A DNA stretch of 62,313 bases, filler included. It is 9 parts of 9 records of this genome, joined end to end, with 100 filler letters (N's around TTAATTAATTAA, not from the genome) between each part and the next. Parts side by side here need not be neighbours in the genome. Positions count along the whole stretch, not along the records: positions 37,877 to 44,770 come from SRR31156797_37196; 8 more parts are not named here. The stretch is one strand, 5' to 3'. Shown piece after piece: positions 1 through 62,313 of the stretch. The notes beneath the pieces were generated by a model. It saw nothing but the letters and a program-made list of their open reading frames with translations, had not been told where the DNA came from and made no database searches. A program made the position numbers and the translations under genes. How positions within the stretch are numbered: position 1 is the first letter of the stretch; every line of letters starts with the position of its first letter.

Positions 1-1422
1 AAGGAACACGTCAAACCCTATACCCTGTCGTGGGCGGAAAAAATAACAGGGGTGCCGGCAAGACAGATCCAAGAGGTCGCCCGTACCTACGCAACGACAC
101 GAAGGGCCGCCATCGATCTGGGAAACGGGGTGGAACATACACCTTCATCCAACGACGCCATACGGGCCGTGGCGATTCTCATGGCCATCACCGGTCACCT
201 GGACCGGCCCGGTACAAATCTGTTTTCCATGCCGCCTAAAAAATGCCCCAAACCGATCTCGTTGAAAGAGCGGATCACCCAAAAAATGGTCAACAGTCTG
301 GTGGGGCCTGAATTCCCCAAGGCCTTCCAACCGTTTATCGAAGGGACCTCCTCGGCCTACTACAGAATTTTAGAAAGCGTGCTCACGGGCAATCCTTACC
401 CGGTAAGGAGCGTTATTGCACCCGGGACCCAGGCGTTGGTCAGTACCAGGGGGTCGAAGAGAGTGGCCGCAGCTCTTGAACAGCTGGATTTTTTCGTAGT
501 CGCCGATGTGGCACGGACCGCTGACATGCCCTACGCGGATATCGTTCTTCCCCTGGCTACCAGTTACGAGGTCGGCCATCCTTTCCAGTCCGTACCGGGA
601 TGGCTGATGGCCACCAACCCTGTAATTGAGCCGGTTCATTCGCACAAGTCCATCTTCGATTTCTTTTTCGATCTGGCTGTGGCCATGGGGTACGGAGATG
701 ATTTTTGGGGCGGCAGCATCGAAAAAGCCATGGATGACCAGCTGGAACCGTTGGGTTTAACCATGGAAACACTTCGATCAGAAATGACCGGCGTGGAAGT
801 TTCATCGAATCCGATGGAATACGAGAAGTACGATACCGTTTTTAACCGTCCAAGCCCGCGCCTGCAAGGTGAACCATTTCTGCCCAAAGGAAAAGTTGAA
901 ATCTATAACACGAGCTTTGAAAAAGAGGGGTTCAACCCGCTGCCGGAATGGAGAGAACCGCCGGAAAGCATCACCGGGACGCCGGATCTTTTGGCTCACT
1001 ATCCCTTGATCTTGTCGGATTACCATACGTCAAAAAATTTCTCGGCCTCCTGGCAGCGCAACGTGCCACGGCTTCGGGAAATTCAGCGTCATCCGATGCT
1101 GCACATCCATCCGCAAACCGCCGCTGAACGGGGTATTGCAGACGGGGATTGGGTGAGGGTAACGTCTCCCCATGGCTGGCTCAGGGTCAAGGCGCAATCC
1201 TATCCGGGTATCCGGCCGGACACGGTGATGTTGCTGCATGGCTGGTGGCAGGGCTGCAAGGAGCTGGGGATCGAGGATTACCGGGTGCTCGATGGCGGTG
1301 CCAACGTGAATATCATGTACAGTGTGGATTCGGAAAAGGCCTATGACCCGTTGATTACGGCAATGGCCAGCCAGACGCTGGTTCAGGTGACGAAGGCGGT
1401 GGAAGAGGAGGATGCCCCATGA
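1..1422 (+). CDS. Molybdopterin (Mo/W-bisPGD) oxidoreductase catalytic subunit, acetylene-hydratase-like clade; 5'-partial
   Basis: Frame is open from base 1 (KEHVKPYTLSWAEKITGVPA). Motifs GHLDRPG, YADIVLP, GKVEIY and a C-terminal dinucleotide-binding domain (IHPQTAAERGIADGDWVRVTSPHG...HGWW). Confidence 0.9.
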   Translation, partial: KEHVKPYTLSWAEKITGVPARQIQEVARTYATTRRAAIDLGNGVEHTPSSNDAIRAVAILMAITGHLDRPGTNLFSMPPKKCPKPISLKERITQKMVNSLVGPEFPKAFQPFIEGTSSAYYRILESVLTGNPYPVRSVIAPGTQALVSTRGSKRVAAALEQLDFFVVADVARTADMPYADIVLPLATSYEVGHPFQSVPGWLMATNPVIEPVHSHKSIFDFFFDLAVAMGYGDDFWGGSIEKAMDDQLEPLGLTMETLRSEMTGVEVSSNPMEYEKYDTVFNRPSPRLQGEPFLPKGKVEIYNTSFEKEGFNPLPEWREPPESITGTPDLLAHYPLILSDYHTSKNFSASWQRNVPRLREIQRHPMLHIHPQTAAERGIADGDWVRVTSPHGWLRVKAQSYPGIRPDTVMLLHGWWQGCKELGIEDYRVLDGGANVNIMYSVDSEKAYDPLITAMASQTLVQVTKAVEEEDAP

Positions 1423-1919
1423 GTCTGGAATCGATGATTTGGTTCGATCATGAAAAATGCACGCAGTGCCATGGATGTGAGGTCGCCTGCCGTTCCTGGA
1501 GGGGACTGGCGGTTGGTGTCTCCTTCAGAAGAGTCCTTACCGTTTGGCAAGGTGTCTTCCCAGCGGTGATAAATCAATCCGTCGCCATTGGGTGCCTGCA
1601 TTGTGTGGCTCCTGCCTGCATGGACGTCTGTCCTGTAGAAGCCATTTTCAAAGGGGGGGGCGCGGGTTTGGTAACGGTGGATTCGAAGCTTTGCATCGGC
1701 TGCAAGGAATGCTTTAATGCCTGCCTCTATGGGGTGCCACAATTTTGCCCAGACGGCGGTATGCAAAAATGCGATTTGTGTGTAGATCAAGTGGGGCGTC
1801 TCCTTGATCCGCCTTGTGTGGAAACCTGCCCCGGAGACGCGTTGTCGCTTAGAACGGTTGAACCCGGTGAAAAGGAGGAACAGCAACTGTACCTTCTTAA
1901 AAAAATGGGGAAGGAATAG
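1419..1919 (+). CDS. 4Fe-4S dicluster electron-transfer subunit (DmsB-like)
   Basis: CTQCHGCEVAC, CLHCVAPACMDVCP, CIGCKECFNAC, KCDLC...CVETCP; ATGA overlap with the upstream gene. Confidence 0.9.
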   Translation: MSLESMIWFDHEKCTQCHGCEVACRSWRGLAVGVSFRRVLTVWQGVFPAVINQSVAIGCLHCVAPACMDVCPVEAIFKGGGAGLVTVDSKLCIGCKECFNACLYGVPQFCPDGGMQKCDLCVDQVGRLLDPPCVETCPGDALSLRTVEPGEKEEQQLYLLKKMGKE

Positions 1920-1921
1920 AA

Positions 1922-2524
1922 ATGAAAACTTCAGTGATAACGGATCATCCTGTACACGACTTTGTCAGTAAACGGTGGAGCCCTTACGCATTTTCCCAAA
2001 AACCGGTGCGTAAAGCCGATCTTCTCTCTCTATTTGAAGCGGCGCGCTGGGCGCCGTCCGCACACAACGAACAGCCCCGGTATTATATTGTGGCAACACA
2101 AGGGGAACCGGAAGAATTTGAAAAATTGCTCTCTTGTTTGGTGGAACCGAATCAGGCCTGGGCTAAATTTGTTCCCGTACTTGCTTTGGGCGTGACGAAA
2201 CTCAACTATTCCTACAACGATCAGCCCAACCGTGCTGCCTTTCACGACCTTGGTCTTGCCGCCGGAAACCTGCTGCTTGAGGCGACTGCCAGGGGACTGC
2301 ACGTCCATCAGATGATTGGTGTCTTTCCGGACAAGGCCCGTGAGCTGTACGAGATTCCTGCAGGGTACGAGGTGGTTACCGCTATCGCCATCGGTTATGC
2401 CGGCACTTCGGACGACCTGACCGACGCCCTGAAAAAGCGGGATGCCGAACGAAAGCCCAGAAAACCGTTGCGTGATTTTGTTTTCAGCGGAAAATGGAAC
2501 CAATCGGCATCCATCGTAAAATAA
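1922..2524 (+). CDS. Nitroreductase family flavoprotein
   Basis: RWSPYAFS, EAARWAPSAHNEQP, LEATARGLHVHQM, AIAIGY, RKPL. Confidence 0.9.
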   Translation: MKTSVITDHPVHDFVSKRWSPYAFSQKPVRKADLLSLFEAARWAPSAHNEQPRYYIVATQGEPEEFEKLLSCLVEPNQAWAKFVPVLALGVTKLNYSYNDQPNRAAFHDLGLAAGNLLLEATARGLHVHQMIGVFPDKARELYEIPAGYEVVTAIAIGYAGTSDDLTDALKKRDAERKPRKPLRDFVFSGKWNQSASIVK

Positions 2525-2607
2525 AGCTGAAGCAAGCAAAGTTCGAACCTGCAAAATTGGAAAACGTTTCCACCGGGCCGGCGCCACTTCACCGTATCGT
2601 TTGCGGG

Positions 2608-4140
2608 TTAATAGCGGTACTTGCGTCCGTAAGGGATTCCTAACTTCTGCATCCGTTTTCGCAGCGTGTTGGGGTTGATTCGCAAGATTTCGGCAGCGCC
2701 ACCCGGGCCGTTCACCTTTCCGTTGCTCATTTTCAGCACCCTTTCAATATGGGTGCGCATGACATCGTTCAGGGGCAGCTCTACAGGCGTTTTTTGCAGG
2801 GATAAGGCCGGTGGCTGATTCGGCTCTTTTTCCAAGACCGGGTTGAAATGCAAAGGTCCGTGGCGATGCTGGATCAACACGTTCTCCACGATATTTTCCA
2901 ACTCGCGGACATTGCCCGGCCAATTGTGCCGAGCCAAACGCTTCATTGCCCCCGGAGCCACCTTGGGCGGTGCAATTCCGAACTCCTTGGCCTTTTTCTT
3001 GAGAAAATGGGTGGCGAGCAGTTCGATGTCTTCGGGGCGCTGGCGCAAAGGAGGGACGTGTATGGGAAAAGCGTTGATTCTGAACCATAAATCTTCCCGA
3101 AAGGTTCCTTTGTTTACCATCTCTTTTAAGTTGCGATGCGTGGCCGTGATGACGCGGATGTCCAGCTTTATGGGCAGGGAACCTCCCACCCGCTCGATCT
3201 CTTGGGTTTGCAGAACGCGCAAAAGTCGGATTTGCGCCCATGGCGGCAGTTCTCCGATTTCGTCGAGAAAGATGGTGCCTTTGTTGGCCCTTTCAAACAG
3301 ACCTCGTTTTTTTTTCACTGCACCGGTAAAGGCCCCCTTCTCGTGTCCGAACAGTTCGCTGTCGATCAGGTTTTCGGGTATGGCGCCACAATTCACCTTG
3401 ATGAGTGGTTCGTCACGCCGGGGGGAATAACGGTGAATGGCATTGGCGATGACCTCTTTGCCGACCCCGGTCTCACCAAGGATCAAAATGGTATTTTTCA
3501 GGTGGGCGATTTGTCTCACTTTTTCCATGACCCGTTTGAGCCCGGCTTCCCCACCGATGACATCGTCTCCGGTCCTTGATCTCAGGGCACTGTTCAAATA
3601 GCGATTGTCCGAAACCAGCTGCTCTTTCAGCTCAACCACTTCCTGGTGCTTCAAGGCATTGGCCATGGCGATGGCAAAGGGCTCGCGCAGCAGGGAGAGG
3701 ACTTGTGCGTGCTCTTCCGTGAATCGATCGAAGCCGCGGGCAAAGATGTCGATAACACCGAGGCGCTGCCCCTCAATGACCAACCGCAGCGCGATAAAGG
3801 AAAATTCCGACAACCCGAGTGCGGATTGGATGACCGGGCCGAGGGGATCCGCATCCGGTCGGTTGGCCACCAAATAGTTTGTTAACCGCTGGCCGCTTTC
3901 AATGGCGTGGATCAATTTTTCAGGAAGCCGGATGGACAGGTCCATCTTCTCACCGCCTTCTGCATTTGCTTTGGCGATATAGCGAAGTCCACCGATACTG
4001 GGCTCAAAGATGTTCAAAGTGATTTCATCTGCCGGTATGTGTTGTGCGATAAATTGCCTGGACCGCCAAAGAGCAACCTCGATGTCCAGGCTGCTGCAGA
4101 TGAGAAGGGTTGCGTGTTTAAAAAATCGATTGTTATCCAT
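2608..4140 (-). CDS. Sigma54-dependent activator (GAF + AAA+ + Fis HTH; FhlA-like)
   Basis: GETGVGKE Walker A, ELFGHEKGAFTGA, FLDEIGE, WPGNVREL, C-terminal AAEILRINPNTLRKRMQKLGI. Confidence 0.95.
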   Translation of the reverse strand: MDNNRFFKHATLLICSSLDIEVALWRSRQFIAQHIPADEITLNIFEPSIGGLRYIAKANAEGGEKMDLSIRLPEKLIHAIESGQRLTNYLVANRPDADPLGPVIQSALGLSEFSFIALRLVIEGQRLGVIDIFARGFDRFTEEHAQVLSLLREPFAIAMANALKHQEVVELKEQLVSDNRYLNSALRSRTGDDVIGGEAGLKRVMEKVRQIAHLKNTILILGETGVGKEVIANAIHRYSPRRDEPLIKVNCGAIPENLIDSELFGHEKGAFTGAVKKKRGLFERANKGTIFLDEIGELPPWAQIRLLRVLQTQEIERVGGSLPIKLDIRVITATHRNLKEMVNKGTFREDLWFRINAFPIHVPPLRQRPEDIELLATHFLKKKAKEFGIAPPKVAPGAMKRLARHNWPGNVRELENIVENVLIQHRHGPLHFNPVLEKEPNQPPALSLQKTPVELPLNDVMRTHIERVLKMSNGKVNGPGGAAEILRINPNTLRKRMQKLGIPYGRKYRY

Positions 4141-4280
4141 TGGGATATCCTCGTTCGTTTTCGATCTGTCCTATTGGGTAAAAATATGGAAAATTATCCT
4201 ATGGGAATAATTGTGGTTATGCTATTTGGTAAAAATATTCAAGCAGCACTGTACTTAACCGTGAAATCAGAAGGATTTAA

Positions 4281-4297
4281 TTGGTATAATGCTTGCT
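4281..4297 (+). promoter_or_regulatory. Sigma54 (-24/-12) promoter for the transhydroxylase-like operon
   Basis: TTGGTATAATGCTTGCT has the GG-N10-GC spacing and lies next to a divergent sigma54 activator. Confidence 0.7.
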
Positions 4298-4376
4298 GTG
4301 TGAATAGGGTATCGCGTATCCATTCGGGGAGTAAAAGGAGCCAATGCATTGAAACGCACTGAACGATAGGATCCCT

Positions 4377-7300
4377 ATGCTGATTGATTATATAACGATA
4401 AAGTCGCCGGGACTATCCGGTTGGATATTCCGAAAAATGCTGTTTGGTGTCTACGGACTCATGAAGGCCAAGCGGATATTGGTACCCTCTTTTAGACGCC
4501 GGTTGCAGGAGAAAAATTTTTCAGCGCAGATCAAGATTCGTGATAATTCCATTGGCCGTTCATTTGTTTTTGACAACGGAACGATCTCCTCTTCCGAAAC
4601 CGCTGAATCGACGGCTGACGTGGTCATGATCTTCAGGGATGCGGCCTCGGCAGTTCAACTGTTGAGCGCCCCCAGCAATTATCTGAAACAGATCAACGCC
4701 ATGAAAAATTTTGTGGTGGATATCGACGGCCCAGACGAATACGCCATCTGGTTCATGCAGACCCTGAAAATGCTGCAAGGGATCCGGTCCATTCCGGGTT
4801 ATGGGACCTCCATGGGGAAAAAGGTGATGCGCTATGTCAGTAACACCAATGGCGGCCCCGTATTTGTCTACGTCAAAGATGGAAAAATCATTCGCATCAC
4901 GCCCGTTGAATTCGACGATAAAGATGCCGATACATGGACCATCGAGGCCCGGGGGAAACGTTTCTCGCCACCGCGCAAAGGAACTGTAAATCCCTATGTG
5001 TTCGGGGTGAAGTCGCTGGTCTATTCCCCTGATCGTTTACTGTACCCAATGAAGCGGGTGGATTTTGACCCGGACGGCGAGCGAAATTGCCAAAACCGGG
5101 GCGTCTCCGGCTACGAGCGAATCACCTGGGACGAAGCGCTGAATATCGTGGCCGAGGAGATCAAACGGGTAAAACGGGTCCATGGTCCCGGGGCCATCAT
5201 GAACGGCAGCGGTTCCCATCACACCTGGGGAAATATCGGCTATTGGCTCTCCACCAAAACCCGGTTCATGAACTCCATCGGTTCCAGCCATGTGGTCCAC
5301 AATCCGGACAGTTGGGAAGGGTGGTACTGGGGCGCCATGCACCATTGGGGCAACAGCATGCGCAACGGTGCTTCGGATACCTACGGGACGGTGGAAGACT
5401 GCCTGAAAGAAGCGGAGATGATCGTTTTCTGGTCCAGCGATCCGGAATCCACAAGCGGCGTGTATGGCGCGTTCGAGGGGACTGTCCGAAGGCAGTGGGC
5501 CAAGGAACTGGGCATCCAGATGGTTCATATCGATCCCTATTTCAACCACACTGCAGCTCTTTTGGGTGGGAAATGGATCGCCCCGCGGCCTGATACAGGA
5601 AACGCCATGGCCCTTGCCATCGCCTATGTATGGATCACCGAAGACCTTTACGATAAAGATTATGTGGGGCGGCTTACCGTAGGGTTTGACAAATGGCGAG
5701 ACTACATTCTTGGCAACGTGGATGAAACGCCGAAAACCCCCGAATGGCAAGTGCCGGAAACCGGTGTCCCTGCAAAAGACGTCCGAGCGTTGGCCAGGCA
5801 ATGGGGGAAGAAAAAGACCTACCTCTCCCCTGGAGGACTCGTTGGATTCGGGGGGGCTTGCCGGTGTGCCACCGGTATTGAATGGGCTCGCTCCATGGTC
5901 TGTTTGATGGCCATGCAGGGGCTTGGAAAACCGGGTGTCAATTTGGGTTGTCTCCAGCAGGGAACGCCCCTGGACACCAATTTTTATTTTCCCGGCTATG
6001 CGGAGGGTGGACTGTCCGGAGACCTGGACTACACCGGCCTGCGCGTCAGTATGTACCAGCGCATGCCGCAACTGCCCACCATGAACTCGGTCTCCCAGAT
6101 GATTCCTCGCCTGCGGATTCCCGAAGCCATTTTGGATCAGGCCTGTGAAGGGTATCCCACCGATCCCAAGAGCATCGAAGGACAGTTCAAAAAGATCGTC
6201 TATCCGGCTGCGGGTCATTCACCGGTGAAAATGTATTACAAATACGGCGGGTCGCATTTTGGCACGATGGCCGATTCCAACCGCTATGCCCGTGCCTACC
6301 AAAGCGAGAACCTCGAATTTGTTGTCAACCAATCGATTTGGTTTGAAGGCGAGGCCAAGTTCGCTGATGTCATCTTGCCTGCCTGCACGAATTTCGAGCG
6401 ATGGGATATCGGTGAGACGGCCAATTCAGGGGGATACAGCCATCACCAGTTTCTTCAGTGGAACCACCGTGTGATTACCATGCAGCACAAGTGCATCGAA
6501 CCGCTGGGCGAATCAAAATCAGATTACCAGATCTTTCTGGAACTGGCAAATCGGCTGGGGCTGGGAGCGCCTTTTTCCGAGGGAATGACCGAGTTAGAGT
6601 GGTGCCGTCGTCTGTTCAACGCCAGTGATTTGCCGAAGGTCGTTTCCTGGCGACGTTTTCTGAAAAAAGGGTATTACGTCGTTCCGGCACCTCCTGAAGC
6701 GCTTCGGGCACCTGTCTCCTACCGTTGGTTTGCACAAGAGGAGAAAAAGGATGTTCCCGAAGTCTCACCTCTGCCTTCGGATTATACCGAGCAGTGGCGT
6801 AAAGGGATTCAAACCCAATCGGGAAAACTGGAGTTTGAATCCTCCAGCCTGAAGCGTTTTGCACCCGATGATCCGGAGCGTCCCCCGCTTCCGACCTATC
6901 GTCCGTCCTGGGAAGGTCGGGCAACGGAGGGGTTGGTTGAAAAATATCCACTGCAATTGATATCCCCCCATCCGCGTTACAGCTTTCACACCATGTTCGA
7001 CGCCAAGGACGGTGTGATAAACGATGTGAAAGATCATCGCATGCTGATCGGCGGCTATTACTACTGGATCATTCGCATCAATCGCGAAGACGCCAAAGCG
7101 AGGGGCATTTGTACTGGTGACCTGGTTCATGCCTTCAATAACCGGGGAGATGTAATACTGGCGGCCCAGGTGACCGATCGTCTACCGCCGGGTGTGGTTC
7201 ACGCCAGTGAAGGGGCTGCCACCTATGAGCCTGTCGGGGAGCCGGGAAAATCGCCGGACCGTGGAGGCTGCATCAATTTGTTGACACCCAGCCGGAATAT

Positions 7301-7385
7301 CATCAAACGGTCGCATTCAACAGCATCCAATTCTTGTCTTGTACAGGTCGAACGGTGGGTCGAGGAGACGGGAGAAAAGAAATGA
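4377..7385 (+). CDS. Pyrogallol-phloroglucinol transhydroxylase large-subunit-like Mo-bisPGD enzyme with a ~145-aa N-terminal extension
   Basis: [15 protein letters not shown], SHHxWGNxGY, [28 protein letters not shown] and [11 protein letters not shown] match AthL as I recall it. Exact start codon uncertain. Confidence 0.88.
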
Positions 7386-7788
7386 AAAAATGGCATTTCA
7401 TTATCGATGTGGCCAAGTGTGAGAACTGCAACAACTGCTTTTTGGCCTGTAAAGACGAGCACTGCGGCAATGACTGGCCCGGATACGCCGCTTCACAACC
7501 GTTGCACGGTCACCGCTGGATGAACATTCTGCGGAAAGAGCGAGGCGCCTTTCCCCTTATCGATGTGGCCTATTTGCCCAAACCGTGCATGCATTGCGAC
7601 AATGCTCCTTGCATCAAGGCTGCGAAAAAGAGTGCTGTCTACAAAAGGGACGACGGTCTTGTCCTTATCGACCCCAAAAAAGCTGTGGGTCAGAAACAGT
7701 TGGTGGATGCTTGTCCATACGGTGCGATCTGGTGGAACAAAGAGATGAATTTGCCTCAAAAATGCACGGGGTGTGCCCACCTGCTGGA
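7382..7788 (+). CDS. Transhydroxylase small Fe-S subunit-like (BthL-like); 3'-partial
   Basis: [20 protein letters not shown]...WPGY...GHRWMNI...[14 protein letters not shown] overlap with the large subunit. Confidence 0.88.
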
Positions 7789-7888
7789 NNNNNNNNNNNN
7801 NNNNNNNNNNNNNNNNNNNNNNNNNNNNNNNNTTAATTAATTAANNNNNNNNNNNNNNNNNNNNNNNNNNNNNNNNNNNNNNNNNNNN
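7789..7888. other. Artificial contig linker
   Basis: 44 N + TTAATTAATTAA (stops in all six frames) + 44 N. Confidence 0.99.
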
Positions 7889-7915
7889 GCTGAAATAAGT
7901 CACTAATACTTTCAT
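7889..7915 (-). CDS. N-terminus of a flavodoxin-like protein; truncated by the contig end
   Basis: MKVLVTYFS resembles the flavodoxin start before the S-x-T-G-N-T loop. Only 9 codons are visible. Confidence 0.45.
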
Positions 7916-8147
7916 GATCTGCTCTCTTTTTAATTGATTCATATAATATGGGAGTTTTATGAAGGCGTCTGTAGCACCGGCTACATTGTTGTATAATAAT
8001 TCCTTGCAGGCCAGCTGCCTACCTATTTGAACGGCCCTTTTGTCAGGCGGGGCAACTGACGGTTATGCCCGTCTTCAAAAAGAAGAACCTCTCCATCCGA
8101 TGCAAGGAAGCCCCCCGGAAAAGAATGTGGGAAAATCACCAAACGGA

Positions 8148-8262
8148 TGTAAAAAAAGACTATTTTTACCCAGTTTTACATTTTTACCATCATAAATAGG
8201 AACTTTATTACCCAAATATCATTAAAATAAAGCACATTTAAACCGATGGCCCACATCTTGCT
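8148..8262 (+). promoter_or_regulatory. PEP-CTERM-type enhancer plus sigma54 promoter
   Basis: TGTAAA (8148-8153) ... TTTACA (8175-8180), then TGGCCCACATCTTGCT (8247-8262, GG-N10-GC). Confidence 0.7.
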
Positions 8263-8315
8263 GTCAGTAGGTACCGGGTAGTAAAAATTCTTCGTATTTT
8301 TTAGAGAGGATTGAT

Positions 8316-8981
8316 ATGAAAAAGATACTTAAAGCAAGTTTGGTGTCAGGAGCGGTAGTGTTCTTATGGGTGATCAATGCCTGGTCTTTGCCAATGGTTG
8401 GGGATACGGTCCAAATGCATACCAACTGGGGTGATAATTATGGAATGAAAATCCTGGACAGTTCTAAGCCCATGACTATCGATGATGTTTATAATACCTT
8501 TTGTGTCGAAAAAAGCGAAACCTTTAACAATAACGGAATATATACGGTAGAATCCGTAGGAATGGTTGCGACCTTAGGAGGCACCAATTACGGCACATCC
8601 GGAGTAGACCCCCTTACCGGAAAATTGGGTGATCCCATCTCAGAAGAAAGCAGATGGCTGTATGCTTCCTTTTTCGATGGAGTCTTTGATGGTATTGCTT
8701 CCGGTCAAACGCTTGTAAATAAAGTCCAGAACGCTATTTGGTTCTCAGAAGATGAAATTTCCAACTCAAGCGATTATTCTACGCTTATCGGCTTGGCTGG
8801 CGGAGACTTCACCGTGACGGGCTGGGACATTAAAGTTGTTAATATTGTAAACACAGGTAATCATAGGGATAGACAAAGCCAACTTGTTGGTACGCCGGTT
8901 CCCGAGCCTGCTGCGTTTGTCCTTTTCGGCGTTGGTCTTATCGGTCTTGCCGGTTTTGGAAGAAAAAAAATAATAAAATAA
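8316..8981 (+). CDS. PEP-CTERM sorting-domain surface protein
   Basis: Signal peptide, TFCVE motif, C-terminal VPEPAAFVLFGVGLIGLAGFGRKK (PEP + TM + basic tail). Confidence 0.95.
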   Translation: MKKILKASLVSGAVVFLWVINAWSLPMVGDTVQMHTNWGDNYGMKILDSSKPMTIDDVYNTFCVEKSETFNNNGIYTVESVGMVATLGGTNYGTSGVDPLTGKLGDPISEESRWLYASFFDGVFDGIASGQTLVNKVQNAIWFSEDEISNSSDYSTLIGLAGGDFTVTGWDIKVVNIVNTGNHRDRQSQLVGTPVPEPAAFVLFGVGLIGLAGFGRKKIIK

Positions 8982-9002
8982 TCTATTGCACTTGATTCGC
9001 CT

Positions 9003-9039
9003 AAACCACAGAGTCCTGAACGGACTCTGTGGTTTTTTT
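9003..9039 (+). terminator. Rho-independent terminator
   Basis: AAACCACAGAGTCC-TGAAC-GGACTCTGTGGTTT followed by a T tract. Confidence 0.85.
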
Positions 9040-9046
9040 GAATATC

Positions 9047-9228
9047 CATGGCGACTTCGCCCCCCTTTATCCGCATAAACCCCGCCAAAGCAGCCCAATG
9101 CCGTCATGGTGTCACGAAGTTTTTCAGGGGCCAAGGAGCTGCTGATACGATTTAATGAAGGTTTGCGGATCATCAGGCAAAATGGGAAATATGACCGCAT
9201 CATTGAGCAACATCACATGACAAAGTAA
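9047..9228 (+). pseudogene. C-terminal remnant of a family-3 periplasmic substrate-binding protein
   Basis: PNAVMVSRSFSGAKELLIRFNEGLRIIRQNGKYDRIIEQH* resembles the SBP_bac_3 C-terminal helix; no matching N-terminus. Confidence 0.55.
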
Positions 9229-9331
9229 CCCAGCCGGCCACAGACACCACCTGCCGTACCTGTGGCAGCCGGGCACACATTTCGATTCTTTGGATACGTC
9301 TCCATATTGAGATTGACGAAAAAGATAGCTC

Positions 9332-10474
9332 TTATCCTGCCGCCTGCCTGTCCATTCTCCCCGATTCCCAGTACATGGACCGTTGGATGGCCAGGACCAG
9401 CCGTTCCATGTCCGGTGCGTGGATATCACCGATATTGCCGATGCGGAAGGTGTCAAGCTCCGTCACCTTGCCAGGATAAATGACGAACCCCTGTTCCTTG
9501 AGCAGGGCGTAAAACTTCTCAAACCGGTAGTCCGGGTGATCCGGGCTGAAAAAAGCCGTGATCACCGGGGAGCGGTGCCCGGCTTCCAGGAGGGGCGTAA
9601 ATCCCATCCGCTCCATGTGGCGGATCAAAATCCCGTTGTTTGTCATGTACCGTTCCCATCGCTTGAGGATGCCGCCCTCCGCTTCCAGCTCCTCCAGGGC
9701 CCTGGCAAAGGCCCGGACCACATGGGTGGGCGAGGTGAACCGCCACTTGCCGTCGCCCTCCTCCATGGTTATCCACTGGTCGTATAAGTCCAGGCTGAGG
9801 GAGCGGGCATGGCCACGGGTTTTCCCGAGCGCTGCGGACCTGGCGATCACGAACCCGACCCCCGGCACCCCCTGGATGCATTTGTTGGCGCTGGAGATCA
9901 GGTAATCCGCCCGGATTTCGGCCATGTCAATGGGGAACCCGCCAAAGCTGCTCATGGCATCCACTATATAGATGCGGCCGTGGCGGCCCACCACCTCCCC
10001 GATCTGCCCCACCGGGTTCAGCATGCCGGTGGTGGTTTCACAATGGACCACGGCCACATGGGTGATGGCCGAATCGGCCGCCAGGGTCCGGTCCAGGAGA
10101 TCCAGGTCCGGGGGGGCGGTATCCCCGCTGTCCTGGACCTGGTGGACAATCCCGCCGTATTCGGCGATCTTTGCCATGCGACGGCCATAGGCCCCGTTGG
10201 CCAGGACCAGAAGTTTCCCGTCCCCGGGCACGGCCGTGGTGATTGCCGCCTCCACGCTGAAGGTGCCGCTGCCCTGCATCGGGACACAGGTGTATCCGGG
10301 CCGGTCCGTTGCAAGCCCCACCAGGCGGCGCCGGATATCCTGGACCATCGCGTTATAGTCATCATCCCAGGTGCACCAGTCCCGGAGCATGGCGCCCTTC
10401 ACGGACGGAGTCGTGGTGAGGGGGCCGGGGGTGAGCAGAAGATAGGGATTTTCCGGAAGCGTTGTCATATCCAT
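9332..10474 (-). CDS. phnW: 2-aminoethylphosphonate--pyruvate transaminase
   Basis: YLLLTPGPLTT, RDWCTWD, QGSGT, HCETTTG, DAMSSFGG, SSANKCIQGVPG, KWRFTSPTH, IYPGK. Confidence 0.96.
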   Translation of the reverse strand: MDMTTLPENPYLLLTPGPLTTTPSVKGAMLRDWCTWDDDYNAMVQDIRRRLVGLATDRPGYTCVPMQGSGTFSVEAAITTAVPGDGKLLVLANGAYGRRMAKIAEYGGIVHQVQDSGDTAPPDLDLLDRTLAADSAITHVAVVHCETTTGMLNPVGQIGEVVGRHGRIYIVDAMSSFGGFPIDMAEIRADYLISSANKCIQGVPGVGFVIARSAALGKTRGHARSLSLDLYDQWITMEEGDGKWRFTSPTHVVRAFARALEELEAEGGILKRWERYMTNNGILIRHMERMGFTPLLEAGHRSPVITAFFSPDHPDYRFEKFYALLKEQGFVIYPGKVTELDTFRIGNIGDIHAPDMERLVLAIQRSMYWESGRMDRQAAG

Positions 10475-10487
10475 TTTATTCTTTCCT

Positions 10488-11133
10488 TTACTGATTTTCT
10501 GTTTCCGATAAGGCGCGGGTCAAAAGATCAAAGGCCTGGTCAAGCTCCTGTTCCGTGACGGTGAGGGGCGGGGTCAGGGTAAGAAAATTACCACGGGACA
10601 CCTTGAAGCTCAGCCCCCTTTCCAGGCATCGGTACATGACCCGGTCGGCGAGATCCCTGGCCGGGGTCCGGCTCTGCCGGTCAATGACCAGCTCGGCCCC
10701 GAACAGGAGCCCCTCCCCCCGGACATCGCCCACGGCCTCGAATGCCGATACCATGGCCCGGAGCCGCTCCAGGGCCATGCGCCCCTTTTCCCGGGCCGCC
10801 GACAGCAGATTGCCCTCTTCGATGCAGTCGATGGTGGCCAGTGCCGCGGCACAGGCCACGGGGTTTTTCTCATGGGTGTAATGGCCCAGGGCCCGATCAG
10901 GGGCAAGATCCAGATTTTTGCTTACGATCAGGGCGGAAAAGGGCATCACCCCGCCTCCCAACCCCTTGCCGAGCACCAGGCACATGCTCGGTGCCGGGCA
11001 GGAGGGGCCCCATATTCTTCCGGAACAGGGATTCTCCGCCGATGGAGATGGCATCCAGGGACGCCCCGTGGAAGGATTCCCACATGGTGAGATTGCTGTC
11101 CCCCTCTGACAGATCGGGTCGTGTCATGGTCAT
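10488..11133 (-). pseudogene. pbfA: Class-III PLP enzyme (PbfA-like hydroxy-aminoethylphosphonate ammonia-lyase) with two internal deletions and a frameshift
   Basis: N-terminal SEGDSNL is joined directly to the internal MWESFHGASLDAISIGGE segment, then shifts frame into VLGKGLGGG...GHYTHEKNP. About 650 nt versus ~450 aa expected; sits between phnX and phnW. Confidence 0.8.
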
Positions 11134-11136
11134 CTT

Positions 11137-11979
11137 TTATCCCTTCGGGGGACGTTCCCCGGCCTTGAGCCGCTGGTTAATGGTTTCGATCACCGGCAGG
11201 ATATCGCTCAGCCGTTCCACACAAAAATGGGCGCCGGCGTCTATGAACCGCCCCTCAATCTCCCGGAGGGCGGGTTGGAGGGTTTCAGGGTCCCGGGATG
11301 CCACCGCCTCCCTGGAAAGCCCCAGCTCGTTGCCGGTCTTTGTCACCCCCACCGTCCACATACCCGCGTTGACGCCCTCTTCCACGTCCGCCACCGTATC
11401 GCCGATTTTCACCATGGCTTCCATGGGACAGATTTCAAGCTTGATGGCGTTCTCGTAGCACATCCAGGGATAGGGACGGCCCCCGGGCACGTCCGATGAA
11501 CAGACAATGACGTCCGGGTGGTAGCCCTTTTCCCGGGCCGCGGGCACCAGCACCTCCATCATCTCCCGGACATACCCGGTGCAGGAGCCGATCCTGATCC
11601 CCATGGACCGCAGCGTATCCACGGTCTCCAGTACGCCGTCGATGGGGTCGGCGTGCCGGGCCATGGCGGAGACCATCATGGCGGCGGTTTTGTCATAAAG
11701 CAGGTCCACATCGGATTCATCGGGCAGCCGGCCGTACCGGTCCTGCCAGGCGGCGGCAACATCGGGCAGCCCGCACATGCCCCGGATATGGTCCTTCTTG
11801 GCAAGTCCCATGAATTTCCGGGCATGGGCCACGGTCACATCCACATCCTCGCTTTTGAACACATCCACAAACACGGCGGCAGGGCCCATGCAGCCATGGT
11901 CCACGGCGGTGCCGGCCCAGTCCAGGACCACGGCCTTCACCGGGCCGGTATAAGCGTTTTTTATCATCACTTCAGTCAT
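11137..11979 (-). CDS. phnX: Phosphonoacetaldehyde hydrolase
   Basis: DWAGTAVDHG, MGLAKKDHIR, GRPYPWM, KIGDTVADVEEGVNAGMWTVG. Confidence 0.96.
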   Translation of the reverse strand: MTEVMIKNAYTGPVKAVVLDWAGTAVDHGCMGPAAVFVDVFKSEDVDVTVAHARKFMGLAKKDHIRGMCGLPDVAAAWQDRYGRLPDESDVDLLYDKTAAMMVSAMARHADPIDGVLETVDTLRSMGIRIGSCTGYVREMMEVLVPAAREKGYHPDVIVCSSDVPGGRPYPWMCYENAIKLEICPMEAMVKIGDTVADVEEGVNAGMWTVGVTKTGNELGLSREAVASRDPETLQPALREIEGRFIDAGAHFCVERLSDILPVIETINQRLKAGERPPKG

Positions 11980-11997
11980 TTTTTTCTCCTTTGATGC

Positions 11998-13752
11998 TTA
12001 TCCTTTTGTCCAGGCCATGCTTCGGTGTCTGATCCGCCGGGTCAAAAAGGAGTATATGAGCCTGACCGTCAGATTGGTCAGGACCACCAGTATGGACATG
12101 GCGCATGCCGGGGCGATATCCCCGGCATCATCCATGTTGGCAATGGCCACCGAGGCCAGGGGCAGATCCGCGGAGTAAAGAAAGATCACCGCTGACACGG
12201 TGGCCATGGAATTGACAAAATAATAGATGCCCACCTCCAGGATGGCCGGCAGGCAAACCGGGACGGTCACCCTGAAAAAGGTCTTGTAAAACGGTACGCC
12301 CATGGCATCGGACACCTGGTCGAACTCGATATCCAGCTGCTTCAGGGCCGTGGTGGCGGTCAGGAAGCTGACCGTGTAAAAATGAACGATGTTGGACAGC
12401 ACCAGGATGGCCATGGTGCCGTAGATAAAGTTAAAGGGGTTGGGAATCATCCATCCCATCAGGGACCACCCCCGGGCATTGAAGAAAAAGATATAGGAAA
12501 GTCCGATCACCAGACCCGGCAGGGCCAGGGGAAGGATGGAGAGAAAATAGGCCGTCTGCCGCACCGGGTTCATGACCCGGCTCTTCTCAATGAGCCAGGC
12601 GCTGGAAAAGGTGATCATGGTTCCCAGGACCGCGGAATAGAGCCCCATGCGGACGCTGTTGAAAAAGGCCGTGTACCCGCCGCCCCCGGTGCCGGTAAAC
12701 CGGTAATGCCAGAACCCGAGGGAAAGCTTGTAGGGCCATACCTTCACCAGGGAGGCATACAGGGCCGTGCCGTAAAAACAGAGGATCAACACGGCGATCA
12801 AGGCGCAAAAGGCAAAGGCCGACCGGTCCCCCCACCGATCGGGCCGGGGCGCAAGGGGAACGGATTTGGCGGCGATCATGGCCACCTGCCGCTTCTGGAT
12901 GATCCGGTCCGCCACAAAGGCGATCACCGTGGGCACCAGGAGCACCACGCTCACCACCGCGCCCATGACGAAGTTCTGCTGGCCGATCACCTGCTTGTAG
13001 ATATCCGTGGCCAGGATATTGAAGTTGCCGCCCACCACCTTGGGAGCGCCGAAATCGGTAAAGGCCAGGATGAAGCAGACAAACACGGCGCTGAGCAGCC
13101 CGTATTTGATGCCGGGCAGGGTCACCGTGAAGAACACCCGCCATTTTTTCGCCCCCAGGGACTCGGCCGCCTCATACAGCCTGGCGTCGCTGATGGCAAG
13201 AGCGGTGCCAAGGATAAGCATGGCCTGGGGAAAGGTGTACAGCACCTCGGATATGATGATGCCCACCGGCCCGTACAGGGGAATCGACATCCCGGGCAGG
13301 AGCCCGAACAATCCCTTGGTAACCAGGCCCTTGCGGCCAAAGAGATAGATCAGGGCAATGCCGTTGAGCAGGGTGGGGGCAAACAGGGGCATCATGGCGA
13401 TGCCCTTGAAAAAACCCTTGGCCCCCATGCAGGTCCGATGCAGGGCGTAGGCAAAGGCAAATCCCAGGGTCACGGAGATCAGCGTCGTGCAGACCGCCAC
13501 CCGGATGCTGTTGCCAATGGAGCGGGACAGGGCCGGGGAACTGAAATACTCGTGGTAGTTGGCAAGCCCCACAAAGGCGCCGTCGGGGCCGGTCAGGCTC
13601 TTCATCAGCAGGGTGCCCACTGGCAGCACCACCACCACGACCATCCACAGGCAGGCAAGAAGAATCAGCAGCCGTTTCCAGAAGCTGTCACAGGCCCAAA
13701 GGCCCCGGAAAGAAAAGGTAAGGCCGGAGGACACGGCCAGTAAATCAGCCAT
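11998..13752 (-). CDS. 2-AEP ABC transporter permease (two fused BPD_transp_1 domains)
   Basis: Multi-TM; LYEAAESLGA EAA motif; TDFGAPKVVGG; inside the phn operon. Confidence 0.92.
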   Translation of the reverse strand: MADLLAVSSGLTFSFRGLWACDSFWKRLLILLACLWMVVVVVLPVGTLLMKSLTGPDGAFVGLANYHEYFSSPALSRSIGNSIRVAVCTTLISVTLGFAFAYALHRTCMGAKGFFKGIAMMPLFAPTLLNGIALIYLFGRKGLVTKGLFGLLPGMSIPLYGPVGIIISEVLYTFPQAMLILGTALAISDARLYEAAESLGAKKWRVFFTVTLPGIKYGLLSAVFVCFILAFTDFGAPKVVGGNFNILATDIYKQVIGQQNFVMGAVVSVVLLVPTVIAFVADRIIQKRQVAMIAAKSVPLAPRPDRWGDRSAFAFCALIAVLILCFYGTALYASLVKVWPYKLSLGFWHYRFTGTGGGGYTAFFNSVRMGLYSAVLGTMITFSSAWLIEKSRVMNPVRQTAYFLSILPLALPGLVIGLSYIFFFNARGWSLMGWMIPNPFNFIYGTMAILVLSNIVHFYTVSFLTATTALKQLDIEFDQVSDAMGVPFYKTFFRVTVPVCLPAILEVGIYYFVNSMATVSAVIFLYSADLPLASVAIANMDDAGDIAPACAMSILVVLTNLTVRLIYSFLTRRIRHRSMAWTKG

Positions 13753-14932
13753 GTGCCTTCACCCTGCCCTTTCCCAGCCACTCCCGGTTTCCGTACACCA
13801 GCAGGCGGTCCGGCGGCAGGGCCACCGAAACCGGCTGCTGCCGGTCCAGGGAAAACCGGCGGATTTTTTCCGTGGGCACATCCGCCGTGATCAGGGGCAT
13901 GTCCCGCCCCCCGTCCTTCAGGGAAAGCCCCAGCCGGAACAACGATCCCCGGTACTCCATGGTTTCGATCTTTCCGGGGAAGCGGTTTGCGCCCCGGTTC
14001 TCCGGGCCGTCGATCAGGACATCCCCGGGCCGGATGGCCAGGGTGGCCCGGGCCCCTTTGACCAGGCGCCCTGCCCCGTTCTCGTAGTCCACATGGAAGG
14101 TTTTGCCGGCAATGTCATAGGTTCCCGGGGCAAGCTTCCGGGCCTGACTCATGAAGTTCATGGCCCCGATGAACGACGCCACAAAGGGCGTGGCCGGCCT
14201 TTCATAGATCCGGGCAGGCGTCCCCTCCTGGATCAGCCGGCCGCCGTCCATCACCAGGATCCGGTCCGCCATGGTCAGGGCCTCCTCCTGGTCATGGGTG
14301 ACCATGATGGTGGTCACCCCCAACCGCTGCTGGAGCTGCCGGATTTCCCTCCGCAATTTCACCCGGACCTTGGCGTCCAGGGCGGAAAGGGGCTCATCCA
14401 AAAGCAAAAGGTCCGGGGAAAGGGCCATGGCCCGGGCCAGGGCCACCCGCTGCTGCTGGCCCCCGGACATCTGGGCCGGGTATTTCTTTCCGAGGCCGGA
14501 AAGCCCCACCAGGTCCATGAGTTCCGCAACCTTTTCCCGGACCGCCTGCCGGGAAAGCTGGCCGGAAAGTCCGTAGGCAATGTTTTTTTCCGCCGTGAGG
14601 TTGGGAAACAGGGCATAGGACTGGAACACGATTCCCACGTTCCGCCGGGAAACGGGAAACTTTGAAACATCCCGGCCGTTGATGAGCACCCTGCCCCGGG
14701 TCTGGCGTTCGAGCCCCGCGATCACCCGCAGGGCCGTGGTCTTCCCGCACCCACTGGGGCCGAGGATGGAAAGGAACTCCCCTTTCCCGGCCGTAAAAGA
14801 AACCCCATCCAGGGCATTGACCGGTCCGAAATCCTTGGAAACATCTTTTAACTGTAAATAGGTTTGATCCGTCTGCATGGCGCCTCCCTTGTCGAACACC
14901 GGACCGGCAGGCTGCCGGCCCGTAAGATTCAC
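13745..14932 (-). CDS. 2-AEP ABC transporter ATP-binding protein (start may be the downstream ATG, MQTDQ)
   Basis: GPSGCGKT, MSGGQQQRVALAR, LLLDEP, TOBE-like C-terminus. Confidence 0.92.
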   Translation of the reverse strand: MNLTGRQPAGPVFDKGGAMQTDQTYLQLKDVSKDFGPVNALDGVSFTAGKGEFLSILGPSGCGKTTALRVIAGLERQTRGRVLINGRDVSKFPVSRRNVGIVFQSYALFPNLTAEKNIAYGLSGQLSRQAVREKVAELMDLVGLSGLGKKYPAQMSGGQQQRVALARAMALSPDLLLLDEPLSALDAKVRVKLRREIRQLQQRLGVTTIMVTHDQEEALTMADRILVMDGGRLIQEGTPARIYERPATPFVASFIGAMNFMSQARKLAPGTYDIAGKTFHVDYENGAGRLVKGARATLAIRPGDVLIDGPENRGANRFPGKIETMEYRGSLFRLGLSLKDGGRDMPLITADVPTEKIRRFSLDRQQPVSVALPPDRLLVYGNREWLGKGRVKAHG

Positions 14933-15958
14933 TTATTTTGCATCACTTTTGCCGTCATACCGCCGGGTCCACTCCTTGAGGATCGCCATGCGGTTTTGGG
15001 CGGCCCACTGGAAATCGTTCTCCACCAGCTGGGCACCGGGATTCCCGGGGAACCCATCCGGCACCGGTGTGCCGGTGGCGTAGGCGGTCACGGGATAGAC
15101 CTTGGCATATTCCTTCATCACCGGTTCGCTGATGGCCCAGTCCAGGAAGGTTCTTGCTTCGGGCTTGATATGATCCTTCCGGATCAGGCAGTTGGCTTCC
15201 ACATCCCACCCGGATCCCTCCCCGGGAAACACGGTCAGGACCGGCTCCCCCTTCTGCTTCTGCATGAAGCCCCGGTAGGCAAAGGAGATGCCGATGGGCA
15301 GCTCCCCCGCCCCCGCGATTTTGCAGGGCTTGGAGCCGGAATGGGTATACCGTGCGATATTGCCGTGGAGCTTGTCCAGGTAGGCCCACCCCGCTTTCTC
15401 CCCCTTCATCTGGAGAATGGCGGACACGGTCAGGAACCCGGTGCCCGAAGAGGCCGGGTTGGGCATCACCAGGTGGCCCTTGTAAACGGGATCGAGCAGG
15501 TCATCAAAGGTCTGGGGCAGCGGCAGACCCAGGTCGCTCACCTCATAGGTGTTGACGCAGAACCCGGTCATCCAGGCCTTGATACCCACCCAGTGGGGCA
15601 CCTGGTTGTAGTCCCGCATCTTGGGCTGCACCCGGTCGAGGTCCTCGGGGGCATAGGGTTCCACCATGCCGGCCTGGTCACAGAGCATCAGGCTGGTGGC
15701 CGCCGTGCCCCAGACCACATCCGCCCGGGGATTATCCTTCTCCGCCAGAAGCTTGGCCGTAACGATCCCGGTGGAGTCCCGGACGACCTTCACATTGATC
15801 TCCGGATGGCTTTTCTTTAAAAGTGCCATATACCGGGGCAGTTCATCGTCTTCCAGTGCCGTGTAAACCACCAGGTCCCCCGCCAGGGCCATGCCGGGCG
15901 CCCAAAAAACACCGCACAATGCCAGGACCGATACCATCCTTCCGAATAACCGTTTCAT
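14933..15958 (-). CDS. 2-AEP ABC transporter substrate-binding protein
   Basis: Signal peptide, [51 protein letters not shown]. Confidence 0.92.
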
Positions 15959-16884
15959 GCTTCATCTCCTTTTGTTGTGTGAATTCCATTTAAAATCCGG
16001 AGCGTTTCGCTCTCCGCCGCCGCAATCTCTAAAAACGCTGAAACAGCTTTCAGCTCCCGGTATTCCGGCAGGCAAACAATATACTGAAATGCTGTAAAAT
16101 CCCCTCCTCCCAGGGGAATTTTCACCAGGCGGTCGTCCGGCCCAAATTCATCGGCAAGGGAGATCCCGAACCCGATACCGGCCGCCACCACCTCTTTCAT
16201 AGTGTCCCAGTTGTCGAGCTCCAGGATGATCTCCGGCTGAATCCCCGCGGCTTCCAGTTTGTGATTGAATATCCGGCGGGTGGCGGACTGGTTATGAAGG
16301 GCCACCATCTTCTCCCCGTGGAGCTGATCAATATGGATCTTCCCCAGCCCCGCCCAGGAATGCTCCCGTGAAACAAACAGCAGGATCTCCTGGGAACTGT
16401 ACTCCAGGGCATGGAGGGCCGGGTCCGGTGCCGAAGCCGTGATTTCGGCCACATCCATCCGGCAGTCCAGGACCGCCTCCCTGAGGTTTGACGAGTGACC
16501 AATGGTGGCCTTAATCCTGACACCGGGGTATTGTCCCATGAATTTCGCCAGGAGCCCCTTGACGAAATAGTGGCAGCTCAGGCCGATATGGATCTTGCCG
16601 GCCACAAGTTCCCGGGCGTCCCGGAGGCGGGCGTCCATGTCATTTACCAGCCCCAGGACCTTCCGGCACGTATTGGCCAGCTCCTGGCCGAACCCGCTCA
16701 ACAGGATCTCCTTGCCCCGGCGGTAATAGATCTTGACCCCGTACCGCTTCTGCAGGGTCCGCAATTGCAGGGAAACCGCCGGCTGACTGATGCCAAGCAT
16801 CACCGCCGCCTTTGAGAAATTCTTCTCCCTGGCAACGGCATCCAGGATTTTGATTTGAGAGATGGTGATATCCATTTTTGTCAT
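15955..16884 (-). CDS. LysR family regulator heading the 2-AEP operon
   Basis: [31 protein letters not shown] overlap with the SBP gene. Confidence 0.93.
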
Positions 16885-16911
16885 CTTCCACGTCCTTGTC
16901 TGTTTGGCAGG

Positions 16912-17006
16912 ACTATAGAAGACCCATATTTGGCTTCAATTAGACAAAAATGATTATTTTATTAGGAAAAGTTTGGAAAATTTAGAGATATATAAGCTTT
17001 GTTTAT
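16912..17006 (-). promoter_or_regulatory. Promoter with Pho-box-like 11-bp repeats and an upstream LysR-type ATAA-N7-TTAT site
   Basis: Minus strand: CTAAT/ATCAT/CTAAT/CAAAT at an exact 11-nt period, ending 10 nt before TATAGT. ATAAGCTTTGTTTAT at 16992-17006. Confidence 0.45.
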
Positions 17007-17034
17007 ACTTGACCCGTGAGGCTTTCGCAGTTCA

Positions 17035-18032
17035 TCACACAAGGCGATTTCCAGATGCAAGCCATTTCATATACTTTTGAAACGCCCGCATCACAAACAA
17101 GTGAATGGCGGCCTGGGTTGCGCTGTAAAAACCCCAAGGCAGACGAGGGGTATAGTCATGAATGGCGGCGATGGTGAAGCGGCCTTTCAGCACATCCCGA
17201 AACTCCAGACGGGGTTTCGGATCACCGTGCCATTTGGAGAGAATCCCCTCCGTGATGAAGTACATTCGCCTGTCCGGAGAGCTGTGGGTCGGCTGGAAAG
17301 CCAACGTCAGAAGATGAAGGGGCGGAAAACGCGTAAAGACACGCAACGAACCGTCCCGATCACGCCTGCATCGGACAAAGGGCCAGGCAAACCGGGGCAT
17401 CAGCCTGAAGAACGTGTCGGCTACCCAGGTGGCGTTACGGCCCGTCGGTAAGATGATTCGCTGGATGGATCGCACATTGCCCATGCTTCGCAGCCCGGCT
17501 TCATGGGCTTCCATCGCTGTTTCCCGCGGATTGACAGGAAGATCCCCCCCGGATTTTTCAAGATACGGGTCCATCGCCCGGCGAGGCAGCACGGCGCCTT
17601 CACTGATAACCCTTTGAACCGGATTATCCCCCGCAACCAGATCGTAACGGAGATTCTCGACAGCAGCAGAACCGCCTTGCTTCCCGGCGATACAACCAGC
17701 CCCGCCCGCAGGGATGTCACCGGCGTGCCGTAAAAGGCCAACGCCTCAACAACCTCATTTCGGGCGTCAAGAATTTTTCGGGAAACATTCCCTTCAGGAA
17801 CATGCCCCCCCAGATAGACGATCTGTTTGACGCCATTGCGGCGTGCCGCCCGGGCGAAGTTATCAGCAATCAGCAGGTCCATATCCTCACATTCCGCCTG
17901 GACCAGTCTGGCCGTGGGGAGTCTCGTATGCACGAGATAGACGGCATAATCGCAACCGGCGACAGCGGCTTCTACCTCCCTTCTCGAAAAGGGCTCGCAG
18001 TATCGCCATGTGAAAGGAAGACCGGCATCCGC
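17035..18032 (-). pseudogene. NAD(P)-binding NmrA/YbjT-like protein with an internal deletion/frameshift; 5'-partial
   Basis: AVAGCDYAVYLVH...ADNFARAARRNGVKQIVYLGG...LRAGLVVSPGS, then a frame change near 17660 into VENLRYDLVAGDN and the C-terminal RSIQR...HDYTPRLPW...TQAAIH domain. Confidence 0.7.
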
Positions 18033-18132
18033 NNNNNNNNNNNNNNNNNNNNNNNNNNNNNNNNNNNNNNNNNNNNTTAATTAATTAANNNNNNNNNNNN
18101 NNNNNNNNNNNNNNNNNNNNNNNNNNNNNNNN
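18033..18132. other. Artificial contig linker
   Basis: N44-TTAATTAATTAA-N44. Confidence 0.99.
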
Positions 18133-18274
18133 CAATAATCGTGCCAGTTTTACATGCGTTTACCCTATCCGCTGATAACAAGTCTGTGGCGGACCCCTCT
18201 CCAATGTGGTATATATGCCCCACATTATATTATACGGATGACATCCGATAACTATTACAGGAGAGATATTACCA

Positions 18275-18772
18275 ATGTCAGAGAACAAAGAGCAGTACGG
18301 ATGGGACGCCTCAATGGGGATTTCCCTTTACGATAAGATCCGCCAGGATATGAAGCGCTCCATGATCAACAAGGATACGGCGGTCAGGGACACCATGCGC
18401 CTCATCATGGGGGAGTTTCCAAACCTTACCGTCTCCATGACCCTGGAGAGCGGAAAAAAGACCACCCGGGTCAAGACCCCTGAGGAGATCACCGATGACG
18501 ATCTCCTGGACATCATCCGAAAATTTGTCAAATCGGAAAAGACCGTGCTCGAAGTGAAGAACGAAACCACTTCGGACTATCTGGAGCTGCTGAACCGTTA
18601 TCTTCCCAGCATGGCCACCCCGGAGGAGATCGAGCAGTGGATCCGGGAGAACGTTGATTTCTCCCAGTTCAAAGCGCCCATGCAGGCCATGGGGACCGTG
18701 ATGAAGCATTTTGGCAAGCTTGCCGACGGCAACCAGGTCAAAGAGGTGCTCAAGAACATGGGGCGTTCCTGA
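18275..18772 (+). CDS. GatB/YqeY domain protein
   Basis: LYDKIRQDMKRSM...RDTMRLI...YLPSM...MGTVMKHFGKLADGNQVK. Confidence 0.88.
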   Translation: MSENKEQYGWDASMGISLYDKIRQDMKRSMINKDTAVRDTMRLIMGEFPNLTVSMTLESGKKTTRVKTPEEITDDDLLDIIRKFVKSEKTVLEVKNETTSDYLELLNRYLPSMATPEEIEQWIRENVDFSQFKAPMQAMGTVMKHFGKLADGNQVKEVLKNMGRS

Positions 18773-18774
18773 TC

Positions 18775-21303
18775 GTGACCCTCCCCATTGACCGGGTGAT
18801 GCCGGAGATCAAAAAAGCCCTTGAGGGAAATCCGCGGCTGGTGATCAAGGCCCCGCCGGGGGCGGGCAAGACCACCCGGGTCCCCCTGGCCCTCCTGGAT
18901 CAATCCTGGCTTGGCCGGAACAAGATTTTGCTGCTCGAACCCAGGCGCATTGCGGCAAGGGCCGCGGCCGGCCGCATGGCCCAGATGCTGGGGGAACCCC
19001 TTGGCAAGACCGTCGGCTACCATATCAGCATGGACCGGGTCGTCTCCCCGGAGACCCGTATCGAGGTGGTCACAGAGGGGATCCTGACACGGCGGATCCA
19101 GAACGATCCCGGCCTCTCCGGCACCGGCCTTGTCATTTTTGATGAGTTCCATGAACGCAACCTGAACTCCGATCTTGGGCTTGCCCTCTGCCTGGAGGCC
19201 ATGGAGGCCCTGTGCGAGGAACTCAAGATCATCGTGATGTCGGCCACCCTGGATACGGCCCCCCTGGCGGAGCTCCTGGACCATGCCCCGGTGGTGGAAT
19301 CCACCGGCAAAAGCTTTCCCGTCGAGACCCGTTACCTTGATTCCCGCCAGGTGCATAGGAACGAATCCCCTGAGCGCCTCTGTGCGGATATCGTGACCCG
19401 GGCCCTTGCCCGGGAAGATGGGGATATTCTGGTATTCCTTCCCGGGGCGGGGGAGATCCGGCGGGTCGCGGCCCTGCTCGATGACGGACGGCTTTCCCCG
19501 GAGGTGTTTGTGGTGCCCCTGTACGGCAATCTCACCCGGGCGGAACAGGACCTTGCCATCCGGCCTTCGGTTCCCGGACGCCGCAAGGTGGTGCTGGCCA
19601 CCTCCATTGCCGAGACCTCCATCACCATCGACGGGGTGACCATCGTGGTGGACTCGGGGCTCATGCGGGAACCCCGCTTCTCACCCAGTACCGGAATGGG
19701 CAGCCTCGAAACCGTTGCCGCGCCCAAGTCCTCCACCGACCAGAGACGGGGCAGGGCGGGACGGACAGGTCCGGGTACCTGCTACAGGCTCTGGTCCGCC
19801 GGGAGCCACAACCAGCGCCGGGACCAGATTCGGCCCGAGATTTTCAACACCGATCTTTCAGGGTTTGCCCTGGAACTGGCCCTGTGGGGCGTCCGGGACC
19901 CGGAAGAGCTCAAGTGGCTCGATCCGCCCCCAAAGGGCGCCCTGGACCAGGCCCGGGAGCTGTTGACGCGGATCAACGCCCTGGACACCCAGGGCAGGAT
20001 CACGGCCCACGGAAAATCCCTGACCAGCCTCGGTCTCCATCCCAGGCTTGCCCACATGCTTGTCAAGGGCAGGGCCATGGGGCTTGGCGCCCTTGCCTGC
20101 ACCCTTGCGGCCCTGCTCCAGGAGCCCGATTTCCTGATCTTTCGAAACGGTTCAGGGGATGCGGACCTGAGACTTCGCCTGGAACTGCTTTCTTCCAACG
20201 GTCGCCGGGGCAACACGGTGAAAAAAGGGATCATGTCCCGGATCCGCAGGCTCGCCCAGCGGTTCCGCAAACAGCTTGGCGTCAAGGATGAAAAATTCGA
20301 TTCCCGGAATGCCGGTGCCCTGCTCGCCCTTGCCTATCCCGAACGGATTGCGTTGAACCGGGGTACCCGGGACGGCCGTTTCCTTCTGGCCTCCGGGCGG
20401 GGGGGCTTTCTTCCCGAAACCGACCCCCTGGCCTGGGAGGAGCTGGTGGTGGCCGGCCATGTTGACGGCAGGCAGTCCAATGCCAGGATCTTTCTGGCGG
20501 CTCCCTACCCAAGGGAAGCCCTGGAGCGGGATTTTGACCGGCAGATCATCACTTCCGACCAGGTGGTCTGGGACCGTCGTTCCAGGAGCGTTGCGGCAAC
20601 CCGCAAGCGTTGCTACCACGCCCTTGTCCTTGACGAGGAAAAGCTTACGGCCCCCGATCCGGAGGCGGTTTGCGCCGCCATGGTTCGGGGCATCAGGGAG
20701 GAGGGGCTTGCCGTGCTTCCCTGGACCCGGCCCCTTCGCCAGTTCCAGGCAAGGGCCGTGTTCCTGGGAAGGGCCCTTGGGGAGGGGCAATTCCCCGACC
20801 TTTCCGATGCCGCCCTGGCCGAAACCCTTGAGACCTGGCTTGCCCCCTTTCTCGACAGTGTCTCTTCCCTGGCCCGGCTCAAAAAGATCGATTTCAGGGC
20901 AGCGATCCTGTCCCGGTTGACCTATAAGGAGCAGCAGCTGCTGGATCGCCAGGCTCCTTCCCATCTCACGGTTCCCAGCGGGTCAAGGATTCCCCTTGAT
21001 TACGGGTCCTTTGAAAGGACCATTTTTGAATCGCCGGTGCTGGCCGTGCGTCTCCAGGAGATGTTCGGATGCGACGCCACCCCCAGGGTCGCCAACGGAC
21101 GGGTGCCCGTCACCCTTCATCTGCTCTCCCCGGCATCCAGGCCCGTCCAGGTGACCCAGGACCTTGAAAGTTTCTGGAACAACACTTACCGGGAGGTGAA
21201 AAAAGATCTCAAGGGCAGGTATCCCAAACACTACTGGCCCGAAGATCCAAGGGCGGCGGTGCCCACCCGGCGGGTGCGGCCCCGAAACAGTCCCCAAAAA
21301 TGA
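18775..21303 (+). CDS. hrpB: ATP-dependent helicase HrpB
   Basis: APPGAGKTT, DEFHER, MSATL, ATSIAETSITI, QRRGRAGR, C-terminal LLSPASRPVQVTQDLESFW...KGRYPKHYWPEDP. Confidence 0.96.
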   Translation: MTLPIDRVMPEIKKALEGNPRLVIKAPPGAGKTTRVPLALLDQSWLGRNKILLLEPRRIAARAAAGRMAQMLGEPLGKTVGYHISMDRVVSPETRIEVVTEGILTRRIQNDPGLSGTGLVIFDEFHERNLNSDLGLALCLEAMEALCEELKIIVMSATLDTAPLAELLDHAPVVESTGKSFPVETRYLDSRQVHRNESPERLCADIVTRALAREDGDILVFLPGAGEIRRVAALLDDGRLSPEVFVVPLYGNLTRAEQDLAIRPSVPGRRKVVLATSIAETSITIDGVTIVVDSGLMREPRFSPSTGMGSLETVAAPKSSTDQRRGRAGRTGPGTCYRLWSAGSHNQRRDQIRPEIFNTDLSGFALELALWGVRDPEELKWLDPPPKGALDQARELLTRINALDTQGRITAHGKSLTSLGLHPRLAHMLVKGRAMGLGALACTLAALLQEPDFLIFRNGSGDADLRLRLELLSSNGRRGNTVKKGIMSRIRRLAQRFRKQLGVKDEKFDSRNAGALLALAYPERIALNRGTRDGRFLLASGRGGFLPETDPLAWEELVVAGHVDGRQSNARIFLAAPYPREALERDFDRQIITSDQVVWDRRSRSVAATRKRCYHALVLDEEKLTAPDPEAVCAAMVRGIREEGLAVLPWTRPLRQFQARAVFLGRALGEGQFPDLSDAALAETLETWLAPFLDSVSSLARLKKIDFRAAILSRLTYKEQQLLDRQAPSHLTVPSGSRIPLDYGSFERTIFESPVLAVRLQEMFGCDATPRVANGRVPVTLHLLSPASRPVQVTQDLESFWNNTYREVKKDLKGRYPKHYWPEDPRAAVPTRRVRPRNSPQK

Positions 21304-21363
21304 GGACGGCAGGCTGAAAATCGTTGGCACCCGGGATGAAACATGGTAAATGATTCTCTCAAA

Positions 21364-21400
21364 AAGACCACGGGAATTTCCCGTGGTCTTATTGTTTTTT
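21364..21400 (+). terminator. Terminator-like inverted repeat after hrpB
   Basis: AAGACCACGGGAA-T-TTCCCGTGGTCTT followed by ATTGTTTTTT. Confidence 0.7.
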
Positions 21401-21455
21401 ACCGCAACGATCCCCCGGACGGGGATCTTTCAAATGAGGGAATACAGGAGATAAA

Positions 21456-21917
21456 ATGGTTGATTATACGATAAAACCCGGAATAGGCCTTGGCGATATC
21501 TGCTTCGGCGCCACCATGGAGGCGTGCAGGGATTATTTCGGCCAACCCGAAGAGGAGTTGAAAGAGGAGTTTGAAGGGGATGAGTATATCTCCTGGTATT
21601 ACGGGGAGGGTGACATCGCCCTGTGCTTTGAGGGAACCGAGGATTTCCGTCTCGGAACCATCATCATTTCCCGGGACGATGCCATCCTGGACAACGAGAA
21701 GGTCATGGGCAGGAGCCTTGACGAGATAAAGCAGTACCTCAAGAAAAACGCCTACTTTTACCTGGAAGAGGAGGATGAGCTCTCTCCATCCATGAAGCTC
21801 ATCACCGTGGGGGCCCTGGAGTGCTGCTTCATGTTCACGGATGACATCCTGGACGGGGTCCAGTGGAGCTATTTCTGGGAGGATGACGATACCCCCAAAT
21901 GGCCCTCCATCCAGTAG
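21456..21917 (+). CDS. Acidic hypothetical protein
   Basis: CAGGAG RBS; IKPGIGLGDICFG...FGQPEE start; D/E-rich. Confidence 0.75.
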   Translation: MVDYTIKPGIGLGDICFGATMEACRDYFGQPEEELKEEFEGDEYISWYYGEGDIALCFEGTEDFRLGTIIISRDDAILDNEKVMGRSLDEIKQYLKKNAYFYLEEEDELSPSMKLITVGALECCFMFTDDILDGVQWSYFWEDDDTPKWPSIQ

Positions 21918-21931
21918 GGCGGGTGCAATAA

Positions 21932-22825
21932 ATGGCAATCTCAGCCTCTGCGTCCACGGTAACTCTGCCCAGGGAGAATCCCCAAGGGTTTGCCGGCGTT
22001 CTTGATTTCCTGGACCACAGATTTCCCCGCATCGGCAGGGAGGTCTGGGCCGGGCGGATTCGCAAACACCTTGTCACCACCGAAGACGGCAGTCCCGTCA
22101 CCCTGGAGACCCCTTACCTTGCCGGGTCAAGGGTTCATTACTATCGAGAGGTTGAGATTGAGCCGGTGGTTCCGTTCCAGGAGACGATCCTCTTCCTGGA
22201 CGACCACCTCCTTGTGGCGTGCAAGCCCCATTTCCTGCCGGTGGTTCCCTCCGGCCCCTATGTGAACGAGACCCTGCTGAACCGACTGAAACAACAAACC
22301 GCCAATCCCGACCTTGTGCCGATCAACCGCATCGACCGTGAAACCGCGGGCCTTGTCCTCTTTTCCGTTCAGCCGGAAACCCGGGGGCGCTACCAGCGCC
22401 TTTTCATGGACCGGCGGGTCACCAAGACCTATGAGGCCGTGACCCAATGGCCCGGAACCGCCGGATCCGTTCCGGACCGCATGGAAAACCGCATTGTCAG
22501 GGGCGAGCCCTGGTTCCGGAACAGGATCGTTCCGGGCACGCCCAATGCCGTGACCCGGTTGCAGCTGTTGGAAACCCGGGGCAACAGGGCCCGGTTCCGG
22601 CTATTCCCCGAAACCGGTAAAAAGCACCAGCTTCGCCTTCACCTGAGTGCCCTGGGCTGTCCCATTGTCAACGACCGGTGCTATCCCGAGCTTCTTCCTA
22701 AACAGAAGGATGACTGGGATCGTCCCCTTCAGCTTCTTTCCAGGGAGGTGGCGTTTCTCGATCCCATTTCTGGGAAGGAGCGGGTGTTCTCCTCATCCCG
22801 TTCCCTTGCCCGGCAAATGGATTAA
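21932..22825 (+). CDS. RluA-family RNA pseudouridine synthase
   Basis: KPHFLPVVPSG, NRIDRETAGLVL (catalytic Asp), TGKKHQLRLH. Confidence 0.92.
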   Translation: MAISASASTVTLPRENPQGFAGVLDFLDHRFPRIGREVWAGRIRKHLVTTEDGSPVTLETPYLAGSRVHYYREVEIEPVVPFQETILFLDDHLLVACKPHFLPVVPSGPYVNETLLNRLKQQTANPDLVPINRIDRETAGLVLFSVQPETRGRYQRLFMDRRVTKTYEAVTQWPGTAGSVPDRMENRIVRGEPWFRNRIVPGTPNAVTRLQLLETRGNRARFRLFPETGKKHQLRLHLSALGCPIVNDRCYPELLPKQKDDWDRPLQLLSREVAFLDPISGKERVFSSSRSLARQMD

Positions 22826-23376
22826 ATACTCCTCTCTCCGGGTCGGCAACCGGCTCTTCCCTGGTCCCGGAAATCATTGAACCCGTCAAACCGAAGGTCC
22901 AGGTCGCATAGGCATGGACGAAAATGTAAATGACAATGACCATGGACGCAGCCATATGGATGAGCCGTGTGGCCGCGGCCGCTTTCCCGAAGGCCGGCAG
23001 GAGCGCATGGCATAGGCTGTTTATGGCATTGAAGCTTCCGGGAAAGAGGATCGCAAGACCCGTAAAAGCCATTACGGCCCACAAGGCAAACCACCCCCAC
23101 CATGCCAGGATTCCGGTGGGGATAATTTTTTCAACATATTGTTTCTTTTTCATGCCGTAGGCAACCGGGCTTTTCACCTTTTTTCCCTCAATGTAGCTTT
23201 TGGTTTCATGGACAAAGCAATCAACCGCATGGCTGATTCTTGAAAGGCCAAACCATTTATATTCCCCGCTCATGATAAAGTAATAAAGGAAGAAGGTGGT
23301 GGTGCTGATCCAGGCAAGCCCGGCCACGATATGCAGATTCCGGGAAGCGCCCCTGCTGATAAAAGCAAAATTGATG
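22698..23376 (-). CDS. Cytochrome b/b6 domain membrane subunit (FdnI/HyaC-like); 5'-partial
   Basis: RNLHIVAG and RLIHMAAS...FVHAY heme-ligand His pattern, TM helices, MISG near the end. Confidence 0.8.
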
Positions 23377-23476
23377 NNNNNNNNNNNNNNNNNNNNNNNN
23401 NNNNNNNNNNNNNNNNNNNNTTAATTAATTAANNNNNNNNNNNNNNNNNNNNNNNNNNNNNNNNNNNNNNNNNNNN
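23377..23476. other. Artificial contig linker
   Basis: N44-TTAATTAATTAA-N44. Confidence 0.99.
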
Positions 23477-25059
23477 ATAATTCAGCAAAGATGTTAACAA
23501 CCGGTTCAGTTGCGGGTTATGAATTGCCCCAAGGTCAATATACCTTTATTTTTCAAAAAGAAGGATATAAAACACATACTGAAATATTAACCATTAATAG
23601 CCTTATTCAAAAAAATATTGTTCTTGAAAAAGGAATGTCTGACTTTGAGGAAAGTCTTCCCGGTTTTGTTGTAATTAAATCTGAACCAAAAGGAGCTGAA
23701 ATATACCTAAATGATAAATCTATAGGTGTCACGACTTATCAGGGTGAGTTATATGAAGGAAATTATGATCTAAGAATTAGTAAAGAGTTTTATCATGATG
23801 AGATTTTACGATTTAGTATCAAGCCGAAAATAACCACAGAAACTCCGGTGGTATACTTAAAACAAAATTATGCCTTACTAAGTATTAATTCAGAACCGGA
23901 AAATGCTCAGGTATATCTTAATGAGCTATTAATTGGAATAACTCCTATTAGGGACTATCAAGCAAAGTCGGGATTATATAAATTGACCGTAAAAAAAGAG
24001 CTATTCCTTGATTATACAGAAGATATTGAAATTCAAGATAAAATTGATCTTAAAAGAAATAATATCAGACTAAGTAAAAACTTTGGTTCATTTATATTGG
24101 ATTGTAAAAATGTAAGCAATGTAAATGTTTATTTAGACAATAATTATATTGACCAAACCCCCTTAAGGGTTGATACTCTCAAATGCGGTGAGTATGAATT
24201 GAAAGTAAAAAAAGAACTATACAAGGATTTTATAGAAAGAATAGAAATATATCCTCGCGAAAATAAAAAAGACATGATATTATTGAAAAATCACGGTGTA
24301 TTAGAGGTCAATGCTCCCGAATGTGATATATATCTTAATAACGAAATTATTGGTAAAAACCAGCTGACAAAAGCACTTCTACCGGGTGAATATAAACTGA
24401 AAGCCATAATGGATGATGTCCATTATCCTGTTGAAGAGAAAGTATACATCGGAATAGGAGAAACAAAACATTTTAATCCTAAACCCGAATATATTCAGGG
24501 GTCTGTGTCTATCGTTGCAAATCCGGCAGAGGCAGCCGGTGCTGAGATCTATGTCAATAAGGTACTCCAAGACACTAAAACACCTACAATACTTACTCTG
24601 CCTATCGGAACATACATGATCACACTTAAACATCCCGATTATTTAGATAATACTCGTGGCCCTATTCATATCAACGAGAACGAATATATTCAAGAACAAT
24701 TTGACATGAAAACCTATAAGGGCTCTTTGAAAGAAAAAGAAAACTTCTGGAAAAAACAAAAATGGTTAGCATTGGGAGGAACAGTTTTGGTGGGAGGCCT
24801 TGGTGGGGTCGGAGGCCATTATATGGGTTATAAAAAGCACGATGAATATGAATTAGCAACAAATTATGATGATGTTATACGTTTAAGAAAAGAATCTGAA
24901 GCTTTTTTTCTAACAAGAGATATTTCTTATGGTGTCTCAATATCATCACTGATATATACCGGTATTGCTTGGATACAAGAACTACGGTATAAAGAATATC
25001 AAAAAGATGGAGTCGGTTTTTTGGAAAAAGTATTTGGGTCATATTTACCAAAAAAATAA
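23477..25059 (+). CDS. PEGA-repeat protein with C-terminal hydrophobic segments; probably 5'-partial
   Basis: Repeated IxSEPxxAxxYLN...IGxTP...GxYxLxxxKExY units. Confidence 0.88.
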
Positions 25060-25068
25060 CAAATTATT

Positions 25069-27060
25069 ATGAAGAAAATAAGCTTATTCATTATTTTAAC
25101 TTTTCTATTGTTTGTTGCCTGCGATCGCCCTGCATCAAATTTAAATCCATTTGATCCTGAAAGTGATCTTCAAGCAGACATGTGGGGTCCTGATAGCTTG
25201 TCTGCAGAATATATATCAGATTCAAAACTATTGTTAAGATGGACTCAGAGCAAACTTATTATTGATGGGTTTGATATCTCACGCTCTGAAGGAGACGGTG
25301 CCTATCATTTTCTTGTACATGCAGATACATTTGCAAGAGAATACCTTGACACAGCTCTAAGCATAAATGCAATTTATTCATATGCTATTGTTGCCACTGC
25401 AGGAGATAATAGATCGTCGGCAGATAGCACTCTGGATCACCAAACAAACTTTCCGATTGTTGAAGATCTTCGTATTCAAACAGTCAATGATACTGCGGTG
25501 ATCATAACTTGGAGCCATAATTATCTTGACGAGGGAGAATATGTAGTGGAAAGGAGGGTTAATGAAGAAGACTTTGTTGAGATAGGCAGAACAAATAAGG
25601 ATCAATTATTTTTTTCAGATCAAGTACCCTCTGTCGGCACATGTATTTATAGGGTTTATGCTGAATCTCCTTATAATCGCACGGCGTTTTCAAATGAGAT
25701 TAATATTTTTTCACAACCAAGTTTAATTACATCAATGATCAATGATCATAGCATATCATTGAATTGGGATAATGAAGATAGTTATGATTATAACTATTTT
25801 ATCGAACGTAAACATGATGATAGCGATTTTTCTGTTATTGATAGCGTATTAGCCGGAACTTACAATTATACAGATAGCGGATTAACTGTAAATATAACTT
25901 ATACATATAGAGTGATCGCATATGATAAATATCATCGATCAGAAGCATCGAATAGTGTAGATCAAACAACTGAAATATTATCCCCGACAATGATAACATC
26001 TGTACCTGTAGATGACCAAAGCATTGAGCTTTCCTGGCAACATGATTGCAGTTATGAAAAGGGATACAGGATAGAAAGAAGAGTAGGTACGGACAGTTAC
26101 CAGGAAATTGATACAACATCAGCAAATGAATTGGCATATACAGATACCGGTTTAACGATCAACACGGATTACAAATACAAGGTATGTGCTTACACTGATT
26201 ATAATACATCTGATTATTCTGAAGTTGTGCTTATCCGAACGACATTTCCCGAGCCAAATAATTTAATGGCAGAAGTTTATAATGAAGAATCAATTTTACT
26301 ATCCTGGGCTCATTCATGTGATTTTGAAGAAGGTTATATTATTGAAAGAGAAGAAAGCAGTGGAAACTATCTTGCAATTGGCCATACTGAAGAAAATGTA
26401 TTTTCATTCATTGAAGATGATCTCATTTATGGAGAGACATATACTTACAGAGTAAATGCATATACTAGCCATAATTATTCGGCATATTCAAATTCGGAAA
26501 TAGTTGAACTTAAAATGAATACTCCTGATTTATATGCTGTGCTAATTGATGGACAAACGATTGAATTAGATTGGGAACACGAATGTAATTTTGAAAATGG
26601 ATATCTAATTCAACGTTCAACAAGATTCAGTGAATTTAGTGATCTAATTGAAGTTGGATCCAATATCTTCACTTATACAGATAATTACCTCAATGGAGCA
26701 GAGACATATATATATCGTATTGTTTCGTTTGTAGACAATGATTCATCTGCCTTTTCAAATTCGGTCAGTCAAACAACCGAACTTAAAAAACCAACAGATC
26801 TTATAGCAAGTGTTATCAATGATACTGATATTGAATTAACATGGTTAAATGATTTCAATAATGAAGATGGCTTTCGTATTGAAAGAAAAAATGCCGGAGG
26901 AACTTACTCTGAGATTGGGGTCACATCGGCAGATTCATTATCTTATACAGATCCGGATCTGGTAGAAGGAACATATTATTACAGAGTGTATGCATATAAG
27001 GGGATGAGATTATCGGATTATTCAAATGAAATATCTATTAGCATAGATTTAGGAGACTGA
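25069..27060 (+). CDS. Fibronectin type III repeat lipoprotein
   Basis: Lipobox FVAC, then about 7 FN3 units (IxLxW...ExGYxIER...YTD...YxYRVxAY...SxxSN). Confidence 0.88.
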   Translation: MKKISLFIILTFLLFVACDRPASNLNPFDPESDLQADMWGPDSLSAEYISDSKLLLRWTQSKLIIDGFDISRSEGDGAYHFLVHADTFAREYLDTALSINAIYSYAIVATAGDNRSSADSTLDHQTNFPIVEDLRIQTVNDTAVIITWSHNYLDEGEYVVERRVNEEDFVEIGRTNKDQLFFSDQVPSVGTCIYRVYAESPYNRTAFSNEINIFSQPSLITSMINDHSISLNWDNEDSYDYNYFIERKHDDSDFSVIDSVLAGTYNYTDSGLTVNITYTYRVIAYDKYHRSEASNSVDQTTEILSPTMITSVPVDDQSIELSWQHDCSYEKGYRIERRVGTDSYQEIDTTSANELAYTDTGLTINTDYKYKVCAYTDYNTSDYSEVVLIRTTFPEPNNLMAEVYNEESILLSWAHSCDFEEGYIIEREESSGNYLAIGHTEENVFSFIEDDLIYGETYTYRVNAYTSHNYSAYSNSEIVELKMNTPDLYAVLIDGQTIELDWEHECNFENGYLIQRSTRFSEFSDLIEVGSNIFTYTDNYLNGAETYIYRIVSFVDNDSSAFSNSVSQTTELKKPTDLIASVINDTDIELTWLNDFNNEDGFRIERKNAGGTYSEIGVTSADSLSYTDPDLVEGTYYYRVYAYKGMRLSDYSNEISISIDLGD

Positions 27061-27129
27061 TATTATTATCAATGGATGATATATGCAAACAAAACCAAAG
27101 GAAATCAAAGTTATAATAAAAGGCGAAAA

Positions 27130-30100
27130 ATGAATACTTTGAGATTGAAAATATTAATATTTGCCGCCCTTTTTTCATTGGTCTTTGCTCAAAACTATTG
27201 TGTAGAATTTGATCCTGCTGATGCAGTAGATGGTCAAATGGATGATTATATTAAACTTGATGATCTGGTCTCAAATTCTACATTTAATAGTTCTAATCTC
27301 AGTACTGCCTTTACATTCGAGTGTTTTATAAAACCCCAATCTTATCATCTATCCTATAGAGAAGATTCATTTATTCTATGGGGATTAGTTGATAGAATGG
27401 TGATCGATGCTGATGGACATGTAGCATGCCGAGTTAGAAATATCGAAGGGAATTATACAACATTAGTCAGTAATGATGTTTTGTTATTAGATGAATGGAG
27501 TCATATAGCCCTGACTTACTATGACGGTAACATTACAATATATATTAATGGAGAAAACCAGGGTTCAGCCGATATCAATTCATCTTATAGTGAGATCAGC
27601 TTAATCTATCAGGATGGTAACAACGGTATTTCAATTGGAATTGGCTATATGGCAAACGGATGGTGGTCACCATTTGATGGTTATATAGAAGAAATACGAT
27701 TAAGTAATACTCTGAGATATACCTCAAATTTTACTGTTCCCATAAATGAATTTGTATCAGATGATTCAACAGTATTCCTTTATCACATGAATGATATTGT
27801 AAATAATAAAATAATTAACAACTCTTCTTACGGTTCCCAATACGATGCAGACATCTATGAATGTCAGTTGGTAGAAGATTCTCCCATCTATCAAATGCCT
27901 GGTAATGGAAGTATAAATGATCCTTATGAAGTATCATCATTGAATGATCTGATATGGATTGCTGAAAATAATTCGCTTTGGAATAATCATTTTATTCAAA
28001 CAGCCGATATTGATGCCAGTGGAACTTTAACGCTTAATCAAGATAGTTTAGGTGTATATCGTGGATGGCTTCCGATAGGGAATGAGATCAATCCTTTTAC
28101 AGGATCTTATGATGGTAATGATCATACAATTGATAATCTATACATCAATAGAGATTCTACACGCTACATTGGATTATTTGGTTATACAAATAAGTCTGTG
28201 ATTGAAAACCTAGGTTTGGAAAATTTAGATATTACAGGCTGGCAAGAAGTTGGTAGTCTTGTGGGATATGCATTGGATACTACTCATATAGTAAATTGTT
28301 ATTCAAGAGGAACAATTTGTGGTTACAGACTTGTGGGAGGTTTGATCGGATATGCCGGTGGAATTGGTGATTTTATAAGTAATTGTAACAGTAGTTGCGA
28401 AATTACATGTCTTAGTGAACATGCAGGTGGTCTAATTGGGGCAACTAGATTTGCGGACGTTAGTAATTCATTTTCAACTGGTAACATAAATGGTGATACT
28501 TATGTTGGCGGATTTATTGGTATGAATTATCGAGAATCAACGATAGATCAATGTTATAGTACAGGAACTGTTAATGGAATAACTGATGTTGGTGGTTTTG
28601 CAGGATTAAATAGACGATCAGCAAATATCACTAATTCTTATTCTACCGGTAATGTTATAGGGAATTATATGGTTGGGGGTTTTGTAGGATTACTTGATCA
28701 AGCTTCAACAATATCTGAATGTTATAGTGATGCTAGTGTAAATGGAGATAGTCATAATGTTGGAGGATTTGTAGGATATAGTACCGGATCTTCAATAATT
28801 AATAGATGCTATAGTGAGGGAGCAGTTTATGGTAAAGGCGAAAATATAGGTGGGCTTGTTGGCCATAATATAAATGCTGCAAACATATATAATTGCTATA
28901 GTAATTGTAATGTTACTGGTGAGAGTCCAAACGTTGGCGGCTTGGTCGGTAGAAACGTTTATTCTACAATAATTGATAAATGCTATAGCAGAGGTAGTGT
29001 AACTGGCACATCAAACGTTGGAGGGCTTGTTGGAGAGAATTTATCAACCGTAACCAATAGCTTCTGGGATACTCAAACTTCAGGTTTAAGTACATCTTCC
29101 GGGGGTGTTGGCAAAACTACAAATGAAATGATGGCACCAACAACTTTTATTAATAGCGGTTGGAACTTCTCAAGCACCTGGAATATGGATTCAAAGATCA
29201 ATAATGGATATCCATATTTAACATGGGCATTTGATGCCGAAGAATATTGGGCAGATCATATTATTGCATCATATGATTTCAGTGGTAATGCAAATGACGG
29301 AAGTGGGAATGGACATCATGGGACTGAGTTGGGGGGAGTCACACTGACCGAAGATCGATTTGGAAACGCAAATTCCGCTTATACTTTTGATGGTGTTGAT
29401 GATATGATAGAAATCCCCAATTTTCCTGAACAGTATTGGGTTTCTATGCAAAAATCATTTTCAATCTCAGTTTGGTGTAATGTTAGAGGAGGTTTAGATG
29501 ATGGGCAAAATAATTATATTATTGGAAAAGGTTGGGGAGGTCCATCACACTATGCAATTGCAATTTCTCTAGATTCAGTTGTTTGGGCAGGTTTACCCAA
29601 TGTCGCATATAAATTAAACTCAGTAGAAAAAGTAATTTTTAATTCATGGTATCATATTGTATTCAACTATGATTGGGATATGCAAATCGCAAAAATATAT
29701 TTAAATAATGAATTAGTTGCTGATACTATTTTCGAAAGAACATTATTAAATCCTATTACTAATGAAACAATGAAAATTGGACGAACATCAAAAACAGCTA
29801 CAAGCACATATAGATATTTTAATGGCAACATTGATGATGTTGTTTTATTTAATGAAGCAATTTCAACAGAACAGATAGATTCTTTATATCGTATCGGTGA
29901 ATGGGGTGAATATCCTGAGCATATTATAACGGATAATTTTGATGGTGCAAACAGAATTGATGCGACTGATATTGATAATGACGGTGATATTGATATTATT
30001 GGGAGCGCATTTGACGCAGACGATATTTGCCTATGGGAGAATAATGGTGATGAAACTTATACCCAAAAATATGTCTCTAGCTATTTCAATGGTGTTTATT

Positions 30101-31834
30101 CCTTTAAGATCAGGGATATCGATAAAGATGGGTATAATGATATTGCAGCAGTGGCTTTACTCGCTAATACAGTTTCCTGGTTTAAAAACAATGGTGATAA
30201 TACATTCACGGAGAATGTTATAAGCTCTAGCTTTATGGCTCCTCGATCTGTGGATGTATCTGATATAAATGGAGACGGTCACATGGATATTATAGCTGCA
30301 TGTGATGCCGGAGATGAAGTTGCATGGTGGGAGAATAACGGAAGTGAAGTATTTACAAAGCATGTGATCGAATCATACTATCCAGGTGTTTCAGTCTGCA
30401 CGGGTGATATTAACAGAGATGGTAGAATGGATGTGATCGCATCCTCATTTGAATACGGTGCAATTAGCTGGTATGAGAATTTAGGTAATAATAATTGGAC
30501 ATTACATAGATTTCCTGGTATAGGAATTTGGGAAAATGAATATCCCAGTTCTTGGTTTATTTACCCATCAGACCAGGATAATGACGGGGACATTGATATT
30601 CTCAGTACGTCTTATAATAACGATGATATATCGCTTTGGGTCAATGATGGAACGGGTATATTTGAAAGACAGATAATTACAGATAATTTTGATGGCGCCT
30701 GGTCAGTCAATGCTTCAGATATAGATGGAGATGGAGATTCCGATATAATCAGTGCAGGTAGTAATGCCGATCAGATCAACTGGTGGGAAAATAATGGTGA
30801 CAATACATATATAGAGCATATTGTAATAAGAGATTATACAAAAGCCAAAAATGCGAAAGGCTGCGATATTGATCAAGATGGGGATATTGATTTTCTATGT
30901 GCAGCTTATACTGCTGATAAGATCTCCTGGTTTGAAAACGAAGGCACACCATCAGCGGCAGCTACACTTACAGACGGAAGTGACTTTAATCCTGACCCGA
31001 TTGCAGGAGGACAGGATCAAGTTATCGGAAGATTCTCATTAAGCTCTTCAGAAACATTCAGTCTAATTTCAACTGATATAAAATTAAATGGCATAAGAAG
31101 TGGTCTTTCAGATTTCCGCTTATGGCAAAGCGGCGACAGTACATTTAATGCCCTAACAGATATTCAACTAGGCAATATGGTGGCATTTGATCCGGGTGAT
31201 AGCGGTATTGTTCATTTTGACAATTTTGTTAGTCCAATTTCTACAATGGGTTCCTATTATTTTTTAACGTGTGATATTGACTCGTCAGTATCAGGTGCCA
31301 TACAAAGTATAATTCAAGATAATAATGCTTTGGGATTTTCCGGGGGAATCATTTCTGGGACAGTTGATAATGTGTCATTATCTCATGGAAACATATACCT
31401 ATATTATGATACACCAGTCGTAAGTACAGCTCCAGTGATAGATATTACTTCAACTTCAGCAAAAAGTGGTGGAAACGTAACAGAATGGGGATCCACCGTA
31501 ACGGCCAGGGGAGTTTGTTGGAGTACATCGGAAAACCCGACAATCTTTAATTCCTTTACAAGTGATAGTTTAGCTGGAAATGAATATATATCATCGATGA
31601 CAGACTTAACACGCAATACGACATATTATGTAAGAGCCTATGCAACAAATGCTCTGGGAACGGGATATGGTGAGAGCGTTTCCTTTAAAACGTCTTCCTT
31701 CGTTGAGCATAAAATTGCAAATAATTTTAATGATGCCAGATCAGTTTCAGCTATGGATATTGATGGCGATGGTGATATAGATATTTTAGGTGCTGCTAAA
31801 GATGCCGATGATATTACCTGGTGGGAAAATGATG
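27130..31834 (+). CDS. Large secreted mosaic protein: LamG-like, GLUG repeats, second LamG-like, FG-GAP/VCBS repeats, FN3-like; 3'-partial
   Basis: WSHIALTY...FDGYIEEIR; VGGLVG repeats; DRFGNANSAYTFDG; DIDxDGDxDI...WWENNG repeats; YYVRAYATNALGTGYG. Confidence 0.88.
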
Positions 31835-31934
31835 NNNNNNNNNNNNNNNNNNNNNNNNNNNNNNNNNNNNNNNNNNNNTTAATTAATTAANNNNNNNNNN
31901 NNNNNNNNNNNNNNNNNNNNNNNNNNNNNNNNNN
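31835..31934. other. Artificial contig linker
   Basis: N44-TTAATTAATTAA-N44. Confidence 0.99.
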
Positions 31935-31986
31935 CCAGAAGAATGGGGTAACGAATGCCCAAGGCCCGGCAGATCGGATTACTCAT
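31935..31986 (-). CDS. N-terminus of a nitronate monooxygenase/FabK-like flavoprotein; truncated
   Basis: GGAGGG RBS, then MSNPICRALGIRYPILL. Confidence 0.6.
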
Positions 31987-32037
31987 GGTCAGCCCTCCAT
32001 TTTCCGTTTATTCATTGGATGTCGTCCGCGCCGTTGT

Positions 32038-32793
32038 CTAGCTGACGAAGGAGAATCCGCCCGACGAACTCAAGGTCTGGCCGGTAATCCAGGTCACATA
32101 GTCCGAAGACATAAGCAGCAATGCATTGGCCGCATCGTCTGTTTCACCCAGGCGTTTCATGGCGTAAGCCTTGGCCATCTTGTCCTCTCCGCCCGGCATG
32201 CCGTCCAACAGCATCTGTATGTTTTCAGTTTTGGTAGTCCCCAGGGAAACGCAATTGACCATAATGTTGTATCGGCCTACTTCCCGCGCCAAGGCCTTGG
32301 TGAAACCGATCACACCGGCCTTGGCCGCAGAATACACCGAAAGCCTCGGCTCGCCGACACGCCCCGAGTCTGAAACCGTATTGACGATCTTGCCGGCCTT
32401 CTTTTCGATGAAGTGGGGCAGTATGGCCTTGCAGCCGTTGAGTACGGCGTAGAGGTTGACGCCGATGTCGAATTCCCAGTCTTCTTTTGTCAACTCGGTA
32501 AAGAAATTTAAGGTCCTGGCCGTACCGGCGTTGTTAATCCAGACGTCGACGCCGCCAAATGTCTCCACGGCTTTCTGTGCCATGGCACGCACTGCCTCGG
32601 TGTCGGTCACGTCAGCCGCGAATGACGCCACCTCGCCCATGGCCTGCAGTTCCTGTTCGGCCTGCTGGAGTACATCCTCTTTCAGGTCGTTGATCATCAC
32701 ACGGGCTCCGTGTTCCAGGAATTTTTGGGCTGCTTTTTTACCCACACCAGCCCCGGCCCCGGTGATGACCACGCTTTTATTCGTAAAGTCCAT
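32038..32793 (-). CDS. SDR oxidoreductase (FabG/BadH-like)
   Basis: TGAGAGVG, INNAG, SDSGRVG, YSAAK. Confidence 0.93.
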   Translation of the reverse strand: MDFTNKSVVITGAGAGVGKKAAQKFLEHGARVMINDLKEDVLQQAEQELQAMGEVASFAADVTDTEAVRAMAQKAVETFGGVDVWINNAGTARTLNFFTELTKEDWEFDIGVNLYAVLNGCKAILPHFIEKKAGKIVNTVSDSGRVGEPRLSVYSAAKAGVIGFTKALAREVGRYNIMVNCVSLGTTKTENIQMLLDGMPGGEDKMAKAYAMKRLGETDDAANALLLMSSDYVTWITGQTLSSSGGFSFVS

Positions 32794-32906
32794 TTCCAGT
32801 CTCCTCTATAAGGTGTTTATAGTTAGTGCCCGTCCCCTCAAAGCAGATGGTGATATACTGAAGTTCCGAAAACAATCAGCGATTATTGCCGCAAAACGCC
32901 ATGTCA

Positions 32907-34043
32907 TCAGATAACGCCGTCTTTTTTTAAAACCTCTATTTCGCTTATAGAGTATCCAAGGGCTTCCAATATCTGGTTGTTATCCCTGCCCAACTCTGGC
33001 GGGGGAGTCCGGATCGAGCCCGGAGTCCGGGATAATTTGATCGGAAATCCAATTTGACGAATGGTTTGCCCCGATTCCAAGGTCTGTTCTTCCAACATGC
33101 CCCGGTGAGCTAGGTGAGGATCCTCGGCTACCTCGGCCAGTTCCTTGACCGGCGCCGTCGGTACGTCAGCCGCCTCCAGTATCCGGATCCATTCGTCCCT
33201 GGGTTTTTCCAGAAAAACCGATTCCAGCCTGGCAGCCAGGTCCTGGCTAATTGTCTGGCGATCCAGGACAGACAGAGAGGCCAAATCATCCAGGCCGACA
33301 GCCTTGCAAAGACGCTCCCAAAACCAATCTTCATAGGCAATGCCCAGGGTCAGATATTTGCCGTCTTGAGCCCGATAGGTCCCATAGCCCGCATCGAAAA
33401 AGCTTTCTGTCCGGCCGGTGTCAAAAAATTCGCCGAACTGTGTTCCCATCCACGAAACCAAGCCGTCGAACATGGACACGTCAATGTATTGTCCCTGGCC
33501 GGTTTTTCCACGGGCTATCAGGGCTGTCAGGATGCCCAGGGCGGCAAACATGGCCGACGATAGATCGCCCACGGCCAGCTTGGGCGTGATGACGCCGCCG
33601 CTTTTATCTTCAAAACAGCCGAGCATCCCGGCCATGGCCTGGTAATTGACATCGTGCCCCGGTAGGTCTTTATAGGGGCCTTCCTGTCCATATCCTGAAA
33701 TAGAACAGTAGATCAGACCGGGGTTGACTTTTTTCATAATGGGATAATCAATACCTAAACGCTCGACCGCACCCGGACGAAAGCCTTCCATAAAAACGTC
33801 CGCCCCCTCCGTAAGCCGCATCAGTATCTCTCTGGCTGCAGGCTCTTTCAGGTTGAGGGTCAGGCTTTTCTTATTGCGATTAAGGCTATTGAAAAATCCG
33901 GGCATCATCCGGGCCGGATCGCCAAGTCCGGGCCGCTCGATTTTGATAACCTCGGCCCCAAGGTCGGCCAGGAGCATCGAACAATAAGGTCCTGGATACT
34001 GGAGGGCCGAGGAAATTATTTTTATTCCTTCAAGGGCGGACAT
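32907..34043 (-). CDS. CaiB/BaiF family III CoA-transferase
   Basis: PGPYCSMLLADLGAEVIKIE, NRNKKS, FRPG, SGYGQEGPY, GHDVNY. Confidence 0.95.
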   Translation of the reverse strand: MSALEGIKIISSALQYPGPYCSMLLADLGAEVIKIERPGLGDPARMMPGFFNSLNRNKKSLTLNLKEPAAREILMRLTEGADVFMEGFRPGAVERLGIDYPIMKKVNPGLIYCSISGYGQEGPYKDLPGHDVNYQAMAGMLGCFEDKSGGVITPKLAVGDLSSAMFAALGILTALIARGKTGQGQYIDVSMFDGLVSWMGTQFGEFFDTGRTESFFDAGYGTYRAQDGKYLTLGIAYEDWFWERLCKAVGLDDLASLSVLDRQTISQDLAARLESVFLEKPRDEWIRILEAADVPTAPVKELAEVAEDPHLAHRGMLEEQTLESGQTIRQIGFPIKLSRTPGSIRTPPPELGRDNNQILEALGYSISEIEVLKKDGVI

Positions 34044-34044
34044 G

Positions 34045-35604
34045 TTAGTTCACTCGGCGGCCTTTTTCGGCCCAATAAGGCTCTCGAACCAGGCGTCGGA
34101 GAACCTTGCCGACTGCGGTTTTGGGAATATCCTGTACGAAATCGATCGATTTGGGCTTTTTGAAGCTGGCCAGGCGAGTTTTGCAGAATTCTATCAGTTC
34201 AACTTCTGTGGCCTCGGCGCCGGGCCTGAGTATGACCACGGCCTTGACCGCCTCTCCCCACTGGTCGTCGGGCACGCCGACCACGGCTGTTTCGAACACG
34301 GCCGGATGCTCGTACAAAACGTTTTCAACCTCGGTGGGGTAGATATTATACCCCCCGCTGATGATCATGTCAGATTTACGGTCGATCAGATACAGGTATC
34401 CGGCCTCGTCAAAAGCGCCCATGTCCCGGGTGTAAAGCCAGCCGTTCCTGATTGTATCCGCGGTTAGTTCCGGGGCGTTCCAGTATCCGGCCATAATGCT
34501 GTCGCCGCGCAGGATGATTTCTCCAACCTCGCCCGCCGGCAATTCATTGCCCTCTTCATCAACCACCTTGACCTCGGCCTCAAAACAGGGCCTGCCGGCC
34601 GAGCCGAGACGTTTTTCCCTTTCAGGGTCGCCATTAGTCACATGATCTTCAGGAGAGAGCATGGTGGCTATGGCGGCCGATTCGGTCTGGCCATAGGCCT
34701 GCATCAGGATCGGACCGAAAACCTCGAGGGCCTGCTTGATCCGCTCCGGGGCCATGGGCGCGGTTCCGTATATGATTCTGCGCAGGCTGTCGTAGTCGTA
34801 TTTTTTGATGTCAGGGAAAGCTAGCATAAAGTTGATTATGACCGGAATGAGCAGAATATCCGTAACGCGCTCCTTCTCAATGGTCTGAAATAGTATGTCG
34901 AGGTCAAAGGCATCCAAAAGGACCTGAGTCCCGCCCTTGATAAATGTAGGCAGAAGCAGGCAGCCCGCGGCATGGGTCACCGGGGCGACGTAGGCTGTGA
35001 CCGGAGTATATTCCGGGTACAACCCGCTGCCCATGATCATTTCCCGAGTCAGAGACAGGAAGTTGCGCTGGGTGAGCATGGCCGCTTTCAAAACGCCCGT
35101 TGTACCGGACGTGTAATTAAGGCTGTACAGATCATCTAATTCCACAACAACATTCGGTTCGTCCGGCGAGCTTTCAGCTAAAATCTTCTCGTAGTCGGCC
35201 ATGGAGGCCGGCGCGTTGGAAAGCGCGATAAAATGTTCAACCGTTTTAATATCCGAAAGATGACTTTCGATAAGTTCAATAAAAATGGGGTGGAAGATCA
35301 AGGCGCGGGCTTCGGAGTTGTTCATCTGGTGGATCAACTCCTGTATGGACAGCCGGGCGTTGAGCGGCGTTTTAACTATGCCGGTCTTGTAGCAGGCTGC
35401 GTCGCTTTCAACGGCCTGGCGGCAATTGGGCATTAACAGTGCAACACGGTCGCCCTTTTTCAGCCCCAGTTTAAACAGGCCGTGAGCCAGGCGGTTGACC
35501 CGTTCGTTGAACTGGGTGTAGGTAAAACGCAGGTCGCCTTCAACAATGGCGGTCCGCTCGGAAAATAGCCTGACCGCCCGGATTAAATGAAGTCCCAAAT
35601 TCAT
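34045..35604 (-). CDS. Acyl-CoA synthetase (AMP-forming)
   Basis: YTSGTTGVLK, YGQTE, TRDMG, DRKSDMIISGG, PKTAVGK. Confidence 0.95.
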   Translation of the reverse strand: MNLGLHLIRAVRLFSERTAIVEGDLRFTYTQFNERVNRLAHGLFKLGLKKGDRVALLMPNCRQAVESDAACYKTGIVKTPLNARLSIQELIHQMNNSEARALIFHPIFIELIESHLSDIKTVEHFIALSNAPASMADYEKILAESSPDEPNVVVELDDLYSLNYTSGTTGVLKAAMLTQRNFLSLTREMIMGSGLYPEYTPVTAYVAPVTHAAGCLLLPTFIKGGTQVLLDAFDLDILFQTIEKERVTDILLIPVIINFMLAFPDIKKYDYDSLRRIIYGTAPMAPERIKQALEVFGPILMQAYGQTESAAIATMLSPEDHVTNGDPEREKRLGSAGRPCFEAEVKVVDEEGNELPAGEVGEIILRGDSIMAGYWNAPELTADTIRNGWLYTRDMGAFDEAGYLYLIDRKSDMIISGGYNIYPTEVENVLYEHPAVFETAVVGVPDDQWGEAVKAVVILRPGAEATEVELIEFCKTRLASFKKPKSIDFVQDIPKTAVGKVLRRLVREPYWAEKGRRVN

Positions 35605-35706
35605 GACTCTTTTACTCCTTTCTTCAATATCTCAGGTCCGGCGCCTTTATTGGCGTTCGTCAAATTTAACCAGGTCGTCCTGATGTCGAGGCGGGGCTCC
35701 AAGGGA

Positions 35707-36861
35707 TTACACAAAAGCCTGCATGCCCAATATTTCCCTGCCGATGATCAGTCTCTGGATTTCATTGGTCCCGTCCGGAATGGTCCCTATGCGGCCTTTT
35801 TTATAAAGTTCGGCCACTGGGTACTCTTTTGAAAGGCCGTAAGCGCCGTGGACTTCTACAGCCAGGGACGTAACCTTGATGGCCGCGTCAGTGGCGTAAA
35901 ACTTGGCCAATGAACTTTCCTTGATGCACCGCATCCCTTGATCCAACATCCAGAGTCCCCTGAAAATCAGCAGCCGGGAGGTTTCTATCAGGGCGTACAT
36001 CTCGGCGATCATGTTCTGGATCAACTGGAACTCGCCGATCGGTTTACCCCACTGGGTCCGTTCCTTGGCGTATTTGACCGCGGCTTCGTACGCCCGTTGG
36101 GCGATAATCAAGGAGCTCATGCCGACAAAGCAGCGGGCCGCCGAAAACATGCTGAGCTGCGCCTTGAGGCCCTTCCCGGGGGGCACAACCATGTTGTCTT
36201 TTGGCACGCGGCAGTCTTCGAATATCAGTTCCCCGACATGGGGAATCAGGCTGTCGCCCAAAATGTCGATTTTACGCGCTTCCCAGGGCGAAACCTCCTT
36301 GTCGGCGAGCAGCATGCAAATGCCTTCCCGGCCAAGTTTCGGATCGGTTGTGGCCAGCACAATGCAGATATCGGCGTACGGCCCATTTGTGATCCACATC
36401 TTGGAACCGTTTATAAGGTAATGGTCGCCGTCCTCGACAGCCTTGGTCTGAACCGCAAAAGTGGCTGAACCAACGTTGGGCTCTGTGATGCCGGAACAGC
36501 CGATTCGGTCCCCGGACAATAAGTCGGGCAGATAGGTCTTTTTGTGATATTCACTTCCGCCTCTCGCGAGCTCGCGGGCTACGCCGCCGGTTATCATGGT
36601 CACCCCGAACAGCACGGGTTCGATGACCTCCATGAGCAGACCGTAGGTTACCCAGTCCAGGCCGGCGCCGCCGTCCTCTTCGGGAATTGTGTTGCCCAGG
36701 TAGCCCATGGGAACGAGTTTTTTAAGCAGGTTTTTTATTTCCTCGACCGGCAGGACGGCCCCATCCGGATACCTGGCCAAAACAGGCTGAACCTCCTGCT
36801 TCATCAGCCTTTTGGCCGCGTCCTGGATCATGCGCTGTTCTTCATTGATGCCAAAATCCAT
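35707..36861 (-). CDS. Acyl-CoA dehydrogenase
   Basis: ITEPNVGS, INGSKMWITNG, RTQWGKPIGEFQLIQ, HGAYG, GTNEIQR. Confidence 0.95.
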   Translation of the reverse strand: MDFGINEEQRMIQDAAKRLMKQEVQPVLARYPDGAVLPVEEIKNLLKKLVPMGYLGNTIPEEDGGAGLDWVTYGLLMEVIEPVLFGVTMITGGVARELARGGSEYHKKTYLPDLLSGDRIGCSGITEPNVGSATFAVQTKAVEDGDHYLINGSKMWITNGPYADICIVLATTDPKLGREGICMLLADKEVSPWEARKIDILGDSLIPHVGELIFEDCRVPKDNMVVPPGKGLKAQLSMFSAARCFVGMSSLIIAQRAYEAAVKYAKERTQWGKPIGEFQLIQNMIAEMYALIETSRLLIFRGLWMLDQGMRCIKESSLAKFYATDAAIKVTSLAVEVHGAYGLSKEYPVAELYKKGRIGTIPDGTNEIQRLIIGREILGMQAFV

Positions 36862-36928
36862 GCCTCACTCCTTTTTTGTGAAGTTTAGAAGATATTCCAT
36901 TTCAGCCTTTCGGTCCTTTCGGCAGGTA

Positions 36929-37702
36929 TTAAAATCCTTTGAATCGCGGCTTGCGCTTTTCGATAAAAGCCATGATGCCTTCCTCGCGATCCTTGGAATG
37001 AATCAGTTCCGCGCCGCAACGATCCTCGTACCCCAGCGCGCCCAGCAGGTCCATGTCCTGCCCATGGTTGACGCTGGCCTTGATCATTCTCAATGACAAC
37101 GGCGCCCGCTCAGCCAATTGGACGGCCCAATTGTTCGCCTCATTCATCAACTCGGCGGCCGGGACCACTTTGTTGACCATGCCGATTTCATACGCTTCCT
37201 TGCCGTCAATCCGGTCGCCGAAATATAGGAATTCCTTGGCCCGGCCCGGCCCTATCAGCCTGGGCAGGCGGACCGTGCCCCCGCCCAGAGGCATAACGCC
37301 CAGCTTGACTTCTCCCAACCCCATGTTTGCTTCTTCAGAAGCGATTCGGAAGTCGCAGCAAAGAGCCAGTTCCAACCCTCCGCCGTTGCATGGGCCGTTG
37401 ATGGCGGCGATAATCGGCTGCCCCAGGTCCTCTATCTTGTTGAAAACCGAATACCGGGGCCGAAATCTCATCCCCTGGCCTCCGTCCTCTGCCATTTCCT
37501 TGAGGTCGGCGCCGGCGCAAAAACCTCGGCCTGCGCCGGTCAAAATAACGCAACGAACCTCGAAGTCCCGGTGGATCCTGGTTATGCAATCATCTAATTC
37601 AGAAAGAAGTTTCCGGCTGAGGGCGTTAAGACTTTTCGGCCGGTTCAAAGTGATTGTGAGGACGCCGGATTCCTTGCTAATCAACAGAGTTTCATAATCC
37701 AT
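36929..37702 (-). CDS. Enoyl-CoA hydratase/isomerase
   Basis: LNRPKSLNAL, FCAGADL, GGGLELALCCDFRIA, EVKLG, FIEKRKPRFKG. Confidence 0.95.
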   Translation of the reverse strand: MDYETLLISKESGVLTITLNRPKSLNALSRKLLSELDDCITRIHRDFEVRCVILTGAGRGFCAGADLKEMAEDGGQGMRFRPRYSVFNKIEDLGQPIIAAINGPCNGGGLELALCCDFRIASEEANMGLGEVKLGVMPLGGGTVRLPRLIGPGRAKEFLYFGDRIDGKEAYEIGMVNKVVPAAELMNEANNWAVQLAERAPLSLRMIKASVNHGQDMDLLGALGYEDRCGAELIHSKDREEGIMAFIEKRKPRFKGF

Positions 37703-37776
37703 GAAGCTGCCTCCAATGAATCAAGTTGTTTTGACTGTATTTGTTACCGAGTAGCTGAGCTACATCTACAGTGTAG

Positions 37777-37876
37777 NNNNNNNNNNNNNNNNNNNNNNNN
37801 NNNNNNNNNNNNNNNNNNNNTTAATTAATTAANNNNNNNNNNNNNNNNNNNNNNNNNNNNNNNNNNNNNNNNNNNN
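37777..37876. other. Artificial contig linker
   Basis: N44-TTAATTAATTAA-N44. Confidence 0.99.
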
Positions 37877-38456
<580 letters not shown>

Positions 38457-38511
38457 TCAGGCCTGCTCCCCAAAGCGTCCCGGCTCCGATCCGCGGAGCG
38501 CCTCGGGCGCT

Positions 38512-39159
38512 TCAGACCTCGATAATGTTATTGCGTATGCCGAATTTCACCAGATCCACGGCGGTGCGGAGATTCAGCTTCTGCATGATATGGTTTTTAT
38601 GGGATTCCACAGTTCTGACGCTGATAAACAGCTTCTCCGAGATCTCGCTGTTGGTATGGCTGCTGCCCCAGAGCCCCAGGACCTCCAGCTCCCGGGCGCT
38701 CAGGGAATCCACCCCCGCCTGCTCCTCACCCGACTGGATATGGGAGATATACTGCTTCAGAAGCAGCCCGGTTATGGACTTGCTGTAGTAGTCGTGGCCG
38801 CTCCGCAGAGAATAGACTGCCTCCAGCAGGTCTCCCGGGTCGCTTTCGGGTCCGAGAAATCCCTTGGCCCCCGCCTTGACGGTCTGCAGGATGGTCCGTT
38901 CGTCCTCGGAGGAGGAAAGGATGAGGATGCGCAGCTTGGGCATCCGTTTTCCCAGACGCTCCAGCAGTCCCATGATCCTCTTATCCAGACGGGAGGGATT
39001 GAGGATCAGAATGTGCAGCTCCCGAAGCTCCTCCATGGCGAGGAGGGGGCTCAGCGAGTGCTCCTTCAGCACAAGCCTCAGTTCGCCGCTCTCCCCGAAG
39101 AGGCGGCACAGCCCCTCCAGAATCAGTTTATGGTCGCTGTAGATGCCGATGTTTATCAT
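38512..39159 (-). CDS. NarL/LuxR-family response regulator with an atypical receiver
   Basis: LSARELEVL...EISEKLFISVRTVESHKNHIMQKL HTH. The receiver has ILILN in place of the phospho-Asp and GFLGP in place of the Lys. Confidence 0.9.
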   Translation of the reverse strand: MINIGIYSDHKLILEGLCRLFGESGELRLVLKEHSLSPLLAMEELRELHILILNPSRLDKRIMGLLERLGKRMPKLRILILSSSEDERTILQTVKAGAKGFLGPESDPGDLLEAVYSLRSGHDYYSKSITGLLLKQYISHIQSGEEQAGVDSLSARELEVLGLWGSSHTNSEISEKLFISVRTVESHKNHIMQKLNLRTAVDLVKFGIRNNIIEV

Positions 39160-42100
39160 TGCCCTTCCATTATCACCGAAGTTTTCTTCTTACCGTCCAT
39201 CAGGATGCGCAAAGGCTTTTCGAAGCGGACGTGCCTGAAGTAACGGGTCTCGTGTATAAGCTCCTGTGAATACAGCCTGTCCCAGTCGATGAACTCCCTG
39301 GGAGAGGTGCTGTTCACCGAGAAGTAGCCGATATTCATGGAGGTTACGTTATGAAAGAAATGGGAGCCCAGGGAGGAGTCCAGGGGGAAGTTGTCCAGAC
39401 TCATCTCGACGATGATCCGGGCGGCCGAGATCTGAGCCCAGTTGACCGGTATCCCCAGGAAGGGATCCCTGGTCCCCCAGCGCCCCGGCCCGATCAGCAC
39501 ATAGGAACGGTCCTCGTTGATCATAAGGGAGTTCAGATAATCGATCTCTGCGGCCATCTCCTGGGTTTTCAGCTTGTCGAAGGCCCCCTTGTCCACATAG
39601 ATAAGGTCCTGAATGGTCTCGACCTCGCCGTTTCCGAGGCTGGTCTCCGTATAGAGCAGGGCGTCCGAATAGTCCACCTCCTCCAGAGCGGCGGCGCTTC
39701 CGCGGTTCTCCACCATAGGCTTGACCTGGAGGAGATAGAATGTGGGGAGGCCGTTCTCCGCAGGATCCAGATCCACGGCGAACTCGATCTCCACAGGAGA
39801 GCCCAGGGCCTCCTTTATGGTGTTCAGGAGGATCTCCAGGGTATTTGCCAGAGGGATGTATCCGTACTTCAGGACATTGGCGAAGTTCATCACCCGGGGC
39901 CCGGCGGCGGACAGCCCCGGGACGAGCCTGTCGTTCTGGGGATCGTACACGGAGACGCAATGCTTAAGCGAGCCATGGCCCTCGGCCTCGCTGATATCCA
40001 GCAACGCCAGGGAGGCCAGTTCTCCTTCGGCGGCGTAGTCGATCTCGTCCCTGCGGCAGTCCAGAGCGTAGAACTTGAGCTGAGAACCGTTCACCAGGTC
40101 CTTGAGGGAATACATGTCCACCTGGGGATAGCTGGGAGAAAAACGGTAGGAACTCATGCCCTCCACCACATAGCTCCCCAGCCCGAGGGCCACCATGGCG
40201 AAGCCCTCTTCGGGCTTCATATGGGCCACGGGATAGTAGTTGTAGGAGCAGGCGACGCCGCTGATGTGGGGATAGTAGTAGTCGCCGAAACGCTCGCCCG
40301 CCAGCTCCTGTACCACCACGGCCATCTTCTCATCTTCCACCCTGTGATGGATGGCCTTGAAATACTCCCGGGCCTCCCCGGAAAAGACAGAGGCGAACAC
40401 CAGCTTCACCGCCTGTTCCAGCTTCCGGAGGGTCTGCTCTTTCCGGTCTTCCCTGTTGGGGATGATATAGGTATGGAACACCCCGGCGAAGGGCTGGGTG
40501 AAGGAGTCTTCCGACAGACTGGAGGAGCGGATGGCCAGGGGGCGGTCCGCCTGATCCAGAAAGGCCCGGAGCTTTCGCAACAGCCCCTCCGAGAGCCTGC
40601 CGTTCATAAACTGCATCTTGGTGTTTTCAAAGTCCCGCCCCCTGCCGGAGACGCGGTCGTAGATCCTGTTTTCACGGATAAAGCGATCGAATTCTTCGGT
40701 CCCGATGATGGCGGTACGGGGCATGCGTATATTGATCTGAGAGGAAACGGCCGAATAGTCCAGGTTGTAGATCAGGGTATTGATGAAGGCCAGTCCGCGG
40801 CCCTTGCCCCCCAGAGATCCCCCCGAAAGGGTCACGATGTTCTTCTCGTCGAAGACCATGCCCTCCTCGAAGCGCAGGATCTTGCCCCGTTTCTTTTCGT
40901 CCAGATAGCTCCTTATGGTTTCCAGGGTGCGCTCCCGCAGGTCGGGCACCTCGGACAGCTCGGTAATCCTCATGGGATTCAGGGTCTTCGCCAGCTTGAT
41001 CTCCCCCCGGGCCATCAGCCAGATGGAGAACTGATTCTCCACGGCGTGGGCGAAGATGGACTCATCGGGTACGACGGACAGGAGCTGCTCGAATTCTCTC
41101 AGGGTTTTCGCTTCGGCGATCCGATGCCCCTTGGCGTCGCGGAAGATGAAATCGCCGAATCCCAGATAGTAGTTCAGGAACCCCTTCAGATCCTTCAGCA
41201 GGGTTTCGGAGTTTTTATTGATAAAGAAGGCGTCCAGCTCTTCGGCGTACCGCCTGCTGCCGTTGTCCGAGGACTGAAGGATCACCGGCAGATTGATCAT
41301 ATGCCCTTTCACATAGCGGAGGAATTTCAGACCGGCCTGCTTATCCGCCTGCCCCTGATACTCGAATTCCATATCCGAGATGACGCAGAGCAGATAGTCC
41401 CTGTACTTGTTGTACAGGTGCATGGCGTCCTCATAGTTCCGGGCCAGCAGGATCTTGGGGCGGGAACGCATCTTGCAGATCTTGTCCAGCTCGTTTCTCT
41501 CCACCTCGGGAAGGAGCTGCTGGACCTGTTCGAAGACGATCTCGTAGAGCATCTGCAGATACTTGGAATAGTAGAGGCAGGAATCCTCCACCAGCAGGAT
41601 CACCCGGACCAGCCCCACCTGGGTATCATTGCCCACGTTGGCCTTGTCCTCTATGGATTTGACGATGGAGAAAAGGATCTGGGAGTCGCCGTTCCAGAAA
41701 AACAGATTGTCCAGGGTCCTGGAGGAGGCGACCAGCTCCTCGAAATGGCGCAGCTTGTCCTTCTGGTTGAGCAGCAGGTAGACCGGAAGAGCGGGCCTCT
41801 TCCCCCTGATCTTCTCACTGAGGACGGAGGGGTGCTCGGGATCCAGTCCCACCATGATGATGACCAGATCGAAGGACTTGGCATCCAGCATCTCCATGGC
41901 TTCCTCGTCTGTGGTCACCCCGGTTATCCGGGGCAGGGAAAAGAGGCTGTACTGGTAGATCTCCCCCATAAAGCGTTCGAAGAATCCGTCTTCGTTGCCC
42001 AGGATGAAGGCGTCGTAGAGGGTCGCCACGAAGAGGATCTCCTTGACCTTGTAGCGCATCATATCCAGATAGATGTATTTGTCCAGAACCTGCTGGTTGA

Positions 42101-43310
42101 AGAAGAGCTGGAGAGGGCCTTTGTTGGTCACCAGGGACTTCTTATACTCCTCCTGGGCCTCGAGCTCATAGGTCTTATGGGCGTTCTTCCTGTAGAAGTC
42201 ACGCCCCTTGAAATCATTGAGATAGGCGCTGATCAGCTTGGCGATATTCACCAGAAGGTCCCGCTCCTCCTTGAGAAAGGGGCCCTCGTCGGACGGGGGC
42301 ATCTCCTGCTTATAGACCACCTGCAGGAAGCCCTTCTTATTGTCGATGGTGACGAAATGCTCCGTCTGTTTCCAGATGGACTCCCGGAAGGAGGAGCTGC
42401 CGTAGTCCTTTCCCTCGAATCGGATGCGCGCCTCGGCGACCTCGGGGTACTGCCAGGACTCCTTGAGGATCTGGGCGATATCCCTGAGGGTTTCCCCCAT
42501 GGGCCTGCACTCGGAGATCAGGGTGGAGGTTCTGTTGATGGCCCCCAGCTCCTTGAGGCGCTCCCCGTACTTTCCGATCATCTGCTCCAGAGCGTCCATG
42601 CCTGCGGAGCCCGCGATCAGGGCGGCCAGATTCACCAGCAGCTCCCGTTCCTCCCTGAGGAAGGGCCCCTCGTCTTCGGGGGGGAACTCTTTGAGATAAC
42701 AGACCTCGATACGCCCTTCTCTTCCGTCGGGCATAACGAAATCCTGGTCCATGGACCAGGAGGTCTGCCTGAAATTCTCGCTCTCGAATGTCAGGCCGTC
42801 GAACAGGATCCTCACAGCCGTAAAACGGGGGTACTGCCAGGCCTCGGGCAGGAGGCCGCAGATCTCCCTGAGCGAATCGTTCAGGGCCAGGTTCTTCTTC
42901 AGGATGGAGTTTGTCAGCCGTATGCCCTTGAGCTCCTTCTGCCTCTCCCTGTTGTCGTGGGACAGACGGGCCAGCCGCCTGCGGGAGATGCATCCGGTAA
43001 GCACCTGGGCGAGAAGCCTCATAAAACCGGGATCCATTCCCGGAACGGAATAGATCTCCAGACTGCCCCTTCCGCCGTCGGTCAGTTCCAGGGGAAACTC
43101 GTCACGCCGGGCGTCGCACTCCACGGAGGGGCTTTCGTAATAGCGTCCGTCCAGGGAGATGCGGACGAAGACGGAGCCAGAGGGCCTGAGCGACGAAGCC
43201 ACAAGCCCGACAAGCCCGCTGATAAAAAGATCGCAGCTTTTATCCTCCGGAGGCAGGGCGACGAGGCTTGAGATCAGCTCCAGCCGCTTTTGTTCCGTAA
43301 GATTGATCAT
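39156..43310 (-). CDS. PEP/pyruvate-binding (PPDK_N ATP-grasp) domain protein with GAF-like repeats and two receiver-like domains
   Basis: GGSLGGKGRGLAF, AIRSSSLSED...FAGVFHT, MAVVVQE, LGLGSYVVEG, EIEFAV...LLQVKP; WQYP...EGPFL repeats; ILLVED...VISD...QSS...FINK; C-terminal GSHFFHN. Confidence 0.88.
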   Translation of the reverse strand: MINLTEQKRLELISSLVALPPEDKSCDLFISGLVGLVASSLRPSGSVFVRISLDGRYYESPSVECDARRDEFPLELTDGGRGSLEIYSVPGMDPGFMRLLAQVLTGCISRRRLARLSHDNRERQKELKGIRLTNSILKKNLALNDSLREICGLLPEAWQYPRFTAVRILFDGLTFESENFRQTSWSMDQDFVMPDGREGRIEVCYLKEFPPEDEGPFLREERELLVNLAALIAGSAGMDALEQMIGKYGERLKELGAINRTSTLISECRPMGETLRDIAQILKESWQYPEVAEARIRFEGKDYGSSSFRESIWKQTEHFVTIDNKKGFLQVVYKQEMPPSDEGPFLKEERDLLVNIAKLISAYLNDFKGRDFYRKNAHKTYELEAQEEYKKSLVTNKGPLQLFFNQQVLDKYIYLDMMRYKVKEILFVATLYDAFILGNEDGFFERFMGEIYQYSLFSLPRITGVTTDEEAMEMLDAKSFDLVIIMVGLDPEHPSVLSEKIRGKRPALPVYLLLNQKDKLRHFEELVASSRTLDNLFFWNGDSQILFSIVKSIEDKANVGNDTQVGLVRVILLVEDSCLYYSKYLQMLYEIVFEQVQQLLPEVERNELDKICKMRSRPKILLARNYEDAMHLYNKYRDYLLCVISDMEFEYQGQADKQAGLKFLRYVKGHMINLPVILQSSDNGSRRYAEELDAFFINKNSETLLKDLKGFLNYYLGFGDFIFRDAKGHRIAEAKTLREFEQLLSVVPDESIFAHAVENQFSIWLMARGEIKLAKTLNPMRITELSEVPDLRERTLETIRSYLDEKKRGKILRFEEGMVFDEKNIVTLSGGSLGGKGRGLAFINTLIYNLDYSAVSSQINIRMPRTAIIGTEEFDRFIRENRIYDRVSGRGRDFENTKMQFMNGRLSEGLLRKLRAFLDQADRPLAIRSSSLSEDSFTQPFAGVFHTYIIPNREDRKEQTLRKLEQAVKLVFASVFSGEAREYFKAIHHRVEDEKMAVVVQELAGERFGDYYYPHISGVACSYNYYPVAHMKPEEGFAMVALGLGSYVVEGMSSYRFSPSYPQVDMYSLKDLVNGSQLKFYALDCRRDEIDYAAEGELASLALLDISEAEGHGSLKHCVSVYDPQNDRLVPGLSAAGPRVMNFANVLKYGYIPLANTLEILLNTIKEALGSPVEIEFAVDLDPAENGLPTFYLLQVKPMVENRGSAAALEEVDYSDALLYTETSLGNGEVETIQDLIYVDKGAFDKLKTQEMAAEIDYLNSLMINEDRSYVLIGPGRWGTRDPFLGIPVNWAQISAARIIVEMSLDNFPLDSSLGSHFFHNVTSMNIGYFSVNSTSPREFIDWDRLYSQELIHETRYFRHVRFEKPLRILMDGKKKTSVIMEGQ

Positions 43311-43383
43311 ATTCCCCCTCCCCTGTCCGGTCCCGTACGATCAGGACGCAGCCCCTTCCGGGACGCCTTCGCCGACTGCCAAC

Positions 43384-43413
43384 ATTATGAGAGGGAGATC
43401 ATCGAAAAGTCAA
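43384..43413 (-). promoter_or_regulatory. Sigma70-type promoter for the 1384-aa gene and its regulator
   Basis: TTGACT-N18-CATAAT. Confidence 0.5.
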
Positions 43414-43443
43414 TTGCGAACGAAAGGCCGTCAGGGACCGGTT

Positions 43444-44577
43444 TCAGGGAGGACAGGAATCGCAGACGACCCTGTTCCGCCCCTTCTCCTTGGCCGTCTT
43501 CAGATGGGACTCGGCCTTCTTTATGATCAGATCGAATGAACTGTCCGGGTGGCTGCGGGTTATCCCTATGCTGACGGTCAGAGGCTCCGGAACCTTCCGA
43601 AAGGGATAGGCCTCGAATTTCTCCCGGACGCGCTGGCCCAGGATGACGGCCTCCTCCTCTACTGTGTCCGGAAGGAGGAAGAGGAAGCTCTCCCCTCCGA
43701 AGCGGTAGATTCTGTCCGACAGGCGCAGAGAGTTCCTCAGCAGATCGGCGGTCTCCTTCAGCACCTCGTCTCCGGCGAGGTGACCCAGATTGTCATTGAC
43801 GGCTCTGAAATGATCCAGATCCATCAGCGCCACGCAAAAGGGACTCTCAGAGCGGCTGCTGCGGGCCAGCTCCTTCTCCAGATCGGCCTTCAGGTAACGC
43901 CTGTTGAACAGCCCTGTAAGAGGATCGGCGGCGCTCTCTATATCCGAACACCTGTACTGCTCCTCCAGAGAGATCCGGTTCTGAAGGTTCTCCATCCGCA
44001 GGGAACGGATGTGGAGATAGACAAACCAGATACAGAGATAGGCGATCAACACGGATGAGATGATAGACAGAGGCTGAGCCACCAGAGCGCCCAGAAACAG
44101 CACGGAAGAGCAGAAGAAGAGCAGCATCAGAGCGCTGAGAAAGGCGAACAGCCCCGGTTCGAGCCACAGGACGGCGACCAGGAAGACAAGGGAAACAGGC
44201 AGGGAGATCAGGTGCCTGCCGTTGGCCAGGGCTATGAAGCTGAGGGCCGATATGAAAAGGCTCTGAAGGGTCAGGTAAGGTTTGAACAGGCGGAAGAACC
44301 CCGTCTGCTCTTCATCTTTTACAGGACGGATAAAGACGGGGATCATAAGCAGGTTCAGTCCCGCCATAGCAAGACTGGCAATCAGACCGCCCTCGAAATA
44401 AAGAACGTCCCTCCCCCCGGTCAACACAATCCTCAACAGGGAGAAGAGGGCGAGTATGACAAAGAGAGCCGGAAGGCTCCGTATGTTCCTTCTGTTGCTG
44501 AGTCTGCGTTCCCTTAAATAGAACTCACGATGCTCATCGGTCCTGAAGAAGATCTCTTTTCTCTTGAATAGCGACAT
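43444..44577 (-). CDS. Membrane-bound GGDEF-domain protein with a degenerate GGESF motif
   Basis: About 6 TM helices; DPLTGLFNRR, DLDHFRAVNDNLGHLAGD, RLSDRIYRFGGESF, AKEKGRN. Confidence 0.9.
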   Translation of the reverse strand: MSLFKRKEIFFRTDEHREFYLRERRLSNRRNIRSLPALFVILALFSLLRIVLTGGRDVLYFEGGLIASLAMAGLNLLMIPVFIRPVKDEEQTGFFRLFKPYLTLQSLFISALSFIALANGRHLISLPVSLVFLVAVLWLEPGLFAFLSALMLLFFCSSVLFLGALVAQPLSIISSVLIAYLCIWFVYLHIRSLRMENLQNRISLEEQYRCSDIESAADPLTGLFNRRYLKADLEKELARSSRSESPFCVALMDLDHFRAVNDNLGHLAGDEVLKETADLLRNSLRLSDRIYRFGGESFLFLLPDTVEEEAVILGQRVREKFEAYPFRKVPEPLTVSIGITRSHPDSSFDLIIKKAESHLKTAKEKGRNRVVCDSCPP

Positions 44578-44663
44578 ACCATAATTCTAGGATCAGAAAC
44601 AGCGGGAGACAAGCAAAAAAGCGGATCTGTTCTTTTTTTTCATAACTAGCTAGAATCGGAACC

Positions 44664-44770
44664 ATGAATACGATCTACCTTATGCGTCACGGCGAGACGG
44701 AATGGAACATAGAGAAACGCTATCAGGGCCGGCTGGATTCCCCCCTGACCGAAACCGGTGAGCTGCGCAC
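44664..44770 (+). CDS. Histidine phosphatase family protein; 3'-partial
   Basis: MNTIYLMRHGETEWN...QGRLDSPLTETG (RHG motif). Confidence 0.88.
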
Positions 44771-44870
44771 NNNNNNNNNNNNNNNNNNNNNNNNNNNNNN
44801 NNNNNNNNNNNNNNTTAATTAATTAANNNNNNNNNNNNNNNNNNNNNNNNNNNNNNNNNNNNNNNNNNNN
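44771..44870. other. Artificial contig linker
   Basis: N44-TTAATTAATTAA-N44. Confidence 0.99.
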
Positions 44871-44967
44871 ATTTTGGCATACAGGGCGGCTTTTTTTAAG
44901 CCTGCAAGCGGATTAAAGTTTCGCTAGGTCTCGGTTTTTATGTTGGCGAAACATTGGAGTGAATCAA

Positions 44968-46338
44968 ATGGATGACAATACGGAATATTGGAAAGAGCTC
45001 CTCGGAGACGATTATAACGAAGAGCTCCTGAGCGCACTGCAGTCCGGGTCCATAAAGCCCAAAAGCGGCGGCTATGATGATTATACGTCGGACGAGCCGG
45101 ACGACGGCCTGCATTTTTACAATTACGATCTCTCGGACACAGAGGGCGGACCGGATGAAAACACGGCGCCGGATGCGCCCAAGCCGGAACCGGAGCGCGA
45201 TTTAATGCCGGCCGGCAAAGCTGACGACTTTAAAGTTAATTTTGATTTCGACGGGGAATACCGGGACCTGCCGGATAACCGGCCGCTTCGTCCACGGCGC
45301 GAGCGGCGTACAGGCTGTCTCGGCGGCATTTTATATGCTGTTTTTGTCATCTGCATCTGTCTGCTGCTGGCCTCGCTTCTGTGGCTGGCTGCAACAGATG
45401 TCCTCGGGCTTGGCGCCGACAGCGAGTCCGTACAGATCACAATTCCTCAGGATTATACCATTGACGAAGTGGCTTCAATTCTAAAAGAGAACGGACTGGT
45501 TGAGTACAAGTTCCTTTTTAAGCTGTTCGCTAATTTCTCCCACGCAGACAAGACGATTGCGGCCGGCACTTATTATCTCAACGAGAACTTTGATTACCGG
45601 GCCCTCGTCACGGGTATGTCGACAAAGGGCGGCCAGCGTGCCGAGGTCGATGTGGTTATACCGGAGGGCTATTCGCTCCGGCAGATCATTGAGCTGTTTG
45701 ATGCCAACGGTGTGGCGTCAGCGGATGAGCTGTGGGACAGGGCGGCCAATTATGATTTTGATTACCCGTTCCTTGATGAGAGCACACTGGGCGATAAATT
45801 GAGGCTGGAAGGCTATTTATTCCCCGACACGTACACGTATTATGTTGGTGATTCTCCGACACGTGCCTTTACAAAGCTTTTAGACAACTTTGAGGCCAAG
45901 TTTAAACAGGAATATATCGACCGTGCGGCGGAATTGGGCTACTCAATACGCGATATCATCACCATTGCGTCCATGATCGAAAGAGAAGCCGGCGGCGATG
46001 AAGAGCGCAGCACGATTGCTTCCGTCATCTACAACCGGCTGAACAGCGACTACAAGTATCTTGAAATCGACGCAACGATTGTCTATGCCATCCATTCCGT
46101 TGCGGGAACCGACGAAGAATTTTCAACGGAGTATGACAGCCCGTACAACACCTATATGTATCCGGGCCTGCCGGCCGGGCCGATCGCCAACCCCGGTATC
46201 GAGTCCATCAAGGCCGCGCTCTATCCCGAGAGCACCAATTACTTCTACTATGCGCTCAACCAGAGCGATACGCATGACTTCTTCAGCGACTACGACGATT
46301 TCCTGGCATTTATCAACAGCGATGCGTATGGCGGATAA
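44968..46338 (+). CDS. mltG: Endolytic transglycosylase MltG
   Basis: Acidic N-terminus + TM; IPEGY, LEGYLFPDTY, ASMIEREA, SVIYNRL, SPYNTY..GLPAGPIANPG. Confidence 0.95.
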   Translation: MDDNTEYWKELLGDDYNEELLSALQSGSIKPKSGGYDDYTSDEPDDGLHFYNYDLSDTEGGPDENTAPDAPKPEPERDLMPAGKADDFKVNFDFDGEYRDLPDNRPLRPRRERRTGCLGGILYAVFVICICLLLASLLWLAATDVLGLGADSESVQITIPQDYTIDEVASILKENGLVEYKFLFKLFANFSHADKTIAAGTYYLNENFDYRALVTGMSTKGGQRAEVDVVIPEGYSLRQIIELFDANGVASADELWDRAANYDFDYPFLDESTLGDKLRLEGYLFPDTYTYYVGDSPTRAFTKLLDNFEAKFKQEYIDRAAELGYSIRDIITIASMIEREAGGDEERSTIASVIYNRLNSDYKYLEIDATIVYAIHSVAGTDEEFSTEYDSPYNTYMYPGLPAGPIANPGIESIKAALYPESTNYFYYALNQSDTHDFFSDYDDFLAFINSDAYGG

Positions 46339-47560
46339 AAAACCGGAGCTTTTATCACCGGCCGGCGATATGGAGCGCCTCATAATGGCGCTCCGTTACG
46401 GCGCGGATGCCGTTTACCTGTCGGGGAATCGGTTCGGGATGCGCGCGGCGGCAGGCAACTTTAGCCTTGACGAGCTGAAAACGGCCGCTGAGCTCTGCCG
46501 AGCGAACGGTGTGCGCCTTTACGCGGCGTGCAATATGGTAATGCACGGCGACGATATCAAGGCGCTGCCGCCGTTTCTTGAGCAGCTGCAGTCGGCCGGC
46601 GCGGATGCGGTGATTGTTTCGGATCTGGGCGCGATGGCGCTGGCCAGAAAATACGCGCCGAAGCTGAAGCTCCATGTGAGTACCCAGGCGGGGGTTGCCA
46701 ACGCGGAAAGCGCCCGTGCGTTTTTTGATTTTGGCGCATCCCGTGTGATCCTAGCACGCGAGCTGACGCTCGGGGAAATCCGTGAGATCCGGGAAAACAC
46801 GCCCAAAGAGCTGGAGATTGAGACGTTTGTACACGGCAGTATGTGCATGGGGTTTTCCGGACGCTGCCTGTTATCCAACTATCTCGCCGGGCGCGATGCC
46901 AATAAAGGCGCGTGCGCCCAGCCTTGCCGCTGGAAATATCACCTCGTTGAGGAACGGCGGCCGGGTGAGATGCTGGAGATCACGGAAGACGGCGGGACGT
47001 TCCTATTAAATTCACGCGACCTGTGCATGATTGAGCATGTCCCCGAGCTGATGGAAGCCGGTATTAACAGCTTTAAGATTGAAGGACGCCAGAAATCGTT
47101 TTATTATGCTGCTGTTATTACAAACGCCTACCGGAAAGCCATTGACGCGGCTGAAAAAGGTGAGCCGCTAGAGCCCGTTTGGCTCAATGAGGTCAACAAG
47201 GTCAGCCACCGGCAGTATTCTACCGGTTTTTATTTTGATGCGAACGGCCCCGGCCAGTATTACGCGGACGCCATATATTTTTCCGACTGCGATGTCGTCG
47301 CCATGGTGGAAGCGTGTGATGAAGAGGGAATTGCCGATCTCACCCAGAGAAATTATTTTTTTAAGGGTGACAGGCTTGAGCTGCTGACACCGGACGGCGC
47401 GCCGGTTTCATTTATGGCTGAGCTGATTTATGATGCCGAGGGCGGGCTGCTCGACGCCGTAAAGCATCCGATGATGCCATTTCGGATGAAGCTGCCGAAA
47501 AATGCGCCCAGGTACTCGATTGTGCGAAAAAGCCGAAAAGGAGCCGAAAATGGATTTTGA
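46328..47560 (+). CDS. U32 family protein (TrhP/YrrO-like, tRNA hydroxylation)
   Basis: KPELLSPAG, GADAVY, HVSTQ, LAREL, HGSMCMGFSGRCLLS, GACAQPCRW, FKIEGR. Confidence 0.92.
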   Translation: MADKKPELLSPAGDMERLIMALRYGADAVYLSGNRFGMRAAAGNFSLDELKTAAELCRANGVRLYAACNMVMHGDDIKALPPFLEQLQSAGADAVIVSDLGAMALARKYAPKLKLHVSTQAGVANAESARAFFDFGASRVILARELTLGEIREIRENTPKELEIETFVHGSMCMGFSGRCLLSNYLAGRDANKGACAQPCRWKYHLVEERRPGEMLEITEDGGTFLLNSRDLCMIEHVPELMEAGINSFKIEGRQKSFYYAAVITNAYRKAIDAAEKGEPLEPVWLNEVNKVSHRQYSTGFYFDANGPGQYYADAIYFSDCDVVAMVEACDEEGIADLTQRNYFFKGDRLELLTPDGAPVSFMAELIYDAEGGLLDAVKHPMMPFRMKLPKNAPRYSIVRKSRKGAENGF

Positions 47561-48404
47561 TTGTCTGAAAGCAGAATTGAGCGATTTTCTGCTAAACGAT
47601 GAAGGCAACTTTATTCAGCCGGATGACGCCATGCGGGAAGACCTTGTCGGTCTGCGTTTGTTTGACGCGCCGCTTTTCGGCGTGGCCTCAGCGGACGATG
47701 CGCTGTTTAAAGAACTGAAAGCCCCGGCGGCTCTGGGAGAAATATTTATGTTTCCTGAATGGTGGCTGGAGGGCGCAAAAAGTGTCGTCTCATTCTTTTT
47801 CCCCATTTCGGAGCGCATCCGGAGCCAAAACGCGACAGATTTTGACTACCCCTGTGACGAGTGGCTCCATGCGCGCATTGAGGGCCAGATGATGAATGAT
47901 ATTTTTGCCGAACATTTTTGCCGGCGTCTGGAGAAAGATGGGTACCGTGCTGTTGCGCCGTCCATAGACAATCGGCTTATTGAGGATATTCCGAATTTCA
48001 GCACCAACTGGTCCGAGCGCCATACGGCATTTATCTGCGGGCTGGGGACTTTCGGCATGTCGTACGGCCTTATTACAGAAAAAGGTGTTGCCGGCCGGTT
48101 CGGCAGCGTTGTGACGGACCTTGAGCTGCCCGCTACGCCGCGTGAATATACGGATATCTACGAATACTGTATAAAATGCGGGCTGTGCGCCCGGCATTGC
48201 CCGGCGGACGCCATTGACGCCGGTGCGCCTATGACCGAGGCCAAGTCGCATCTCAAATGCATGAAATTTCAAGGGCCGATTCGAAGCGCGCCGCCGCGCG
48301 GGAAAAGCCAGCGTGTCCGCTACGGCTGCGGAAAATGCCAGATAAAGGTGCCCTGCGAGGTCAGAAGGCCGAAAAAGCCGGCCGCCGAGTCCAAAAAACA
48401 TTGA
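47550..48404 (+). CDS. Epoxyqueuosine reductase-like 4Fe-4S protein
   Basis: WSERHTAFICGLGTFG, GRFGSVVTD, CIKCGLCARHCP, CGKCQIKVPC. Confidence 0.82.
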   Translation: MDFDCLKAELSDFLLNDEGNFIQPDDAMREDLVGLRLFDAPLFGVASADDALFKELKAPAALGEIFMFPEWWLEGAKSVVSFFFPISERIRSQNATDFDYPCDEWLHARIEGQMMNDIFAEHFCRRLEKDGYRAVAPSIDNRLIEDIPNFSTNWSERHTAFICGLGTFGMSYGLITEKGVAGRFGSVVTDLELPATPREYTDIYEYCIKCGLCARHCPADAIDAGAPMTEAKSHLKCMKFQGPIRSAPPRGKSQRVRYGCGKCQIKVPCEVRRPKKPAAESKKH

Positions 48405-48443
48405 CGAATACATATAAGCCGCGCGCGGTCCGGGTATTTATTG

Positions 48444-48473
48444 TTGACATGGTCGGGCGGGGTATTATATAAT
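48444..48473 (+). promoter_or_regulatory. Consensus sigma70/sigmaA promoter of the rpmH operon
   Basis: TTGACA-N18-TATAAT. Confidence 0.8.
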
Positions 48474-48655
48474 AAATTTCCGCATCGGAGCATTCCGATC
48501 GATTATGACATCGGCTGCTCAGCCGCGACGTTACTTTAGACATCGCACCGAGTAAGATTGCCTGTTCCGGGCTTATCGGCAGCCGCTGTAAAACTTTTGG
48601 GAAAGTTTTCGGTAACTGCATCCGAATAGCCCGTTTTGTTAAGGAGGTGCCACAT

Positions 48656-48790
48656 ATGCTTAGACCATATCAGCCGAAAAAGCGCCAACGCTCCAAGGAG
48701 CACGGATTCCGTAAGAGAATGTCGACAAAGAACGGCCGAAAAGTTCTTGCCCGCCGCCGTGCGAAGGGCAGAGCGAAGCTCTCCGCATAA
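48656..48790 (+). CDS. rpmH: 50S ribosomal protein L34 (absent from the ORF track)
   Basis: [54 protein letters not shown]. Confidence 0.98.
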
Positions 48791-48856
48791 TGGACCAGGC
48801 TGAGCCGGAAACATTTTTTAGGGCGGTTTATCCGCCCTATGGCTGTTTGACAGGGA

Positions 48857-49210
48857 GTGCACCGTTTGAGGTTTTCTACATCCTTAAAAAATAACTACGA
48901 ATTCAGACGTCTGTACGCCAAGGGCAAATGCGCTGCTTCTCCATATGCCGCCGTCTACTGCCGCAGGAATAGAAGCCGCGCCAATAAATTGGGAATTACC
49001 GTGAGTACAAAGCTTGGCAACGCTGTCAAGCGAAACCGCATAAGACGCCGGTACCGTGAGATCTACCGGCTGAACGAGGACAAGCTTGCCGGCGGGTACG
49101 ACATTGTCATTGTCGCGCGGGCTAAAAGCCGATTCAGCCAGTACCGCGAGCTGGAGGCGGATTTTCTCCGGCTGTGCAGGCGGCTTGGTGTCTGCGCGGA
49201 CAAGTCATGA
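48857..49210 (+). CDS. rnpA: Ribonuclease P protein component (start may be TTG 48866)
   Basis: [31 protein letters not shown]. Confidence 0.96.
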
Positions 49211-49416
49211 AATCAATACTCATTGCCCTGATCCGATTTTACAGAAAGAATATATCGCCGCTGACAAAGCCCTCCTGCCGTTTTACGCCAACCTGTTCGG
49301 CGTATGCGCTTGAAGCGGTTGAGAAATACGGCGCTGCAAAAGGCGCGTGGCTGGCACTCAGGAGATTTCTGAAATGCCATCCGTTTCACAAAGGCGGGTA
49401 TGACCCCGTGCCGTGA
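49207..49416 (+). CDS. yidD: Membrane protein insertion efficiency factor YidD
   Basis: YRKNISP...[14 protein letters not shown]...[14 protein letters not shown]. Confidence 0.96.
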
Positions 49417-49439
49417 GCACGAACTTTCAGAATGGAGAC

Positions 49440-50792
49440 ATGAACTTGGAGTTTATAACAAAACCGTTTGGCTGGCTCTTAATGCTGCTGTACCAGCTGG
49501 TCAACAACTACGGCCTGGCCGTCATACTGTTCGCGCTGCTCGTTAAGGTCATCCTGCTGCCGTTCCAGATGAAATCAAAGCGCAGCATGATGAAAACAAG
49601 CCGCGTTCAGCCCAAGCTCAAGGAGCTCGAGAAGAAACACGGTGCGAATAAGCAAAAGTACAACGAAGAGGTCGCCAAGCTCTATAAAGAAGAGGGCATC
49701 AACCCGATGTCGGGCTGCCTGTGGTCGCTCATTCCGTTCCCGATCATCATCGCGCTGTTCAGCGCCATCCGCCAGCCGCTGACCATTATGATGGGCGTTC
49801 CGAAGGCGCTGATTCAGGAAGGCGGCACGATTCTTGAAAAGCTGACGTCGCTGGGTTGGACCAACCAATTAAATGCCAGTTACGAGCAAATATCTCAAGC
49901 ACAGTTTATATCTCAGCACTTTGATCAGTTTGCCGGCTTAAGCGATAAGCTCCAGCAGATCAATTACGGCTTTTTAGGCATGAACCTTGGGGAGAAGCCA
50001 GCGGTTAACTTCCTGTGGACGACTGACTGGAGTGACCCGTCCATCTGGGGTCCGGGACTGTTGCTGTTCCTTCTCCCGCTTGTATCGGGCGGACTGGCTT
50101 TCCTTTCGTCGCGAGTCAGCATGAAGATGAACGCCCAGCCGGATAATCCGCAGGCAGGCTCCATGAAGTCCATGATGATGCTGATGCCGCTGATTAACGT
50201 TTATTTCGCATTCATCATGCCCGGCGCCATCGGCGTATATATTATTGCAAGCATGTTCTTCCAGACGGTGCAGGAGATTGTCCTCACGAAGCATTATACG
50301 AAGGTCATGGAAGCCGAGGATGCCATCAAATTCGAGCAAATGAGAATACGCGAGGCTGAGCTTGAGGCCAAGCGGGCGGAAACCGAGCGCAAGAAGCTTG
50401 AAAACGCGACGACTAAAAACCGTAATACGTCCAAGAAAAAACAGGCCAAGACTGAGCGTCAGGAGCAAATGGAAAAGGCTGCCGAGTGGGAAAAAATGCA
50501 TTCAGACAAGCCTGAAGAAAAGAAGGAAGATCCCAGCAGCGTCGGGACGCGGCGTTACGCGCGGGGCCGGGCTTATAATCCGGAGCGCTTTGCCGGTGAA
50601 GATACAATGGAAGAATTATCTGAATCCGGGGAAGAGTCCGACGAAGCTGAAAGCACCGTATCCGAGGCTGAGGAAACAGCTGAGCTGACAAACGAAGCCG
50701 AGGCCGGCGAGGCTGAAACCGAAGAGGATGAGGCCGACGATCAGCCGGACGACACGGACAGTGAAGACGAAGCCGAGAAAAAGGACGAATAG
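49440..50792 (+). CDS. yidC: YidC/Oxa1 membrane protein insertase with a long charged C-terminal tail
   Basis: NYGLAVILFALLVKVILLP, LYKEEGINPMSGC; conserved operon position. Confidence 0.93.
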   Translation: MNLEFITKPFGWLLMLLYQLVNNYGLAVILFALLVKVILLPFQMKSKRSMMKTSRVQPKLKELEKKHGANKQKYNEEVAKLYKEEGINPMSGCLWSLIPFPIIIALFSAIRQPLTIMMGVPKALIQEGGTILEKLTSLGWTNQLNASYEQISQAQFISQHFDQFAGLSDKLQQINYGFLGMNLGEKPAVNFLWTTDWSDPSIWGPGLLLFLLPLVSGGLAFLSSRVSMKMNAQPDNPQAGSMKSMMMLMPLINVYFAFIMPGAIGVYIIASMFFQTVQEIVLTKHYTKVMEAEDAIKFEQMRIREAELEAKRAETERKKLENATTKNRNTSKKKQAKTERQEQMEKAAEWEKMHSDKPEEKKEDPSSVGTRRYARGRAYNPERFAGEDTMEELSESGEESDEAESTVSEAEETAELTNEAEAGEAETEEDEADDQPDDTDSEDEAEKKDE

Positions 50793-50845
50793 ACAACTTT
50801 AAGCCATCAGACACAGCGCACGGCTTTTTAGAAGAGGTGAACGGC

Positions 50846-51492
50846 ATGTTGAAATCGATTGAAGTAAGCGGCAAAACGGAGGACGAGGCCATCCAGACGG
50901 CGCTGGATGAGCTGGGTATCGGTCGTGATGAAGTGTCCGTAGAGATCATTGAGCGGGCAAAAGCGGGATTTCTGGGTTTAAAAAGCACGCCCGCCGTCGT
51001 CCGGGTGACCTATGAAAGCGTCACATCAAACGCCGAGCGCGTGGAAAGCTTTTTAACCGGTCTATTTTTGCGCATGGGCGTAAGCGCGACGCCTGAGATC
51101 ACCGAGGAAGAAGGCGTTGTATCCGTTAACCTGACCGGGGAGGACCCGGGCATCCTGATTGGCCGTCGCGGGGAGACGCTTGATGCGATCCAGCACCTGA
51201 CAAACTACGCGGTTAATCGCAACGCAACAGGTCGCGTGCGCGTCAATATCGACACGGAAAATTACAGGCAGCGCCGCAACGAGGCGCTGGAACGGCTGGC
51301 CGACAAGGTCGCTACCAAGGCCGTTAAGTATAGAAGAAACATGACGCTTGAGCCGATGAATTCCTATGAGCGCCATATCATCCACACGACCTTGCAGGAG
51401 CATGAAAACGTCACGACCTATTCGATCGGGACCGAGCCAAACCGCCGTGTTGTCGTTGTTTATGAACGAAAAGGCGGTGGCGGCACAAAGGA
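50846..51492 (+). CDS. khpB: Jag/KhpB (EloR) RNA-binding protein; 3'-partial
   Basis: Jag_N GKTEDEAI, KH LIGRRGETLDAIQ, R3H PMNSYERHIIH. Confidence 0.95.
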
Positions 51493-51592
51493 NNNNNNNN
51501 NNNNNNNNNNNNNNNNNNNNNNNNNNNNNNNNNNNNTTAATTAATTAANNNNNNNNNNNNNNNNNNNNNNNNNNNNNNNNNNNNNNNNNNNN
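51493..51592. other. Artificial contig linker
   Basis: N44-TTAATTAATTAA-N44. Confidence 0.99.
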
Positions 51593-52515
51593 AGCAGGCG
51601 TTCGCCGATGTCGCAGGGCGGCGGTTGCCGGCTGGCCGCGGGAATGAAAAGCGGCGAGATGCGCTCAAAGCGAACTCCGCCACGGTAGGTTACCCGGCGA
51701 ATGGGGGCCGAGCCGCCGTGACGCGTTCCCGGCGCGCGCACGACAGTGGTGCCGCCGGGCGGCGAGCGGCCGGCGATTTCGAAAATCAGCTTGCGGCGGA
51801 TGGCATCGGCAAATGCGCCGAACCCTTCGGCAATCACCAGAAAGGCGCCGGGGCCGCCGATGACGCAGTGCCGGTAATAGAGATCGAGATCGGGAATCTG
51901 CGGCCAGCCGAACGGATTCAGGCGGTCGTTGACGATGGGCAGGCCGTTGATCGTGATGCCGGCGGCGGCGGCCGCGTCGCGGGTGACGGTGATCAGGCCG
52001 CCGTCGTTGTTGGCGCCGTCGCCGGAAATGTCGATGACGCGACGGGTGCCTTCGAAGCCGTTGTTATCGAACCGCGGCATGGCGAAGCGGACGACGCCGC
52101 TGATCGAGGTCCACATGCCGCGGGTGATCGGAAGGTGGTCGATTTTGCCGGTGAAGGCGCGGGCGCTTTGTGGGCCGTCGATCAGGTGCCAGTCGGCGAT
52201 GACGGTCTTGTAGTCGAGCCCGGCCCATTCGATGTAGGACACCGCGATGGCGCCCTTGAACCCGGCCTGAATGACGCCGACGACGCGCGGATCGGTCAGC
52301 GCGTCCAGGTATCCCTGGCGTTGCAGCCGGGCTTCGTCGACATCGACGCTGCCGGAAACGTCGATCGCCAGGACCAGTTCGAGATCGACCGGTATGGCGG
52401 CGGCCGGGCGAAGCGCCAGACAGCCCAGCAGCAATGCCAGGGCAAGCATGGGGGCTTTTCTGAACGATCCGTATCGAATTTCGTTCACCTGACGCAAGTC
52501 CAGGTCCGTGTCCAA
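51593..52515 (-). CDS. DUF1194 (vWA-like) secreted protein; 3'-partial (start may be ATG 52449)
   Basis: VDLELVLAIDVSGSVD...LQRQGY, VIDISGDGANN, ITINGLPI, VIGGPGAF, AIRRKLIFEIA. Confidence 0.9.
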
Positions 52516-52665
52516 CGATGCCGTTACCCCTATTCAGATGGGTTTGGCGGGGCTCAAACAAAAGGGCAGGACGTTTCATGGTGTCCGGAGTGCCCGGTAG
52601 GTGTTGATTTCCTGAAGCGAAAGCAGAACAATGCGCCGTTGGTCCCATTCACGGAGGTAAGGATC

Positions 52666-53055
52666 GTGGCCCTAAAGCGCAGACAGCGCATCCTGGTCGT
52701 CGATGACGATTCCCTGGTTCGCGATACCATCGCCGATATCCTCAGCGATGCCGGATATCAGGCGGTTATCGCGGCATCCTGGGATATGGGCGAGACCGGC
52801 TTCGAGGGAATCGGCTATTCCCTGGTCATCACCGACATTTTCATGCCGGGGCGGGGCGGTCTGGAAGTGATCGACGATGTCCGCAAGAAATGGCCCGGGG
52901 TCAAGGTTCTTGCCATATCCGGCGGTTGGGGTGGGACCTCGGCCGAAGACGCGGTTCAGGCCGCCCTGCGAATGGGTGCCGACGATACGCTGGCAAAGCC
53001 GTTCGAGCAGCACGATCTGATGGGGAAAGTCGCGGAACTGATCGGCGAAGCCTGA
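52666..53055 (+). CDS. Single-domain response regulator
   Basis: GGAGG RBS + GTG; ILVVDDD, VITDIFMP, AISG, LAKPF. Confidence 0.92.
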   Translation: MALKRRQRILVVDDDSLVRDTIADILSDAGYQAVIAASWDMGETGFEGIGYSLVITDIFMPGRGGLEVIDDVRKKWPGVKVLAISGGWGGTSAEDAVQAALRMGADDTLAKPFEQHDLMGKVAELIGEA

Positions 53056-53060
53056 GACGC

Positions 53061-53720
53061 CTAATCGGGCGTCGCCTGTGCCGGCCCGGCCGGCGACCAC
53101 TCTGCCTCGATTCCATTCCTGCTCTTGATCGCAGACTTGGCGACGGCAACCCATGCCGATTCGTCGGTCCGGCTTTGCCGAATGAGCCAGCGGTAGTCGA
53201 GATCGTTCCAGGCGACGACGTCCTCAAGCTCGTTGTCGAGAACCAGATCGCCGGCATCCGTCACCGCCGTCAACACCAGGTGCAGGGGACCTTTCGGTTG
53301 CCGCGCAATGGTCAGCAGGAGGTTCGAGCGCGGCCAGCCCAGGGCAACCAGTTTCCGCCTTTTTTGCAGGGCGAAGTCCTCGCAGTCGCCGTAAACGAAC
53401 GGATATTCCCAGAAATCGCGTTTGCCGAAGGTATAGCTGTCGGGCCGGTAGGAGACGGCGCGGTTGATTTCGGTCTGAACACGCCGAAGCTGGGCCAGCC
53501 GCGCCGGCGTCAGGGCAACCGGTTGCGGATCCTGTGCCGTTGCCCGGCATTCGCTGGGGTAGCGGTTGCAGAAATCGACGAACCCGCGGGGAGGTGCCAC
53601 GGTGGCCGGAACGAGCCGGTGTGACTCGGCGCCGGCCGGCGCGGCGGCAAAGGCCGCGCCCAATCCCATCACCAACGCGGCGATCGAAGCGGTCGTGCGA
53701 AGAAAACCCATTCGTCCCAA
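53061..53720 (-). CDS. Transglutaminase-like cysteine peptidase (BTLCP/LapG family)
   Basis: Signal peptide; GDCEDFALQKR, HLVL, LVLDN (Cys-His-Asp triad). Confidence 0.93.
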   Translation of the reverse strand: MGRMGFLRTTASIAALVMGLGAAFAAAPAGAESHRLVPATVAPPRGFVDFCNRYPSECRATAQDPQPVALTPARLAQLRRVQTEINRAVSYRPDSYTFGKRDFWEYPFVYGDCEDFALQKRRKLVALGWPRSNLLLTIARQPKGPLHLVLTAVTDAGDLVLDNELEDVVAWNDLDYRWLIRQSRTDESAWVAVAKSAIKSRNGIEAEWSPAGPAQATPD

Positions 53721-53955
53721 ACCCGGTTGCTACCTTTGCAAAAGGGAGCCCCGAGATTTCCCTTTTTTCCGCTACCCTCATGTGGGGCGCGGAGAAAAGA
53801 TAATCACTCGCATTCGCAATTAAAGGGCGGGATGCACGATGATGGGCTGACGACGGACGGTTGGCGTCCCCGGAAGGTGGAAAACCCGGTGGGTGTCGGA
53901 AAACAAACGGCCGCCACCGGGCGGCCACAGGCAGGCAGGTTGGCTTAAATAGCGG

Positions 53956-56673
53956 CTATGCGCCCGAAAAATCGGTGAAGTTGTCGTAAGACAGGGTGTC
54001 GGTGTCGAGGCCGGTGAGATCGGCGACCTTGTTCAGTTCGCCGGAATCGACGCCGCCGTTGCCAGCGTCGGCCCAATGCCAAAGGGTCGTATTGCCGGCA
54101 TTGCCGACGGCAATGAAGCGCACGTCGTTGGCGTTCAGTCCCGTTAATCCGAATCCGCCGAGTTCGGTGCTGACTGTTCCGGCGTTGGTTGGGTCCGAAA
54201 CGTCGGAGGTGATGACGAGAACGCCAGAGGACGCACCAACGGCCCCTGTGGCCAACTCCCGATATTCGGTTCCCTCCGTTGCCGAAACGAGAGAGCTGCT
54301 GAAATCGAAGATCGAGCCGCTGCTGTCACCGGTGAAATTGTTTATCGTATCGCCGAATTCCGAGCTTGCCTCGTAATACACCGTGTAGGAGCCGGCGGTA
54401 TTGAGATTGATTGTGTCGCTGCCGTCGCCGCCGCTGAGTTTGCCCGAATACGTCGTTCCGGCCACGACGTTGAAGGTGTCGGCGCCGGCGCCGCCGTTGA
54501 TATCGTCGATTCCGAGGCTGCTCATATCACTGTTGAGATTGAAAGTGTCGGCCAGGCCGGACCCGACATAGTTCTCTATCCCCGTTACGTTGCCGCTGCC
54601 TGAACCGCCATGGGTGACGTTGGCGCTGGAACCGTTGAAATTGAACAGCACCGAAACGGTGAAGTTGCTGCTGCTGAAATTCAGGGTATCGCCGACCGAC
54701 GAGTCGCTGCCGCCGTCGATGGTATTGCCGCTGGTTTCGCCTTCGACATAAATGGTGTCGTCGCCGTCGCCGCCCTTGACCGTGTTGGTGGTGCCGTCGA
54801 CGTAGATGGTGTCGTTGCCGGCGCCGCCGGACAGAGAGTTGATGCCGGCGTCGCCATAGAGTATGTCGTTGCCGGCACCGCCCTGCAAATCGTCGGCGAC
54901 GTTGCTGCCGTAAATGGTGTCGTCACCGCAGCCGCCGAAAACCAGAACAGCGTCGGCGCCGGAGTACCAGTTCAGGGTGCCGCTGCTCCAGTTGATTTCG
55001 TCATTGCCGGTGCTGCCGGCAACGATTATGCCGGTGAAACTGGCCCCGAAGCTGAAGGATATGGGGAAGGCGGCGTCGGCCGATCCGTCGTAGGAGCCGA
55101 AATAGAGCTGTTCCATGTTCTGGAAAGTAACCGTCAGGGCCGCCGTACTGTCGGACAGCGAGGCGGGATCGGAGGAAATGCCGTCCCACATATAGAGCTT
55201 GGAATTGGCTGCATCAAGCCGGCCCGAAACGCTGTGCAACTGATCGAAGGTGATCTGGTCGGTGCCGCCGCCGCCATCCACCGTGTCGACGCCGCCAAGG
55301 CTTCCCGACGGGATGGGATTGTTGTTCGACGCCTGGGCCATGACGAAATTGGTGTTTAACGGACCGCCGAGCAGGGTGTCGTCGCCGCTTGTCGCGGTCA
55401 GAACCTCCTGGAAATCCGTGGTCAGAATCTGGTTGGGATCGTCGGGATCGCCATAGGGGTTGTAGGCGGCAAAGAAGGGAAGATTTCCAAGGGCCGCGCC
55501 GACCAGGCCCTGGATCGTCTGCTGCAGGCCTTCGGCCCCGATACCGCCGGCGAGAATGACATCCTGCACGGTGCCCATGAGATCGGCCATCGCCTGATCG
55601 AAGGCATCGCCCGGGTCGATTCCGTCTTCACCGCCGGGTTCGCCGTCACCGTCGCCGTCCTCTTCGCCGTCGCCCTCGGCTTCTTCGTCGCCGTTGCCTT
55701 CCCCTTCGCCGCCTTCCTCGCCCTGGTCGTCACCACCACTATCGCCGGCGGCCGGTGACGGAGGCAAGGCAGCCAGGGCGTTGCCGAATGCACTGTTGAA
55801 CTCTTCCACCGACATGGTGAAGGTGGTGGATGGCGGCAGGTTCAACCCGGCCACCCGGGTCGCCTGGAAGGGCGCGTTCAAAACCTGCGCGCCGGCGGCG
55901 TTGAAAACGGTAATTTCGCCGACGGTGCCGCCGGCATCCGCCGTCAGGACGACGGTCAGCGTCTCGCCGGCCGGCAGGTTGATGGCGCCGGTGGTGCCGC
56001 GGATGCCGATGACCGCCATCGGCGTTTCGATGGTCATGGCTTCCGGGTCGGTCTTCGAAATCTGGCCGCTGATGAAGGAAAACACGCCCTGCACCAGGGT
56101 TGCCTTGAAGGCGCCTTCCTGTGAGCCGGGGTCGTAGACCATTTCGTCCAGGGTCATGCGGGCGTCTTCGGCCAGCGAAAATGTGCTGTCGTCGACGAAA
56201 ACGATACCGATGGCGCCATCGGGGCTGGTTTCCAGCACATCGCCCTGGAAGACGGGGTCGCCCTTCTGCAGGGCCACTTCGGTTCCATCGGCGCGCTGCG
56301 CGGTGACGGTGCCGTCGACCGTTTCGACCTTGCCGATGGGTTCGACACCGGCCACTGTTGCGGCCTGCGCCAACTGCCCCGGTGCCGCCGGCCCGGCCAG
56401 ACGGGCCGCCAAATCACCAGAAACCGTCGCACCGTCGCCCGAGAGAAGATCGGGAGAGGATTCCTGGGAAAAATAATCCTTAACCAGAACCTGCTCGCCG
56501 CCCTTTCCGGACAGCAGCAGATCCGGCCCCTCGCGAACGAAATCGGCGCCCAGGAACCAGCGCCCGCCGGGCACGACGACGGCATCGCCGGCCAAGGCGT
56601 CGATGACCGAGAACTCTCCGTCCAAAGGGAGAATCTCCACAAAATCGTGGTTCACGGGCGGAACGTGGTTCAA
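53956..56673 (-). CDS. Type-I-secreted RTX protein with a retention-module/FecR-like N-terminus (LapA-like)
   Basis: IGKVETVDGTVTAQRADG...GDPVFQGDVLET, IGIRGT, PAAG + acidic Gly linker, GGxGxDxI nonapeptides, T1SS-like C-terminus; no Sec signal. Confidence 0.85.
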   Translation of the reverse strand: MNHVPPVNHDFVEILPLDGEFSVIDALAGDAVVVPGGRWFLGADFVREGPDLLLSGKGGEQVLVKDYFSQESSPDLLSGDGATVSGDLAARLAGPAAPGQLAQAATVAGVEPIGKVETVDGTVTAQRADGTEVALQKGDPVFQGDVLETSPDGAIGIVFVDDSTFSLAEDARMTLDEMVYDPGSQEGAFKATLVQGVFSFISGQISKTDPEAMTIETPMAVIGIRGTTGAINLPAGETLTVVLTADAGGTVGEITVFNAAGAQVLNAPFQATRVAGLNLPPSTTFTMSVEEFNSAFGNALAALPPSPAAGDSGGDDQGEEGGEGEGNGDEEAEGDGEEDGDGDGEPGGEDGIDPGDAFDQAMADLMGTVQDVILAGGIGAEGLQQTIQGLVGAALGNLPFFAAYNPYGDPDDPNQILTTDFQEVLTATSGDDTLLGGPLNTNFVMAQASNNNPIPSGSLGGVDTVDGGGGTDQITFDQLHSVSGRLDAANSKLYMWDGISSDPASLSDSTAALTVTFQNMEQLYFGSYDGSADAAFPISFSFGASFTGIIVAGSTGNDEINWSSGTLNWYSGADAVLVFGGCGDDTIYGSNVADDLQGGAGNDILYGDAGINSLSGGAGNDTIYVDGTTNTVKGGDGDDTIYVEGETSGNTIDGGSDSSVGDTLNFSSSNFTVSVLFNFNGSSANVTHGGSGSGNVTGIENYVGSGLADTFNLNSDMSSLGIDDINGGAGADTFNVVAGTTYSGKLSGGDGSDTINLNTAGSYTVYYEASSEFGDTINNFTGDSSGSIFDFSSSLVSATEGTEYRELATGAVGASSGVLVITSDVSDPTNAGTVSTELGGFGLTGLNANDVRFIAVGNAGNTTLWHWADAGNGGVDSGELNKVADLTGLDTDTLSYDNFTDFSGA

Positions 56674-56875
56674 CGGAACTCCCGGGCGTTCTTTCGCCTA
56701 TGCTGTTGCACCGTCAGACCGACTCGGCCTGCCCTGCACGGTGCGGTGCCCGGGCTTGGCCGTTTCCTCAATGCGCGATGACCGGATTTTCTCCTTGTTT
56801 TCGCGCTTTCTTGTTTATCGCTCCACTAAGAGCTTTCCATTGAACAATTGATGCCTTTGGCGAGGCGACCGCTTT

Positions 56876-57106
56876 TTATCCTTGAAGGTGGGCGGTGACC
56901 TCGGTGTCGAGTATTCCCATTGCATTCAACAGCGAGAACAGCGCGATCGAGACATCGGTGGCGGCGCTGGCGGCATCGCTGCTTGAATTCACCAGGGTCG
57001 TTTCGGCGGCCAGAACGTCAAGCAGGGAGCGCCGGCCCAATTGCCGTTCCTTGCGGGCCAATTCGAGGAATTCCGCCGCGATGTTCGCCTGGTTCAGCAG
57101 AAGCTC
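56876..57106 (-). CDS. TolC/LapE family outer-membrane channel; 5'-partial
   Basis: RKERQLGRRSLLDVLAAE...LLNAMGIL C-terminal motif. Confidence 0.85.
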   Translation of the reverse strand, partial: ELLLNQANIAAEFLELARKERQLGRRSLLDVLAAETTLVNSSSDAASAATDVSIALFSLLNAMGILDTEVTAHLQG

Positions 57107-57206
57107 NNNNNNNNNNNNNNNNNNNNNNNNNNNNNNNNNNNNNNNNNNNNTTAATTAATTAANNNNNNNNNNNNNNNNNNNNNNNNNNNNNNNNNNNNNN
57201 NNNNNN
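57107..57206. other. Artificial contig linker
   Basis: N44-TTAATTAATTAA-N44. Confidence 0.99.
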
Positions 57207-57765
57207 AAAGCCCCATCTCATGGTTTTCTCCCGGTGCACACAATCCCATCCAGCTCTCCTGTTTTTTCGGGAGATTAAGTCCCGCTTTTCCTTTTGCGGA
57301 ACTGATAATGATTATCTGCTTCAACCTCTGGGTGATGAGGTGTTCTTCGGAAATGAGTAATTGCCCCTTCATCCAGCGGTCTCCCGACAAGTGCAGGATC
57401 GGAATCACAATCCGGGAAAAAATCTCCTCCAGCCCATATCTTTCTTTATTTTTCCAGGCTTCCAGGTACTCCTCGGCTTCCTGGATCTTTCCGTTTCTCA
57501 GCACTTCCAGAAATCCCTCTATGTCAAATCCTATTAATCCCGATGAGGATACGGCTTCTTCCCCTGTGCCCAGGAGAGTCTCGAATGAAAGTCCCAATAC
57601 ACGTGCCAGGGCTGAAATCCGTGCCGGTTTTGGAAATCGTAAACCCCGCTCGTAGTTGGCTATTGTCACCTGGCTGACACCCAGGTGAACGGCCAGTTCA
57701 TTCTGGGTCATTTTCAGTCTCAGCCGGTGGAATTTAACTTTCGCTCCGAATTCCCTATAGTCCAT
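57207..57765 (-). CDS. XRE-HTH regulator fused to a cobalamin-binding module; 3'-partial
   Basis: MTQNELAVHLGVSQVTIANYERG HTH; W-x9-EH (WMKGQLLISEEH); E-x-H-x2-G (GENHEMGL). Confidence 0.88.
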
Positions 57766-57773
57766 ATCTTTAT

Positions 57774-57836
57774 TATAACAAAAAGCTATATTTAAAACAA
57801 ATAATTCTTGATATTGATGCGAATAGTTATTAAAAT
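57774..57836. promoter_or_regulatory. Divergent promoter region with an operator-like palindrome
   Basis: TATAAC-AAAAA-GCTATA (57774-57790); TTGATA-N17-TAAAAT (57808-57836, + strand). Confidence 0.5.
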
Positions 57837-57859
57837 TTATTTATATACTGAAATAAAGA

Positions 57860-58174
57860 ATGCGGGACAACTATAAAATGAGTAAGCATGAATTGAAAGA
57901 TTACAATTTTAATGGAATCAGGATAATTTATATCCCCGGTCGCTATGGTTCGTCTTATCTCCTTTGCGGGGAGTATAATGCTATGATGAATGACAAGGTT
58001 CTCTATGAACAGACAGTTGAACGGTTGAGCGGTTATCCTGTTTTCTCTGTTTTTCCAGGTCACGGTCAACCGGTTCATGGAGCGACGGGTTTATTATCGG
58101 ATTACATCTCATCGGTAGAAGAATGCGGGTTGATCAATAAAACGGGAAACGGGATCCGAAATTCCGTAAAGTGA
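57860..58174 (+). pseudogene. Degenerate C-terminal half of an MBL-fold hydrolase (or a small hypothetical protein)
   Basis: IIYIPGR (expected PGH), LLCGE (expected GD), VFPGHG; no HxHxDH. Confidence 0.5.
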
Positions 58175-58183
58175 GGTTTTATT

Positions 58184-58972
58184 ATGTTTTTTGAATTTGA
58201 TACGTTCAGTCTGGTTTCGACATTCCTTTTAAGTCTGGGAATTCAGATGTTGTTTTTCATTTTTGCGTCTACTTTCAAAACGGATAAATTGACGGATTTT
58301 ACATACAGTCTTTCGTTTATCCTTATTGCTCTGCTGCTGATCTTTCTAAACCAGGCCTATAAGCCGGCCCACCTTATCCTGGGGGGCTTCATTATTATCT
58401 GGGGTCTGCGGTTGGGGGCCTACTTATTTATGAGGATTTTGAAGATTGGAAAAGACGATCGATTTGATGATAAAAGGGGGAATTTTTTAAAGTTTCTCGG
58501 ATTCTGGCTTTTACAGACTGTTACGGTCTGGGCAGTCCTTATCCCCGCATCTGTTTTCCTCTCAACAGTGCGGTCGCCGGAACTCTCTCCCCTTTTTGCC
58601 GTCGGGGCTGTTTTATGGATTATAGGTTTTGTTATTGAAGCTGTCAGTGATGCCCAGAAGTACAGTTTTAAAAATAAAAGCGAAAACCGGGGGCAGTGGA
58701 TAAGCAGCGGCCTCTGGAAATATTCCCGTCATCCCAATTATTTCGGAGAGACTGTCCTGTGGTGGGGTCTTTGTCTTATGGCTTTTTCCGGCCTCTCCCT
58801 GGGTCAGTGGTGGATTCTGGCAGGACCGGCATTCATCACCGTAATGCTTCTCTTTATTTCCGGTATCCCCCTACTGGAGAAGAGTGCCGATGAGAGGTAC
58901 GGAGACCGCGAGGATTATCAGGCGTATAAGAGGAACACAAGCATATTCATCCCCTGGGGGGTGAAGGAGTAG
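58184..58972 (+). CDS. DUF1295 membrane protein (steroid 5-alpha-reductase/ICMT-like)
   Basis: WGLRLG, DDRF, EAVSDAQK, GLWKYSRHPNYFGE, SGIPLLE, TSIFIPW. Confidence 0.92.
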   Translation: MFFEFDTFSLVSTFLLSLGIQMLFFIFASTFKTDKLTDFTYSLSFILIALLLIFLNQAYKPAHLILGGFIIIWGLRLGAYLFMRILKIGKDDRFDDKRGNFLKFLGFWLLQTVTVWAVLIPASVFLSTVRSPELSPLFAVGAVLWIIGFVIEAVSDAQKYSFKNKSENRGQWISSGLWKYSRHPNYFGETVLWWGLCLMAFSGLSLGQWWILAGPAFITVMLLFISGIPLLEKSADERYGDREDYQAYKRNTSIFIPWGVKE

Positions 58973-59620
58973 ATGATCCATATTTTTGATGTGGATCACA
59001 CCCTTTATCGAGGATCCTCGGTCCGGGATTTTCTTCGATGGGGCTTGAGACGCAGAACACTGCCCCTTCGCTTATTCTTGAACCTTCCAGGTCTGATGGC
59101 GGAGAGTCTTGTCAGAGGGGTCTCTGCCCTGCCTTCCTCCCGGCGGTTCCGCGGCTTATCCGGCCTTTCGGAGTCCCAACTTCGGGAGGAGGGGGAGTTG
59201 CTTTTTAAATCGGAGGGTCGGGGGAAAGTGGACTCCGATCTTATGAGTTTTATCGAAGAGCGGATGAAGGCCGGGGACGAGGTTGTTCTTGCGACATCCT
59301 CCTTCGATTTTATTGTCCGGCCCCTGGCAGAACTGCTGGGAGTGGTGAAACTTATAGCGGTGGAACTTGAGTTCGTCGAAGGGTTCAGCACGGGAGCGCT
59401 CAACTCTCGTCCCCCTTTCGGAGTCGGGAAGCTGGAAAGGTTAAGAGAGGTCGCCCTTGAAAGGGGGTGGTCGAAGGAAGAATGCTGCTTCTACACCGAC
59501 AGTTACAGGGACCTGCCCCTTCTGAAGTGGGTTGGAACTCCTGTGGCTGTTAATCCGGACCCCCGTCTGCGGCGGTTGGCCCGGAGGGAGAATTGGATGA
59601 CGAAGGAGGCACTATGCTGA
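58973..59620 (+). CDS. HAD-IB family phosphatase
   Basis: FDVDHTL, LATSS, GVGK, YTDSYRDLPLL...AVNPD. Confidence 0.9.
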   Translation: MIHIFDVDHTLYRGSSVRDFLRWGLRRRTLPLRLFLNLPGLMAESLVRGVSALPSSRRFRGLSGLSESQLREEGELLFKSEGRGKVDSDLMSFIEERMKAGDEVVLATSSFDFIVRPLAELLGVVKLIAVELEFVEGFSTGALNSRPPFGVGKLERLREVALERGWSKEECCFYTDSYRDLPLLKWVGTPVAVNPDPRLRRLARRENWMTKEALC

Positions 59621-60267
59621 ATATTATTATTATTGCTTTTCTATCCTATCTCGTCGGCTCCTTTCCGACAGGGGTTCTGGTCGGGAAAATTGTAAGGAAG
59701 ACAGATATCAGGGAGCACGGCAGCGGGAACACCGGTGCGACGAATTCCTTCCGGGTTCTGGGGCCGGCGGCCGGAAGCATCGTGGCTGTGATCGATTTTA
59801 TGAAAGGGTTTCTGGCCGGGAGTGTTCTGGCGGGGATGCGGATTTTCCCCATGGGGGGAATCCCCGAAACCGTATTCTTTATTACAGCAGTTCTTTTTGT
59901 TGTTGCCGGCCATGTGGCCCCGGTTTTTGCCCGGTTCAAGGGGGGGATGGGTTTCAATTCTGCAGCAGGAGCGTTGACCGCAGGAATACCGCTGCTCGCC
60001 CCTTTTTGTCTGTTGATCTTCCTGTTGACCCTTTCGCTTACCGGTCATGTGGCGATCACAGCGGTTGTGACATCTTTCTTTCTTCCCTTCTGTTATTTTC
60101 TTGTCAGCCGTATTTCACCGACGGTTAATATGGATCCCCTGCTCCTGGGATTTTTTGTGTTCATTTTCATCCTGGTCTCTTTCAGTGTCAGGAAAAAGGC
60201 CCTGGTGTTTCTGAAGGGGGAGGCGGTCCTTTTTGAAAAAGTAATGATATTCCGAAAAAGGAGATAA
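59614..60267 (+). CDS. PlsY-like glycerol-3-phosphate acyltransferase paralog with degenerate motifs 2 and 3
   Basis: SYLVGSFP, DIREHGSGNTGATN, DFMKG, GHVAPVF.RFKGGMG; no HxxNIxRL. Confidence 0.85.
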   Translation: MLNIIIIAFLSYLVGSFPTGVLVGKIVRKTDIREHGSGNTGATNSFRVLGPAAGSIVAVIDFMKGFLAGSVLAGMRIFPMGGIPETVFFITAVLFVVAGHVAPVFARFKGGMGFNSAAGALTAGIPLLAPFCLLIFLLTLSLTGHVAITAVVTSFFLPFCYFLVSRISPTVNMDPLLLGFFVFIFILVSFSVRKKALVFLKGEAVLFEKVMIFRKRR

Positions 60268-60269
60268 TT

Positions 60270-60992
60270 ATGAAAACGATTAAAGTGAGATGGTCCCTGT
60301 ACCTGGGATTCCTTTTCCTGGCGTGTTTCCCCGTCTTCTCCGCCGATTTGTTTGAAGCGCAGGTCTATCGGGAAGGGTCGAACAGGCAGGATTTTCTTTT
60401 TGACTACAGCAATGAGATTTCCCGGGAGGATGGAGAGCTGCTGATGGCTCACAATTACTACTCCCCTGACGGGGGGCTGTCCGCTCGGGAGGAAGTGATT
60501 TTCCGGGGGGGTGAACTCTTTACCCATAAAACGGAATTTTATGACGTACAGGAATTCTCTCTTCTTGAAAAAATCGGGGATGACCTGGAAATTTCTTTCA
60601 GAAAAACAGGAAAAGAAAAAAACAAGAGGATTGAGTACCCGGAAGGGCTGGTTTTCGGGCCTACCCAGCAGGACTTCATTATAGAAAACCTGCCGCGGTT
60701 TAAAGCTGGAGAAAAGTTGGAATTCCTGCTGCCGGTACCGGAATTTACGACAACGACGACCTTTACCATGATTCTGGATGAGCAGGCTTCCTATCAGCAG
60801 GGCGGGGCGATTGTTCTGCGGATGGAAACCCGGAACTTTCTCCTTAGATTTCTTGTAGGAAAAAACTATTTTGTGATTGATGAAACGGACGGGCGGATTC
60901 TGGAAATCCACGGCCCCTCCATCCTGCAGGTAGAGGAGGATGGAAAGTGGGAACTGGTGGATGTGGATATTTATTTCAACTACATTGATTAA
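60270..60992 (+). CDS. Exported hypothetical protein
   Basis: Signal peptide (LFLACFPVFSA); beta-rich; last gene before the terminator. Confidence 0.75.
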   Translation: MKTIKVRWSLYLGFLFLACFPVFSADLFEAQVYREGSNRQDFLFDYSNEISREDGELLMAHNYYSPDGGLSAREEVIFRGGELFTHKTEFYDVQEFSLLEKIGDDLEISFRKTGKEKNKRIEYPEGLVFGPTQQDFIIENLPRFKAGEKLEFLLPVPEFTTTTTFTMILDEQASYQQGGAIVLRMETRNFLLRFLVGKNYFVIDETDGRILEIHGPSILQVEEDGKWELVDVDIYFNYID

Positions 60993-60997
60993 AGACG

Positions 60998-61028
60998 AAT
61001 CAGCCCCCTGTTCAGGGGGCTGATTTTT
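60998..61028 (+). terminator. Rho-independent terminator between convergent genes
   Basis: AATCAGCCCCCTG-TT-CAGGGGGCTGATT + TTT. Confidence 0.85.
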
Positions 61029-61067
61029 AGGAAGGTAGAAGCCTTATAATTTTGATCATCCGGTTAA

Positions 61068-61925
61068 TCAGCGGATGGTGGCTCCCAGAGAAAGGGAGGC
61101 TGTGGCCAGATAGTTTGCAGTTGATTTTTCTACACTATCCGTCCAGTTTTCATAATCATATTCACTCGTCCCCGCTGCACTGCCTCCGAGGAAGCGGACG
61201 TTCATAAAGATATCAAGATTATTTTTCATCTGCCATCCGGCTCTCAAAGAGGCATCGAGGATCGAGCCTTCGAAATCGAAATCGGCCCCGTTTATAAAGG
61301 CTGATGAGGCGTAAAGCCCTGTTATATCTGTCAACAGGTAGAGTCCATTGTCAAAACCGTATCTTCCAAAAAGGTGTACTGCCGGTACGGGACCCAGATT
61401 CTGGCTCACTGTCATCTGATCGCCGGATAATTCCTTGAACACAAGGGAGGCGTTCCTGAGCTGAAGCGCGGCACCTACACCGAGGTCCATTTTTTCTCCT
61501 TCCAGAAAGTCATACCCGTAGGTCAGGCGGTAGAACGGAAAACCATAGGAGATTTCCATAGGAGTATTCGCACTGAAGGTGACATCATCGATAATGACAT
61601 CCTCTTTGAATGTGACTTCCGTTATCAGTTCCAGCGGTTGATAGAGAAAAGAAAGACGGTGTTTTCCACCGATCACGAAGCCTGCGTTGTACCTTTCAAA
61701 GGGGTAGAGGATCTCCTGTCCGCCCTGGCTGACATAATCAAATGTCGTCCCGGTCCCCTCGGTTTCAGAACCGATCAGGATTGTATGTTTGAAAATTTTA
61801 AGGGTTCCCAGTTCCGCCTCAAGGAAAACCTTGACCGGCGAATCATCATTGTTCAGGTATGATTCTTCTGCTGTGAGCGGCAGGAATGTTACAAAAATTA
61901 ATAAGATTGCTAGATACTTTTTCAT
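61068..61925 (-). CDS. Exported hypothetical protein, probable outer-membrane beta-barrel
   Basis: GGAGG RBS + MKKYLAILL signal peptide; amphipathic strands (YRLTYGYDF, VHLFGRYGF, ASLRAGWQ, ASLSLGATIR). Confidence 0.7.
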   Translation of the reverse strand: MKKYLAILLIFVTFLPLTAEESYLNNDDSPVKVFLEAELGTLKIFKHTILIGSETEGTGTTFDYVSQGGQEILYPFERYNAGFVIGGKHRLSFLYQPLELITEVTFKEDVIIDDVTFSANTPMEISYGFPFYRLTYGYDFLEGEKMDLGVGAALQLRNASLVFKELSGDQMTVSQNLGPVPAVHLFGRYGFDNGLYLLTDITGLYASSAFINGADFDFEGSILDASLRAGWQMKNNLDIFMNVRFLGGSAAGTSEYDYENWTDSVEKSTANYLATASLSLGATIR

Positions 61926-62005
61926 TGCGTCCTCCGGATAGTTTGTTTTATCAAACATAGTAAGGTCTATATACAAAGTCCAGCGAAAATTTTTTTGAAT
62001 CTCTA

Positions 62006-62313
62006 TCAATAGGAAATAAGAGTGGTTTCCAGCCTCCGGATAACGGGCTCGTCCAGTGAGGGAGAGCGTCCGGAAATCTTCTCGAGGAGAAGGCGGGAGG
62101 CCTCCCTGCCCATTTCTTTCATCGGCTGGGCCACGGTCAGACCGGAGAACCCCAGGATGGGAGAGAGGGTCATGTCGTCAAAGCTGGCAATATGAACCTG
62201 GGGAGCCGGATTTCCAAAACCGTGGGTGGTCAGATATTTGGTGGCTCCCACATGCATGAAATAATTGGCGATGAAGACATGGGAGGGCCGGGGCGACTGG
62301 GACATCAACTCCT
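62006..62313 (-). CDS. LacI family regulator C-terminus; 5'-partial
   Basis: IASFDD, LTVAQPMKEMGREASRLLLEKI. Confidence 0.85.
   Translation of the reverse strand, partial: ELMSQSPRPSHVFIANYFMHVGATKYLTTHGFGNPAPQVHIASFDDMTLSPILGFSGLTVAQPMKEMGREASRLLLEKISGRSPSLDEPVIRRLETTLISY

Follow-up and report, generated by a model that had tools for sequence, protein, structure and literature searches.

A very large family of uncharacterised signalling proteins, tied to glutamate dehydrogenase (gdh) genes in several arrangements, is represented here by a 1384-aa multidomain protein (BIG) in which sensor repeats and tandem receivers precede a dikinase-like catalytic core. The adjacency of this family to gdh far exceeds chance. 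We tentatively read BIG, with somewhat less than even confidence, as a sensor- and receiver-gated, VadK/RPH-like dikinase that autophosphorylates on a histidine and controls glutamate dehydrogenase (GDH), at this locus through a LuxR/NarL-type regulator lacking the acceptor Asp.

The window, i.e. the whole stretch of 62,313 nucleotides that was analysed, consists of contigs chained by N...TTAATTAATTAA...N spacers (n=8), and genuine gene context is therefore limited to the 6.9 kb contig carrying BIG, at about 37877-44770 (SRR31156797_37196). The genes discussed lie on its minus strand in the order BIG, LuxR/NarL-type gene and start of gdhA (Table 1). The sequence at the junction confirms that BIG and the NarL gene overlap by ATGA, stop on start, as described in the first-pass annotation. 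The gdhA gene placed 3' of the NarL gene was also recovered, as an NADP-specific glutamate dehydrogenase (NF006929, E 2.9e-62 across its 130 residues), although the contig ends after its codon 130. Upstream of BIG lies a GGDEF gene (43444-44577); this gene is not conserved beside BIG relatives, a tblastn survey finding it in 0/80 loci.

Table 1. Features of the BIG locus, in window coordinates
Feature	Position	Strand	Basis and remarks
BIG, 1384-aa multidomain protein	39156..43310	-	Open ORF; GGAGG-type ribosome-binding site just 5' of ATG 43310
Sensor repeat 1, residues 1-117, degenerate	42960..43310	-	Alignment; typical relatives carry one further repeat N-terminal to it
Sensor repeat 2, residues 118-245, motif ER.KEL...LPEAWQYP...EGPFL.EER.LL	42576..42959	-	GAF hints
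Sensor repeat 3, residues 246-372	42195..42575	-	GAF hints
Pseudo-receiver REC1, residues about 420-560, Met486 at acceptor position	41631..42053	-	Conservation; REC-REC match to PleD
Intact receiver REC2, residues about 565-715, E575/D576/D646 (codon 41373-41375)/S680/K699	41166..41618	-	Conservation, VIA
DUF5752, residues about 716-828, H755 and W764 conserved	40827..41165	-	Pfam
PPDK_N ATP-grasp, residues about 829-1204, GGKGRG, RSSS.SED, E1174/E1176, Q1195 near-invariant	39699..40826	-	Pfam, conservation, Foldseek, VIA
C-terminal swivel-type domain, residues 1205-1384, G-S-H1317 (codon 39360-39362) at helix start	39159..39698	-	Conservation, model
LuxR/NarL-type regulator with pseudo-receiver	38512..39159	-	Asn at acceptor position, conserved Lys absent; ATGA overlap with BIG
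Palindrome CCGTG-AAA-CACGG	38389..38401	.	122 nt 5' of gdhA ATG; candidate operator of LuxR-type regulator
gdhA, codons 1-130, truncated at contig end	37878..38267	-	Profile match
Sigma-70-like promoter match TTGACT-18-CATAAT, 10/12	43384..43413	-	5' of BIG; consensus match only

The domain order proposed for the 1384-aa protein holds, and all motifs quoted for it were found in the translation, both those of the catalytic half (GGKGRG, RSSSLSED, FAG, LGLG, EIEFA, LLQVKP and SLGSHFFHN) and the remainder (FDLVIIM, ILLVEDS, CVISD, LQSS, FINK, GFGDFIF and FSIWL). The reported absence of a histidine kinase module and of the PEP/pyruvate barrel likewise stands, as Pfam returned no HisKA, HATPase_c or PEP-utilizers_C in BIG, and no HisKA or HATPase_c match anywhere else on the contig. 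Pfam recognised PPDK_N at residues 832-1204 (E 1.4e-35), DUF5752 at 733-828 (E 2.2e-6) and, weakly, Response_reg. The description of three GAF-like units was right as to the presence of three sensor repeats, whereas the GAF label comes from weak hints: a profile of 51 repeats matched the Nlh2 GAF domain in the PDB (4g3v, E 0.0073) over the first helix only, a GAF cluster ranked 17th in Atlas, at 0.90, and Pfam GAF matched 1/51 sensor repeats (E 0.0024). The N-terminal repeats are probably small-ligand sensors of a GAF-like type.

Conservation was counted in an alignment of 106 BIG relatives. The acceptor column of REC1 is occupied by M in 63 of them, followed by T (14), L (7), F (6) and S (5); BIG itself has Met486 in place of the acceptor Asp. 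The receiver carrying the VISD Asp is intact, as had been stated, with E575 kept in 99 relatives, D576 and D646 in 92 each, S680 in 99 and K699 in 100; its model has a CheY-like fold and superposes on solved receivers with VIA Z of 13-14 and rmsd of 2.0-2.4 A. Taken together, the tandem receivers match PleD (Foldseek, E 1.4e-7). In the adjoining DUF5752, H755 and W764 are conserved in 97 and 105 relatives, respectively; Atlas returned for this domain only DUF5752 and PPDK_N clusters (0.79-0.85), and a literature search found no mention of it.

In the catalytic half, the ATP-grasp retains R928, D935 and E1176 in all 106 relatives and K836 and Q1195 in 105, while the C-terminal domain retains R1277, E1302 and G1315 in all 106. 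The His of the GSH motif, whose conservation had been proposed as a check, is present in 105/106 (H1317), within a G-S-H motif and not T-S-H. Among BIG ORFs of at least 900 aa from the genome loci, all 102 have D646, S680 and H1317 together with the listed residues of the ATP-grasp; a His replaces K699 in one paralogue (L041 paralogue 2), the sole case among the 102.

An AF2 model of residues 400-1384 (pLDDT 90.6, pTM 0.83) found RPH as its best Foldseek match (E 2.7e-13), along with PEP synthase, PPDK and HpeI. VIA aligned the model with PEP synthase 2ols at Z 27.0 over 359 residues (model 414-985 vs chain 4-467), with PPDK 1dik at Z 19.5 (model 412-985 vs 6-511) and with RPH at Z 26.5 for 5hv3 (model 415-935 vs 5-863) and Z 26.9 for 5hv1. 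Alignments covering the ATP-grasp alone comprise ~280 residues; since the spans reach beyond it, the C-terminal domain is placed where the His domain sits in PEP synthase, PPDK and RPH. Modelled in isolation (pLDDT 91), this domain best matched the PPDK phosphoryl carrier domain 2fm4 (118/128 aligned) at Z 6.5, a value in the tool's 'common arrangement' range, followed by maize PPDK 383-512 (Z 6.5), RPH 756-867 (Z 6.2), the C-terminal domain of pyruvate kinase (Z 5.9) and PTS enzyme I (Z 5.2). The phosphohistidine swivel fold that had been suggested is thus supported at fold level, the top matches being the His domains of PPDK and RPH. Proof at the sequence level that the domain belongs to the PEP-utilizers was sought and failed: in five genomes also holding BIG genes, PF00391 found canonical PPDK only and not the BIG C-terminal domain, hhalign of 72 C-terminal domains against 5 PPDK swivel domains gave a probability of 0.3, and phmmer with whole BIG against the PDB gave 0 hits at E <= 1. 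Foldseek with the C-terminal domain alone likewise gave 0 matches at E <= 0.001. For the modelled domain, the swivel assignment holds at fold level only.

The receiver as a needed acceptor of the catalytic core, as the first-pass annotation implied, is contradicted by receiver-less members of the family (P0133, P0137 and P0179), which retain the same core and His motif, P0133 being a robust core-only member that also lacks DUF5752. Furthermore, Asp646 is kept in 92/106 relatives and replaced or missing in 14, versus 105 and 1 for His1317. No claim is made for proteins of some 715-770 aa ('DUF5752 + core', no receivers), of which 2/10 checked are labelled partial, 2 cluster with 976/1007-aa members and 3 lie on contigs <3.2 kb; P0163 was rejected as a receiver-less member, being likewise a fragment.

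The coupled NarL-type partner carries a GerE helix-turn-helix (Pfam, E 2.8e-17) and a Response_reg match of 23 bits, below the cut-off of 30.2. In place of the acceptor Asp it has Asn, and 16/17 partners covering this position likewise have another residue (N 9, S 2, V 2, H, T, E), so that phosphate cannot be transferred from His to Asp into this regulator. The partner is present in only 17/80 genome loci and 4/80 metagenome loci, so that transcriptional control of gdhA through NarL, put forward as the output of the system, cannot be general to the family. In five genomes without an adjacent partner no Asp-less orthologue was found elsewhere, the strong matches (up to 247 bits) all having the canonical Asp; given this and its infrequency, NarL as the proposed acceptor is not general. 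Where NarL and then gdhA follow BIG, a palindrome lies 5' of gdhA in 9/9 loci, plus the window locus, with the form TTACGTAAAACACGTAA in relatives. A complex prediction combining BIG 400-829, the C-terminal domain and the NarL partner scored 0.01, which argues neither for nor against binding.

The BIG family comprises at least 7998 near-length relatives, its catalytic module has 3400 cluster representatives, and it occurs in at least 597 species genomes; its database labels are only 'hypothetical' or 'PEP/pyruvate-binding domain protein'. Among the records with relatives are those of Marinifilum, Draconibacterium and Paludibacter (L058, L059, L008, L016). No paper on it was found in literature searches, in agreement with the earlier remark that no characterisation was known. 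A neighbourhood survey bore out a linkage to gdhA beyond chance. The gdh gene adjoins BIG in 41/78 genome loci, in 30/51 of those flanked on either side by 2.5 kb or more, and in 24/79 metagenome loci, which form a second, independent collection at 37-57% identity; a single order, Bacteroidales, accounts for many of the sampled loci, and shared ancestry therefore inflates the adjacency counts. The linkage takes at least four distinct arrangements. In five genomes, 7/13 gdh genes have a BIG gene no more than about 6 kb away, a biased count because these genomes were picked from the same loci. Adjacency to gdh is also seen without any regulator gene, and BIG paralogue pairs are flanked by two GDH types in L029, L060, L065 and L068. 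Such adjacency is too frequent for chance, and the family therefore probably controls the GDH step of nitrogen assimilation. BT_1971/BT_1972 of B. thetaiotaomicron were considered as BIG paralogues, wrongly, as BT_1971 is named a catalase in two papers; the tie of BIG to the 'trans-acting genes downstream of gdhA' of that species (Baggio and Morrison 1996) was dropped. DUF5752 had no match in the B. thetaiotaomicron control genome, which is a weak test.

Several known systems share parts of this architecture. VadK (Rv1127c) is described as a PPDK-derived protein without a barrel, which autophosphorylates His422 in a manner dependent on ATP and Mg and has a regulatory role, binding metabolic enzymes (PMC13400623). 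Compared by architecture, it resembles BIG in joining an ATP-binding domain to a phosphohistidine domain, putative in BIG, with no PEP/pyruvate barrel; as described, however, it is an actinobacterial protein without receiver, sensor repeats or DUF5752, and is linked to the methylcitrate cycle, not to GDH (PMC13400623). RPH (5hv1, 5hv3, 5fbs) has the same order, with the ATP-grasp first and a swivel-type His domain at the C-terminus, but it also has a domain that binds rifampin and is devoid of signalling domains, where BIG has DUF5752, receivers and sensor repeats. The ATP-grasp and His carrier of PEP synthase and PPDK superpose jointly on BIG (2ols, 1dik), which keeps their nucleotide-site motifs; unlike them, BIG is without the TIM barrel, reads G-S-H for T-S-H and has no Pfam PEP-utilizers match. 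PleD also combines tandem receivers, one competent and one degenerate, with a following enzyme domain, whereas in BIG the order is reversed (pseudo-receiver first) and a dikinase-like core replaces GGDEF as output. Enzyme I-Ntr (PtsP), the GAF-containing, swivel-His phosphotransfer enzyme of the nitrogen PTS, joins a sensor domain to a swivel His carrier in nitrogen-related signalling, and the N-terminal domain of 5t12 aligns with the BIG C-terminal domain at Z 4.5; it differs in using PEP instead of ATP and in having neither ATP-grasp nor receiver. The NarL partner, with its GerE helix-turn-helix and receiver-like domain without acceptor Asp, recalls CsgD and VpsT, LuxR-type regulators named as pseudo-receivers (PMC12632262), but it differs from them in being translationally coupled to a dikinase-like enzyme.

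Domain folds, residue conservation, gene linkage and the operator-like motif are observed here; the autophosphorylation, the direction of the signal, the identity of the acceptor and the ligands in the preferred reading are inferred. In its input half, the N-terminal repeats would sense small ligands, and the pseudo-receiver together with the true receiver (D646) would form a PleD-like input module. An input role of the receiver is favoured by the PleD match, by the receiver-less members with unchanged core and His motif, by the retention of D646 in only 92/106 relatives and by a classical histidine kinase in 3/80 metagenome loci. In the catalytic half, the ATP-grasp would use ATP to phosphorylate His1317 on a carrier domain that swivels; the group transferred would, by analogy, be the beta-phosphate, with release of AMP and Pi. 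Given that the PEP/pyruvate barrel and the rifampin-type substrate domain are absent, the phosphohistidine would be handed elsewhere, most likely to a protein in the control path of glutamate dehydrogenase. At the window locus this acceptor may be the LuxR/NarL-type regulator that lacks the acceptor Asp and is translationally coupled to BIG; the regulator would then bind the palindrome 5' of gdhA; in relatives without a NarL partner, it could be GDH itself or another factor. Of the first-pass proposal, the idea of an autokinase derived from PPDK has a published precedent in VadK as described (PMC13400623); a relay into NarL is not supported.

The presence of an intact receiver and a His carrier in one chain, both strongly conserved (in all 102 ORFs), also suits the form in which the first-pass relay survives, a phosphorelay in cis, in which the ATP-grasp loads His1317, the swivel passes the phosphate to the protein's own Asp646 and phosphorylated REC2 switches an output, e.g. 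binding or release of the Asp-less regulator. Phosphate transfer from a swivel His domain to other groups is established for PPDK and PTS enzyme I, Pfam found no GHKL kinase encoded on the contig, and the compact model (pTM 0.83) would permit domain contacts. We nonetheless regard this relay as unlikely, because receiver-less members retain the His domain, Asp646 is lost more often than the His, and a few loci do have a classical histidine kinase nearby (3/80 metagenome loci); furthermore, most members have no DNA-binding partner nearby, which leaves phosphorylated REC2 without an evident output. A regulated metabolic dikinase, which would phosphorylate a small molecule of the glutamate/2-oxoglutarate node or make a signal compound, with DUF5752 as substrate site and the sensors and receiver tuning activity, is similarly improbable in our view. 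The top structural matches, PEP synthase, PPDK and RPH, act on small molecules, as do most characterised relatives, and NCBIfam gives weak matches to PigC and RedH. The conserved DUF5752 next to the ATP-grasp could be a small-molecule site, and the neighbours are metabolic, with 2-oxoacid:ferredoxin oxidoreductase near BIG in 17/80 loci and, elsewhere, genes resembling NuoEF and GltD/Nfn. Against such an enzyme stand the core-only P0133, which does without DUF5752, and the failure of Pfam to find a third domain for substrate binding (a PEP/pyruvate TIM barrel or one for rifampin) in a chain that ends 67 residues past His1317; the heavy signalling load and coupled transcription factor also suit a regulator more than an enzyme.

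Little credence is given to a direct GDH kinase, in which phosphorylated His1317 or the ATP-grasp would modify glutamate dehydrogenase post-translationally, even if the loci with gdh but no regulator gene, including the paralogue pairs flanked by two GDH types, are in its favour. Reversible inactivation of GDH in Bacteroides fragilis, which would fit, was reportedly described in the 1980s; a literature search found no such report. VadK is described as binding the enzymes under its control (PMC13400623). However, no analysis gave any sign of GDH modification, the transcription factor and operator-like site offer a simpler route at the window locus, and the link to the B. thetaiotaomicron trans-acting genes failed. 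Very improbable, finally, is an ordinary PEP-synthase-like gene lying near gdhA by accident; the weight of Bacteroidales among the loci, with shared ancestry inflating the counts, speaks for it, but the link is kept in at least four arrangements and in a second collection of divergent loci, and the PEP/pyruvate domain is absent.

In many anaerobes ammonium enters biomass through glutamate dehydrogenase, the regulation of which is poorly understood in Bacteroidota and spirochaetes. In a broader and rather doubtful proposal, dikinase chemistry (ATP-grasp to swivel His) in place of a GHKL kinase would constitute a third bacterial phospho-signalling module, feeding either the Asp of its own receiver or a LuxR-type regulator without that residue, and could be the long-missing carbon/nitrogen sensor which sets GDH levels in Bacteroidota, Spirochaetota and other phyla without the NtrBC paradigm. 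If BIG is indeed a receiver-gated, His-autophosphorylating enzyme, it would extend bacterial signalling chemistry beyond the GHKL kinases, after the single precedent of VadK, and the family would offer a concrete and testable approach to how anaerobes of gut and sediment control carbon and nitrogen.

The window comprises at least nine separate contigs, with eight N...TTAATTAATTAA...N spacers as joints, and the 1384-aa protein (BIG) and its neighbours lie on one contig of about 6.9 kb (window about 37877-44770), where every gene is on the minus strand. True neighbours are confined to this contig, as genes past the spacers are not adjacent in reality. G+C varies between contigs from 0.33 to 0.62 (2-kb bins), with the lowest value at about 24-32 kb, and therefore some contigs may stem from different organisms in a mixed bin.

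Coordinates of the features at the BIG locus, the contig joints and the related palindromes at other sampled loci (L numbers)
Feature	Position	Strand	Basis or remark
GGDEF protein	44577..43444	-	Pfam
Candidate promoter-like match upstream of BIG	43413..43384	-	sequence match
BIG, 1384 aa	43310..39156	-	ORF translation and Pfam
LuxR/NarL-type protein, 215 aa	39159..38512	-	GerE HTH
CCGTG-AAA-CACGG palindrome	38389-38401		looser pattern; 122 nt upstream of gdhA ATG
gdhA, first 130 codons, ended by contig edge	38267..37878	-	NF006929 match
N-TTAATTAATTAA-N spacers	7833, 18077, 23421, 31879, 37821, 44815, 51537, 57151
Related palindromes AAGTGAAACACTT/ACGTGATATACGT	L037:1446 and 8509; L020:5838; L076:5801; L078:5317

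Pfam identified PPDK_N at residues 832-1204 of BIG (E 1.4e-35), DUF5752 at 733-828 (E 2.2e-6) and, weakly, a receiver, with no match to HisKA, HATPase_c or the PEP/pyruvate barrel. The first-pass annotation had described exactly such a barrel-less ATP-grasp, and all of the motifs that it quoted were found in the translation. Its observation of the locus was likewise confirmed: the TGA of BIG and the ATG of the partner regulator share ATGA, and the next gene is a fragment of an NADP-specific glutamate dehydrogenase (GDH; NF006929, E 2.9e-62). A GGAGG site precedes the BIG ATG. The GGDEF gene, which encodes a diguanylate cyclase (E 1.9e-39) whose N-terminal half of 215 aa received no assignment, was found beside BIG relatives in 0/80 loci.

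A word-indexed search returned at least 7998 relatives of near-BIG length. Those with a named source are labelled 'hypothetical' or 'PEP/pyruvate-binding domain-containing protein', and the nearest among those listed, at 63-69% identity, are of Spirochaetales and Oceanispirochaeta-like origin. Members are typically about 1520 aa long and carry four repeats of some 130 aa in the N-terminal part. BIG has only three, the first degenerate, and the 133 nt between BIG and the GGDEF gene are too few for a fourth. The repeats are plausibly GAF-like: a profile from 51 of them matched the GAF domain of Nlh2 (4g3v) over the first helix only (E 0.0073), a GAF cluster came 17th in the Atlas ranking (0.90), and Pfam GAF matched 1/51 (E 0.0024). 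For the catalytic module (residues 720-1384), a 50%-identity cluster library contains 3400 representatives at E <= 0.001, most frequently of about 990 aa, comprising two receivers, DUF5752, the ATP-grasp and the C-terminal domain (CTD). Literature on DUF5752, and on PPDK_N or PEP/pyruvate-binding domains with receivers or response regulators, yielded no study of the family, in agreement with the earlier statement that no characterisation was known.

Linkage to gdh was surveyed in loci picked solely by similarity to BIG, and the proposed association was recovered in both samples. Among 80 genome loci (from a search that matched at least 597 species genomes), mostly titled Bacteroidales or other Bacteroidota, the BIG ORF was callable in 78; a GDH gene lay directly beside BIG or the BIG-NarL unit in 41 of these and anywhere in the locus in 44, and where each flank extended for at least 2.5 kb (51 loci) it was adjacent in 30. 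In 80 metagenome loci, retrieved with a profile that was built on short core sequences (37-57% identity, mainly 990-aa forms), GDH was adjacent in 24/79 and present in 30/79. Five genomes, each with 2-3 BIG and 2-3 full-length gdh genes, had 7/13 gdh genes within about 6 kb of BIG, a count biased by their being drawn from sampled loci. The commonest arrangement is gdh divergent upstream of BIG; BIG-NarL-gdh occurs in nine loci, and tandem BIG paralogues followed by gdh, convergent gdh-NarL forms and BIG pairs between two GDH types (with NF006929 and NF010633 as the best NCBIfam models) were also found. In many Bacteroidales (many loci, L021-L077) the tandem paralogues have about 1150 and about 990 aa, with GSHFFHN in the first and GTHFFQN in the second; in L029, L060, L065 and L068 a different GDH gene lies on either side of the pair, the upstream one being divergent. 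Recurrent neighbours include a 2-oxoacid:ferredoxin oxidoreductase pair (17/80), NuoE/NuoF-like genes (9) and GltD/Nfn-like genes (3). The pair (POR/POR_N and TPP_enzyme_C) is directly upstream of BIG in those 17 loci (e.g. L054:2903-4744 and L051:4851-5870; range L022-L080), embedded in a conserved Omp85-OmpH-OmpH-MurI block.

The ATP-grasp, whose nucleotide-site motifs are near-invariant in 106 relatives, matched rifampin phosphotransferase (RPH; E 2.7e-13), HpeI, PEP synthase and PPDK structurally. The CTD (last 180 residues), folded separately with 72 sequences (pLDDT 91.0, pTM 0.89), has no link to swivel domains detectable by sequence-based methods, and Foldseek returned nothing at E <= 0.001, with PPDK chains in its weak list (probability 0.57-0.66). 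In a second, Foldseek-independent search of 48,161 chains, five of the top six came from PPDK, RPH, pyruvate kinase or PTS enzyme I, the other being a DRTGG protein (Z 6.3); the matches were the PPDK phosphoryl carrier domain 2fm4 (Z 6.5, 118/128 residues, rmsd 3.8), maize PPDK 383-512 (Z 6.5), RPH 756-867 (Z 6.2), the pyruvate kinase C-terminal domain (Z 5.9) and PTS enzyme I (Z 5.2), where Z < 8 can mean a common arrangement. These values are modest, yet the matched families are exactly those matched by the preceding ATP-grasp. Jointly, ATP-grasp and CTD superposed on PEP synthase (Z 27.0, 359 aligned, model 414-985 on chain 4-467), RPH 5hv3 (Z 26.5, model 415-935 on 5-863) and PPDK (Z 19.5, model 412-985 on 6-511); alignments of the ATP-grasp only cover about 280 residues. 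His1317, in a strand-loop-G-S-H-helix-strand context, is kept in 105/106 relatives, and R1277, E1302 and G1315 are invariant. We take the G-S-H1317 position to be that of T-S-H in PPDK. We conclude that the CTD is probably a divergent swivel-type histidine carrier, as had been suspected, whose histidine would be phosphorylated.

The first-pass annotation had phosphate pass from this histidine to an aspartate, in a phosphorelay coupled to the NarL regulator. In the model of residues 400-1384 (AF2; pLDDT 90.6, pTM 0.83), the second receiver resembles solved receivers (Z 13-14, rmsd 2.0-2.4 A) and the tandem pair resembles PleD (E 1.4e-7), the first receiver having Met at the acceptor position. 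In the same alignment of 106 relatives (rows of about 950-1660 aa from the near-length and catalytic-module lists), the second receiver keeps E575 in 99, D576 in 92, S680 in 99, K699 in 100 and the acceptor D646 in 92, so that D646 is retained in most members but more loosely than His1317. Some relatives lack receivers altogether: P0133 (572 aa, a size also seen within contigs as long as 39 kb) has its ATP-grasp right at the N-terminus, and P0137 (1639 aa) and P0179 (1523 aa) are 'double-core' proteins with two ATP-grasp and His-domain units, parted by a single sensor repeat with an EGPFL..EE..LL motif. All three retain G-[ST]-H. Receiver-less members and the looser conservation of D646 argue against an obligatory His-to-Asp step and favour a receiver that would act as input with the enzyme as output, as in usual response regulators. 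Transfer in cis within receiver-bearing members is possible, although the same two observations speak against it. Three of the 80 metagenome loci (L094, L121, L128) encode a classical histidine kinase (HisKA/HATPase_c) no more than a few genes from BIG.

The partner regulator has a GerE HTH (E 2.8e-17) and a receiver score under the Pfam cut-off; aligned with 17 partners found beside relatives, its acceptor position is Asn. The position is non-Asp in 16/17 covering sequences and the conserved Lys is likewise lost, so the receiver is, judged by its residues, a pseudo-receiver, which excludes His-to-Asp transfer into it. In five genomes whose BIG genes have no such neighbour, no Asp-less orthologue was found elsewhere, the best matches being ordinary Asp-bearing NarL-type regulators. 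A canonical Asp-bearing regulator (L173, G003:C1:2756215-2756847) lies about 1.4 kb past gdh of the L032 BIG-BIG-gdh cluster.

Regulator-gdhA spacers share an element with consensus cTTACGTrAAACACGTAATT (arms TTACGT / ACGTAA), a candidate operator that the LuxR-type partner may bind. The strict pattern has 13 matches in 1.06 Mb of loci (both strands), ten of them 14-164 nt from a called gdh start (14 reflecting an over-long ORF call) and including 9/9 loci of NarL-then-gdh order; two others fall within gdh coding sequence and one elsewhere. The window palindrome, the single looser-pattern match on the BIG contig, has its central A-tract inverted relative to Bacteroidota loci. The operator-like word also occurs within gdh about 1240 nt from the start (L004:12890, L007:12477, L152:6280, L157:1742), probably a coincidence of conserved peptide. 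The related palindromes AAGTGAAACACTT and ACGTGATATACGT are found in the spacer between gdh and BIG, in either gene order, at loci without an adjacent LuxR-type gene.

The earlier interpretation is partly supported: the gdh linkage and, at the level of fold, the swivel-type histidine domain hold up; a His-to-Asp transfer into the partner is excluded, and an obligatory His-to-Asp step is disfavoured. [quoted passage not shown] The likeliest mechanism for BIG is that of a dikinase-type phosphotransferase, in which sensor repeats and receiver would gate a core that would control GDH, at this locus through the Asp-less LuxR-type partner.
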